Virus record (IMG/VR): IMGVR_UViG_3300028783_000001
Location: 104,738-168,737 of that record
Length of the DNA: 64,000 bases
From: a virus
Strand: one strand, 5' to 3'
Of the stretch, positions 1 through 64,000 are shown piece by piece. The position numbers and the translations under genes were made by a program. The notes beneath the pieces were generated by a model. That model was not told the DNA's origin. It was given only the letters and a program-made list of their open reading frames with translations, and ran no database searches. Numbering within the stretch: position 1 is the stretch's first letter; each line of letters begins with the position of its first letter.

Positions 1-152
1 GGCCTGCTAGCCATGGATTCGGACAGCAGGTCGACTAGATTGAACCCCGCAGGGACGCCCTCTGGAACAACCACATCGATCCCATCGATAGGCAGCAACC
101 CCTCCAAGTTTATGTCTGCACTAAATGGTGGATTAAAAGGGGAGCTGGTCAT
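1..152 (-). CDS. partial CDS running off the window edge (MTSSPFNPPF...), probably a baseplate/tail protein
   Basis: ATG at 152 preceded by GAGG; open to position 1; baseplate-module context. Confidence 0.5.
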   Translation of the reverse strand, partial: MTSSPFNPPFSADINLEGLLPIDGIDVVVPEGVPAGFNLVDLLSESMASR

Positions 153-162
153 GATGTTATCC

Positions 163-2046
163 TCACGCCTTAATGCTGCCACCTAGTGCGGCAAATTCGG
201 CTTCCATTTTGGACCAGTTGAGACCATAAGTTTCCTCAGCTAGTCCGCTGGCAATGGCGTCTTTTGAGATGCACGTCCACAGCTCTCCACCTACGGAGTT
301 TGCACAATACTCCTCGACGGCTGCCCACGTGATGGTGCCAATAATGCCCCACGTGTCGATGATGATTCCGACGTCGTTGTATCCGAGCCCTACGAAGCAG
401 TTATGAACAAATACTCCTGCTGATAAAGCGAAGTTGTGATGTCCTATTACAGTCATATCATAAACATCTTGCTTACCTGCTGGTACTACTGATAAAACTT
501 TATGGTTTCGATATTCTTTGGCCGCTCGTGCTAATTTAATGTTATTTCGTCTAGCTTTTCGTTGCTCTTCTGTTACAGGTAGTTTTGCAGCAGCTATTGA
601 TCCTTTTTTAGCGTTTGCTACTAGAGTTGCACGATATTCTGGATCAGAGTCAATCTTGCGTCTTAACCCATCTGCAGCTTTGTATTTATTCGCTTCTATA
701 AAAGCTGGGTCCTTACATAGTTTGGCCAACTTCTTACCATTTTTTCGCTGCATCTTTTTCAACTTGTCAGGATCCATTCCTGGGAAGCCACCACCATTTT
801 CAATATTCCTCTTACCACGTGCGCTAGCGGTGGACCTCAGCCGGGCGGTTTGTACCGCGCGCCACTCTGGATCAGCCCATAGATTCTTCATCAATTCGCT
901 GCTCTTTTTTCTGCCTTTGTCGCTTTTGGCGTAAGACTTGAGAACTCCAGCTGTCTGCTGATGTAAAATAGAGTGCTCCTCACGAGACATGATTACTAGA
1001 TTGCTGGGATCATTGTTGTTCTTGTCAAAATCCCAGTGGTGGATGTCCATACCCTTCGGAGGATTATAGACTTTCTTGGCCACTCTAATGTAGGTCTTAC
1101 CCCACTTACCGTTTGCCGGATTGTAGAACCTTTCATAACCTCTCTCATTGTACTCGCGATACAGCGGCATCAGACTAGTACCTGGTGTCATCTCAGAGGC
1201 TTTGATATAAGTCTTGTCGCGTAGCATGAACAAGTGATCTGGTGTACATTTAATCACCTCACCATTGTCTAGCGTTACCTTTACGATATCAGCACGACTG
1301 CGCGTCTTTCTTACACTATGTGCTAGACCAGGTACCACGTTGCCTTTGTCGTCACAGCTATATACCCAGAATTTGTCACCATATTTTCCTGTTGCGAGTT
1401 CTTTGAACGACACCTCATTACCATTCAGTAGCGAGACCTTCGTATCTGATGTAAAACAGTGACCGTTATTTTCGTCTGCATTGCCGGCTACGTCCCACGT
1501 AAACCCATCAGCTTCTGGGAATGGCTTGATCCACTCGTCTGGCATCTCAACACCAAAATAGACGTTGCCGAATAGAGCGATTGCCTGCTTAATCTCCACG
1601 ATATTTCTAGAGTTTACAGCCATAAACCCGGCGATCTTATGCGACGCATCCGCGAGCAAGCCATTATTCTTCCAGAAGTTTAATACCTCCTGCTCATCCC
1701 CACCCTGATCGGTACTAGCGTCGCCAGGAACATAGCCAGTCGATGCAGAGTAGAATGGTATGTACTGGGCGTCGGTCCAGAGGATTGTTCCGCCCGCATT
1801 CATGATCAGTGATCCAGCTATGTGAAATGCGCCGGCGGTGGTACAATCACTCAAAACGTCGTTGCCCAGCACCTGTGCGAGCATTGTCTTGCAACACTTC
1901 GTATAGTCTACAGCGGCCGGTGGTGGTGGCAAAATTTCAGCAGGCTCAGATAGGAAGTTGTATAGGTGAAGGCGAGGCTTCTTGACCAATGGGCGAACGC
2001 GACCCATCTTGAAAGTTTGTCCTGTGGAATTTGTGATGATCTTCAT
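163..2046 (-). CDS. papain-like (C1-like) cysteine peptidase containing an intein
   Basis: GND..SDCT catalytic Cys region; GH-C catalytic His region split by the intein; downstream GLGYND..IIDTWG resembles the papain GY/NSWG motifs. Confidence 0.75.
   Translation of the reverse strand: MKIITNSTGQTFKMGRVRPLVKKPRLHLYNFLSEPAEILPPPPAAVDYTKCCKTMLAQVLGNDVLSDCTTAGAFHIAGSLIMNAGGTILWTDAQYIPFYSASTGYVPGDASTDQGGDEQEVLNFWKNNGLLADASHKIAGFMAVNSRNIVEIKQAIALFGNVYFGVEMPDEWIKPFPEADGFTWDVAGNADENNGHCFTSDTKVSLLNGNEVSFKELATGKYGDKFWVYSCDDKGNVVPGLAHSVRKTRSRADIVKVTLDNGEVIKCTPDHLFMLRDKTYIKASEMTPGTSLMPLYREYNERGYERFYNPANGKWGKTYIRVAKKVYNPPKGMDIHHWDFDKNNNDPSNLVIMSREEHSILHQQTAGVLKSYAKSDKGRKKSSELMKNLWADPEWRAVQTARLRSTASARGKRNIENGGGFPGMDPDKLKKMQRKNGKKLAKLCKDPAFIEANKYKAADGLRRKIDSDPEYRATLVANAKKGSIAAAKLPVTEEQRKARRNNIKLARAAKEYRNHKVLSVVPAGKQDVYDMTVIGHHNFALSAGVFVHNCFVGLGYNDVGIIIDTWGIIGTITWAAVEEYCANSVGGELWTCISKDAIASGLAEETYGLNWSKMEAEFAALGGSIKA
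400..1458 (-). mobile_element. intein (353 aa) with an HNH homing endonuclease
   Basis: starts CFTSDTKV; block B CTPDHLF; HNH DIHHWDFDKNNNDPSNL; ends VYDMTV..HHNFALSAGVFVHN followed by Cys. Confidence 0.95.
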
Positions 2047-2056
2047 GGTGTGCTCC

Positions 2057-3577
2057 TTAGCTACGTGGATTTGATGGGGAGATTATAGGTTGACCAACTA
2101 TTACATCCAGCGACGCGGCGCTACTCTTCCTCGTAGTGTAGGCGGCGGTAATTGGGCATGAATCTAGCACGAAGTATTGCGTGGGCGCGAGGGTGATTGC
2201 ATCAGCGGGGCAGCTAACCGTATCGAGCAGCGGTCCCGTTTCATTTGGCGCTGCCTGGTAGGTGCATGCCTCCATCACAGCGACGATTATATCCGAGTAT
2301 GCATAGCTACCGCCTAGCGACCCAGCCTGTACCGCGAAGAATGCCGTTACCGCTGCCTGCGTCAGACTGGTTACCGAGTTTAGGTCGGCAATGGACAGCG
2401 CAGCAATGGAGACCGGCAGGGTTATGTGCACCGGCGTCGGATCGAGCCTGACGAGCCAGAACCCAGCGCACGTGCGTTCCGACTCCATGAAGTTTTTGAA
2501 GTTTAGCCACTGCAAGGGAGACCACGGCGTAGTCGTTATCAGCGTAACGGTGAGCACGTTCATCCACCGCAGATCGCTCGGGTTAATCTCTGCCTGTCCC
2601 TGAAACAGAGCGTCGACCACGCCGGGATACTGAAGGGCCTCGGCACGACAGTCATCGCGCGTCACCGCACGCTGGTTGTTGGCTGCACCTCCTGGACCGA
2701 TGGCCTTATAAAATGATGGCGGCGGAGCATCTTGGTTTGCCGTGGGAAATGATGAACTCGTTACCGTCGCCACGACGGCATAGCCAGCTGCAGTGGCGGT
2801 GGAACCGACTGGGGGTGGCGTAGACGTCTTCTGCGCTGTATCAAGAACCGTATAACCAAACGTGAGCGTCCCTGCGGCTGGGAGCCCAGCATAGTTGCCG
2901 TCACCAAACTTACACTCCACTCGTCCGTCTGGAATTGTACTGGCAAAGAAGGTAGTGGATCCAGACGGCTCGCGCCAGAGCCCTGTAGTTATTGGGGTCC
3001 ACGTTACTCCGCTGGAGTCGACCATCCACAAATCGTCGTTGCTTATGTTCCACAATCCAGATGATCCGAGGATGAACGACTGGAATGCGGAGCCATCGCT
3101 AGTATGCGTCTCGGTGGTAACAAGCCCACGATTTAGCGTTGTGGATACCGCCGCGCCTGATGCCGATAGGGTAAACGCCACACGGTTTACAAATGGCTGA
3201 CCGTTGATGTTCCACTGAGTGTAGGCGGGAATGGCGAGCGAATTTAGCGACGAGTCGGTTCGCGTTACCGATAGCTGAATCTGACCAGCCCGCGCGCGAA
3301 TTGGGTTGATTCCCTGTAACCGTGCTGCACGAAGGATTGCACTGGGCGACCTCGCCGTGTCTGGGTAGTTTTCCTGCAGTGAACGTGCCAGCGCACCCTG
3401 GTTCATGGAACCTACGCTGGCAATCCATCGTATGATTGCTGACCCGGTTCCTGCGGGAGCGAGGTTCGTCCAGCTACCAGACGGTGCAGCGATTAGATCA
3501 GACTCTAATGCGGCTTGAATGCCGTAGTAGTCGGTTACGATTGGACTCAAGACTAGTGGTGGAGGTGTGCTTGCCAT
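2057..3577 (-). CDS. baseplate wedge protein (T4 gp6 / baseplate J-like)
   Basis: TARSPSAILRAARLQG, FGDGNYA and QRAVTRDD motifs typical of gp6/J; context. Confidence 0.85.
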   Translation of the reverse strand: MASTPPPLVLSPIVTDYYGIQAALESDLIAAPSGSWTNLAPAGTGSAIIRWIASVGSMNQGALARSLQENYPDTARSPSAILRAARLQGINPIRARAGQIQLSVTRTDSSLNSLAIPAYTQWNINGQPFVNRVAFTLSASGAAVSTTLNRGLVTTETHTSDGSAFQSFILGSSGLWNISNDDLWMVDSSGVTWTPITTGLWREPSGSTTFFASTIPDGRVECKFGDGNYAGLPAAGTLTFGYTVLDTAQKTSTPPPVGSTATAAGYAVVATVTSSSFPTANQDAPPPSFYKAIGPGGAANNQRAVTRDDCRAEALQYPGVVDALFQGQAEINPSDLRWMNVLTVTLITTTPWSPLQWLNFKNFMESERTCAGFWLVRLDPTPVHITLPVSIAALSIADLNSVTSLTQAAVTAFFAVQAGSLGGSYAYSDIIVAVMEACTYQAAPNETGPLLDTVSCPADAITLAPTQYFVLDSCPITAAYTTRKSSAASLDVIVGQPIISPSNPRS

Positions 3578-3589
3578 GTGAGATACCTC

Positions 3590-3994
3590 TTATGAAAAAT
3601 TGATCTCCACGGGAATCACGCGCCCGTTGATTATCACGCCAACAGAGATGCCTATTATGCGGTTAGCTGATGACACGAACACGTGGGAGTTTGGAAGAGA
3701 CATCTGGAACTGTGGTATGTTGGCCTTAAACGCGTTGAACACGTCTAGGAGACATAGCTGCTCGACGGCCTCAGTGAATAGCGAAAATACATACTTCTGC
3801 AGGTTCGATCCATAGGTGGGGTTTCCAGGCTCATCCCCAATAAACGTTGTCAAAACATTATAGACGTCACCGATGATAACCGCCTCAGCCTCTGATATGA
3901 TTATGTCCGACGATCCAAACGAGTAGCTGTAGTTGATGTCGGTAAGTCGATTTAGTGACGGGATTAGAGGTAGTGCGCCGAGGTCAGCTGCCAT
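3590..3994 (-). CDS. baseplate wedge / sheath initiator (gp25-like)
   Basis: NVLTTFIGDEPGNPTYGSNL motif; size and position. Confidence 0.85.
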   Translation of the reverse strand: MAADLGALPLIPSLNRLTDINYSYSFGSSDIIISEAEAVIIGDVYNVLTTFIGDEPGNPTYGSNLQKYVFSLFTEAVEQLCLLDVFNAFKANIPQFQMSLPNSHVFVSSANRIIGISVGVIINGRVIPVEINFS

Positions 3995-4013
3995 GATAAT
4001 CTCCTACGTTTTG

Positions 4014-5213
4014 TTATCCTGAAGATCCACCACTAGAGCCGCCACTTGCCCCACTACCGGAACCGCTGGATCCATCCTCAGTCTCTGGTGGATCTTTCGC
4101 CTGAGATAGCGTTGGACGAGTCCCCTGCTCAGGTGCCTTCTGCGACTTGAAATCGGCTGATGCCTTGCTAGGCTGTCCACCACCACCGAGCACTATCGCA
4201 ACGCTGGATGTAATATTTGGCGCGGCAATCTTGACGGCTGATCCGCCGATAAGGTTCAGCGTTCCCTTCGCTGATACCGTCACATCTGAACCGCCGACGA
4301 CACTTAGCTTGTCCTTGCTCTGCACCGTCATTGCACCACCCGACGCGACGTTGGCCTTACCTTTGGCAACTACTGATAGATCACCACCAACACTTGCAGT
4401 GAAGTTGCCGTCGACGTAGAGCGTATGGTCACCAAACACAACCATGGTGAAGCCCTTTGGCCACTTAGACTTTGCGTCCTGACTACCCTGCGTCTTGGTT
4501 CCACCGTTAACGAGGAAGTAGACGTTGCCTTCGCCGTCAATCTGGTATGTGCCGCGCCCGCAGTGAGTGCGCTCTATACAGTCAGTCTTGTTGTCGACGC
4601 CCCAGAAGTTTCCAGATGGATCGACCTTACCCCACGCCTGCGGATACGACTTCTCATATGCTCCACCGCTACTGCCAGTTTTGCATGAGCTACCAAAGGC
4701 CCAACCAGGAAGCTGCTGGTTGCTACCAGACCCCGAACTTGAGCTGGAACTAGAGGAATCGCTACTGGAAGATCCTGATGTAGAGGAGCTACCTGAGCCT
4801 GATCCACCACCAGAACTCGTCATATCTCCGCTGCTCGTATTCTTACTGTCCCACTTGGTAAAGTCGGGCATCTTGGTATTTTGGTTTTGCACACCACCAA
4901 TATAGCGTCCGTGGTATCGTGAGTCATCCTCGAAGTGAACCCATACCTTGGTGCCTACTGGAGGGATAGCGCCGTGGAAGCCGACATTGTTGGTGCCGCC
5001 GTACTGCGGTAAGTTTCCCGGTTCATACCAGGGGAGGTCATTATCGCTCTCTATATCATCATCCAGGTCAGGGATGCGAACCTTGATGCGCTGCTGCTCC
5101 TGATTGACCTTTTCCTGATCCTGCGAGTCGTCATTGTTGACTACGAATCCCTGTAGACGCGTGCCGGCGAGGTTACGACCGGAGAGTAGACGTGTTGGGT
5201 TTGCGAAGCTCAT
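4014..5213 (-). CDS. baseplate central spike (gp5/gpV-like OB fold plus beta-helix)
   Basis: RIKVRIP..DLPW..IPPVGTKVWVHF OB-fold motif; C-terminal VGG/VSA beta-helical repeats; Ser/Gly linker. Confidence 0.85.
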   Translation of the reverse strand: MSFANPTRLLSGRNLAGTRLQGFVVNNDDSQDQEKVNQEQQRIKVRIPDLDDDIESDNDLPWYEPGNLPQYGGTNNVGFHGAIPPVGTKVWVHFEDDSRYHGRYIGGVQNQNTKMPDFTKWDSKNTSSGDMTSSGGGSGSGSSSTSGSSSSDSSSSSSSSGSGSNQQLPGWAFGSSCKTGSSGGAYEKSYPQAWGKVDPSGNFWGVDNKTDCIERTHCGRGTYQIDGEGNVYFLVNGGTKTQGSQDAKSKWPKGFTMVVFGDHTLYVDGNFTASVGGDLSVVAKGKANVASGGAMTVQSKDKLSVVGGSDVTVSAKGTLNLIGGSAVKIAAPNITSSVAIVLGGGGQPSKASADFKSQKAPEQGTRPTLSQAKDPPETEDGSSGSGSGASGGSSGGSSG

Positions 5214-5214
5214 T

Positions 5215-6348
5215 CTATGCTCCCGTAAACTGAGCGTTTATGCCCTGGCTGATTAGCACAAACTTCTCCCGATAGCTGCCCTTAGACATGTGCCTCGATA
5301 TTGAGCTGACCTTATACATACCGCTATAGGCGGTGTTAATCGTTCCATCGCTCTGCGCAAGAGTTACCTTCACGTCATCCAACAACTTGTAAGTCGTTTG
5401 CTGACCCGTCATAGCATGTACCGTGGTCGTAAACGCCGCCTGCGCCTTGAGGTTGTTGTGAGCGGCCTGCGCGTAGTTTGCGTGCGTATTACCCACGTTT
5501 GGCGGATGATAGAGCGAGCGGACTAGACCTACGGCCGAAGATGCAGCTGAGCTAATTCCGATATTGGATGTCTGGGATGTAATGTTCATTCCGAGAAATC
5601 TGTTGAGCGTCCCGTCTAGCTGTTCCTGCATTACCTTGTAGCCGTAGTTGACCCACGTGTTGAAGAACATCGCATCGGAGTGAGCACGATAGTCGTAGAT
5701 TAGTATGTCACCTGTCGCAGCGAATGGTAGCGAGGCCATCGGTGTTCCACTACTTCCCTGCTTTAGAATATCCTTCATGCGCAGCTGCCACTGGCCATTT
5801 TGACTAGTGACAGCTAGCATTGGAGAGGCCCCTGAACCCATCCATGAGTGGTCTTGAAGGTCGCGCGCGAACTGATGCAGCGTCTTGCTGTTTGGCAACC
5901 ACGTCATCTTATCCTGGGTTGCGTCGATGTCAGTAAGATTGATTCCACCGGCCTGGGCTAGCTGAGGCAGCACGTCGGATACGTTGCCGATAAAACGCTT
6001 GGTGTTAATCTTGGAGATCCACGGAAGCACGTCTGCCACGCCCGATATGGTAGCTGTCTCTCCAGCGACGTTTGCGGCGGAGTCTGCAAGCGACCACTGT
6101 AGGAAGTTGTAGGTCACGGGGGCGTTATGACCATCGCCCATGATCACCTGTATCTTCGAGCCGTCGGTAAACGCCCCAGCGGCGACCGCCTTGCGTCGCG
6201 CGTCTAAAAACGTCATTGATACGGTTGGCGCGGCGGACGTGGTATTGTCGATGATCGTGCACGACTTTAGACCGTCTGATCCCAGCAACATATCCATGCC
6301 ATTGATGAGCAGTCCAAATTCCCCCGTGTCGACGTTGCGAAAAGTCAT
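5215..6348 (-). CDS. baseplate hub (gp27/gpD-like)
   Basis: directly upstream of the spike gene; C-terminal YSGMYKVSSISRH motif. Confidence 0.65.
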   Translation of the reverse strand: MTFRNVDTGEFGLLINGMDMLLGSDGLKSCTIIDNTTSAAPTVSMTFLDARRKAVAAGAFTDGSKIQVIMGDGHNAPVTYNFLQWSLADSAANVAGETATISGVADVLPWISKINTKRFIGNVSDVLPQLAQAGGINLTDIDATQDKMTWLPNSKTLHQFARDLQDHSWMGSGASPMLAVTSQNGQWQLRMKDILKQGSSGTPMASLPFAATGDILIYDYRAHSDAMFFNTWVNYGYKVMQEQLDGTLNRFLGMNITSQTSNIGISSAASSAVGLVRSLYHPPNVGNTHANYAQAAHNNLKAQAAFTTTVHAMTGQQTTYKLLDDVKVTLAQSDGTINTAYSGMYKVSSISRHMSKGSYREKFVLISQGINAQFTGA

Positions 6349-6358
6349 TTGTAGCGCC

Positions 6359-6763
6359 TCATATCGTGATCACGGTACCGATCTGAACACCGGCGGGCGG
6401 AACCAGCGTCTTCAGATAGGCATCGATTGCGGTCTTCTGCGGTAGGCGCAAAAACATCCCTGGACGTAGCTGCATCGGCGACGATAGCCCGTTGTAGGCA
6501 AGCAGGATCAGCCACATGTTCTGCACCCCATAGTGGGTGTAGCAAAACGTCGTAATCTTTCCGCCGCGCCACACCACAGGAGTCCATGAGGTGAGGCTCT
6601 GCAGCAGGTCGAGGAAGCGCTGGTCCAACGCGTCTACTAGCCAGTTGGTGGTTCCGGGGCGAATCAGTTCATCCATTGGGGTTGTCGCATCTACAGTCGC
6701 GACTATCGACGATAGCTCGTAGGTGGGATCATAGCCCGGTGGAAGGGGAGTCTTATATGCCAT
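6359..6763 (-). CDS. baseplate wedge subunit (gp53 / LysM-like)
   Basis: YG..NMWLILLAYNGLSSPMQLRPGMFLRLP motif. Confidence 0.8.
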   Translation of the reverse strand: MAYKTPLPPGYDPTYELSSIVATVDATTPMDELIRPGTTNWLVDALDQRFLDLLQSLTSWTPVVWRGGKITTFCYTHYGVQNMWLILLAYNGLSSPMQLRPGMFLRLPQKTAIDAYLKTLVPPAGVQIGTVITI

Positions 6764-6775
6764 CGTGAGCCTCCC

Positions 6776-7465
6776 TTACGTTGCGCCAGCTGACGGCTGA
6801 ACACCAGCCGCTAGCTTGAAGTAGGATAGAATTTCTGTTTGGTCAGGGATCGTATAGCTCATCAGTCCGACGTTTACGTTTGCCGCAACAGGATAACCAC
6901 TCGTCTCAAACCTATTCTCAAACTCCCAGTCAAGCGTCGTCGGCACTAGACCGGTGATTATCATTAGCTTTCCTACCGCTATGGTAATCATACCGCGAGC
7001 ACTGTTTCCAGAGTTCCAGTATTCTAGCGGAGTAGGTCCTGGAGGCATCATGAATAGCGATCCGATAATGCTGGTGCCGATACTGTCACCAGTTCCCCGC
7101 ATCGGTGAGTACATCTGTATCAAATTCTCTACTGGTGCTAGGACGTCGTTGGCCGGATTGTCCCATGCATCGAATCGCAGGCTCAAGTTTATGTCCAGCC
7201 CATTTGATCCACGCCACACGTGCGACGTGAGGAAGTTTGGTAGGAAGTTGTTACCTGAGAATATCTGGCCTAAGTTGGCGGCGTTTGCGAGTGCGGAACC
7301 AACGACTCCACTATCACCTGATATTCCAATGGCCTCTAGGATGTTGACCCAGCGGTTGTCAATCTTCAGCGTCAGCTTCGCCTGCGCGTTTGCCTGAACT
7401 GTGAGCCCAGATCCATTCTGCTGGATAGTGATTAAATATGAAGCATTCTGTCCTAATGCGGCCAT
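6776..7465 (-). CDS. putative baseplate-tail tube junction protein (gp48/gp54-like)
   Basis: tube-like beta pattern; GYPVAANVNV; position. Confidence 0.5.
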   Translation of the reverse strand: MAALGQNASYLITIQQNGSGLTVQANAQAKLTLKIDNRWVNILEAIGISGDSGVVGSALANAANLGQIFSGNNFLPNFLTSHVWRGSNGLDINLSLRFDAWDNPANDVLAPVENLIQMYSPMRGTGDSIGTSIIGSLFMMPPGPTPLEYWNSGNSARGMITIAVGKLMIITGLVPTTLDWEFENRFETSGYPVAANVNVGLMSYTIPDQTEILSYFKLAAGVQPSAGAT

Positions 7466-7483
7466 GTGATGAGTATCCTGTTA

Positions 7484-9931
7484 TCATCTCTCAAACTGAG
7501 AGCCCATGCAGATAAGGCCAGCGGTGTTGCCGTTATTACGGTTGTTGCTATTCACGAAGAAATCTGATGATCCCTGACCACTACCACCGTCATTGCTTGG
7601 GAACGCGGACCCACCACCATCATTCCCATTACCCTGGCTCGGAGAGCCACTAGGGGTAGTTGCAGGCAGCGGCCGGTCGGCAGCCACGACCGGAGGTTCT
7701 GATACGGCCTGCGCGCTAGCACCATCGCTCTGCTGTATCGGCTGGGGCGACGTAAGTGGTTGGGCGGCAGGTGATGTGGTAGCTGTTGGGATTGCTGGGA
7801 AGTTGCGCTCATCAGCACGCATGTCAATACTGCCGTGACTAGGCTGGGTCCCCATTTGCTTGTGCATAAAAGGATAGTTCTCGGTGGAAACCGATCCTGG
7901 AGTTGCTCCTTTCGCATTTGGACTAGAGTAGACACCGGCAGTGGTTGGTGCGGGCTGTTGTCCTATTGGGGTAGTGAAGATGTTGGTATTGGAGTATCCT
8001 GGACGCTGAGCACTACCAGAAGATCCCTGTATGTTTCGAACATAACCACCGACCGTGCTTGTCGCCGCCGCGTCGTTTGCACGAACGGCCTTGGGATTGT
8101 CGGCTGGTGGCTTCGGCGAGCGCGAAGAAAACTCAACGCTCTTACCGCTACCAATTGCTGGATCGGGCTTTGCACCATACGACGTGATAGGTGGGGATAT
8201 AAACGGCATTGCTGAATTTGATGCAACTGCCGACCCTGATGGGGCAGCTGGTGTAGGAGCCGAAGGTGTGGGTGGTATAGTAACAGGTGTGATGGTTGTA
8301 GTTGGGCTCGCCCTACTCGCCGTCGCCTGCTCAGCCTTCATCTCTTTGAAGCCCTTGCGAGCCTCTGGCATGTATTCGGGATTGTCCTTGAGACCTTCCC
8401 AGCGACCGAGCTTCGGTCCAGTAGTTGCAGCTTTGGCTCCTAGAGCATCCTGCGTAGCCTTATCCATCTTCGTCTTGTCTGGATCCATACCAAGTTTTTG
8501 TGCCATCTCTGCAGTAGTCGTACCAGTCATCTGATAACGACCAGTAGCTGAAGACGTTTTGTTCCACGAAACGTGCCCACCCTGCTTGTTGGAAGCCATT
8601 GCTTGGGCCTTACGGCGCTCTACACCGTCAGCGATAGCCTCATTAATCGTCATCTGCGTTATTGGTGTATCCGACTTTCCATACTTTCCATTGCCAAATA
8701 CAGAGTCGTACTCGTGGCCACCACCTCCAGCAGCGGTTCCCTCCGACTTGGATATAGCATCTAACATGCGAGCGCTACCGTGCGGAGTCTCAGAGCCAGA
8801 GGCACCATGGGGAACGACAGTTCCTGATTTCGGTGGAACGAATACCGCTGGACCACTAGAGTTTATGCCCTGTGCTGAACTACTGCCAGCTGGCTTAAAC
8901 TTTTCGCCGCCACGCTCGTTTACGACGTAGGGTTGGCCCTTGTTAACAGGACCTCCACCAGCACGCGCCGGCATCGAGCCAGGTGTGGTTCCAACCACAC
9001 CTGTGGCTGGGGTTGTGGGTACTGGTTTTGCCGCTGGTGTAGAAGACGGTTCAGCAGAACCAGTGGTTGCAGTTGGTGTGGCGACGGAATCATACCCGAT
9101 ACCAAACAGCGTCCACAACCAGTCCTTAATTGCACGCTTAGCACTCTCCCAGAAGGAGCATACGGCATCCCTGACGCCATCAATTATGCTGGCCTTAATC
9201 TTGGAGTCGTCTGGCTTGATGTCCATGTCGGAGGACGACGGCTTAGAGTCCGACTCAAACTTCGCGGCTTGGGTAATCTCCCACTTGCCCTCTGCTTCAG
9301 CAATACCAGCGATTAGTCCGTATCCAGATTTTATGAGGCTCCACCCAGTCTTGGCAGCACCCTTGACAAAGCTTGTTACGGAATCGACGGTTACGTGAGA
9401 TAATGCATCAGCTACGAGGTCATACCCATACTTGACCAGCTTCCAGGTTACTGATGCGATGCCCTCAAGCAGCTCGGTTCCCTTATTCGCTGCCCAGTCA
9501 ACAATCTCCTTGGTCCTCTCACCGCCGTCGCCCTCACCATGCTCTGGTCGCTGACCAGGAATCGCGCCGTTCTTGTGCTGGTTATTATGCTGGATTGCAG
9601 CTACAGCTAGTCCAATACCAGCGCCAATGAGCGCACCAACAATGTCGCCCTTGCCGTGTAGCTTAGATCCGACCTTAGCGCGCTTTACAGCTGCGGTCTT
9701 GACCTTCTTCTGCTTGGCGACTTTTGCAGTCTTTGCCGGCGCGGCGGCGCTGCCCTTTGCTATCGCGGCAAACGCCTTATCGAGCCTGTCAAATAGCCGA
9801 CTCGACTGCAAGCGCGTGTTCGACAGGCTCGTGGTATTGTCAACAGGGATTAGTAGCGCCTCCTTTGCAGAGGGCGCGGCATTGCCACCGCTGAGGATGT
9901 CTCGGAGAAGGCGTGTAAGCGATGCCTGCAT
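7484..9931 (-). CDS. tail-associated protein with a lambda-R-like lytic transglycosylase domain (tape-measure-like)
   Basis: AISKSEGT..YDSVFG..ATGRYQM..TQD motif; RAGGGPV..YVVNERGGEKF tape-measure motif; Pro/Thr linkers. Confidence 0.7.
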   Translation of the reverse strand: MQASLTRLLRDILSGGNAAPSAKEALLIPVDNTTSLSNTRLQSSRLFDRLDKAFAAIAKGSAAAPAKTAKVAKQKKVKTAAVKRAKVGSKLHGKGDIVGALIGAGIGLAVAAIQHNNQHKNGAIPGQRPEHGEGDGGERTKEIVDWAANKGTELLEGIASVTWKLVKYGYDLVADALSHVTVDSVTSFVKGAAKTGWSLIKSGYGLIAGIAEAEGKWEITQAAKFESDSKPSSSDMDIKPDDSKIKASIIDGVRDAVCSFWESAKRAIKDWLWTLFGIGYDSVATPTATTGSAEPSSTPAAKPVPTTPATGVVGTTPGSMPARAGGGPVNKGQPYVVNERGGEKFKPAGSSSAQGINSSGPAVFVPPKSGTVVPHGASGSETPHGSARMLDAISKSEGTAAGGGGHEYDSVFGNGKYGKSDTPITQMTINEAIADGVERRKAQAMASNKQGGHVSWNKTSSATGRYQMTGTTTAEMAQKLGMDPDKTKMDKATQDALGAKAATTGPKLGRWEGLKDNPEYMPEARKGFKEMKAEQATASRASPTTTITPVTIPPTPSAPTPAAPSGSAVASNSAMPFISPPITSYGAKPDPAIGSGKSVEFSSRSPKPPADNPKAVRANDAAATSTVGGYVRNIQGSSGSAQRPGYSNTNIFTTPIGQQPAPTTAGVYSSPNAKGATPGSVSTENYPFMHKQMGTQPSHGSIDMRADERNFPAIPTATTSPAAQPLTSPQPIQQSDGASAQAVSEPPVVAADRPLPATTPSGSPSQGNGNDGGGSAFPSNDGGSGQGSSDFFVNSNNRNNGNTAGLICMGSQFER

Positions 9932-9941
9932 CAGTTCCTCC

Positions 9942-12900
9942 TCACGATAGGATTGTTAGGGCGAGCGACGTTGCACCAGCCTGTAGGCACGACGCGATGT
10001 CTGCTATACTAATGTCACCAACACCAACACCGCGTGAGGAATCAGCACTACTCGCCTTACCCTCCGACTCATTGTTTGGTGCAGGCGGTGATTGATTTGA
10101 TTCCGCGAGCGACGACGGCTCGGTATCTCCCCCACCACCGCCCGACGCCGATGCTGAAGCTGTAGGAGTTGTTGTTGTAGTCGGAGTGGGCGTAGGTGCA
10201 GACGATGCGCTGGATGTAGGTGTAGCTGCCGCGCTCGGAGTGTTTGAGTTCCCCGCCGTAGCATCTGATGGTGTAGTTGCCGACGGTGCAGAGGTCGTGC
10301 TAGAGGCCGTAGCTGTTGCGGCCGCAGGCGCAGGTGTAGCTGTAGCAGGCTCTGCACTAGCAGCTGGTGTAGTTGTGTTAGATACGTTTGCTTGCGTAGG
10401 CGTATCTGAAGAGGCAACGTCCTTAGTTGCGGGCGTAGCTGAATTTCCCCCAGCTGCCATGTTTGCTGGTGTGCCGCCCCACGTGGGATCAGCAGGGTCC
10501 GCCGCGCTCGCCTTGTTCACCGACTTAGTTGTTGCATTTGGTGCGGCCGGCTGCGCTGGTGTAGCCTGGCCCTGCTGTCCGTTGGTTGGTGTAGAACCAT
10601 CCGACTTCCCAGATTTTGCTGGTGCAGCTGGATTCTGAGATGGGTCTGCATTCTTATTTCCAGAGGAGAATGCTGGGTCGAGACTGGCATTTCCGGTATC
10701 GTTTAAGCGGTGCAGGGTGTAGTTGTCGTAACCCGGTAGAATTTTGGACTGCTTTCCATCGGATACCCAAGTTCCATTTCCGATGTAAGTCTGGATATGA
10801 CCCTTTCCACTAGCATGCCCACCAGATGCAGAGACGACGTCACCAACCTTCCACTGTGACTGGTCGTGCATGTAATCCTTACCGATTGGCTGTGCATCTG
10901 CATACTTACCGCTCTTTTGCAACACACCATTGTTTGCATAGGCGTCGGCGTCACCACTGTGAGAAAACTTGGTTCCACCTGTCATGGCGGAGGCCGCACT
11001 CAGTGCTCCCTGAACGCAACCGCCGCGCATGCTCTTAGTTCCCTCCGCACCGTAGCTTGGACGCTTGGTTCCCTCAGCCCAGTCACGCTTTGCGATGTCC
11101 TTAGCGTTTGCGAGCATGGCCTCCTGGGCCTTGGGATCAATCTTTCCCTGCGGCGTCGACGCCGCTGGTTGCGCCGGCGCACCAGTCTTAGGGTCCCACG
11201 ATGAGGATGCACCAGCACCACCGGCTGATCCTCCACCAGGCTTTACACCAACCCCATGTGGTGAGGATGAAACAGCCTTTGATCCATCAGGATTGTCTGC
11301 TAGCTTGCTGTAATAGTCGCCATACTTTCCTGCTAGTGCGCCGCGCTCGCGACTATTTTGACCACCTGGCATGCGGTCTCGCGCACGCTCCCAGTGCTGA
11401 AGCCACCAGTCTGATTTCTGTTGCGACGTTCCCTTACCGTTTTTAAACTCCTCCATCTCCTTGGGAGATACCTTCGATAGGCTAGATGGCTCGTGGTTTA
11501 GGGCATAGTCGACCTGGACCTTGTGGTCATATGGATTCAGCTTGTTCTGTGCAGCGTAGTTTTTAAACGCATCCTGGCGGTCACCGTTTAACTGGAACAG
11601 GCCAAAACTACGCTCACCATGATTATTCTCAGCACTACTCTTGAACCCTTGGCTCTCGACATTAGCGTTGCCGGCAAGAGCGGCAGCAGCCGCGTGGTTG
11701 GCCCCAGACGACCGAGCAGCGTTCATTACCATTGCGGCGCGCTGGTAGTTTTCTGCAGAATAATTGGATGTGCCTCTTGCCCAGTTAATCTTGGTAGGGT
11801 CTCCTGGAACCTGCTTTCCCCCACCCTGGTCTGGGGCGGCGGTCGACCCTGCTGGTGTAAGTGTTCCTTCCTGACGTGGGAGGTCAAGTGCACCACCTTG
11901 CTGCATGAATGCTGGCGATTGCGGCGTACCACTATAACCACCCTTTGGTGTCGGTGTCTGCGTCGCGTTGTTTTGCTGCGCACCAAACATGTCGGTGGCA
12001 GTAGTGTTCGTTCCAGCCGGACCAAAGCCAAACTGCGCTGGACCTGTTCCAATCGCCGGTTGACCAGGAGTGGGTTTTGTAGGATCGGCTTGTGGGCCTG
12101 GGCCTACATACGCATTGGGTAGCGGAACGGTCGTCAGATCAGGTGGAAGGTTTGGCGACTTTCCCGATGGCGTGTTGGTGTATCCACCAACGCTTGGATG
12201 ATGACGCTGCCCATTAAACCCCTGGGTATTCATCTTTGGTGCCGATGCACCTTCGTTACCACCAGCACCACTCTTGGCGGGCGTCTTCGAGGTAGACTCC
12301 TCACCACCAGTCCCGCCGGCCCACGTTGGCAGCTTAGACAGCACCCACTTCTTCAGCTCGCCTAACCACTCAAGTGCCAGTGACGATAGGTTATGAACGC
12401 TGATCGCTGCACGTAAATTTGTAGATACGGTATCCAGCCACGCGTTTAGGTTTGTCCCTTGCCTCGACATCCATTCGCCAATGATGGTCTTGTATTTGCT
12501 GACCGACGTCTTGATTCCTTCCCACGTCTCCTGGATCATATGACCAGCGATGGATAGTGCCTTGCCGCTGGTCACGCTCTCCCACGCCGACTTAGCACCG
12601 TCTATTACAGACTTCCCAGTATCCGCGATAAAGGATCGTGTCGACTCCCACGAACTGCTAATCTTATCTGTGGCACGGTCCCACACGCGCGTCCAGCCGC
12701 TAACAATCTTAGCACCGACGCGGCCCCAGCTAGTCTTACCGTGCTCCCATATGTCTTGCGTGGTATTTAGTAGCCAGGCCGTTCCCGCACCAGCCGCAGC
12801 ACCAACTACGGCACCTGGAATACCAGCAACCATAAAACCAAACCCACCACCCATCTCTGCGGCGGACAACAGGCTTGTGCGACCAGTCTTACGGTGGCTG

Positions 12901-13370
12901 CTGTAGACTCCGTAGGCACCGTGCGCGGTAGCTAGTGGGGCGGCTATCATGCCAAGGAGCCTACCAGCCTTGCTCAGCAACGGCTTGGCATACTTAGCAA
13001 AGAGCGCACCCTCAGCGAAGTCTAGGATGCTGCTTCCTCCTCCACCTCCACCACCACCACCGGTTGATGCGGTTGCACCATTATCACTAGTTGGGCTACT
13101 AGCGTTTGCCGCAGCGACAGCCTTGGCACGCTCGGAAGGTGCAGCTGGATCCCTGGCTGTTATGGCGGCAGCGGTAGCGGCAGCCTTCTGCCCAGCAAGC
13201 ACCTTCTCGACCGACTTGGTAAGCCGCGTCAGTCGCTGAATAACAGTTCCCACAATCAGCGTTGCACCTACGCTCTTGTTGCTTAGAACAAGAGTCGCCT
13301 CAGTGACCGGGTGCCCCTTGGCCCCCCGGTCTTTCTGCATAAAGGATGCTGCTTGTGATACTGATATCAT
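9942..13370 (-). CDS. tape-measure-like tail protein with phage tail lysozyme and CHAP/NlpC-like domains
   Basis: AALAGNANVES..SFGLFQLNGDR (tail lysozyme); GCVQGA..GDVV..GHIQTYIG (Cys/His amidase); Trp-spaced helical segment. Confidence 0.75.
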   Translation of the reverse strand: MISVSQAASFMQKDRGAKGHPVTEATLVLSNKSVGATLIVGTVIQRLTRLTKSVEKVLAGQKAAATAAAITARDPAAPSERAKAVAAANASSPTSDNGATASTGGGGGGGGGSSILDFAEGALFAKYAKPLLSKAGRLLGMIAAPLATAHGAYGVYSSHRKTGRTSLLSAAEMGGGFGFMVAGIPGAVVGAAAGAGTAWLLNTTQDIWEHGKTSWGRVGAKIVSGWTRVWDRATDKISSSWESTRSFIADTGKSVIDGAKSAWESVTSGKALSIAGHMIQETWEGIKTSVSKYKTIIGEWMSRQGTNLNAWLDTVSTNLRAAISVHNLSSLALEWLGELKKWVLSKLPTWAGGTGGEESTSKTPAKSGAGGNEGASAPKMNTQGFNGQRHHPSVGGYTNTPSGKSPNLPPDLTTVPLPNAYVGPGPQADPTKPTPGQPAIGTGPAQFGFGPAGTNTTATDMFGAQQNNATQTPTPKGGYSGTPQSPAFMQQGGALDLPRQEGTLTPAGSTAAPDQGGGKQVPGDPTKINWARGTSNYSAENYQRAAMVMNAARSSGANHAAAAALAGNANVESQGFKSSAENNHGERSFGLFQLNGDRQDAFKNYAAQNKLNPYDHKVQVDYALNHEPSSLSKVSPKEMEEFKNGKGTSQQKSDWWLQHWERARDRMPGGQNSRERGALAGKYGDYYSKLADNPDGSKAVSSSPHGVGVKPGGGSAGGAGASSSWDPKTGAPAQPAASTPQGKIDPKAQEAMLANAKDIAKRDWAEGTKRPSYGAEGTKSMRGGCVQGALSAASAMTGGTKFSHSGDADAYANNGVLQKSGKYADAQPIGKDYMHDQSQWKVGDVVSASGGHASGKGHIQTYIGNGTWVSDGKQSKILPGYDNYTLHRLNDTGNASLDPAFSSGNKNADPSQNPAAPAKSGKSDGSTPTNGQQGQATPAQPAAPNATTKSVNKASAADPADPTWGGTPANMAAGGNSATPATKDVASSDTPTQANVSNTTTPAASAEPATATPAPAAATATASSTTSAPSATTPSDATAGNSNTPSAAATPTSSASSAPTPTPTTTTTPTASASASGGGGGDTEPSSLAESNQSPPAPNNESEGKASSADSSRGVGVGDISIADIASCLQAGATSLALTILS

Positions 13371-13374
13371 GCCG

Positions 13375-13558
13375 TTAGCGCCTCTTGGGCTTGTTCTTGT
13401 TTGTCAATGCAACGAGCCTCGCCTGTGATAGGTCCGTCTCTAGGATGTTGCTCCAATGCATGAACCACGAGAACGGTATGCCGGTCACTGGTAGCTTCGT
13501 GTGCATCGCCACATTGTACATGCGGTTCAGCACATCCTCAAGGCTAGATATAGGGAAA
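13375..13558 (-). CDS. small tail/hub assembly ORF (gp51- or gpT-like), probably the +1 extension of the upstream chaperone
   Basis: overlaps the end of the upstream ORF in the +1 frame at TTT CCC T; no obvious RBS of its own. Confidence 0.55.
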
Positions 13559-14590
13559 CATGCTAAAGAGGTTGAAGGCCAGTGGCACCTCCTCGGCCTT
13601 AGCTTTTGGAGTTTGTCCTGCATCAATCAAGTCTTGGATGCGCTTGGCCTCTGCCAGCGATGCCTCAGAGTCTGAGTTGCGCAGAAATTCCAACGCAGCT
13701 ACCGGCTCAAACTGGGTATCGATAATGGAGGCAATCTCCTGAAGGCCGAAGTTTTGATACGTCTCAGCAAACTTGTCGATGTCCTCGAAGATTTGAAACT
13801 TGGTACCCCTTCCGATTTCCTGCAGGCGGTTTATACGTGCAGTTACGGTTGGGATGCGATCACCCTTCGACTTCAGCGCTTCAATCTCAGCAGACAGCGG
13901 AGCCGGGTCGATGAACTGCGCCCGGTCAAATAGGTACATCGTGTCCTCTTCGATGGCGTTAATCTCGACGGTTTCTAGGTCACGTGCTGTGGGAACCGCA
14001 AACCCCTTGCTGATATCAGCCAGGTAGTCGGCACGGTTCTTGTCGAGTCGCGTCTCCTTGATGTTCGTGCTGTTGACGTTTACGTCGATTCTGTTTCCAT
14101 ACCAGGAGAGCCATTGCACCTTGACGCTCGTATTTGCGTAGCTGTTGCGGCGGTGCCACAGGCACAGGGCACGGAAGTCGCCAATGGATAGCTCACGCGA
14201 GTCACGGTTGCAGGTGCTGGCGATGACGTCGAGAATCAGTGAGATGTTCTTGTGCCGCACGGCGCGAGCCAGCTTCGCCTGATCCATCGGTTCAAAACGA
14301 CGGACGCTGATGCTAGACCAGTCGTAGAAGATGAAGCTCGATGGCAGGTCTACCTGTTCCCACGACGAGTCTAGCACTACGCCCGATGCATCAAGTGGCG
14401 TAGACTCCTCAGTCGGGTTTGGGTTCTTATCTGGAACCAGCTCGACGTATGCCTGCTGTGGCGGCTGAGCGGCCTTGACAGCTAAGTGCTTACGAAACTC
14501 GGCGTTTGCCTTGTCGCGCTCTGCCTGGATCTCCGCTGCCAACTTGGCATTTGCCGGGCGACCTGGCCTGGGCGTAAATTTTGACGACAT
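13544..14590 (-). CDS. tail/baseplate hub assembly chaperone (gp26-like)
   Basis: VDLPS..FY..ISVRRF and LSIGDFRAL..RRNSY motifs; lies between the tube and tape-measure-like genes. Confidence 0.7.
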   Translation of the reverse strand: MSSKFTPRPGRPANAKLAAEIQAERDKANAEFRKHLAVKAAQPPQQAYVELVPDKNPNPTEESTPLDASGVVLDSSWEQVDLPSSFIFYDWSSISVRRFEPMDQAKLARAVRHKNISLILDVIASTCNRDSRELSIGDFRALCLWHRRNSYANTSVKVQWLSWYGNRIDVNVNSTNIKETRLDKNRADYLADISKGFAVPTARDLETVEINAIEEDTMYLFDRAQFIDPAPLSAEIEALKSKGDRIPTVTARINRLQEIGRGTKFQIFEDIDKFAETYQNFGLQEIASIIDTQFEPVAALEFLRNSDSEASLAEAKRIQDLIDAGQTPKAKAEEVPLAFNLFSMFPYI

Positions 14591-14615
14591 GTTGTATTCC
14601 TCTTACAGGTTTAAA

Positions 14616-15176
14616 TTATCCAGTAACGGTGGTGAAGGTTGGTGTTGCCGTATTACCTAGAGTTAGTACGCCGATTGAATCTACTGCAAACGACACTGTT
14701 GGCATGATATGCTGGGTAGCAGTACCATCGAAGTCGTAACCATCAATTTTCGCAGGCATGCAGTCGGTCCAGGTAAACGTGCAATCTACCGCTCCTGTAT
14801 AGTCGATTGCCTGCAGCGATATCTGCTGCTTATAACCATTGGTTCCACCGGGGAGACCAAATACCCCATTATCAGAGACGACGATGTCAATCCACGAACG
14901 GAACGCAGACGCGACATCGTAGCTGATATCCTCCGCAAACGTCAGTGATATGTTATCGACCGACCAGCCGGTGGGAAAGTGGCGTACACCTGCCTGAAAT
15001 ACGATTGGCTCGACGTCTAGATTCTTCTGAGATGCGGTTATGCGCTGCACCATAAACGATAGCTGTTGCGCCGTTACCTTACTACCAGGTATGGTAGGAA
15101 ACTGCACGATAAAGCGCCACGACGGTGCTGGTGTTACACTCGTATTGATGTTTGTGTAAGATATTCCAGCCATCAT
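14616..15176 (-). CDS. tail tube protein paralogue 2 (gp19-like)
   Basis: WRFIVQF, ISLTFAED, FRSWIDIV, YKQQISL, CMPAKI motifs. Confidence 0.8.
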   Translation of the reverse strand: MMAGISYTNINTSVTPAPSWRFIVQFPTIPGSKVTAQQLSFMVQRITASQKNLDVEPIVFQAGVRHFPTGWSVDNISLTFAEDISYDVASAFRSWIDIVVSDNGVFGLPGGTNGYKQQISLQAIDYTGAVDCTFTWTDCMPAKIDGYDFDGTATQHIMPTVSFAVDSIGVLTLGNTATPTFTTVTG

Positions 15177-15262
15177 ATGACCTCATAGACGCGCAAAACC
15201 GAGCAAGCTGCGCAATGGCAGACTAGCTCGGTCCATACGTGTGTGGTGGTGATTCTGCTCAT
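15173..15262 (-). CDS. possible 29-aa small ORF MSRITTTHVWTELVCHCAACSVLRVYEVI
   Basis: GAAGGGA upstream; stop overlaps the tube ATG (ATGA). Confidence 0.35.
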   Translation of the reverse strand: MSRITTTHVWTELVCHCAACSVLRVYEVI

Positions 15263-15395
15263 GACGGTGCGTCCCTTCTATGGCTGATGCCGATAGTTTT
15301 TCCGACGCAACGTAACTTACAGGTTCACAAGAGGGTTACTGCGTCGAGGTAGTGGATGCATTACTGAATATAGCTGCAAATATGTTTGTAATGGA

Positions 15396-15920
15396 TCATA
15401 TCACTGTGACGCCGTTTAGGCGCATGCGGTCAAACGTAAACGTTACCTGAACGATGAAGGGGTTGGCAGAGGAGCCGTCCAGCTGCGTCTGTGGCTTCTG
15501 GCTGGGCCACAGGTTATCAAACTGGTAGGCGAGGGCAGTCGCGCCTGTGTTGTCGAGCACGTTTAGCGTTCCGACCGTGACGTAACCAGCCTTGGCGGTC
15601 GCGCTGTCCTCAGACTCGGCACCGACGATGTTTTCCATCCACGTGGCGATGGTGCTGCTGACGATCATGTCTGACGTCTCTACAAACGAAACTCCAAGAG
15701 CCTTGTCGTAGACGCGCCGGCCGCGATAGCTAAATTCCATACCGTGGATCTGAAGCAGCATCGGCTCAATGCTCTCTTCAGGAACTACTACCTGTTGGCA
15801 GCGCAACATGAGGTCAGCGTTGGTTCCAGTGCCGCCGATAGGGACGATCAGCAGTTGGAATCGATCTGTCGGGATGATGTCGGGCAGTGCGTTGAATGCC
15901 GAATATGCGATGCCGGCCAT
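15396..15920 (-). CDS. tail tube protein (gp19-like)
   Basis: DRFQL, YRGRRVY, VSFVET, LWPS, VQVTFTFD motifs; follows the sheath gene. Confidence 0.85.
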   Translation of the reverse strand: MAGIAYSAFNALPDIIPTDRFQLLIVPIGGTGTNADLMLRCQQVVVPEESIEPMLLQIHGMEFSYRGRRVYDKALGVSFVETSDMIVSSTIATWMENIVGAESEDSATAKAGYVTVGTLNVLDNTGATALAYQFDNLWPSQKPQTQLDGSSANPFIVQVTFTFDRMRLNGVTVI

Positions 15921-15983
15921 GGTTGTTCTCCTGGTATGGTAGTGGGCTTGGTAGCAAGCCGGATGGCATGATCAAAATTGGTA

Positions 15984-16508
15984 CTATGGATTGCTCTCGG
16001 ATTCCGGTGGGTGAACGATGCACCGCTTGTCGGCCTTCAACATCCATAGGAGTTGTGTGGGTGTAGTGATCTGATCGGCGTCTAGCATGCGGCACCACTT
16101 GACCTTGGGATTGACCAGGGAGCTGATTACCACCATGGAGCATATAAACTCCTTGGCGCAGTGGAGCGGCAACCCAAATAGTATGCCGATGGCAGCCTCG
16201 TCGTCAAATTTGGAACCTACGATACTGAATAGGTAGTTGACCCAGTTGGCGTATTGATCAGCCGTCATGGGCAGGTCAATGAATTGCTGATCGGTGGTTC
16301 CGCTGTTGTACCACTCGTTGTTTGGGTAGTGTTGCACGCCAATGTTTATGATTGACGCAACTATCGTTCCGTCGGAAAGGACTGCCTCGGCGTGGGCGAA
16401 CTGCGCACCCTGCTCCAGGACGATAAACTCTGAAAGCAGATTCTTACGACCTAGTGTAAAGCGAATCCGCGCCGTGTTCTTGGGTGGGATCTTTGCAAAA
16501 AGTGTCAT
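15984..16508 (-). CDS. permuted papain-like (YiiX/YebB-type NlpC/P60) protein
   Basis: His (FAHAE) precedes Cys (FICSMVV); likely start MTLFAK after GAGG. Confidence 0.65.
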   Translation of the reverse strand: MTLFAKIPPKNTARIRFTLGRKNLLSEFIVLEQGAQFAHAEAVLSDGTIVASIINIGVQHYPNNEWYNSGTTDQQFIDLPMTADQYANWVNYLFSIVGSKFDDEAAIGILFGLPLHCAKEFICSMVVISSLVNPKVKWCRMLDADQITTPTQLLWMLKADKRCIVHPPESESNP

Positions 16509-16527
16509 TGCACAATCCTCAGGTAGG

Positions 16528-16551
16528 AGGGGCGGCTTTCTAGCCACCCCT
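16528..16551 (-). terminator. GC-rich hairpin after the sheath gene
   Basis: GGGGTGGCT-AGAA-AGCCGCCCC on the minus strand; no U tract. Confidence 0.45.
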
Positions 16552-16561
16552 TGTGGTCGTA

Positions 16562-19096
16562 CTAGTACATACCATTCGCGGCAGCCATTTCGATGGTGAA
16601 GGTGGCGGACTGACGCGTAACAACCACGTCTAGCTGGATGTACAAGATGCTGAGGGTCGGCTTGATCCACAACGCTACCTTACACACACGCTGGTCGATC
16701 ACTTGAGGCGTGTTGTTCGTCGCGTCGCACTGGACGTAGAAGTCGGTTATCCCCATCGCGTCTTCAATTGGCTGCAGGATCGCATTCTCGACGGTCTGGA
16801 TCGTGTGCCAGGTGAATGGATTGTTGGGCTCAAACACCGAGTAGGCGCAGACGTTTACGGACTCCGTAACTACGATGATGATGAGCCGAACCACCGGCAC
16901 CGACTGAAGCGCACTCATCTCCTGCTGAAGCGTATACTCGCCCCAGATGGTGAAGGCTGCACCAAACTTACGGATACAGTTTACCTGCGCCGCCGACATC
17001 AGGTCGCGATCACCCTCGACGTATGTCACGCGAAGGGCTAGTGCTGTATTGATGAGACCGCGCGTGAGACCGGCTGGGGCCCACCAAGCGGCGGCGACCT
17101 TATCCGTGTAGGCGTATTGACATGCAACCAGTCCACTTGGTGGAACATAGCGGCGCGCGCCCATTTGGGAATCGTAGATCAGGATATCTGGAGAGTAGAT
17201 TGCGCCCCAGAAGCTTGATATGTTCATCACGTTTTGGCGGTAGTTTACAGCCGCTGCTGGAGTCTGCTGATCGGACGGCATGTCCAGAACAGAGATGCAA
17301 TCCATGCGTGCAGCCGCGAGGTTTAGCATACACTGATGCACTTCTGGAGTGGCATAGCCGCCGTTGATCAGGATACGAACTGTGACTTGGTCGGTATTTG
17401 CAAAGTCGGCCCAGCCATTTACGACCTGTGCCGTCGATGGTAGGGAGCCGTCCGATCCACCACCAAGGTAGCATGCGGTGTTTAGCGCGCATACTGGCTG
17501 CGTCGCGGCGTTTACCGTTCCAGAGAATAGTGGATTCACATTCACCTTCACGCGCGGCGAGGCGTTTGCACTGGTATTGATTACATACTCAAACCCAGTA
17601 GGATTGCCGAGACCGTCGATGCCGTTGGCAAAGGTGCAGGAATAGAGTTCTGTCGGCTGAGCAAACGTGAAGCTCTCATAGACCACGAAGTTGAAGCCGT
17701 TGGTGCTCGGCGTGTTGTTTAGTGTTACCGTATAGGTGATGGTAGCTTGTGTCACTCCGAGCGTAACAGCTAGAGCGGAGATGGAGAGTATTGTAGCGGA
17801 GTCTGGGGCAATGAGCGTGACGATGCGGTTACCAGACGTTCCGTTGTTGGCATTTGTTACGGCGGCAGTAGCACCAGGGAACGCTGTGGTGTAGGCTGCG
17901 CAGAGGGCAGTCAGCGTATCATTGTTGGTAGCGTTTGTAGTTCCGTCAAACGTCGCGGAGAATGTGGTGCCATTGATCGTAGCGGTGACCACGTTGTTTA
18001 TTAGCAGAGCACCAGAGAAGCTTAGCTGCACGCGCTGCGGAGTTCCAACGTCGACGTTTGTGATTCCACATGCGATACCAGCTTGGCCGTAGGAATTTCC
18101 CTTGGCCGACCATGATCCTGGATTCTCCGCAACGACAAACGCGAGCCAGTCGGCTTCGTAAATGTTCGAGGTTGGAGCACCCGCGCCGGTAATGACAGCT
18201 GAGATTGTCATTACAATGGCCTCAGGAGAGATTACGCGGATGATGGGATAATTTGTTCCGAGCGGAACTACATAAGCGAGCCCGCCACCGGCGAGACCGT
18301 CGAGCACGGTCTGGATCGACTGGGCTACTGCATTGATGGTCGTGTTGTGATCTGTGGCGAAGTTTACCACCGTACCAGATACGCTGTTGATCGTGATGGT
18401 GCAGACGCTACCGGAGACGAATAGGCCGGTAAACTCGATGTCCTGGACGTCGCGATTGACCTGCGTGTAGTCGTATTGCGACCCCGCTGGCATCGTAGTG
18501 AAGTTTGTGCCGGCTGCATTACCACCAATAGTGTTGTTGCTTAGCAGACCGAGACCGTAGGTAACATCGGCAGATACCACGCGGTCCATCCAAAGGCTAG
18601 TGCTCTCCAACAGGAAGGCGTAGGCCGAGTCTAACATGTAGCCGATCTGTGGGTTTGGCAGACCATACGTCTGAACGCCCTGATTGTAGCTCGATACGAA
18701 GTTTGGACCGATTGGCCCACGCATTGCTGCACCAACGATGGCTCCGATGCTATCATTGACGTAGGATGGCTGTAGGCTGTCGTCGATGATGCGTGGATAG
18801 CAAATGTTCAACGGGGTTCACTACGCCCCACCCGCTCTTTCGAGCTGCTGCATGTTGCCATGCAGATCAGACTATATCACGGTCCTGTAAGGACCCTCTT
18901 CGTTTCGAGCACCAATCGTTTGTGCTCTACTCCCTTGCGGGATAGTCGTTAGAGGTTTTCCGCTTTCCAGACTAGCTGGTAGGCTTCTTTCCTACGGGAT
19001 TGGGTCAGTGACCGTTCCCCGTTTAGAAGAGTTTGCTGAGGTAGTTACCTACTTCAGGCGCCGATCCTTAACGCCGGGTGACACTCTGAAAGTCAT
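16562..19096 (-). CDS. tail sheath protein, join(19071..19096, 16562..18800), 754 aa spliced
   Basis: spliced N-terminus MTFRVSPGVYPRIIDDS is the canonical sheath SPGVY motif; ENPGSW, LGGGSDG, VPPSG, WWAPAG..RG, FEPNN motifs. Confidence 0.95.
18801..19070 (-). ncRNA. group I intron (270 nt, no ORF) in the tail sheath gene
   Basis: 5' exon ends in U (GGCGU) and pairs with intron GCGCC (P1 with U-G); P7 elements AACGACUAU and GAUAUAGUC; terminal G; GGAU can pair with 3' exon AUCC (P10); splicing restores the frame (GT|C = Val). Confidence 0.92.
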
Positions 19097-20133
19097 GAGG
19101 TTGCTCCTTGCTTGGTTAAGCCCATCGCGGAGTATTTCATCCTGACGGATTCGAGAGATGTGGTGTCTATTGGAATGAGAACTGTTCCATGCCTCTTACT
19201 AAATTGGCGGATAGCTACCTCCAACTTAGCTGGCGACATCTCACTACCACCACCTTTATAGTTGTTATCGGCAGAAGAAAGGACCTGAAGGTTTGCTGGG
19301 TGGCATAGCATGCTCCACGGAGTCTGCTTTCCATCATGTGAGTAGCCGTCGGCAACACTAATAATATGATCGACGACGTAACCCTTCGAGTTTAAATCTT
19401 TTGCGTTGCGTATTAGATTGCCGTACTTTGATATCATGACATTAGTATAGTGTCGAACCCTCATGCGATAGGTCGACTTGTCTAACGGCTGGTCCACAAC
19501 AAGTCGGTTTGGATGAATCCACTCAACTCGTACAGGATTTGCGTGTAGCTTACGTCCGTTAGCATAGCTTCGACTCTGCTTAGCCCGCTTGTTATTCCAC
19601 ATTCCATACGCAGTTAGAAGCGACTTGGCCCGTGGACATCCGGCTAGACGTTGAATCTGAATCGAGCTAAGGTCTTTTATCTGGCGTAGGTAGATCATGT
19701 AGTAGATGTTGTACCTATTTGCGCTACGCGACTGCGTCCTAATACCAACTAAGCAATCTGGTGGTATCCATAAACCATCAATTATCCGGTTTAGACGGGC
19801 CGTATTTAGGATTGGCAACTTGCGCGAGGGCCTTACCACTAAGTTGTTACTGACTAGTACATTCTGGATCTTATAAGCAACCTCGCGAGCACCGAATCCA
19901 CAGGGAACACCGACCCTAGTTAGTGCAATATGTGGTGGGTCTCCTAGAACCATTCGTCGCGTAATATAGGCAAGCTCGTCATAGGACATAAGCTGAGAGG
20001 TAGATTGTTGTGGCAATTCCGTCTGTACCGTATTTGCCCACTCAAGTACCATGTCTATTGACACTCCCTTCAATGCGAGGGAATGTCTACACCAACGATC
20101 TGGATGCTTGATTGGATCGACCCTGAACTTCAT
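19093..20133 (-). CDS. free-standing HNH homing endonuclease
   Basis: VVDHIISVADGY..CHPANLQVL..NNYK; AT-richer than flanks; ATGA overlaps at both ends. Confidence 0.8.
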   Translation of the reverse strand: MKFRVDPIKHPDRWCRHSLALKGVSIDMVLEWANTVQTELPQQSTSQLMSYDELAYITRRMVLGDPPHIALTRVGVPCGFGAREVAYKIQNVLVSNNLVVRPSRKLPILNTARLNRIIDGLWIPPDCLVGIRTQSRSANRYNIYYMIYLRQIKDLSSIQIQRLAGCPRAKSLLTAYGMWNNKRAKQSRSYANGRKLHANPVRVEWIHPNRLVVDQPLDKSTYRMRVRHYTNVMISKYGNLIRNAKDLNSKGYVVDHIISVADGYSHDGKQTPWSMLCHPANLQVLSSADNNYKGGGSEMSPAKLEVAIRQFSKRHGTVLIPIDTTSLESVRMKYSAMGLTKQGATS

Positions 20134-20177
20134 CTACACACGCCGGGAGAAACTCTGAAAGTCATGGTATTGCTCCT
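20130..20177 (-). repeat. upstream duplicate of the sheath RBS and first 9 codons (mini-ORF MTFRVSPGVCR*, 20130..20165)
   Basis: AGGAGCAATACCATGACTTTCAGAGTTTCTCCCGGCGT here versus AGGAGCAACCTCATGACTTTCAGAGTGTCACCCGGCGT at 19071-19108. Confidence 0.9.
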
Positions 20178-20228
20178 GTATTACGTGTGGCTTGGTCTAC
20201 ACCAAGGCTCTCATAAGTTTTAACACCG

Positions 20229-20510
20229 TCAGCGCATGGCACCGATCTCATTGCGGAGCCTTACCGCTTCCTCTGCACTCTTCGGCGGACGGATAGACGG
20301 CTCTGGGATTGGGCGGCTAGGTACGATGGTCGTTGGATCGATCAGCTCTGGCTTGGCATTCTTGTCGACGTGGACGCGCACGTGGTTTGGAACGTGCCAG
20401 CCAAACTTATCAGCTACCCTGACTCGCATGGCCTTAGCTGGAACGTGTACGCTATCGCCGTCAAACGACTTCAGGACAATGGCGTGGTCTTTGGGGTTTG
20501 ATATGATCAT
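20229..20510 (-). CDS. hypothetical protein (probably virion)
   Basis: ORF with AAGGA RBS in the structural operon. Confidence 0.6.
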   Translation of the reverse strand: MIISNPKDHAIVLKSFDGDSVHVPAKAMRVRVADKFGWHVPNHVRVHVDKNAKPELIDPTTIVPSRPIPEPSIRPPKSAEEAVRLRNEIGAMR

Positions 20511-20525
20511 GGTGGGTTCCTTGTT

Positions 20526-20885
20526 TCAGGATAGTGTAATTATGCGCGCGAGGGCGCTTGGGGTTCCGGTGGAGGCAGCGTTGCGGATGTATGGTGCCGC
20601 AAGAGCACTCGATACTACTGCTAGCTGGTTAACTGGAATCTCAACAGTGGCTGCAACTGGCAGGGTCTGCGTCCACCCAAGAATGAGTGATAATTTGGCG
20701 TCGCAGTCAACTACCACGGCAATACCATCTGTAGGAAGGTAGGTGATAGCACCTGGAGCAAGACTCAATACCTGGTCCGAATAGGTCGTGCATGCCCAGT
20801 AAGCCGCGACATTACCGATTAGACGGCGCGCAAGACGCTCGGCAATCTCAATCGTGGAGCGCATGGTAAACGTCGGTCCAGACAA
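20526..20885 (-). CDS. hypothetical virion protein
   Basis: TTG start after GAGGAG; in frame with the ORF-track call 20526..21122. Confidence 0.55.
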   Translation of the reverse strand: MSGPTFTMRSTIEIAERLARRLIGNVAAYWACTTYSDQVLSLAPGAITYLPTDGIAVVVDCDAKLSLILGWTQTLPVAATVEIPVNQLAVVSSALAAPYIRNAASTGTPSALARIITLS

Positions 20886-20934
20886 GTGCAGTCTCCTCAG
20901 TAGTTGGGCTCGTACTTCAAATTGGTCGGAACTG

Positions 20935-21681
20935 CTAATACTCTGGTTCGTTGACGACCTTGGTAAAGTTTTGCTCAGCAACCACGATGCCATTCTCTGG
21001 ATTCGCGATGACTTCGAGGAAGTTTTGCTCGGTGACCTTGATATTGGGCTTGAGAATATTGACCGTATGTTCGATGACGCGGATAGATGGACAGCGCCAT
21101 AGGAAGCCTGAGTATGCTTCAACCTTGAGATTGGTCGTAAGTTTGAACTGATCTGAGCCTCCAGCGCCAGGTGCTGGTGTAGGAACGGTGACAGTCTTGT
21201 CCATGGTGAGCTTAATCTTGAAACTCAGCTTCGTTGACTCAGTGGCCAGGGTAAACGCTAAATTCTCCGTGGACATCCAGCGGTCGATCATGCGTAGCAT
21301 GGTGAGGATGTCGTCGGTTAAAAACGTTGCCTGGAATGTCATCAGGACCGGAGCAACCTTAGCCATGATCCAGTAGTCGCGCGTATCGTCTACCTGCATC
21401 GGATAGCCGTGCTGACGCATGGCGGTTGGATTGAAGCTGCCAGTATTTGGCTCGACCTGCATTATGCTCACACCGATGACGGGTAGCGCAAGCGGCTTCT
21501 CCTGCTGCAGTATCATGCGTTCCAATGCATCAGGATTCGCGACTGGAATTACCTGGATGTCCTTCGGACCGATGATCTTGCTCTGAGCAGAGTACATCTT
21601 CTTAATGACGGCGAGCACGCCCTCCCAGCTCTCCACAAATAGTGGAGCACGTTCTACGCGAGGGGTTCCCTCGGTGGTCAC
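20935..21681 (-). CDS. putative neck / tail terminator protein
   Basis: LALPVIGVS..PVLMTFQATF pattern reminiscent of gp15-like proteins; lies between capsid and sheath. Confidence 0.5.
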   Translation of the reverse strand: MTTEGTPRVERAPLFVESWEGVLAVIKKMYSAQSKIIGPKDIQVIPVANPDALERMILQQEKPLALPVIGVSIMQVEPNTGSFNPTAMRQHGYPMQVDDTRDYWIMAKVAPVLMTFQATFLTDDILTMLRMIDRWMSTENLAFTLATESTKLSFKIKLTMDKTVTVPTPAPGAGGSDQFKLTTNLKVEAYSGFLWRCPSIRVIEHTVNILKPNIKVTEQNFLEVIANPENGIVVAEQNFTKVVNEPEY

Positions 21682-22157
21682 GTGAACCTGCGAAAGTTTG
21701 TAATAGCGCGACGCGCAACCCGCTCAGTATCCGCAACGAAGGTGGCTATTCCGCTGGTTGCCTGGAGGTTTGGTGCACCGGCGTCTTGCTCTTCCTCTGG
21801 CTGATCCTCTACGTGGTCGTGGTCCACCAGTCCCTCATCAGCTGGGTTTGACGCATCAGAATCCTCGTCAACTGGATCTGCTGAGTCGTCATCGTAAGTT
21901 TCGTCGGGTATCTGCGGATCGACGGGTGCGCCGTCGTTGTTCAACACCTCAGGATCGTTGCCCATCATCTCAGCGTCGTCAATCTCTTGCCGAATAGCGG
22001 CGGTCAGTGCGTTGAAGAATGGGCCCGCCTTTGGGTGCGTCAGGACCTTAATGGCCAGCTCAACAGCCCTACCCAGCGCGGCGTCATCACCAGACGCAAT
22101 GGCGGCGAGTGCTGCCTTGCGTGATACGATTAGCATGTCTGCGATTGGGTGCGGCAT
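21678..22157 (-). CDS. acidic hypothetical protein
   Basis: RBS GAGG; GTGA overlap with the next gene. Confidence 0.6.
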   Translation of the reverse strand: MPHPIADMLIVSRKAALAAIASGDDAALGRAVELAIKVLTHPKAGPFFNALTAAIRQEIDDAEMMGNDPEVLNNDGAPVDPQIPDETYDDDSADPVDEDSDASNPADEGLVDHDHVEDQPEEEQDAGAPNLQATSGIATFVADTERVARRAITNFRRFT

Positions 22158-22166
22158 TATTAGTCC

Positions 22167-23129
22167 TCACTTAAGGGTATTGGCATCTTCGTTTCTAGAT
22201 GTCATATAGCGAGCCCACTCGCGCTCCAACGGTGGATTTGATCCAGAAAACTCCACGACGCCGTAGGTGTTGCGCTTTAGATCGCGATGCGGGTCGAAGT
22301 CGTATTTCAAGAACATTCCCCAGCGAGCATTGTAACCACGATCAACCTTGCGACCGTGAAATGGGTGGTCAATGAGCTCGTCCACAAAGCCAATCTTCTT
22401 GTTGACCTGCGCACAGGCGCGCTCCTGCCAGGTCATAACTGCATCGTGGTAATTTTTATTCGTTCCAGGTGGCATGGACATCTCGGCGTCGCCTATTAGC
22501 CCAAGAGCCATGTGATGGTCTCCCGCACCTACACCACCGATGTCAAATAGCCCACCAATCATGTCTAGGATGCTTCGTAGCCAGCCCCATGCAAATCCGG
22601 GATGCGGATAGTCGTAGGGGCTGTTGGTCAACTGTAGCGTCTTGGTGTCAAACGTTGGAACTACCGGATGACCAGCGTGATACTGAGATGCAAAGCTCTT
22701 GTAGCTGGCAAGCAGCTCGTTGTTTGGCCCGAGATCGTGTACGACGCTCCATGGCTGAACCACGGGGTAGAGATCTAATGCATGGATTGTCTTGGTCGCC
22801 CAACCAGCGTTGCGCCACTTGATATCGGCGTCGGCGGTAACGATGTGCTGCGCGTCGTGAGGCAATCGGTTAATACCAAGAGTCATCAACGATTCCTTGC
22901 ACCACGCCTGAGTGGTGGCTTTAACCTGAACGTAGTTTACACGCTCATGTGCGCCAAGATCGGCTAGCTCATACTCACGAGATCCGTGCGCGCATTCGAC
23001 TAGCGTAACTCGGACGTTTGGCTCTCGCAGCCATGACTGGACTGCTTCACGAGCTAGGCGGATGCGGCTCTCCCACCCAACGGGATTTGATACGACGGTG
23101 ACGACATCTAAGATACAGTGGCTTGACAT
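22167..23129 (-). CDS. putative GT-A-fold glycosyltransferase
   Basis: VTLVE, WCKESL..LG, TADADI (DxD), HPGFAW, GGLFD..GAGDH motifs. Confidence 0.55.
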   Translation of the reverse strand: MSSHCILDVVTVVSNPVGWESRIRLAREAVQSWLREPNVRVTLVECAHGSREYELADLGAHERVNYVQVKATTQAWCKESLMTLGINRLPHDAQHIVTADADIKWRNAGWATKTIHALDLYPVVQPWSVVHDLGPNNELLASYKSFASQYHAGHPVVPTFDTKTLQLTNSPYDYPHPGFAWGWLRSILDMIGGLFDIGGVGAGDHHMALGLIGDAEMSMPPGTNKNYHDAVMTWQERACAQVNKKIGFVDELIDHPFHGRKVDRGYNARWGMFLKYDFDPHRDLKRNTYGVVEFSGSNPPLEREWARYMTSRNEDANTLK

Positions 23130-23155
23130 GCGGATTGCCCTTCTGACTAGGAATG

Positions 23156-24211
23156 CTACACGGGAAGGCCAGTAGCCAAGGCTAACTGGTATTTGTCCAT
23201 CTTGATCCATTCAAGTGGAAGCTTAATGCGATGACCCTTTTGATTGTACAAGTGTATTATGAAGCGAAAGCCCTTCTTGATACACTGTCGCGCCTTAGCT
23301 TGATTCTTCTCTAGCAGATGTTCTCCAAAGAACGATCCATCGACGTCGCGATTTAGCCCCATTGTAGCAACGCCTTTGACCTCTATGATCGTGTTCCTTG
23401 ACTTGATATAGAAGTCTGGTGTATAGGTCCGCCAGGTTCCCTCAAACTTGTAACGTATCTTGGGAATCTCAGCATCATGTGCAGTGACTATATCATAGAG
23501 TGGGAATCGTTCGGCGAGCTTACGCAGCGTTATTGGCTCGTGCCCCTGACACGTAAACGTCTCGCCACCTACCTCGACCTTCTTGTTGATACAGAATACG
23601 ACGGGGAAGCATTTCGGGCACCTATTTAAGCCGGCAGTAAGTGACCTTGAACTTCCTTCGTAATCGTAGCCGCACTTATGCCTGATCATTATCCTACGCA
23701 CATGACCATTCTCATTTTTAATTAGACTTGTAACTTGGTAATTGTCGCTTCCGTGAACTTTGTTAACATCAGTTTGAATACCATCAATAGTGAGTTTTCC
23801 TGCACTACCAGACCCGTTGCAGTAAGGGCAACCCCTTGTTAGGTTAAATGAGTCGCGCGTTGTCCTAAACGTCTGGTCGCACGCTACATGTCTATAGGTA
23901 CACTTCGACCCCTTACCTTTGACGAACCTTACTAGCTCGAAGTCGTGTCCGCGCGCGTCCAGTATTTCTGCTCGGTGCATCTCCGGCGTCACTACCATGA
24001 CGCGCTTGTGTTCACAGGGACAGTGGGCTGTGGGATTCTTGCGCATCAAATTCTCTATGCGCACCTTGAACTCGTTTCCGCAGTTATGTCTGACTATGCG
24101 ATAGCCGTCGGCTCCTACGTTGCCAACTATAATATATGTGCCTCTGCCGCGTTTGTCGTCAAGTGCGGCCTGAAGCTGGTTATTGGTACGTGGTTTTGGT
24201 CCGGTCTTCAT
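23156..24211 (-). CDS. putative free-standing homing endonuclease (Zn-ribbon repeats plus PD-(D/E)xK)
   Basis: three RH-x(1-2)-C..CP repeats; YTPDFY..IIEVKG nuclease motif; AT-rich. Confidence 0.7.
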   Translation of the reverse strand: MKTGPKPRTNNQLQAALDDKRGRGTYIIVGNVGADGYRIVRHNCGNEFKVRIENLMRKNPTAHCPCEHKRVMVVTPEMHRAEILDARGHDFELVRFVKGKGSKCTYRHVACDQTFRTTRDSFNLTRGCPYCNGSGSAGKLTIDGIQTDVNKVHGSDNYQVTSLIKNENGHVRRIMIRHKCGYDYEGSSRSLTAGLNRCPKCFPVVFCINKKVEVGGETFTCQGHEPITLRKLAERFPLYDIVTAHDAEIPKIRYKFEGTWRTYTPDFYIKSRNTIIEVKGVATMGLNRDVDGSFFGEHLLEKNQAKARQCIKKGFRFIIHLYNQKGHRIKLPLEWIKMDKYQLALATGLPV

Positions 24212-24234
24212 TACTGATCCAATCTAGCAAGGTT

Positions 24235-24256
24235 GGTGGGGGACGTATCCCCCACC
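24235..24256 (-). terminator. hairpin downstream of the major capsid gene
   Basis: GGTGGGGGA-CGTA-TCCCCCACC inverted repeat. Confidence 0.55.
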
Positions 24257-24283
24257 TCTTGGTAAATTGGTAACACCCGTATC

Positions 24284-25378
24284 CTAGACGCGCATGAACT
24301 TTACAACTGACCGACTGTTCGCGACCGTCTGTGTCAATAATTCGTGAAAAAACCAACCGCGAGCAGGGATGCCATCGGGATAGGTGTCGATTGGCTTGCT
24401 GTTGACTGGACCACGATCGGTGAAGACGCCGTGGTTGACCGGGCTGGACAGGATGTAGCCCGTGTTCGATGCAACAACGCGCTGCATTGGATCGCGGAAG
24501 CCGTCGGTGGTAATGCCCATTCCGAGCAGCGTGCCGAGGAAGCCAGTCTGGACCAACTCGTAACGTGTGACGGGATCGAACAGGTTGCCGAAGGCAGCTG
24601 CGTTGCCTGCGATGTCCGTCCAGAAGTCGGCGGCCAGGAGCAGGTTCTCGGCCGGCAGACCCCAGGTGAGGATCGCGGTGCGAGCAGCGGCGAGGTTTGA
24701 AGGAGTCATGCCGCCGGAGAGCAGGAACATTGGATTGGAAGCACCAACGCTCTTGTCGAGTAGATTGAGATAGGAGCGATCTTCCTGGACGTTGATCTGC
24801 TCGATTGCGCGAGCATAGGTGTCGTCCATGATATCCGCAGCGCCTTGGGCAATATCACGCTCTTCAACGCGAACGTTGCCGAGGATGTAAAACTCTGGCG
24901 GATAGAGATATTTCTGGTTGACAATCTGTGGCTGCACGGTAATTGGCGAGGTAGCGACAATTGCCTGCACGTTTTGGAAGCGAAGCTGCACGCGTGGGAT
25001 AGCCCCGTTTTGCAGTTCACCCTTCTCCATGAAGCGGCGCATGAAGCCCTCACGCGTTGCGGTCTCATAGAGAACCGCTCCGATGGTGGCTCCAGTTTCC
25101 GCCCACGACGCGGTGGTATGGTCGTAGTAGGAGTCCATGAGCAGCTGAGTGCGGTCTGACGCACTCATCGTAGCCGTTTCAGCAACGTCTGGATCAACAA
25201 ACTTGACGCGGCCGCTAGCGACTTCAGCCATCAGCGTGGCGAAGCTCTGCATGGCTTCGACGTTGCTGCCGGCGTTCATCTCACCGTTCCCGCCGAACCA
25301 GCGCTCGTTTGAGCCTGGACGACGCGATGCTAGGGCCGGTGTCGCCCCACCAGATTTCTTCATGATATTGATAGTCAT
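24284..25378 (-). CDS. major capsid protein (HK97 fold)
   Basis: 364 aa; REGFMRR, YLYPPEF, EQINVQEDR, GFLGTLLG, GVFTDRGP, RGWFFHE motifs; strong AAGGAG RBS; follows the scaffold and decoration genes. Confidence 0.85.
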   Translation of the reverse strand: MTINIMKKSGGATPALASRRPGSNERWFGGNGEMNAGSNVEAMQSFATLMAEVASGRVKFVDPDVAETATMSASDRTQLLMDSYYDHTTASWAETGATIGAVLYETATREGFMRRFMEKGELQNGAIPRVQLRFQNVQAIVATSPITVQPQIVNQKYLYPPEFYILGNVRVEERDIAQGAADIMDDTYARAIEQINVQEDRSYLNLLDKSVGASNPMFLLSGGMTPSNLAAARTAILTWGLPAENLLLAADFWTDIAGNAAAFGNLFDPVTRYELVQTGFLGTLLGMGITTDGFRDPMQRVVASNTGYILSSPVNHGVFTDRGPVNSKPIDTYPDGIPARGWFFHELLTQTVANSRSVVKFMRV

Positions 25379-25437
25379 AGGTCATTCTCCTTGATGGGCG
25401 CGACGCGCCGCTTACGATGTTAGCTACGCGTAGACTA

Positions 25438-26211
25438 TTAGATTAGTTCTAGGACGAGCCACGGAACTAGGAAGGTTGGGACTGCCGTAACAATTACGTT
25501 TGCAGGAACGAATCCGGCAGCGCTAGCTCCACCACCATCCGCGCTAGTGAATAGGCCATTTGCAATGCACTTGACCTTTGGGGTATTAGCAACGGACCAG
25601 TTAGCAAGCGGATCGAAGCAGTTGGTGGCAACAATACCGTTGCTGATTACACCAGTACGACCAAGCTGATCCAGCTGAGTCCAACCTGGGTATGAGTCGC
25701 CATACTTGACGGACTCTTGCGTCAGGGTCATCGTGTACTGGTAGGTAATGTTGAAGGTAACGCCAACGTGGGTCGAGTCGAAGGTTAGTGAGGTCAGGCC
25801 GGTAGCGGCGTCGGTGCCGTACTGGATATTAGTCGAAGATGCGGCAGAAGATGACACGGTAACCATCGCGTTGGTGGCTAGGTCGAATGCGCCGATTAGC
25901 GCGGTGTTGCTTGTGGTATGCGAAAGCAGCACTACATATGGTGACGCAGGAACTACAACCTGGTCAATGAAGGTATCGATCAAAAACTCCTTCTTGGGAG
26001 CAATAGCGATGCCGTTGAACACGTCGGTGGTCGTGCCATCGGTGTACTTCACCTTGCCGACCATTCCAGGGTAGTTTATGTCGAGGTTGCTGGTGCTCGC
26101 TTCGAGGATGCCGGCAAGTCCCATGCCTGAGCGCAGAGCAGCCTGACTTGCGGTCGCCACGTTGCGCTCAAACGAGATTGCGTGGTTGGATAGTGTCCAG
26201 TTAATGGCCAT
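25438..26211 (-). CDS. putative capsid decoration/cement protein
   Basis: beta-rich; lies between scaffold and MCP; AGGAG RBS. Confidence 0.55.
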   Translation of the reverse strand: MAINWTLSNHAISFERNVATASQAALRSGMGLAGILEASTSNLDINYPGMVGKVKYTDGTTTDVFNGIAIAPKKEFLIDTFIDQVVVPASPYVVLLSHTTSNTALIGAFDLATNAMVTVSSSAASSTNIQYGTDAATGLTSLTFDSTHVGVTFNITYQYTMTLTQESVKYGDSYPGWTQLDQLGRTGVISNGIVATNCFDPLANWSVANTPKVKCIANGLFTSADGGGASAAGFVPANVIVTAVPTFLVPWLVLELI

Positions 26212-26242
26212 GGTATGTTCTCTCCTGATGTTTATATTTGGT

Positions 26243-26264
26243 GGGGTCGGTTTCTGCCGACCCC
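26243..26264 (-). terminator. hairpin after the scaffold gene
   Basis: GGGGTCGG..CCGACCCC inverted repeat. Confidence 0.45.
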
Positions 26265-26276
26265 CGTCTTCACGTG

Positions 26277-28466
26277 TTACCTTCCGATGCTACGAAGTGC
26301 CAGGCGAACGCGCGAGGACGTATCCCCACTATCGGTACCTGGGCCAGCCACCACACTCGAAGTAAATGTGGTCGATGCTACCGTACGGCTGCCCTTCACG
26401 AGATTGTCAGAGAGACCGACCGACGGGTCGATGTCTCGTGACTGAAAGGCAGCCTTTGCAACAAAGTTCGCGGCCTCGTTACGGGCTGCGTCGGGTTTGG
26501 CAGCGAGTTCATCCGCATAGGCGAATACACCCGTCACCAGTTCGTCGACGCAGGACGCGAATGCCTTGTCGACGATGGTCCGGGATTCGTGAACCCCGAG
26601 CTTGGCAAGGTCTGCAACCAGACGGTCGCGGACCGGATTCTTTAATTCAGGGACAACGCCCTTGATGGCGGCGAGCAGCGTGGTGCGAAGTGCCTGCTGA
26701 TGACGCTCTACCGACTTGCTAGCCAGCTTCTGAGCATTCTCGCTTGACAACTCAGACGAGCGGCGCATTGCTGTTCGGATTGCATCGGTTCCAGTAACGC
26801 GGTAGCGAGTTGGTGTGAAGCCAAACTCCTTTGCGTCGGCGGCACGCAGACCATTGCGTGCAACGTGAAGGAATGAAGTCTCTAGTGTAGCCGTCTCCCA
26901 GATCGCGTTGACGCCTGCGGAAGCCTTGGCGCGAATCAGGCGAGCAACGGGACGCCCACCAGATACGACCCAGCGGTCATCCGTCTGCTTTGAAGCAACC
27001 AGTTCAATCGGTGCACTACGCCAGTCGACTAGCGAGTCGCCAGACAGCTCATCGTTGTGTAGGTTCTCATCGATAGTGGTATCGGGTGGGAACTCACCAT
27101 CGTCAGCTGTAAAGTCGGTGCCGGGAGTGATGCTGTCACCACCTGGGCCGAGGTTCACTTCGCCGTCGATGTCTTCGCCGGTACCTGGGGTAACGTCGTC
27201 CATGCGGTCCATGGTCACGTCGGAGTTTAAGTTGTTCTCAAGACCGAGTGGATCCACCATCTCTGCAGCGGTAGCGCTCTTGGGATACTTAATCCCACGA
27301 CGTGAATACTCGTTGCGAACAAACTTGGCGAGTGCTGCAACCACCTCCTGGTCCTCACCAATGTCCTCACCCATGTCGTCATCGATTGGGGACTCACCCG
27401 CACCATCGTCAACGATGTCGTCGGCACCAGGCTCTGTTCCGATTCCATCCTCACCGAGCCCATCGAGGTCGTCGGCTACTGCCATACGCTTGCGAATAAT
27501 TCGACGTAGCTTTGATGCAGCTTCCTGGACCTCAGTATCAACATCACCATCTTCGGCATCTTCAGTAGCTGCAGCGGCTAAGCGGCGCTTGATCCGACGA
27601 CGCAGAAAAGCAATGGCTGCCAAGTCCTCGTCGTCACCTACCATGTCTGGGTCGGCTGCTGGGAGATCACCCTCACCATCATCACCTAGTCCCTCATCGC
27701 CACCAGCGTCAACGTCGGCGTCGTCGCCAGTAAAGTCGGGATCGACTTCATCACCTTCGTCGCCCATATCTTCACCGTCCGCGCCGTCAATACCCTGGAT
27801 CTCGTCATCGGTTCCGATGTCATTCTCTTCATCGAAGGCTACGGCGGCGCGGCGCTTGGAACGTCTCACGCTAGCTACTAGCGCAGCAACAGCGTCTTCT
27901 GTCTCTGGGGAATCTTCTTCATCATCCATCCCAGCATCCTCATCGCCTTCATCGAGGTCACCCTCATCGCCTTCATCGAGGTCACCCTCATCGTCGCCGA
28001 AGTCGGGCTCCTCATCACCTTCCTCACCACCGATGTCGTCGTCACCGTAGTCTTCATCCTCAGGAACGTCGTCTCCACCGGTGTATTCTTCTGCCAGTGC
28101 TTTGACTAGCTGCATGGTGTCAATCCTTGGTTGGAAGCTGGAGGTGCAGACCGGGCAATGGATTTCCTCGCCGGCAGCCTCAATAACGTCGGCAAGTGAT
28201 GCTGATGCTACCAGCTTCGAATGGCAGTGAGCGCAGGTTCCAACGCTAACAAATGCGTTTTTGATCTGGCGCTGGGTGATGGTCTCCTTGCGAGAAGATG
28301 CCACTTGCATCTGTTCACCGTCTACAGGGCTAAACGGCACCTGTGAGGCCAAACTAATTAGGCGATCACCAGATTCGGTGCGGTACGCAGCAACTTCTAC
28401 GGAGCCCCCAGCTGGTGCCGCGAACAGCACCGGTGTTGCAGTGCTCTTTAGATTCAATCTTGACAT
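26277..28466 (-). CDS. putative prohead scaffold/core protein (N-terminal Zn finger, highly acidic)
   Basis: CAHC..HCPVC; long D/E tracts alternating with basic helices; upstream of MCP. Confidence 0.65.
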   Translation of the reverse strand: MSRLNLKSTATPVLFAAPAGGSVEVAAYRTESGDRLISLASQVPFSPVDGEQMQVASSRKETITQRQIKNAFVSVGTCAHCHSKLVASASLADVIEAAGEEIHCPVCTSSFQPRIDTMQLVKALAEEYTGGDDVPEDEDYGDDDIGGEEGDEEPDFGDDEGDLDEGDEGDLDEGDEDAGMDDEEDSPETEDAVAALVASVRRSKRRAAVAFDEENDIGTDDEIQGIDGADGEDMGDEGDEVDPDFTGDDADVDAGGDEGLGDDGEGDLPAADPDMVGDDEDLAAIAFLRRRIKRRLAAAATEDAEDGDVDTEVQEAASKLRRIIRKRMAVADDLDGLGEDGIGTEPGADDIVDDGAGESPIDDDMGEDIGEDQEVVAALAKFVRNEYSRRGIKYPKSATAAEMVDPLGLENNLNSDVTMDRMDDVTPGTGEDIDGEVNLGPGGDSITPGTDFTADDGEFPPDTTIDENLHNDELSGDSLVDWRSAPIELVASKQTDDRWVVSGGRPVARLIRAKASAGVNAIWETATLETSFLHVARNGLRAADAKEFGFTPTRYRVTGTDAIRTAMRRSSELSSENAQKLASKSVERHQQALRTTLLAAIKGVVPELKNPVRDRLVADLAKLGVHESRTIVDKAFASCVDELVTGVFAYADELAAKPDAARNEAANFVAKAAFQSRDIDPSVGLSDNLVKGSRTVASTTFTSSVVAGPGTDSGDTSSRVRLALRSIGR
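27938..27993. repeat. 24-bp tandem repeat (about 2.3 copies) encoding DEGDLDEG
   Basis: CCTCATCGCCTTCATCGAGGTCAC repeated. Confidence 0.85.
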
Positions 28467-28663
28467 CAGTGCTCTCCACGGTGGTTGGCTCATTATCGAG
28501 CCTGAGTGTTCGTGTGGGTATGATCTCGTGGCAATGTAATGCCAACTGTGATTCCGTTAGGATGCACGCGCGGCGGCTTCCATGTATTAAATTGAATCTG
28601 AACGTAATGTAGCATTTAGAGTATGCACGGTTAGTAAAGATTTATTGGATTGGGAGAGCATTA

Positions 28664-29233
28664 ATGAGAGTGATGGGCATCGACCCTGGAGTCACAAACT
28701 TTGCAGTCGTCGTAATTGACGGTCACGACGTCGTGTATGCACGGATGATACAAAACACGATCCATTCTATGGCTCGTGCGTGTTACGAGGAGCGTGCATT
28801 GCATAGGGATTCCATGCGCAAGCTCATGAAACATACGCGTCCCGATGTGTTATTGTTGGAACAGTTTGCCGTCCGTGGATTCGGCACGCAGCTTACGGAG
28901 GTCATAAATATAATGATCGGTGGAATACAGATGCTGTGTGATTCTGAAGGAGTTGCCGAGAATGCTGTTATGGCATCTACGTGGAAGAAGTGCTTCAAGC
29001 AGATCGGTGACCTAGATGCGCTCTACTCCCACGCCAAGCTGCTAAACATGGAGCACCACGTAGTGGACGCTCTTTGCATAGCCTTCTTTATGAAAAACAA
29101 CTTTGGATTCATAAAGGCGGACTGGAGACGGATAAAGAAGGGTTTGGAGGTATGCCGCATGTGGCTACTGAAAAATTCGGTTACGCATGTGAGGATTCCC
29201 AAGCCTAAGAAAAAGAAGGCGCGCGCGAAGTGA
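28664..29233 (+). CDS. ruvC: RuvC-like Holliday junction resolvase
   Basis: VMGIDPG, LLEQ, WKK, HVVDA catalytic pattern. Confidence 0.85.
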   Translation: MRVMGIDPGVTNFAVVVIDGHDVVYARMIQNTIHSMARACYEERALHRDSMRKLMKHTRPDVLLLEQFAVRGFGTQLTEVINIMIGGIQMLCDSEGVAENAVMASTWKKCFKQIGDLDALYSHAKLLNMEHHVVDALCIAFFMKNNFGFIKADWRRIKKGLEVCRMWLLKNSVTHVRIPKPKKKKARAK

Positions 29234-29688
29234 AGTGCTTAGTAGAGCCCTTGATGGAGGTTGGTGATCCCTGTAGCATATCTAGCTGCTGGATGCACAA
29301 CTCCCGCGCACTTGGCAACTGCATGATTCACGACAGTGGTCATACGGAGATTACCAAGTTTGACATAGCACGGATAAACGGCATCAAAGAGCGCGCCGCT
29401 CAGGAGATGGTGGATGCTGGAAAGGACAAGCTGGCACTGTGGCTCAAGCTAGTAGACGCGGCCGAGTGCATCCCGTTGGGTAGTGGATGCGGAAAATGTG
29501 GCCGGGTCAATTGCGCTGGGGATGGAACCTGCCAGCGCGTCGAGAATAAAATTGTTGAAATATCAAAACGAACACCGTTGGCGGACGTCGTGGAGATGAA
29601 CGCCGAGAAGTGGCGTGGTTTGATGACAGACCACGCATTGCTACTGCAGCAGGTGCTGCGAATGTTGGAGAGACCAGATGGTAAATGA
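29230..29688 (+). CDS. Cys-rich hypothetical protein with a possible HTH
   Basis: ITKFDIARINGIKERAAQEM helix-turn-helix-like segment; two Cys clusters. Confidence 0.55.
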   Translation: MKCLVEPLMEVGDPCSISSCWMHNSRALGNCMIHDSGHTEITKFDIARINGIKERAAQEMVDAGKDKLALWLKLVDAAECIPLGSGCGKCGRVNCAGDGTCQRVENKIVEISKRTPLADVVEMNAEKWRGLMTDHALLLQQVLRMLERPDGK

Positions 29689-38786: not shown

Positions 38787-38892
38787 GTTACATGCTCCTT
38801 ATACGAGGTTGCTTACAATTTACCATCTAAGATCAGGAGTCCTGGCGCCAATATGATTCAGACGGCTGGGCCACTGATTAGGCGACAACAGC

Positions 38893-39390
38893 TCACATGA
38901 TTTGTCCGATCGAGCCTACCCAAGCTGGCGCGATGGTGACGCCATCACTAGACCATGCGAGCGTGGGGTTACCATTAACATCATTGGGGCCGATTGGGTA
39001 TTGCATATAAATCGTCGCACCAAGCGATGCCGCTAGCGCCAAAAACGTCGGCTTCATCTTTGTGGTGATGATCGCGGGGTCGGCATTATGTCGAATACGA
39101 AGCCAGAGCCCTGGCGCCATCACGGCGGGAGTTATTAGGTTTGGTGGCGTGGCTGTGTCGTAGACTGCAGGCGTTTGCACGACCGCTCCAACAACATTAA
39201 TAAAGTAGTCACCATTTGCCGCTAATCCACCCGCGATAACGACTTGGCTTTGCGCGGCATTATAATAGCCGAGCGCCTGCGCGAGTTGGACGAGAACTGC
39301 GGTCGATGGGTAATTGACGACCAGCTCTACGGCGTGGGCCGGCGTGGATAGTCCGAAGATAACTGCTAGAACAAGAGCGAGCTTTTTCAT
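38893..39390 (-). CDS. hypothetical fibre-associated protein
   Basis: signal-like N-terminus; downstream of the fibre-like gene. Confidence 0.5.
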   Translation of the reverse strand: MKKLALVLAVIFGLSTPAHAVELVVNYPSTAVLVQLAQALGYYNAAQSQVVIAGGLAANGDYFINVVGAVVQTPAVYDTATPPNLITPAVMAPGLWLRIRHNADPAIITTKMKPTFLALAASLGATIYMQYPIGPNDVNGNPTLAWSSDGVTIAPAWVGSIGQIM

Positions 39391-39391
39391 C

Positions 39392-39709
39392 TTATTTCCA
39401 AACTTTCTTTAGTTGGGCGATGGCGGCGTCGATGCCGTCGTTGAAGCCATTTGCCCCCTCGTCGTTTGAGTCGTTTGGCTCGACCTTGCAATTTTCTATT
39501 TGCTTGACAAGCTCCACCATAATTGCCTCAACAAGCTTATACCACTCGCTCACGACGTAATCCGGCTGTCTTTCGAGAGAAAATTGTGGTACATCGGAAG
39601 CGTTATCTTCTGGATCTAGTTTCCAAACGGCGTCGAGGGCATATGGACTCGGCAAATTTTCAGCGATGATCCTCGCGATGTCCACTGCGGTGAAGATGAT
39701 CTGCGTCAT
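39392..39709 (-). CDS. hypothetical protein
   Basis: ATGA overlap; AGGAG RBS. Confidence 0.55.
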   Translation of the reverse strand: MTQIIFTAVDIARIIAENLPSPYALDAVWKLDPEDNASDVPQFSLERQPDYVVSEWYKLVEAIMVELVKQIENCKVEPNDSNDEGANGFNDGIDAAIAQLKKVWK

Positions 39710-41286
39710 GAATAAGAAGCTCCTACAGTTGTCTTGGCGCGGAAGACGGCGGAGGACATAGCGGCGCTGTAGCCGCCGAGGGAACGGAGGTGGTAATTGA
39801 GACGGAAAGAACCGCCTCTGTCGCCAAATCCTATTACAGTTGAAGCCAGAAAGCTTATTGAGCCGCCATTTACTAGAGCACCACCATTAACAGATAGATA
39901 TGGAACCGCAGAAATGACTTGAACACCCATCCTCGCAGGAGAACCATTCGTTAGATTTGTCGCCGCGTCATATGACCAAGCGCCGCCCGCGCTTGCAAAC
40001 TGACCAGCATATTGGCCCGGAACGCCGACGGATGTGTTGCCGCGCTGAAGTTCTAGAATGTTTACACCCTGAATACTTGCGATGATGCCATTTTCGACTA
40101 CGGGGTCAAACGTCCCCTCAACAATCAACGTGCCCGTAGTGTCGCTCCAACCGAGAGCGGCGGGCGTGGCCGTTAGGGACTCGGAGGCGCGGGTTGCGCT
40201 GGCGGTTGTGGTCGGGATTGGCGAAGACTGTTGAGTTGTTTCGTTCTGGACGTATTGCACCGCGATGGCGTCGCCATTCGTGGCAAGTTTGAATCCGACC
40301 GAAGGGTTAGCGAGCGTTTGTATGGGGATAGTCTGCGAGGCCCACGAGCCTGTGATCGTGATGGCCGTCCACGTCGTTCCACCGTCCGTGGTCATGTAGA
40401 CCGCGCCGGTTCCGGTGATGCGCTTCACAAGCGCGGATTGTGCGCGGGCCGACGAACCGAGGGTTATGCTCTGGAGGACCGCTCCGTTTGCTGAGGTCGC
40501 GGTGATTGAGGATGCGCCATTCGCGACGCCATCCGCGCCTGTTTGGTTCAGCGCGGCAGTGATGTTGCTCTTTGCCCACGCCGTGTTCGTGAGGTCGTTG
40601 GAATAGAGGACGACATTCGTCGCCGCCACGGACTCAAGCAGGAGACCTGCCGCCGTGGAGTTGGGATAGTCGAAGCGCGGGCCGTAGTAAGCGGAGGCTC
40701 CCGTGACGACTTGATCGCCGGCACGGGGAGCGGCTTCGTAGGTGACGGCGGATAGCGTCGCGCCATATACATCTATAGCATCGCCGGTGGTTGACATCGT
40801 TAAATAGAAATATGATGTTCCACCGCCAACACTATATGTAGAAAACTGCTGCCAACTACTAGTTAGGGGCAGCGTAGTATTGCCACCAATACCCGGAGTC
40901 CATAAAGTTACAGCCCCGGTTCCTGTCCGTCTTCTAATCCAGATGGAGGATACTGCATTTACGCCGTTTAGACCTGTATTGGATTGGTATAATGTAGCCG
41001 AAGCTGTTGCGGTAAGTGTAGAAGCATTTGTTCCACTGAATGGGTCTGCTATACCGGAGGTAACTGATATGGCAGTTTTTGTCCATGCGGCGTTTGTAAA
41101 CGTGTTGCTATACGTTAGCAGGTTGTTCGGCGCATAGGTCAGCGTGCCCGTGCTGTCGAACATCATTGCGTTGCCGGCGCGGGAAAAAGCTAACCACGGC
41201 GGCAACACGCTTGACTTGGTAAAGTTGTATTGCAGTAAAGGCTTAATGCCTGTGCTACTTAATAGTGCGCGTCTGGTACCGATCAT
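39706..41286 (-). CDS. putative fibre / receptor-binding protein with repeated carbohydrate-binding-like modules
   Basis: FSRAG..FDSTGTL; two N(L/V)(L/V).YSN..TN.AW.K repeats; PRFDY..GLLLE; PIPTT.ASATRA. Confidence 0.65.
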   Translation of the reverse strand: MIGTRRALLSSTGIKPLLQYNFTKSSVLPPWLAFSRAGNAMMFDSTGTLTYAPNNLLTYSNTFTNAAWTKTAISVTSGIADPFSGTNASTLTATASATLYQSNTGLNGVNAVSSIWIRRRTGTGAVTLWTPGIGGNTTLPLTSSWQQFSTYSVGGGTSYFYLTMSTTGDAIDVYGATLSAVTYEAAPRAGDQVVTGASAYYGPRFDYPNSTAAGLLLESVAATNVVLYSNDLTNTAWAKSNITAALNQTGADGVANGASSITATSANGAVLQSITLGSSARAQSALVKRITGTGAVYMTTDGGTTWTAITITGSWASQTIPIQTLANPSVGFKLATNGDAIAVQYVQNETTQQSSPIPTTTASATRASESLTATPAALGWSDTTGTLIVEGTFDPVVENGIIASIQGVNILELQRGNTSVGVPGQYAGQFASAGGAWSYDAATNLTNGSPARMGVQVISAVPYLSVNGGALVNGGSISFLASTVIGFGDRGGSFRLNYHLRSLGGYSAAMSSAVFRAKTTVGASYS

Positions 41287-41290
41287 CCGA

Positions 41291-41797
41291 TCAACCCCAC
41301 AATGTTCCAAGCGAGATGCTCATGTCGGACGTGGAGTTGAGGGCCGCCGTCGTCGCATCGGGCACCACCACCACAAAGAGGCTCGACGACTGCCCCTGAA
41401 TAGCTTTTGCGATGCCATCCATAGTGTAGATGGTGTGCGTCCCGAGGACGCTAACGCCGTTAGTGAGATGATAGATTCCGAGGAGATACGCCGTATCGCC
41501 CGAGACGATAGCTGCGGTATTGGTGTCGGTGAATGTGCCGCTGGGCGACGTGTCGAAGATTGCGACATAGAAGCCGCCCGTCTGCAAACTGCCCTTGAAG
41601 CGAAGCGTGATGCTCTCAAGCAGCGCGGAAAACGGCGTTCTAGGAAGAATGTTGGCGAACGTCATGATGCCGCCAATGACCTTGTTCGCGGCATAGGTCG
41701 CGGCGGTGACGGTCGGCGTGACGAGGACGCGCGTGGTGGTCTGCACCAGCATTATATCTAATGGGTCTTGTGTGGAACCTGGTGAATTTGGAATCAT
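41291..41797 (-). CDS. hypothetical virion protein
   Basis: beta-rich ORF next to the fibre-like gene. Confidence 0.6.
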   Translation of the reverse strand: MIPNSPGSTQDPLDIMLVQTTTRVLVTPTVTAATYAANKVIGGIMTFANILPRTPFSALLESITLRFKGSLQTGGFYVAIFDTSPSGTFTDTNTAAIVSGDTAYLLGIYHLTNGVSVLGTHTIYTMDGIAKAIQGQSSSLFVVVVPDATTAALNSTSDMSISLGTLWG

Positions 41798-41864
41798 CTA
41801 CGTGGCCCATGGTTAATCTTTCTTTAAGGTTCACATTCAGGACTACAAAACAACGTGGGAAGAT

Positions 41865-42224
41865 TCACATAAACGCCCCGTAGCGCTGTGCTATGATCTG
41901 GACGTTTGCGCCGTAGATTGCAGACTCTGGGATTGATACCCAGTTACTAATAATACCTGCGCCACCGCCCATGTAAGCTAGCCGATCCCCAGGAGATACG
42001 GTTAGTGATCCGGCACCTAGTGTTCCGCCACCATACGTAAATGAACCTACGACGGTGAATGAATCATAAGCGGCAATACCCTCGGACGGGCATATTGTGA
42101 TATCACCAAGAGTGGGTAGGTTTAATGCTACGGCATTGTCGGGAGCGTTTGGATCAAACGCTCCACGCGTTCTAAACGGATTGTTGTCAACGCCTGCAGA
42201 CGTCCTCCATTGCATATTTGCCAC
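41865..42224 (-). CDS. hypothetical protein
   Basis: GGAGG RBS; GTG start. Confidence 0.6.
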   Translation of the reverse strand: MANMQWRTSAGVDNNPFRTRGAFDPNAPDNAVALNLPTLGDITICPSEGIAAYDSFTVVGSFTYGGGTLGAGSLTVSPGDRLAYMGGGAGIISNWVSIPESAIYGANVQIIAQRYGAFM

Positions 42225-42233
42225 GGTGACCTC

Positions 42234-42767
42234 CTATCTCAAGTGAATGGATGGTTGGGTAGGATTCTTACCTTGTAGAATTGCCTCGATCTGGGTTTCC
42301 ATTCGAGTAAGGTTTTGCTGGTATGGATTTATTGCGAGAAACCACAACCCACCAACAATCGTACACATCAGCATCGCGGCTGATATCCACGTAGCCCACT
42401 TTGGCTTCTCTAGCTCGGCTATCCGGGTATTGATCTCATCGTCGCTGGTCTTGATTGAATCTTTGATACGATCGATTTCAATGGCTACCGCGCTTGCATA
42501 ACGCTCGTGTGCCTCGTGACCCCAACTACTGGCAATCTTCTCTTCCGTTCGTTGGTGATAAGCATTTAGCTCCACTGCCCGCTCCTCAATAGCCCCTAGT
42601 GCCACTAGTAGTGCCTTGTCTCGGTCGGCCAGCATCTGCTCAATACGAGCAAACTTCGCTGTAAATACCTCGTCAAAGTAAATCTTTAATGTGGATGTCG
42701 TCCACTGCTGTTCGTTAAGTGGTGGCATGATGTTCGCACTCTCTGTATATGACACCTCCATAGACAC
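42234..42767 (-). CDS. coiled-coil membrane protein
   Basis: helical body with one C-terminal TM (WISAAMLMCTIVGGLWFLAI). Confidence 0.6.
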   Translation of the reverse strand: MSMEVSYTESANIMPPLNEQQWTTSTLKIYFDEVFTAKFARIEQMLADRDKALLVALGAIEERAVELNAYHQRTEEKIASSWGHEAHERYASAVAIEIDRIKDSIKTSDDEINTRIAELEKPKWATWISAAMLMCTIVGGLWFLAINPYQQNLTRMETQIEAILQGKNPTQPSIHLR

Positions 42768-42783
42768 TCGAGATTACACTTGG

Positions 42784-42811
42784 AGGGTGGCGGATTAGTT
42801 TCCGCCACCCT
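42784..42811 (-). terminator. hairpin
   Basis: AGGGTGGCGGA..TCCGCCACCCT inverted repeat. Confidence 0.5.
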
Positions 42812-42821
42812 GTTTATTAGA

Positions 42822-43760
42822 TTACCAAACCCTCGCTTGGAACCAATCGCCAACTGCATATCCGAGGATTTGCAGTTTGCTGCCCGGAGGAGACTCGGTT
42901 GGATTGGTATGAATCTCGGAAACTACCGCGACGTATTGCGCGCTAGAACCAGAGGCAACTGGAGTCGTGCCATTGTCCGTTACCCATAATACGTGGGAAG
43001 CGGTTAGCATGCTGTTATACACCTTGTAGCCATTGACGGGAGCAATGGCCAGAGTCTGCGCGGCGGGGGTCATAGTGACCGTCCACGTTGCACCAGTGCC
43101 GGCACCAGTTGTAGTGACGCCACCGAGGATGGTGGTCGATGGATACACGATACCAGAACCAGCAGTGTTAGTCGCAGTCTTTACACCAAACGAGAGGGCA
43201 AAGGTTGCACCGGTCAACGACGCGGTGCAACTACCTGGCTCGACGGTGAGGCTGGTAGGCATTACCGTGTAGTCGCCTGCAACTGATACTACAAGCGCAC
43301 CAGATATTGCACCACCAGCGATGGTCCCAGTTACCTGAAACTTAGTGCCCGTTCCGGTAGTACCAGTACAAGTAGTAGCACCAGTAGTGCCGCCGGATCC
43401 ACCAGCGGCAACTGTTGCTGAGTAGAGCTGCACGTGGGTGATGGTAAGCACGGAGTGAGTAACTCCACCATCGGTGAGGGTCTGCGTATCACCGATAACG
43501 TAACCGCTGCCCATGACGGAGTATGCAACGCTGGCGACGTAACCAGAAACCTGACCGTCTAGGTTGGTAACAGGAAGCGTGACGTTTACTCCACCCATCG
43601 AAGGATTTGGGTATCCGTTTCCTGGTGCCGTTACTGGACCGGCTTGGTATGGTGAGTAGGTGACAACTGGACTGACGGCGTTTGCACTGGTGGCAAGTCC
43701 GAACAGCGCGGCGGCACCGGCAACTGCACCGATCCAGCCTAGGTGATTTTTAAACTTCAT
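42822..43760 (-). CDS. Gly/Thr-rich beta protein with a signal-like N-terminus (surface or virion)
   Basis: GSGY..GD, TGTGT.FQV and TGAGTGAT repeats; GAGG RBS. Confidence 0.6.
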   Translation of the reverse strand: MKFKNHLGWIGAVAGAAALFGLATSANAVSPVVTYSPYQAGPVTAPGNGYPNPSMGGVNVTLPVTNLDGQVSGYVASVAYSVMGSGYVIGDTQTLTDGGVTHSVLTITHVQLYSATVAAGGSGGTTGATTCTGTTGTGTKFQVTGTIAGGAISGALVVSVAGDYTVMPTSLTVEPGSCTASLTGATFALSFGVKTATNTAGSGIVYPSTTILGGVTTTGAGTGATWTVTMTPAAQTLAIAPVNGYKVYNSMLTASHVLWVTDNGTTPVASGSSAQYVAVVSEIHTNPTESPPGSKLQILGYAVGDWFQARVW

Positions 43761-43824
43761 GTTTGTTTCCTCTGTTGGTTTGTATAGTCATGGAACCTGC
43801 AGGTTTCACATCCTAAATTGGTCC

Positions 43825-44136
43825 CTAATCCACAGGCTCAATTACACGCCCGCGAATCTTAATGGGGACAACTTCTAACATATCCGTAAATAGCTTGGGT
43901 ATGATTGGCAACCGGAATCGGTCTCTGAAAAAGCCAATCTCTTCATCCGGGGCGTTTAGTGGATGAACCCACACAGAAACACCAACAAGCAGGACTGAGA
44001 TTATTCCTGATGCATGAAGATTGTAAGCACGTACCTGATACAACTGACCCTTGATTAGCGATACCGGTGTCATGCGCGGCTTGGCATCGATACATATTAT
44101 TTCGGTTAATGGTGGCAGGTCTGGTGGAATCATCAC
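43825..44136 (-). CDS. hypothetical protein
   Basis: AGGAG RBS. Confidence 0.55.
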   Translation of the reverse strand: MMIPPDLPPLTEIICIDAKPRMTPVSLIKGQLYQVRAYNLHASGIISVLLVGVSVWVHPLNAPDEEIGFFRDRFRLPIIPKLFTDMLEVVPIKIRGRVIEPVD

Positions 44137-44153
44137 TGGCTCCTATTAACAAA

Positions 44154-44906
44154 TCACCCGATTGGCTCTGCCATTGCCCCACGCCACGCTGGTGTAGCGA
44201 CGCTAGATAATTCAAAGCCGGTGCACCCACGAGCGATACGGTAGACTAGCTTATTCCCAACACTACCAACACACACGCCACGCTTCGGATGGATGTGACC
44301 ACAACCGCCCTCGCGTAGCGAGGCGTTGCATACCGAGCAGTTGTAATCGCTAACCCAACAGCCCATACTAAACCCGGAACGCCCACCCTGAACGCGTGCG
44401 GCTAGCTCAGGAAATTTGTTACGATCCCACCCGGCCAGCAGCACCACACGGTGCAAGTCGCCCACGTAGTTTGGCACGCGCTTCATCGACGCATCGAAGA
44501 TCATTCCACGCGCAATCGTGGGATCTTGGTTTGCGTGCTCCTCGTGCGTCGGCTTACCCACCCACGTGCGGTATGAGATGCGCCCGGCGTTTGGATTCCA
44601 CGCGCTCATCTCCTCAAACGGGAAGGCCGCGAGGTTTGCGTTTGGTAGGTCCGTCAGGAAGATTGTGCAGGGAACGATGATGTAGTCGGACATCGACGCT
44701 GAGGTTCCGTAGACCTCAGACGCATAGGGCATCCAGCTATTGACGTTTAGGAGCGCGGTGGCAACCTGGCCTTTATCCGTAACGCCGTCGGGTAGCGATC
44801 CTGTCTTGACAACTTGATGCATGTCTATAGGAGCGTCTGCTGTAGAATCCTCTGCAGCAGCATACTCTACGAAGCGATTTTCGTCGCTGGCCATCATTAA
44901 GTTCAT
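44154..44906 (-). CDS. putative prohead maturation protease
   Basis: PNAN, GKPTHEEH, GMIFDA, FSMGC (Ser), CSVC..CGH, FELSSV..PA motifs; near the portal. Confidence 0.75.
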   Translation of the reverse strand: MNLMMASDENRFVEYAAAEDSTADAPIDMHQVVKTGSLPDGVTDKGQVATALLNVNSWMPYASEVYGTSASMSDYIIVPCTIFLTDLPNANLAAFPFEEMSAWNPNAGRISYRTWVGKPTHEEHANQDPTIARGMIFDASMKRVPNYVGDLHRVVLLAGWDRNKFPELAARVQGGRSGFSMGCWVSDYNCSVCNASLREGGCGHIHPKRGVCVGSVGNKLVYRIARGCTGFELSSVATPAWRGAMAEPIG

Positions 44907-44907
44907 G

Positions 44908-45198
44908 CTAATCTCCTGAATCGGAGTCAATCCATGCTTGGAATGACCCGCGTCCAAAGCGAGTGTAGCTGGCGACGTCGCCAGCCGGGTTGTAGGCAAG
45001 CCACGGATAAAACTTATCATCGTGGTCGGCACACACAATGCAGTGCCACTCCTCACCGTCGACCATGACATCTGCGTCGAGGTCGCCATGGAGCGCGAGG
45101 GTGTTTATGATTTCATCTACCATGATCCATGTGACGTCTGTCATGCTAGAGTCTGGGTAGATGCTATAATTACCCAAGGGTCGCCAGGTATGAGTCAT
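44908..45198 (-). CDS. hypothetical protein
   Basis: ATGA-coupled ORF. Confidence 0.45.
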   Translation of the reverse strand: MTHTWRPLGNYSIYPDSSMTDVTWIMVDEIINTLALHGDLDADVMVDGEEWHCIVCADHDDKFYPWLAYNPAGDVASYTRFGRGSFQAWIDSDSGD

Positions 45199-45644
45199 GC
45201 CTGGGCTCCGGCGGCTGTCTTTGAAAAACGATCAAGGTTGTCTGGGTCTGCATTAAACTCAATCTTGGAAGCGTGCTCCTTACCAGCTGCGATGGCGCAT
45301 GAGAACCAGCTGAGCATGATAACTTCGTCTGGTGCCTGCAGCTTGAACCGGCTGGTAAACGCGCGAGCCCACTTGCGAGCATCTGCACCAAAGCTATTGA
45401 AGTCGAAGAATGTTGAGAACTCACGGCTGCGAGCCTCTGCGGCGGTCTCATGTTCGATGAATAATGTCTCGCGGAAGACTGTCTTGCCAACCAGATTCGA
45501 CTCTTGAATGAGGAAGGACGACTCTTCATCATCTGTGCGAACCAACTCTACCACGCGGTCTGGTGTAATTCGAACTACTCTCCACAACAATCGTGAGTCG
45601 GTATTTGCAGCATCTGCCTTTACGATGTCATTGACATTCAACAT
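45195..45644 (-). CDS. hypothetical protein
   Basis: GGAG RBS. Confidence 0.55.
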   Translation of the reverse strand: MLNVNDIVKADAANTDSRLLWRVVRITPDRVVELVRTDDEESSFLIQESNLVGKTVFRETLFIEHETAAEARSREFSTFFDFNSFGADARKWARAFTSRFKLQAPDEVIMLSWFSCAIAAGKEHASKIEFNADPDNLDRFSKTAAGAQA

Positions 45645-45683
45645 GAGGGTCGGCTCCGCGTTGTGGGTTTGTGTATGAGATAA

Positions 45684-45760
45684 TGGTCTGAGCAGCAGGA
45701 TTCGAACCTACGACCTCCTCATTCCGAATGAGGCACGCTACCAGGCTGCGCTATGCTCAG
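45684..45760 (-). tRNA. tRNA-Pro(CGG)
   Basis: CTGAGCATAGCGCAGCCTGGTAGCG..CCTCA-TTCGGAA-TGAGG..GGTTCGAATCC..ACCA; 77 nt. Confidence 0.95.
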
Positions 45761-45766
45761 ATATGA

Positions 45767-46102
45767 TTAGGCAGATTTCCTCATTGGCTCGTAGTCGACT
45801 CCGTCTTTTGTGACTATAAAATTCAACTCAATGTATGGTTCTGGTTCGGGATATACACCGGCGAGCGAACCATCAGGGTGGTAATAGAACGCCATACCCT
45901 TCGGTGGATAGATGTCCGTATGCGCTACGAGATTTAGCTTGGCTTGATCCAGCTTAGGGTTGTCGTCTATATCGTCTGAGACGACCTTAAAACTAAGAAT
46001 GTCACGGGCATGTTGGATGCTATCGAGAAGACAACGCAACGGGCCGCATACATGATCCGCCTTGCATGTGTGGTTTGTTTCATTTGTGGTGTCGTTCATC
46101 AC
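45767..46102 (-). CDS. hypothetical protein
   Basis: coupled ORF. Confidence 0.5.
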   Translation of the reverse strand: MMNDTTNETNHTCKADHVCGPLRCLLDSIQHARDILSFKVVSDDIDDNPKLDQAKLNLVAHTDIYPPKGMAFYYHPDGSLAGVYPEPEPYIELNFIVTKDGVDYEPMRKSA

Positions 46103-46716
46103 TGTGCATCCATTCTCGGTTGGGTGATTATTTCAGCCTGCTCATGGCCAATCCACTGCAGAGCTACAGGACCTACTTCAAGCGCGTTCCAGTAGCGCGC
46201 GCCGGTTGTCTTACCATTCCACGTCTGCGCATATGAAAACTGTAATACGTTTTGGTGAACGACACCACTTGCGAGTGTGAGGCTTGGAAGCAGCGCCTCA
46301 AACACAACCACTTGATACCCATTGCCTATGACGCAAAATGGTGGCCAGCTCTTTGTTGGGTTGTAGGTCGGATAGTTTGATATTATCTGACCAATGCTGA
46401 TCAGGTTTCCCCACAGGATCGGGGTAGATAGCACCTCCTCCTGAACAGGTCCGAATACCGATTTTAGGAGTGCATTTTTCTGCGGATAGTCGTCACGCCA
46501 CTCCTTCAACCCCAGGCTTGGATCATATTGCAGATACCAGGTGTCCAGCCATGTGCCGTTGGCATCATAGTCTTTACACAACATGGAATCTGTTGCTAGA
46601 TCATATGAGAATAGTGACGACACCGATGGGCACGTTCCCGTCGCATCCACGTAGTGGAACCAACGTCGCTCAGTCGTCTTAAAGAATGGCCAGTAGGCAG
46701 CGACTGGGATCGTCAT
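46099..46716 (-). CDS. hypothetical Trp/Tyr-rich protein
   Basis: GGAG RBS; long ORF. Confidence 0.65.
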   Translation of the reverse strand: MTIPVAAYWPFFKTTERRWFHYVDATGTCPSVSSLFSYDLATDSMLCKDYDANGTWLDTWYLQYDPSLGLKEWRDDYPQKNALLKSVFGPVQEEVLSTPILWGNLISIGQIISNYPTYNPTKSWPPFCVIGNGYQVVVFEALLPSLTLASGVVHQNVLQFSYAQTWNGKTTGARYWNALEVGPVALQWIGHEQAEIITQPRMDAQ

Positions 46717-46717
46717 G

Positions 46718-46975
46718 TTATGCTCCATCTAATCTAATGCGAGTGGATGGGGAATATGTTGCCTTCGGCTCCAGGTATTCAAACGCCAAACTTCCATCTG
46801 GGTTGTACATGGGACGCGTGCGCTCAATAGGCCAAGATAGTTGCTGCATCGGCCCATCACATAAATATGCAAAGGGTAGCAGCATCGACTCTTGTAGCTT
46901 GCGCTCAAAGGCAGCGATGAGCGCAAACGCATCAAACAGTTCATCAGTCGGTGTAGAAGCAATTTCCTCAACCAT
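46718..46975 (-). CDS. hypothetical protein
   Basis: GGAGG RBS; TAATG overlap with the portal gene. Confidence 0.55.
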   Translation of the reverse strand: MVEEIASTPTDELFDAFALIAAFERKLQESMLLPFAYLCDGPMQQLSWPIERTRPMYNPDGSLAFEYLEPKATYSPSTRIRLDGA

Positions 46976-48912
46976 TAGAAGCCTCCCTCTGGCGCTCCCT
47001 GATACTGCAATCCATACCTCTTAATCAAGTGGGTGGTCTTCTTGGGCTCATGCTTGTCGTGCATAAGCCAGTTCATGCGCTGCGCAACAGACGCGTTGGC
47101 TGCCGCGACGATGCGATTCTGCTTCTCACCAGTATCGTTGCGGAAGCGCTGTGTTGTGTGGTAAGAATGACCGTTGATGGAATTGCGCGGTTGGAATTTG
47201 TCGTCGCGGTCGAAGCGCTGTAGAATGCTCTTGCGTCTGAATGGAGCAAGCGCCTTGTGGGGATCGTAGTTTCCATACTCCCCACCGCCCTGATCGTCGC
47301 CGCCACCGTCTTGCTGCTCCTGGCCGGTAACACCACCGGCCTGCTGAATGGCCTGCTTGTAGACCGCCAACTTCGCCTGCATCTCGACGTCGTCCTGCGC
47401 GCCGTTTATGATGTCACCAATATCCTGACCACCAGCCGACGCCATCATCCTGATCGGAATCGGGACGCCGGCCTGCTGCAGCAGCATGAGCATGTCGATA
47501 TAGTCTTTATCACCCTCTGGACGGATGCTGTTATGCCAGCTGATAGTTGGCGTAAGGTAGTCACCGATGTCGACATCGCTGTCCTGCGCACGTTCAACAT
47601 AGTTGTTGGTATAATGGAAGCTGCGGTCTTCTCCTAGCATGGTGCGGCGGAGACTGGTCTCCTCAAAATCGCCCATGAGCGCACGGCGGTGATTGTTGAC
47701 GATGGCCGTGTATGGAAATATCTTCTCGTAGAAAACGCTTCGTGTGATGTAGTCGCGAAAGGCGCGGATCATGTTAATGAAGATCGTTAGCGTTGCGCTG
47801 ACGGAGTCTAAGCTCATGTCGCCGCCAAGCAGACCGTCAGGCATGCCGAGGCCCTTGAGCTTTATGCTCGTGAGCACATCAATATTATCTGTCCACTTCC
47901 AGAAATCTCCCGCGCCGCCAATCTCTTGTGGCATGACGCCTGCACGCGTCGTAACGACGGCACCCAACGGATCAAGGTCGGCATCTAGAAACAACCCAGA
48001 CAGCTCCTGCATCTCCTCGACAGATGGATCCCAGTTTTCGTCACCGGCAACGATGTGGAGAACTGGGCGTTGCCTACGGTAGGCCATCTCAGTGGTCCCG
48101 CGCGCTAGCGATTTTTCCAATATATAGGTGATCATAATCTTGCGGAATAATGAGATTCCAAGCGGCTGGTGTGATAGGCCACGGCGCGGGATGTAGAGCG
48201 TGTTTTCCGGCTGCAGCTTTACGAGACCACCCTTGCGAAAATCCTCCGGCATAAACTTGAGGTATGCCTGCATGCGTGGGTCCTTAAGACCGATATGCAT
48301 CATGCGAGCCGCCTCTGGCGGAATATGGATGTCGATGACCGGAGTCGCCCCAAAGAATGGAACTGGTGTAATTTCCGCGTGGATCAAGTCTTGCGGCATC
48401 ATCGCGCTAAAGCACTTGTCCTTGTCGTCGAATATGGCGGTGCCGAGAAACGCACCGTCGACGAGGTAGGATGCCGCCAGCGTGGGTAGCAAGCTCTTGA
48501 CGCGGATGCGATCCATGCCGGACAAGTAGGGCTTGAGGTGGTCCTTATCCGGCATTCCTGATAGCGAGAAGTTGCCAAACGGAACACCAACGATGGTATC
48601 TACAACGGCACCACTAATTGGATCATTGTCATACATCTCACGCGCGAGCATGATCGTCTCAAGCGGCGAGTTTACCAGTAAGCCGGCGGAGAGCGATAGG
48701 TTTGTAGGTTTTGCAAACGACCTTACCACCGTATTGTTTGGTATGCCGTTGCCCATCGTATCTGGTAATGGTATGCCAGTACCGGGCGTCATCCCGTTGT
48801 CCGAACTACCATGAGCCGTGAACCCAGACCGCTGACGCGGACGTGGGCCCATGTCACCTCTGGTCTTAAACTTTCCACCGACCATCCGGTGCCTTCCAGC
48901 TCCCTTCAACAT
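46975..48912 (-). CDS. portal protein
   Basis: REMY.NDPISGAVVD, YLVDG, YIPRR..PLGISL, HIVAGD..W.P, DPLGAVVT, KGLGMP motifs. Confidence 0.8.
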   Translation of the reverse strand: MLKGAGRHRMVGGKFKTRGDMGPRPRQRSGFTAHGSSDNGMTPGTGIPLPDTMGNGIPNNTVVRSFAKPTNLSLSAGLLVNSPLETIMLAREMYDNDPISGAVVDTIVGVPFGNFSLSGMPDKDHLKPYLSGMDRIRVKSLLPTLAASYLVDGAFLGTAIFDDKDKCFSAMMPQDLIHAEITPVPFFGATPVIDIHIPPEAARMMHIGLKDPRMQAYLKFMPEDFRKGGLVKLQPENTLYIPRRGLSHQPLGISLFRKIMITYILEKSLARGTTEMAYRRQRPVLHIVAGDENWDPSVEEMQELSGLFLDADLDPLGAVVTTRAGVMPQEIGGAGDFWKWTDNIDVLTSIKLKGLGMPDGLLGGDMSLDSVSATLTIFINMIRAFRDYITRSVFYEKIFPYTAIVNNHRRALMGDFEETSLRRTMLGEDRSFHYTNNYVERAQDSDVDIGDYLTPTISWHNSIRPEGDKDYIDMLMLLQQAGVPIPIRMMASAGGQDIGDIINGAQDDVEMQAKLAVYKQAIQQAGGVTGQEQQDGGGDDQGGGEYGNYDPHKALAPFRRKSILQRFDRDDKFQPRNSINGHSYHTTQRFRNDTGEKQNRIVAAANASVAQRMNWLMHDKHEPKKTTHLIKRYGLQYQGAPEGGF

Positions 48913-48913
48913 A

Positions 48914-49141
48914 TTACGACTCCGTAGTCAGGGGAAAGGTAGTTCTAGTAGCTGGGTCAAATACTACTGGGATTGGCGTGCGATATGTCGATGCGATGGT
49001 CATACGCATGAGCTTCGCCCCTGGTGTAGGTGACATTGAAATCTCGTAGGGAACACCAGCGTCTGAGGCCGGAGTTGACGCGACTTCCCGGTGTTGCATT
49101 TTCTGTTTCAAAAGTGCTATGGGGTCAACCAACTTTACCAT
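48914..49141 (-). CDS. hypothetical protein
   Basis: GAGGAG RBS. Confidence 0.55.
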   Translation of the reverse strand: MVKLVDPIALLKQKMQHREVASTPASDAGVPYEISMSPTPGAKLMRMTIASTYRTPIPVVFDPATRTTFPLTTES

Positions 49142-49155
49142 GGTAATCTCCTCTA

Positions 49156-49179
49156 GAGCCTGCGCTTACGCGCAGGCTC
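49156..49179 (-). terminator. hairpin after the helicase gene
   Basis: GAGCCTGCGC-TTAC-GCGCAGGCTC. Confidence 0.55.
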
Positions 49180-49190
49180 GTGTATCTTTA

Positions 49191-52100
49191 CTAGCCGTGC
49201 ACAGCCTGAACTGATGCGTCAAACTGCTTCTGATTAGCTACCACTACACCTTCCTTCATGAGCGTCTGCACGGTAGCCTTGACGGCCGCGATATTTGGTG
49301 TCATTTTAATGAGGGTAGCAGCTAGCGTCTGCGGAACCTTCTGGCAACCTATCGGCATGCTGAGCTTGGGTATGTTTCGCGCAGCAGGACACGTGTGACA
49401 GTCTGCGTAGATGTAAACCTTTCCATTCTCGACAACGCCGTAGGGACGAATCTCGCCCTTCTTTGATGCCTTCATGCGTTCCTGTTTCACCCACGCTGTA
49501 TGAAAGATCCTCAGCTGGGCCTTCTTGAATGGGAAGGCTGTCTTGTGCTTCGCGTAGGCGATGGCAAACGCGTCGAGGTTGGCTTTCACGGCCGGTGGGA
49601 TATAAAACTTCGTGGCCAGAAGATTTGCTAGCCGTAGGAAGCCAGCCGGATTCTTAACCTGGACAACGATGCTCTCATTGATATGATCGAAGCCGTTGGC
49701 GAGCAGTATCTTATCCTTGGCTCCACCTGGATCTGTGATTAGGCATTCGATGCCGTTGTAGATCATCGCCTGGAAGTCGCGTTTGTCGAGATTGGTAGCA
49801 GCCTTCTTTAGTATGCCCTTGTTACCCATAGTGATTGGCCCGTTATCATCATCCACTGGCTTCTTCACTATTACAGGCATTGGCTGCGTTCCGGGCGTCT
49901 TTGGCTGCGTAAACTTCGGCGTCATCTTCGGTGCCTTCACAGGCTCCTGCCCGGTTCCAGCGTGTCCACCACCAGGAAGCTTACCGGCCTTGGCCAGCGC
50001 CATCGCCTTAGCACGAGCTGCTGTGCGCTCCTCTAGCAACTGCGCGAGTAGCTTCTTGTGAGCTGAAGTTGGTTTTGCAATACTCTTCAGCTCCTGGATC
50101 TTCTTCCACCGTTCCTTATTAGCTGGATTCGCCTTTATGTGCTGGTGGAACAAGTCTTGAATTTCCTCTGGGCCGAGGTTTGGTCCAGAAGATATAGGCT
50201 TGGTTCCTGGTGTTGGTTTCGTCCCAGGGGTAGGCTTAGTGACCCCAGGAATTGTAATATGTTTCGGCTGCTTCACGCCCTTCGTTTTGGAGTTTGGCGT
50301 TATCTGCCCAGCCTTTACCAGCACCTTCCCCTGCGCTACTGCATCGACCACCTTCTGCGCCGGTATCAGATTGGACTTCGGCACGAGCGCGCCTTGCTGA
50401 TCTATCTTCAGTACAGCTGCACCACCATTACCGTAGCTCTTTATTAGTATGATTAGAGCCTCTCTGTTGGCGGCGTCGCTTGGTGCCGTAATACTGTCGC
50501 GACGCACTAGCACCGGCTTTTCACTGAGCCCAGGAATTAACACCCAGACTAGTAGGGCATTAGACTTCGTGGGAGGTGCAATCCAACCTGGACCAAACTC
50601 CGTCATTACCGGGTCGCCTATGACGACGTCCACGTTTACATCACCAGCCTCTAGTACATCAGGTGCACTATCTGGTTCATCCTTTACAGTCTTGGTGACC
50701 ACAGGTACCAGTTCAAGCGGCGTGTTGTTCATTCCATAGAAGCCATCCGTCCACGGTACATATCCCAGCGCGTTTAAGGCGTCACCTGGCGCAAACGACG
50801 GAGAGGTTGTAGATTGGGTTTCCATCATAGAGAGATGGCCTAGCTCGTAGTCGGCAATCGACTTGCGCTTAGGGTCTTTCTTCTGAAGGCGCGTCAGCAG
50901 CTCGGCCTTCAGCTTCTTGCGTTCGGCGGCGTACTCGGACTCCTCCCACTGCAGGAATAGCGTGTATGCAGCGAAGTGGTTGGTGAGAGCCTCGCGGCTC
51001 TGCATGTCCGACTTCTTTATGAGATTACCATCCTCATCCGTGATGTCAATGTCCTGCTCGACAATCTTTTTGAGCATCATCGGAATGCGCTTCGCCTGCG
51101 CGAAATAGGCGGCATTCTCAGGGGAGTTCACCACCTTGGCGAGGTTTGCGTTGCTCTGGATCTCACTAACGATTGCATTCTCTAGCTTCTTACTAATCAT
51201 GCGCGCCATCTTCGGCACATCGATTGATGGCTCGACAATGATCCAGTCCATGTAGATGCGGTCGCGCTTAAACTTATATTGCCCATTAGGACCTGGAACG
51301 TCTGGACGCCACAGTCGTGCCAAGGTTTGCTCTTGAGCACCTGGCGTCCACATGGTTTGCGTCCTGATAAGTCGCGAAGCGCACTGTAGGTTGTGACCTT
51401 CGCTAAGTCCGGTATTATGGACTAGTACTGGAATGCTACCACGCATGTGAGCCCCAGACGATCCCGCTACGACGAAGTAGTTGTGATCGCCCTCTACGGC
51501 TAGGTCGTACTTGTACGACCCAAGCTTGTCCTTCTTGCGAATCTCTCGGATGCGAGTTATCTTCAAGAAGTGGTTATTTACATGTGACTCAATACGAGCA
51601 CGCATGTAATCTGGCTTACGTGCGGCGTCCAGTAGCAGGCACTCAATACCCTTCTCTGAATAAGCACTACGTATTCCAACCATCTCCTCCTTCGAGTGCC
51701 AGTACCCAGTGTCTGCGACTTCCACGACCTTCTTGGCTCGGAAGCTAAGTGAACGCTCCCATAATCCGCAAGTATCGTTTGTGGGGTAAGCCTTGTTCCA
51801 TAGCTTGCACTTACCATCAGCGTAGTTGGCGCACGTACCGCACTTGGTAGGGCACTTGATAAAGTCGGGGTTCTTGTTCCGGTTCTTCCCATTTACCTCC
51901 AGCGTGACGAAGTAGGAACCATCACCTGTATAGACAAGGTTATCAATGCCCATGTCAATTATGCTGGTCTCGACCTTGTTTGGACCACCCTTGTAATTCG
52001 GCGCTTCCATGAAGCGTTTTATCTGCGCGTCACGGTAAGCCTTCGGCTTTCTAGCAAAGGCGTCACTGTATATGCCAGCGTCGACGTTTGCCTGGATCTT

Positions 52101-55100
52101 CGCATTTCTCGCTGCAACCCTTACCGAATCGTTTTCAAAAGTAGTTCGTGCAGTGGCTATATTCGCAAGGCGTGCCTTGCGGTGCTTCGGATCCTGCCAG
52201 TCACGAACTAGCGTATTACTTACTGCAGATGTTACCTTATCACGCCACTCCGTAAACTCTCCATGCACCTTGTTACGGTGCCACCGAACTTCTGCCGGAT
52301 GGGCCGTAAAGTCACAATGCGGACAAGAGTTGCGCATTGCTGATGCGGTATGACGCATTGCCTCGTTTCCATGCGCTACTATTACTCCATCGTATGCATG
52401 TGCACGGTAGCGCTGTACCTTCTGACCATGGGTAATGAGCTCGTCGCCTACTACTAGGTCACGAGCGTGCACCTCTAGTCCACTGCTCTTGAATATGGCG
52501 TGGTTATCAGTAACCTCAAACGATAGAGTCAGGTTACGCTCCTCGTCGCGTACTGAAATTTCTAACCAGCGCTCATCTCCCTTGACGTCGTGCCGGACCT
52601 TCTTGTTTATCTTGCGGCGTATGATCTCCTTGTTTTCTAAATCGTAGGCGAGCACGTGTTGTATGGAGTCAGTCTTGTAAATGTCCTCCATCGACATTGA
52701 CTTACCGTAGTCGGTCAATACATGCATGTAACCTGGGAAGCACTCGTCGGCTACGAGGATACGAATTGCATCGTTGTCCCGAAACTCCTTAATCGCTTCT
52801 GGTGTGCTGGCCGTGAAGTGGATGGCCATCGCCTTATAGCTATCACTCAGATGCTCCATAATATGGCGCGACACAACCTTGTTGTAGCCGACGATAATGA
52901 TCTTGTTTGGATCTGGTGGAACTTCAATATCACCACCCTCTTGACCAGAGAGGTTGATCTTGCCGCCGTTGAAGTGCTGGCCGATCAACTTATTAATGGT
53001 TGCCATCTTTGGGGATAGAAGATCACAACCCTTGCTCTCGAAGTTTGTATTGAGCCCCTTCATAGCCATCCAACCAGAGCTGGCCTTATCTGTAAGGTCG
53101 CTGTCTGGTGCGTTCAACCACTGTTCTAGACCTGCTAACTTCGTTTTAAGCATGGAGTCCAAGGCATCTTGCGCAGCCTCGCCCTCCTCACCACCCTTCT
53201 CTGCAGCCTCCACTAGAGAGGCAAACTTGCCGTTTTGCATCAGGAGCGCTTGCTGATTGTTTATGTAAGCGTCGTAAAACTCCTGCTGGTTGTTGGTCAT
53301 CTTGCACGCCCACACGCGCTCTACCACAGGTGGTAGCAGGTGAGCCCACTCGCGACGGCTAACTTTTATGCGCTTCGCGAACATATCGGTACGTGTGTGT
53401 AGCTCCGGTATATCCTTCTGCTCGATAGAATCGTTTGCCTTGATCCGTTTTCCGAGGTCGCCTAGAGCCATCGGCTCTAGCTGTGCCATCTGGCCGATTA
53501 GATCTGCTGGGGTATTTTGAAGTAGGGTTCCTGTGCCGATACGCACATAACCTTCGGTTCCATCATCATGGACAGCAGCCTCTGCAGACAAGACGGCAGT
53601 AGCCATAGTACGACCGGAGGAGAGCGTCTTGACGCGTTGTGACTCATCAAGTGCGAAGTAGTCAAAGTTTAGCTCAGCGAGGAAGGCTGCCCGTGGGAAG
53701 AACATCTCAGGGTCAGCTGCACCCATAAACACCTTTTTAGCTTCACCGCTAAGCCAGTTGTAATCGACGACAAACAGCGTGTTCGCTGGCTGGGCCATGA
53801 GTAACTGCTTCATAGCTAGGGGACTAGACCCGACACGAATGGTGAGCAAGCGCCAGATAACGCGATTGATCAGAAACGGGCGTAGGTAGCCATTCGTAAA
53901 CTTAATAACCTCATTTCCGAACTGCGCCATCAAGTTTCGAGGCATAGCAATGCCTGGGCGTTTAATCTTCCCGGCCTTTAGGAGCTTGGTAACGTCGTTG
54001 ATGTAGGTCCAGCTCTTACCACCACCAGCGCTAATATCGAAGATAGCCTTGAGAGGAAACTTCCTAAGCTCTGCGTCGACACGCGCCTGGTGCGGCATGC
54101 ATGTTTTACAACCCGGCATGTCGTCCAGCATCACAGGCTTCTCCTTATCTAGGATAACCTGCGCGCGGTTGTTTGCTATCGTCTCACCCAGGATCTTCGA
54201 GTAGACCAAGCGCTTCGGAGCATATACACCGAAGAGCGCGAAGTAGGGGCGGACCTGGTACTGGTTGTAGACGGGCATAGCAGACCCAGCGAGCTTCGCG
54301 TAGCACTGGGCAAACGCCAACCCCATCTCAAACAAGCCATTGTTGACCGGGTGTCCCTCGTCTAGGTGATTAAATGGGACGTCGATCATATTGTCCCACG
54401 TAAACTTCAGCGACTTATTCTTAGCGACCATCTCATCGACCATGGAGATCCAGTTCGCATGGACGCCTACTCCAAACTTACTGCATAGCTCCAACATGCG
54501 CGCCAGCATCGCGCTATCTGGCGTGGAGTTCATGACATGGGCTATCACACCAGGAACGAGCGGGCGAGCACCAGTAAGGTCGATAACGAATGCATCACCA
54601 TTATCATTGGTGATGAACATCTTAGAGATTACCCAGTCAGTAGCTATGTGCAGGCCGAGCGCGTCGGCTGATGATACCGTTCCTGTCTTGGGATTGACGC
54701 ACGAGTTCAAAACGTTTTTCCAGCTAGTGGCCTTATCCGCCGGCGGTACCCAATAAATATCTCCTGTGGGAACCGTACAGAATCCTTCACCATTAACGCG
54801 TGGGCGTGGGCTCAGGTTGAAGCGCTCAGCCACGGATTTGGACATGTGAGCGTTTGCGTCTGGGTGAGCCATTCGGCCCTTCGGAACCTTCTTACCCTTA
54901 GCATCTTCCTTGCACCACCAAGCATGCAAGCGCTTTATGTTGCTCCAAAAGCTGAAGGGAATGAAGTCCTCTTCGCTCGTAGCTGACGTCGACCACATTG
55001 CATACTCAAACGGGAATACAATCTCCGCCTTGACCATGATCTCTGCGTTGAATGTATTGTGCTGGTTGATGTGTGGTGGGTGCTCATTGGTTAGATATAG

Positions 55101-55823
55101 GGAAGAAACTGCCAACTGTAGCTTCACGATACCCTTATATTCCTTCCACTCGGCAATGTCGAGTTGGCCTACACCTGGTATATTGAACCCAGCTATCTGC
55201 TCTAGGGGAAGCTCAGCAGACGATGTAGATGGGTCGAGGATTGCAACACCATCATCCCCAATCTTTAGCTTCTCGATATCAAGCTTGGGAAACAGTTGGG
55301 CCAGCACCTTGCGACCTAGCTGGTATGCAGCGTTTTGCTTACCATCCGCGTCGGCGGCGAGCCCATGCGTCATGTGACCTAGCATCGGCATAGCTAAGAT
55401 CATTTTGCAACCGGCCTTGGGGTCGCACATGATGTAATCTTGGTAATGCATGCCCTTTAGGGTGCGCGTCACCATGAGTCCTGGGTCGGACTGCTTGACG
55501 GCATTTTCGTCCTGATCATCACCAGCGGCTTCGCTGAAAGCTTTCAGCGATAGCATACCAGCAACTACGGCGACTGCCTCTGCAATCTTCGTATACAGCG
55601 GCTTTGGCGCAGTGAAGTGAGCATACTTAATCGCCAGCTTCTTTTGAAGGGTCGCCTCATCTTCCTCTGCATTACTGTCGTCGGCGTCGTCGGTATTAGG
55701 GTTGGCAGCTACGGCGAGTGTCTGTAAGGCGTTGTTCAACCTGGTGGTCGAGAGGGACTCGACTGCACGCATGCGGTTGAGTGCCGCCTCGAAGGCCGTG
55801 TCAGCTGTATCAATCTTGATCAT
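49191..55823 (-). CDS. large SNF2-like (SF2) helicase/ATPase containing an intein
   Basis: PHQ, AGGGKS (Walker A), LDESQ (Walker B), TGT, EGHNLQ..RL and W.PG..EQ..AR..R motifs. Confidence 0.85.
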   Translation of the reverse strand: MIKIDTADTAFEAALNRMRAVESLSTTRLNNALQTLAVAANPNTDDADDSNAEEDEATLQKKLAIKYAHFTAPKPLYTKIAEAVAVVAGMLSLKAFSEAAGDDQDENAVKQSDPGLMVTRTLKGMHYQDYIMCDPKAGCKMILAMPMLGHMTHGLAADADGKQNAAYQLGRKVLAQLFPKLDIEKLKIGDDGVAILDPSTSSAELPLEQIAGFNIPGVGQLDIAEWKEYKGIVKLQLAVSSLYLTNEHPPHINQHNTFNAEIMVKAEIVFPFEYAMWSTSATSEEDFIPFSFWSNIKRLHAWWCKEDAKGKKVPKGRMAHPDANAHMSKSVAERFNLSPRPRVNGEGFCTVPTGDIYWVPPADKATSWKNVLNSCVNPKTGTVSSADALGLHIATDWVISKMFITNDNGDAFVIDLTGARPLVPGVIAHVMNSTPDSAMLARMLELCSKFGVGVHANWISMVDEMVAKNKSLKFTWDNMIDVPFNHLDEGHPVNNGLFEMGLAFAQCYAKLAGSAMPVYNQYQVRPYFALFGVYAPKRLVYSKILGETIANNRAQVILDKEKPVMLDDMPGCKTCMPHQARVDAELRKFPLKAIFDISAGGGKSWTYINDVTKLLKAGKIKRPGIAMPRNLMAQFGNEVIKFTNGYLRPFLINRVIWRLLTIRVGSSPLAMKQLLMAQPANTLFVVDYNWLSGEAKKVFMGAADPEMFFPRAAFLAELNFDYFALDESQRVKTLSSGRTMATAVLSAEAAVHDDGTEGYVRIGTGTLLQNTPADLIGQMAQLEPMALGDLGKRIKANDSIEQKDIPELHTRTDMFAKRIKVSRREWAHLLPPVVERVWACKMTNNQQEFYDAYINNQQALLMQNGKFASLVEAAEKGGEEGEAAQDALDSMLKTKLAGLEQWLNAPDSDLTDKASSGWMAMKGLNTNFESKGCDLLSPKMATINKLIGQHFNGGKINLSGQEGGDIEVPPDPNKIIIVGYNKVVSRHIMEHLSDSYKAMAIHFTASTPEAIKEFRDNDAIRILVADECFPGYMHVLTDYGKSMSMEDIYKTDSIQHVLAYDLENKEIIRRKINKKVRHDVKGDERWLEISVRDEERNLTLSFEVTDNHAIFKSSGLEVHARDLVVGDELITHGQKVQRYRAHAYDGVIVAHGNEAMRHTASAMRNSCPHCDFTAHPAEVRWHRNKVHGEFTEWRDKVTSAVSNTLVRDWQDPKHRKARLANIATARTTFENDSVRVAARNAKIQANVDAGIYSDAFARKPKAYRDAQIKRFMEAPNYKGGPNKVETSIIDMGIDNLVYTGDGSYFVTLEVNGKNRNKNPDFIKCPTKCGTCANYADGKCKLWNKAYPTNDTCGLWERSLSFRAKKVVEVADTGYWHSKEEMVGIRSAYSEKGIECLLLDAARKPDYMRARIESHVNNHFLKITRIREIRKKDKLGSYKYDLAVEGDHNYFVVAGSSGAHMRGSIPVLVHNTGLSEGHNLQCASRLIRTQTMWTPGAQEQTLARLWRPDVPGPNGQYKFKRDRIYMDWIIVEPSIDVPKMARMISKKLENAIVSEIQSNANLAKVVNSPENAAYFAQAKRIPMMLKKIVEQDIDITDEDGNLIKKSDMQSREALTNHFAAYTLFLQWEESEYAAERKKLKAELLTRLQKKDPKRKSIADYELGHLSMMETQSTTSPSFAPGDALNALGYVPWTDGFYGMNNTPLELVPVVTKTVKDEPDSAPDVLEAGDVNVDVVIGDPVMTEFGPGWIAPPTKSNALLVWVLIPGLSEKPVLVRRDSITAPSDAANREALIILIKSYGNGGAAVLKIDQQGALVPKSNLIPAQKVVDAVAQGKVLVKAGQITPNSKTKGVKQPKHITIPGVTKPTPGTKPTPGTKPISSGPNLGPEEIQDLFHQHIKANPANKERWKKIQELKSIAKPTSAHKKLLAQLLEERTAARAKAMALAKAGKLPGGGHAGTGQEPVKAPKMTPKFTQPKTPGTQPMPVIVKKPVDDDNGPITMGNKGILKKAATNLDKRDFQAMIYNGIECLITDPGGAKDKILLANGFDHINESIVVQVKNPAGFLRLANLLATKFYIPPAVKANLDAFAIAYAKHKTAFPFKKAQLRIFHTAWVKQERMKASKKGEIRPYGVVENGKVYIYADCHTCPAARNIPKLSMPIGCQKVPQTLAATLIKMTPNIAAVKATVQTLMKEGVVVANQKQFDASVQAVHG
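51414..52742 (-). mobile_element. intein (443 aa) with a Vsr/PD-(D/E)xK-like endonuclease
   Basis: starts CFPGY; block B VTDNH; ends YDLAVEGDHNYFV..VLVHN followed by Thr; internal NPDF..VVEV..GYWH. Confidence 0.92.
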
Positions 55824-55868
55824 GGCTCTATCCGTTCCTGCGATGTTCGTGCGTCGGTGTAGCTACTC

Positions 55869-56216
55869 TCATTCCATAGACTCCAGTTTAACAAGGTATT
55901 TGCGCCACGCCGAATCATCAGTGGGTGGATACACACTAACAGCACGAATTAGTGCTTTGAGCGCGTTCTTCTTTACTTCATGAGACCAGAGCTGCCTATC
56001 GAACCAAGCACCGCCGAATTGGTTTGAAGCGGAAAACGCCGACTCTGGGGAGAAGATGATATCTGGAAGAGCAGCAATCCACTCCGCCCCACGCTTGTCC
56101 TCATTTTCCTGCAGAGCTGCACATCTTATCTTCAGACTACGCTCTAGCGCTTCTAACCCGCGTTCGGAGATGTTTATCGGTCTAGGGGCCGCTCCTCTAT
56201 CTAGGAATCCAGGCAT
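55869..56216 (-). CDS. hypothetical protein
   Basis: likely start MPGFLD just after the upstream stop. Confidence 0.5.
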   Translation of the reverse strand: MPGFLDRGAAPRPINISERGLEALERSLKIRCAALQENEDKRGAEWIAALPDIIFSPESAFSASNQFGGAWFDRQLWSHEVKKNALKALIRAVSVYPPTDDSAWRKYLVKLESME

Positions 56217-56217
56217 A

Positions 56218-57072
56218 TCAGCGCCCCTTATTTTTAAGCTTGGCTGCGGCCTCGCGTTCAATCTCTTGTAAAATCTCGATCCACACCTCTGGTGGTATCT
56301 CCGCTTTGACCAGCATGTCAATGAACCGCTGAACCTCTGCATCAATCTTCGGTGGAATCTTCTTGTTGGCCTGCTCGATCATGGAGATTGCCTTCTTGAG
56401 GTAGTGCTGGCCTGTTTTCAGAGCAGCCTCACCACCAGCGATGGTTGCCGAATGATGCATGTGGTGGGCACCGACGCCTGCGGCCGCTGCGAGCATTCCG
56501 TGTGCGTGATGTAGTCCACCGGTAAGGCCGATATCAGCGGCGGTTAGCCCTGCATGGATCATTGCCTTCTTGAAGTGGCTCTTGTGTTCGTCGGGTAGTG
56601 ACGACCAGCTATTGCCCTTAGCCATGTGTGCTAGGGCCTTGCCGGCACCATGGTACATATGAGCCTCATGCTTCGCTACGTGGCCAACGTTGTGTGCAGC
56701 CGTCTTGGCAAAGTCTACCGCCGCTGCACCTACGTGCTTGGCCTTCTCCGCAGGCGTCTTACCGTGCCAGTCCTCGACCGCCTTCTTCGAGTTGTTGCTC
56801 AGCTTACTATAGGCATCCTTAACATGTCTCGGTAAGCTCTTCACGTGCTCTGCAAAACTAGGCTTTGCCGCTGGAGCGGTCGGTGCTGCAGCAGCAGGTG
56901 GCGTAGCGTTGTTGCTATGTCCCGGCGCATGTATGCTTCCTGGATGTTGCTTGATATACTCTTCCTGACCATGCTTGCCAAGACGAGAGAATGAATCGTC
57001 GGCCTGCATGTCCGCGATAGCCATCGCGCGCAAAGCTTCATAATCAGCGCTTTGGACGCCTCGATTTATCAT
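56218..57072 (-). CDS. putative internal head protein (His/Ala-rich)
   Basis: shared motif QEEYIKQHPGS; AGGAG RBS. Confidence 0.6.
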   Translation of the reverse strand: MINRGVQSADYEALRAMAIADMQADDSFSRLGKHGQEEYIKQHPGSIHAPGHSNNATPPAAAAPTAPAAKPSFAEHVKSLPRHVKDAYSKLSNNSKKAVEDWHGKTPAEKAKHVGAAAVDFAKTAAHNVGHVAKHEAHMYHGAGKALAHMAKGNSWSSLPDEHKSHFKKAMIHAGLTAADIGLTGGLHHAHGMLAAAAGVGAHHMHHSATIAGGEAALKTGQHYLKKAISMIEQANKKIPPKIDAEVQRFIDMLVKAEIPPEVWIEILQEIEREAAAKLKNKGR

Positions 57073-57082
57073 AATCTCACTC

Positions 57083-57646
57083 CTAACCGTTTCTACGCTT
57101 CTTGAAGTTTACGATACTGCTCACCTGTGACTTACTAATATCAAAAATCTTAGCTAGCCCTCTATGTGTATAATTACCAGTAGCATACATCTTCCTAAGC
57201 TTTTCTATTACTCTTGTTGAGAGTTTTGTACACCCGTGATATTCACCATGAACCCAAGTCCCATGCTTGATAGAGTCTTGGACATTTTCCTGTGGATAAC
57301 CCCACTCCAAGCAGTCAGCGTTGAAGCAGCCGAGGTGCCCTTTCCCACACTTGTGTCTAGTAACTTCTCCATCCAGAGGAGGACCATTGACCATCTCACA
57401 GACTTTGTTGTGCCCACCTCTTGGACGACCGTCATTGTCTGTTACCTCAGGATAACCATTACGCTTGCCATAGGGCCAGGGATAACAGCAACCATCATAC
57501 ATATGCTCTAGCAGGTAGCGTTGTGGTTCACCAGGAGGCGCTCTAAAAATTATTTCTGGGTCGCCGTATTTCCACCAACGCTTATAGTGCATTGCACACA
57601 AATCTTTAGCTCTCGTGGGCCTAATACACCCTGAAACTGAACACAT
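57083..57646 (-). CDS. HNH homing endonuclease with a C-terminal HTH
   Basis: CSVSGC..LCAMHY, TRHKC..CFNADCLEWG..EN; AT-rich. Confidence 0.8.
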   Translation of the reverse strand: MCSVSGCIRPTRAKDLCAMHYKRWWKYGDPEIIFRAPPGEPQRYLLEHMYDGCCYPWPYGKRNGYPEVTDNDGRPRGGHNKVCEMVNGPPLDGEVTRHKCGKGHLGCFNADCLEWGYPQENVQDSIKHGTWVHGEYHGCTKLSTRVIEKLRKMYATGNYTHRGLAKIFDISKSQVSSIVNFKKRRNG

Positions 57647-57657
57647 TATATTATCCT

Positions 57658-57963
57658 CTATCTAGGTCTACCTGGTCTCTTAGCGCGGAACATCGTTGCT
57701 GGACCATTTTTCACTCCCGTAATCTTGTGTGTTCCGTGTGCCAGTTGGTGACAGGCCACGCATAGCGTAATGAGGTTCGATAGGACGTCGAGCCCCGTAG
57801 CGAAGGGTAGGTCTGGTCGCGATATGATGTGATGAGAGTGCATAGTCCCATCACGCGTCCCGCATCGGCAGCAGGTGTTGCAATCGCGCCGGCGACATGC
57901 GCTGGAAAGCTCGCGCCAAAACTCAGTCTTATAAAACGGGGCACCGCGTCGCATGTCAAACAT
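57658..57963 (-). CDS. small HNH endonuclease (possibly terminase-associated)
   Basis: RRD..C.RCG..HSHHI..SNLITLC..CH..H. Confidence 0.8.
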   Translation of the reverse strand: MFDMRRGAPFYKTEFWRELSSACRRRDCNTCCRCGTRDGTMHSHHIISRPDLPFATGLDVLSNLITLCVACHQLAHGTHKITGVKNGPATMFRAKRPGRPR

Positions 57964-57983
57964 AGCTAGTTTCCGCGTCGGGA

Positions 57984-58012
57984 ATTATATCAGATTCGGG
58001 AAAGGGCGTCAA
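57984..58012 (-). promoter_or_regulatory. sigma70-like promoter upstream of the HNH pair
   Basis: TTGACG-N17-TATAAT. Confidence 0.65.
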
Positions 58013-58647
58013 GCTAAAGCTAGGCTGGAACGAGGGGCCGCTTCTAGAGCTTCGCGCCGCCTATTAAACTCATTAAAGATCACTTGGTGCTTCGGCAAAA
58101 AGTCTCGCGGATTATCGACATGAACTGTTGCCTCTGGGAAGGGGTCATCAGTTGGCCGCGTCGGCTTATACTCCGTTATACCGTGTCCCGTCTGTAGCCC
58201 ATACTTGCGGTAGCGCGCCCGCATGTTTGTGCCGAGATTTTTTATGTTTGAGAAGTGCTCACTGTAAGTCTTACCTTCAGAACGGTTCCTGTCTACGTTG
58301 CCATCAGCGGAGTCTATAAATGCACGGTATGCCTTGGCTGCATCATAGTGTGCCTTGGACTGCTCCAGGTGATGATGCTTGAGGTCGTAGTGCATCCTAT
58401 TAACAGCGTTGAACCCTTGGCTGAGTCTTATCTCACCGGCGTGAGCGTCGGCACGACCGCGGTGGAACGCAGCCTGCTTGAGATGCTCACCCTCTACGCG
58501 GTTAGGTTTGCGGTAGTCCTTGGCAAACTGGCTATCGGGGTGAGCGCAACGATACGCCTCGCGTTCATCATCGCTCATATCTTCAGTGTACCATTCATGG
58601 GCAGCGGTCTCTGCCTTCCACGTAAGCGCCAGCAGCTTGTTGATCAT
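58009..58647 (-). CDS. putative internal head protein
   Basis: AETAA..MSDDEREAYRCAHPDS shared motif. Confidence 0.6.
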   Translation of the reverse strand: MINKLLALTWKAETAAHEWYTEDMSDDEREAYRCAHPDSQFAKDYRKPNRVEGEHLKQAAFHRGRADAHAGEIRLSQGFNAVNRMHYDLKHHHLEQSKAHYDAAKAYRAFIDSADGNVDRNRSEGKTYSEHFSNIKNLGTNMRARYRKYGLQTGHGITEYKPTRPTDDPFPEATVHVDNPRDFLPKHQVIFNEFNRRREALEAAPRSSLALA

Positions 58648-58659
58648 GACCGTCTCCGC

Positions 58660-59376
58660 TTAACGAATGATAGTCTGCTCCTCACCACCATTACTAGCGG
58701 GGTGGTGAGTAATCGTTACCTGGCGCTGCTCTGACGGATGCTGCAGGACGTGGACGTGCGAGTCGCCATAGTCTTGCGTCGCCTGCTTTCCATATCCGAG
58801 CTTCTTAAAGTGAGCGATTGCGTCCTTGGTTCGATCACCCTTGGACGTGTAGGATACGTCGTCCTTGTCGTTCCACGGTGCAGGCGTCGTCTTCGACGTG
58901 AAGCCAAGTGTCTTACCAGCGTGACCGATTGCATCGTCGTGTGTAAGGCTGCCCTTCTTGGGGAATTTTTCCTTTGGCGGTGCCTCTGCGACCTTGGCTT
59001 CCTTGGCGGGCTTGTGCGGATTCTCTACAGCCTTCATGGCTGGAGCCTTGTCTTTGCCCTTCGCCTTTGGAGGCTTCGGTGTATCACCATGCGTCTTCGG
59101 TGCCGGTGGTGCCTTGTCCTTATTCTTGATAGCTGCTGGAAGCTTCGGAATCTTCACCTTTGCTGGAGCAGCAATCTTGTTACCCTTAGCTGGTGCCTTG
59201 GTACCAGGTGCCTTTGGCTGAGCACTCTTGGCTGGGCCCTTCTCTTTACCCTTTCCCTTTAGGGGATGGGTCTTGCGATACTCGCGCAGCTCCTCAGGGG
59301 ACATGTCGGCAATCTTCTTGGTGGCGGTTTCAAGTTTTGCAGCAATCGCCAGCAGCCTCTGATAAGCCTTACTCAT
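58660..59376 (-). CDS. Lys/Pro-rich putative internal head protein
   Basis: LETAT..MSPEELREYRKTHP; histone H1-like composition. Confidence 0.6.
   Translation of the reverse strand: MSKAYQRLLAIAAKLETATKKIADMSPEELREYRKTHPLKGKGKEKGPAKSAQPKAPGTKAPAKGNKIAAPAKVKIPKLPAAIKNKDKAPPAPKTHGDTPKPPKAKGKDKAPAMKAVENPHKPAKEAKVAEAPPKEKFPKKGSLTHDDAIGHAGKTLGFTSKTTPAPWNDKDDVSYTSKGDRTKDAIAHFKKLGYGKQATQDYGDSHVHVLQHPSEQRQVTITHHPASNGGEEQTIIR

Positions 59377-64000: not shown

Follow-up and report, generated by a model that had tools for sequence, protein, structure and literature searches.

Gene order at the 5′ end of the tail-sheath gene

In the window, the whole 64-kb stretch of phage DNA analysed, an HNH-like nuclease gene, a second copy of the sheath start and a group I intron were found at the 5′ end of the tail-sheath gene (Table 1). 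Direct reading of the sequence placed all features of the element on the minus strand. The 93-aa gene at the left border directly precedes the sheath gene in all relatives, and its alignment across nine homologous loci has 11 invariant residues. The resident leader contains a hairpin (CTTGGT GTAG ACCAAG, 20206-20191) and a Shine-Dalgarno sequence (AGGAG, 20177-20173); a hairpin and AGGAG also precede the sheath ATG in intron-free relatives. The motif ACCAAGC recurs in the tube-gene leader and in the leader of copy C. Nuclease codons 11-16 resemble the leader hairpin over 17 nt, a similarity that is probably due to chance.

Table 1. Positions of the features at the sheath locus
Feature	Position	Strand	Basis
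Conserved 93-aa gene, left border of the insertion	20229..20510	-	ORF list; alignment
Resident sheath leader	20166..20211	-	Sequence
Copy A: original sheath start	20130..20165	-	Sequence, pattern and repeat searches
Free-standing HNH-like homing endonuclease gene, 346 aa	19093..20133	-	ORF list, motif, weak fold matches
Shine-Dalgarno AAGGAG for the functional sheath start, within the last HNH-gene codons	19104..19109	-	Sequence
Copy C: functional sheath exon 1, 26 nt with ATG, MTFRVSPG V-	19071..19096	-	Sequence, pattern search, Rfam alignment, covariation
ORF-less group I intron, 270 nt	18801..19070	-	Rfam, covariation, sister introns
Sheath exon 2, C TAT CCA CGC to stop	16562..18800	-	PHROG, Pfam, homologue starts

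The sheath start is present twice. In copy A, the ATG (20165-20163) opens a 26-nt block, ATG ACT TTC AGA GTT TCT CCC GGC GT, whose last nucleotide is 20140. In copy C, the ATG lies at 19096-19094 and the block, which reads GTG TCA in place of GTT TCT, ends at 19071. These two differences, both at synonymous third positions, are the only ones between the blocks in the window. A search with the sheath-start pattern found exactly these two sites in the 64 kb and none in 100 shuffles, and a repeat search extended the similarity to 38 nt with 87% identity (19071-19108 and 20140-20177, spacing 1069), which takes in the Shine-Dalgarno AGGAGCAA. Both copies in the window share the leader motifs AGGAGCAA and ACCAAGC. 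This sharing could have come about by duplication or conversion in situ, and equally by import from a close relative. Beyond its block, copy A continues with G TGT AGA TGA and is now an 11-codon upstream ORF (MTFRVSPGVCR), the stop of which (20132-20130) overlaps the ATG of the nuclease ORF (20133-20131) as ATGA. The stop of the 346-aa ORF (19095-19093) in turn overlaps the ATG of copy C.

The product of exon 2 matched the tail sheath family PHROG 23 (E 2e-64) and the Pfam sheath C-terminal domain, and homologues of the sheath start with MTFRVSPGVYPRIID. Joining the final GT of copy C to C TAT CCA CGC gives SPGVYPRII and a predicted N-terminus of MTFRVSPGV/YPRIID (the slash marks the junction), and nine intron-free homologues encode MTFRVSPGVY(P/E)... 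without interruption. The ORF list gives only a TTG at 18811 as the sheath start. The original prediction had described the duplicated start with its two synonymous differences and both stop/start overlaps, and direct reading and the pattern search confirmed it on these points. It had also held that removal of the intron restores SPGVYPRII and that the ORF track misses the true start; the joined N-terminus is indeed that of the intron-free relatives, and the listed TTG falls inside the intron. The element explains why gene callers cut the sheath N-terminus short in at least five metagenomic phage contigs.

The intron and the nuclease

The predicted 270-nt group I intron was borne out by a covariance-model search, as had been proposed: it matched Rfam RF00028 over the full length of the model (1-253) with 54.2 bits, above the gathering score of 50. 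P1 forms between exon GGCGU (19075-19071) and guide GCGCC (19061-19057), with U19071.G19061 at the splice site, and the 3′ end of the intron is the terminal G18801. The intron comprises the guide sequence (19067-57), P2 with a GUAA loop, the conserved core and the P9/P9.1/P9.2 hairpins. Compensatory double changes were found in 22 of the 70 predicted pairs, in a comparison of only three homologous introns. P10 covaries with exon 2, the guide GGAU.G / GAUAG / GGUAG / GGGUAG tracking CUAUCC / CUACCC. The covariance score, P1 with its U.G pair, the terminal G and the compensatory structure including P10 thus all identify a group I intron. Homologous introns in the related contigs L003 and L005 scored 69.3 and 50.3 bits against RF00028; those of L013 and L017 are 81-86% identical to the window intron and had no Rfam match even at E 0.01. 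Sister introns were found in DNA polymerase A and thymidylate synthase genes, including an ORF-less one in the DNA polymerase A gene of L020, whose guide sequence and 5′ exon end (TTCGGCGT) are identical to those at the sheath locus. In the literature searched, we found no report of tail sheath genes with a group I intron.

The nuclease gene encodes a protein with a helix-turn-helix-like N-terminal half and a C-terminal nuclease domain. In alignments of 19, 73 and 4 sequences, D255 H256, H278 P279 x N281, N290 and K293 were invariant or nearly so; D-H...H-P-x-N...N..K is invariant in the 73 relatives, and the four intact copies of the gene share every catalytic residue. The protein therefore has the D/H-H ... 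N ... N/H catalytic motif of HNH (beta-beta-alpha-metal) endonucleases. It had no Pfam match even at E 10, a PDB sequence search with the nuclease domain found no match, and two of the 73 distant relatives matched PF13395 HNH_4 (E 1.8e-4). Since a fold search with the whole-protein model returned only generic helix-turn-helix folds, in the N-terminal half, the nuclease domain was folded alone (pLDDT 90). The Foldseek top 50 for this domain model were almost all HNH domains, among them Cas9 HNH, Gme HNH, ZRANB3, McrA, PtuB and Cap5, with individually weak E values of 0.05-1.6. The best VIA match, the phage GVE2 HNH 5h0o, was also weak (Z 3.2, rmsd 3.7, 69 residues aligned). The HNH identity put forward originally is putative, based on the conserved D-H...N...N motif and on weak fold matches and not on a Pfam match for the protein. 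The ICP1 ‘IPA-HNH’ family was considered and rejected, as its N-terminal HNH and C-terminal AP2 domains form the opposite architecture. The nuclease belongs to an unannotated HNH-like family without a Pfam model.

Full-length relatives of the nuclease were sought among 5.8 and 1.8 billion proteins and were found only in L003, L005 and L013, immediately upstream of the sheath gene and its intron. A tblastn search with the nuclease against 50,697 phage records gave zero matches, and searches for related loci, run with the sheath protein and, against viral and metagenome collections, with the nuclease alignment, gave zero relatives.

The first seven residues of the nuclease, MKFRVDP, resemble the sheath start, and its N-terminus aligns with a sheath-start fusion in L017. 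The nuclease seems to begin with a third sheath-start copy, older than the other two. The gene has no Shine-Dalgarno sequence of its own. Short upstream ORFs also abut the nuclease start in L003 and L013, and overlapping stop and start codons are seen in three genomes. The missing Shine-Dalgarno sequence and these overlaps fit the proposal that the original sheath start may now serve the nuclease.

States of the element in related phages

The states of the element were read from six related metagenomic contigs, and the known carriers number only five or six. An intact nuclease gene and the intron lie upstream of and in the sheath gene in L003, L005 and L013 (the L013 contig has 3x coverage and probable indel errors). 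All five carriers have AGGAG before copy C, with identical spacing. In L017, a sheath-like start is fused in frame to a nuclease that lacks residues ~35-295, and the intron is kept. In L012, only the last ~58 nuclease codons are left, with a stop that still overlaps the sheath ATG, and there is no intron. A gap of 645 nt before a 5′-truncated sheath call in P0012 could be an intron-only allele. An assembly artefact was rejected, since assemblies made independently from different samples show this arrangement too.

Comparison with phages lacking the insert, which had been suggested with the original prediction, identified at least six related phages in which an uninterrupted CCN GGN GTN TAY CC allele follows directly after the same upstream gene. 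Nuclease and intron were absent from six of six empty loci, and all four intact nucleases lay beside the intron. These results agree with the claim that the nuclease, the rebuilt start and the intron form one insertion unit, present together in carriers and absent from at least six relatives. The further claim that both copies of the start break off at the same nucleotide is true of the window but does not extend to the relatives. Copy A ends after GGCGT in the window, after GGCG in L013 and after CCC in L003, that is, 0, 1 and 5 nt before the insertion site; the L017 upstream copy is fused to the nuclease, and L005 has the nuclease and the intron without copy A. The exon-1 duplication is therefore not obligatory for the element. 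The sequences after the break cannot be aligned between the window, L013 and L003, and the differences between copies A and C are mostly synonymous, including Ser AGY versus TCN.

The carriers fall into three lineages of the sheath tree; their monophyly was rejected (AU p 0.0003), and at least three changes are required. Between carriers, nuclease identity is star-like (42-49%) and does not parallel that of the sheaths: L003 and L013 have sheaths that are 68% identical and nucleases that are 42% identical.

Probable collaborative homing and its alternatives

Two features of collaborative homing, an ORF-less intron next to a free-standing endonuclease gene and joint gain or loss of the two among relatives, are seen here; a third, cleavage of the intron-less allele at the insertion site, is predicted. 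We consider it likely that the 5′ end of this tail-sheath gene, in an uncultured jumbo phage, holds a composite selfish element that moves in this way. The best reading is collaborative homing with a new layout, in which the element lies within a structural gene at its 5′ end and the exon-1 duplication is an invasion scar that would now drive HNH translation. The two partners would be the intron and the HNH-type homing endonuclease gene just upstream, the 3′ end of which contains a Shine-Dalgarno site together with a 26-nt exon 1 that would replace the original. The intron would be spliced out of the late transcript, so that sheath protein is still made. The nuclease would cut or nick the intron-less sheath alleles of co-infecting relatives at or beside the intron insertion site; the intron-less CCCGGCGTCTATCC is the presumed substrate, and the carrier would be protected because the intron splits the site. 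Repair of the break would copy the nuclease gene, the replacement start and the intron together into the broken gene. The DNA to the left of the nuclease gene would be too diverged for homologous repair, and joining at the left end of the break would therefore be illegitimate, at a point a few bases upstream of the nuclease ATG, thereby stranding the recipient's own start (copy A) upstream. The stranded copy would keep its strong ribosome-binding site, and the overlapping stop of its short ORF would feed ribosomes to the nuclease ATG; the nuclease stop that overlaps the sheath ATG would work likewise. The resemblance of the first nuclease codons to an older copy of the sheath start suggests that the element may have originated by inserting in frame into the intron site and may have re-invaded more than once. 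For this scheme, we infer cleavage specificity, splicing, translational coupling and the order of events.

For the nuclease to be intronic, copy A would have to be the 5′ splice site. The whole 1339 nt (20139-18801) would then be one group I intron, with the nuclease ORF in a giant P1 loop and copy C as an internal pseudo-exon. Copy A of the window does have the same CCCGGCGU pairing with the guide sequence, either 5′ site would give the same protein, and the upstream copy in L017 is in frame with the nuclease, like exon-fused intron ORFs. However, such splicing is impossible in three carriers: L005 has no copy A, copy A of L003 lacks GGCGU, and that of L013 reads GGCGA. Furthermore, all five carriers keep the ATG, the strong Shine-Dalgarno sequence, the amino acids and the compact P1 hairpin of copy C, the Rfam alignment closes P1 with copy C, and a P1 spanning 1 kb would be a poor competitor of the local hairpin. 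We regard a single long intron as improbable; the ORF of an intron-encoded endonuclease lies between the splice sites, whereas this one lies 5′ of the functional exon 1. It is even harder to credit two independent selfish elements 26 nt apart, in which the target of the nuclease is elsewhere (e.g. the upstream gene or leader) and the intron arrived separately, e.g. by reverse splicing from a DNA polymerase intron. The sister intron of L020, with its shared guide and exon end, makes ectopic transposition to a GGCGU site plausible, and L012 has a nuclease stub without an intron; yet every intact nuclease copy found adjoins the intron, and the intron-free loci have no intact nuclease. In addition, the stranded starts end no more than 5 nt from the intron site in three genomes, which places the recombination break there.

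Nuclease and sheath divergence between carriers are about equal, decay and loss stages exist (L017, L012), the nuclease gene could be deleted by recombination between the 38-nt direct repeats on either side of it, and exon 2 has no obvious co-conversion tract. These observations would fit an old vertical arrangement without current mobility, in which one ancient tandem duplication of the sheath start trapped the nuclease gene, repeated deletion made the distribution patchy and cutting of the sheath site by the nuclease may have ceased. The nuclease divergence (42-49%), which equals or exceeds that of the sheath, is also compatible with ancient vertical descent and repeated loss. We nevertheless think this history unlikely. 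The left junction differs in position and sequence in each carrier, the sister sheaths of L003 and L013 carry the most divergent nucleases, and all four intact copies have kept every catalytic residue. Given the rejected monophyly, the 1.3-kb unit would need to have been lost precisely, and independently, at least three or four times. The multi-step synonymous codon switches between copies A and C in L003 and L013 also point to separate histories under protein-level selection, rather than to decay of one duplicate.

The nested copies of the sheath start might be working parts of the element as well as scars, a reading that we put forward as doubtful. The nuclease ORF would have been born fused to the first codons of its target, and a sheath-like head or copy A would serve as the left homology arm and translation entry at each invasion (a ‘landing pad’), with each failed homologous landing adding a copy. 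Copy A of the window would also be a second 5′ splice site and the nuclease gene conditionally intronic, which, if true, would tie nuclease expression to splice-site choice.

Significance and comparison with known systems

The known cases of collaborative homing come from a few phage loci. The origin of such arrangements has been called unclear (PMC10055350). The locus and its relatives form a natural series of empty loci, intact elements with three different left junctions, an in-frame fusion, an internally deleted nuclease and a stub that has lost its intron, and thus a natural record of the invasion and death of such elements. The series makes testable where the nuclease cuts, how a nuclease gene and an ORF-less intron move jointly under poor flanking homology, and how the element secures translation from the ribosome-binding site of the host gene. 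A further point is that the group I intron lies in a tail sheath gene, and the nuclease family may be a useful new scaffold for homing enzymes.

In collaborative (trans) homing, a group I intron without an ORF is paired with a free-standing homing endonuclease, as in psbA/F-CphI of cyanophage S-PM2, the DNA polymerase introns of T3/T7-like phages and the ICP1 terminase intron with its T5orf172 gene (PMC3984707, PMC6083498, PMC10055350). The sheath element resembles these systems in its ORF-less intron, in a nuclease gene outside but adjacent to it, in the joint presence or absence of the two and in the splitting of a conserved site of an essential gene. Unlike in those systems, where the nuclease gene occupies the neighbouring intergenic region, here it lies inside the 5′ end of the target, between the original and the replacement start, and three ORFs are chained by overlapping stop and start codons. 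The host gene here is a tail sheath gene, the nuclease is of an unannotated HNH-like family, and cleavage at the insertion site is predicted.

Classic mobile group I introns with an embedded endonuclease include T4 td/I-TevI and the DNA polymerase introns of Yersinia phage Berlin and its relatives. The sheath intron is of the same lineage: its 5′ core is common to thymidylate synthase introns, and over its 3′ half it shares 72-76% identity with introns in the DNA polymerase genes of T7-like phages and others. It differs in being a 270-nt intron without an ORF, whereas theirs carry a GIY-YIG-like or EndoVII/HNH endonuclease in an intron loop. Homing endonuclease genes have also split host genes, as with mobE in nrdA of Aeromonas phage Aeh1 and mobA between T4 genes 39 and 60. 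There, as here, a free-standing HNH gene sits within a coding region and host function is kept. Unlike in those cases, no two polypeptides result here; the 9-codon sheath head is duplicated, so that a full-length sheath protein would be made from the second start.

The Goddard and Burt model describes a life cycle in which homing endonucleases invade, become fixed, decay, are lost and invade again (for introns: PMC4059233, PMC3984707). In agreement with it, empty, intact, internally deleted (L017) and stub-only, intron-lost (L012) states coexist among close relatives. Unlike earlier cases, the element described here is a two-part phage element in which the apparent scars of invasion, the stranded copies of exon 1, are preserved.

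Sheath start and group I intron

The window belongs to an IMG/VR viral contig of 168.7 kb with an estimated completeness of 66%, which indicates a jumbo phage; the window genes treated here are on the minus strand. The tail sheath gene was recognized from a PHROG 23 match (E 2e-64) together with the C-terminal sheath domain of Pfam, and the nearest cultured relatives of the sheath, at only 28-38% identity, come from Rhizobium, Burkholderia, Ralstonia and Pseudomonas jumbo phages. Direct reading confirmed the original prediction that the sheath start is present twice, as an upstream copy (copy A) and a second, functional copy (copy C) that differ at two positions, both synonymous, and that each of the two stop codons, of copy A and of the HNH gene, overlaps the next ATG. 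The predicted common breakpoint holds for the two copies in the window (GGCGT) but not for the related loci L013 (GGCG) and L003 (CCC). A pattern search found the sheath start at these two sites only in 64 kb (0 of 100 shuffles), and the extended repeat covers 38 nt at 87% identity, including the Shine-Dalgarno sequence AGGAGCAA. Farther upstream, the leaders of both sheath starts contain ACCAAGC at unequal spacing. This motif belongs to a small hairpin and precedes the Shine-Dalgarno sites of both sheath starts and of the tube gene by about 20-30 nt; it occurs more often in the window than expected (18 matches vs 8.5) and may be a late-leader element. A 17-nt direct repeat of 88% identity may be due to chance.

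Features of the window and of related loci
Feature	Coordinates	Strand	Description
Tail sheath ORF	18811..16562	minus	749 aa
Copy A	20165-20140	minus	ATG ACT TTC AGA GTT TCT CCC GGC GT, continuing into G TGT AGA TGA
Nuclease ORF	20133..19093	minus	346 aa; ATG overlaps TGA of copy A short ORF
Copy C	19096-19071	minus	ATG ACT TTC AGA GTG TCA CCC GGC GT; ATG (19096-19094) embedded in nuclease ORF end ...TCA TGA
ACCAAGC	15946-15952, 19110-19116, 20190-20196	minus	
17-nt direct repeat	20085-20101 and 20195-20211		nuclease codons 11-16 (PDRWCRH); 5′ arm of copy A leader hairpin
Left side, window			copy A intact to GGCGT; stop overlaps nuclease ATG
Left side, L013			copy A intact to GGCG; short-ORF stop abuts start codon
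Left side, L003			copy A intact to CCC; TGATG overlap
Left side, L005			no copy A; nuclease directly after upstream gene, start MSFK
Left side, L017			sheath-like start TTG ACG TTT CGC GTC GGC CCG CGC GT after normal leader; in-frame fusion to nuclease N-terminus
L017 reduced nuclease	1148-1427 (original coordinates)	reverse	residues ~35-295 deleted
L012 leader region	523-777		235 nt
L020 intron	5846-6135		DNA polymerase A gene
L007, L011 extra ORF	6293-7255; 5295-6056		~320 aa, between sheath and tube genes
L008 leader	3872-4001		38-aa ORF
L005 tRNA/RtcB genes	181-1720		few kb upstream of sheath module

The ORF-less group I intron proposed in the sheath start was recovered by the Rfam group I model, which matched 19080-18848 over its full length (54.2 bits vs a gathering score of 50). 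P1 is formed by GGCGU at the end of the exon and GCGCC in the guide sequence and places a U.G pair at the splice site; the intron then extends through three further hairpins to G18801. Unspliced RNA has a stop seven codons into the intron. Predicted splicing joins GT to C TAT CCA CGC, giving MTFRVSPGV YPRIID; the anticipated SPGVYPRII is thereby restored and matches the start MTFRVSPGVY(P/E)RIID of nine related sheath proteins, all encoded uninterrupted. The introns of L003, L005 and L013 are homologous to that of the window (81-86% identity). Among only three sequences, compensatory double changes occur in 22 of 70 predicted pairs. In addition, P10 covaries with exon 2: guides GGAU-G or GAUAG occur with CUAUCC, and GGUAG or GGGUAG with CUACCC. 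Taken together, the Rfam match, P1, covariation, P10 and the uninterrupted homologues support the splice sites as well as sequence analysis allows. No intron in a tail sheath gene was found in the published literature searched, which is not proof of absence.

The 3′ half of the intron is 72-76% identical to DNA polymerase gene introns of T7-like and other phages, which contain an embedded endonuclease. Scanning with a 29-nt core pattern gave ten further loci: eight thymidylate synthase genes, one DNA polymerase A gene and one sheath gene (L017). The thymidylate synthase introns (L018, L019, L021-L026), which interrupt the gene after ...LYQR and carry embedded endonuclease ORFs, several of them GIY-YIG-like, resemble that of T4 td. 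The polymerase intron of L020 is an ORF-less sister whose guide sequence and 5′ exon end, TTCGGCGT, are identical to those of the sheath intron. Because of this identity, the sheath intron may derive from a polymerase intron that moved by ectopic insertion to a new site with the same GGCGU, with L020 as a possible candidate source.

The nuclease

The 346-aa protein is likely an HNH-like homing endonuclease. It had no match in Pfam or PDB sequences; exhaustive searches gave three full-length relatives (45-49% identity) and about 70 further proteins that match only over the C-terminal ~130 residues. D255 H256, H278 P279 x N281, N290 and K293 are fully or almost fully conserved among the relatives, with the spacing of HNH/HNN motifs. 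Like phage homing enzymes, the relatives bear a variety of additional modules (helix-turn-helix, zinc-finger, CapR), and two of them matched Pfam HNH_4. The domain has a confident predicted fold (pLDDT 90), nearly all its Foldseek matches are HNH nuclease domains, at weak E-values, and its best VIA match is the phage GVE2 HNH (Z 3.2). The N-terminal half is similar to helix-turn-helix DNA-binding domains. The N-terminus, MKFRVDP, shares 14 of 21 nt with the sheath start and is paired by BLAST with the in-frame MTFRVGP of L017; this resemblance supports a putative origin of the nuclease ORF as an in-frame insertion at the intron site.

Distribution and history of the element

All three full-length nuclease relatives (L003, L005, L013) directly precede a sheath gene that is interrupted by the same intron. 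The comparison with insert-free relatives that the original prediction proposed yielded six loci with an uninterrupted sheath gene and neither nuclease nor intron (L006, L007, L008, L009/L010, L011, L014); in all of them the sheath leader directly adjoins the same small, conserved gene upstream. No two carriers agree on the left side of the element. In L017, N- and C-terminal nuclease remnants are left, and the nuclease 3′ end, copy C and the intron are kept. In L012, an uninterrupted sheath gene follows an unusually long leader that codes for no more of the nuclease than its final ~58 residues (48% identity, E 7e-16), with a stop that still overlaps the sheath ATG; the first sheath codons of L012 are nearly identical to copy C of L003. 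Given this stub and these codons, L012 is best read as a former carrier that precisely lost the intron and retains a dead nuclease stub.

Other arrangements were also observed. In the P0012 contig, 645 nt separate the upstream gene from a sheath call starting at about residue 75; since this gap would hold a leader, exon 1 and the intron but is too small for the nuclease, it may be an intron-only allele. The extra ORF of the intron-free L007 and L011 has no Pfam match and is unrelated to the window nuclease; its arginine-rich repeats suggest another homing-type insertion. The L008 sheath leader ORF has a lipoprotein-like signal (LIALAFTGC), and L005 carries four tRNA genes and an RtcB ligase gene.

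The four intact carriers are spread over three lineages of the sheath tree, adjoining empty relatives, and forcing them together costs 275 log-likelihood units (AU p 0.0003). Nuclease identities are uniform (42-49%) and do not track sheath identities; between L003 and L013, the sheaths are 68% and the nucleases 42% identical. In these two loci, copies A and C differ by multi-step synonymous switches (CGC/AGA, AGT/TCA, AGC/TCG), as would be expected of two starts evolving separately under protein selection rather than of a decaying duplicate. The window copies are almost identical and have leader motifs in common, so that the duplication would be recent, the donor close, or the copies homogenised. 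On these data, repeated invasion is more probable than a single old event.

Proposed mechanism and known systems

In the proposed mechanism, the nuclease would break sheath alleles lacking the intron at its insertion site, and exon 2 would supply the right-hand homology. Only two stretches would offer left-hand homology: the 26-nt exon 1, through which the intron alone would be transferred, or the head of the nuclease ORF, which is sheath-like but diverged. Should this homology fail, illegitimate joining of the broken end just upstream of the nuclease start would strand the recipient's own start as copy A. Three left junctions lie within 5 nt of the insertion site, which fits a break there. 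The nuclease has no Shine-Dalgarno sequence of its own in the window and L003, copy A retains a strong one, and translation of the two would be coupled through their stop-start overlap. In every carrier, copy C is provided with a separate AAGGAG located within the nuclease 3′ end. Recombination between the 38-nt direct repeats could delete the nuclease gene, leaving an intron-only allele.

The sheath locus is a real, well-defined composite element whose biochemical steps are predicted, and its comparative series of states is unusually informative. Among known systems, collaborative homing (PMC3984707) comes closest, with cases in the ICP1 terminase and T3-like phages (PMC10055350) and F-CphI as a further comparison (PMC6083498). 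In contrast to these, the sheath element lies inside the 5′ end of its target gene, has a duplicated start and chained ORFs, and differs in nuclease family and in host gene, here a tail sheath.
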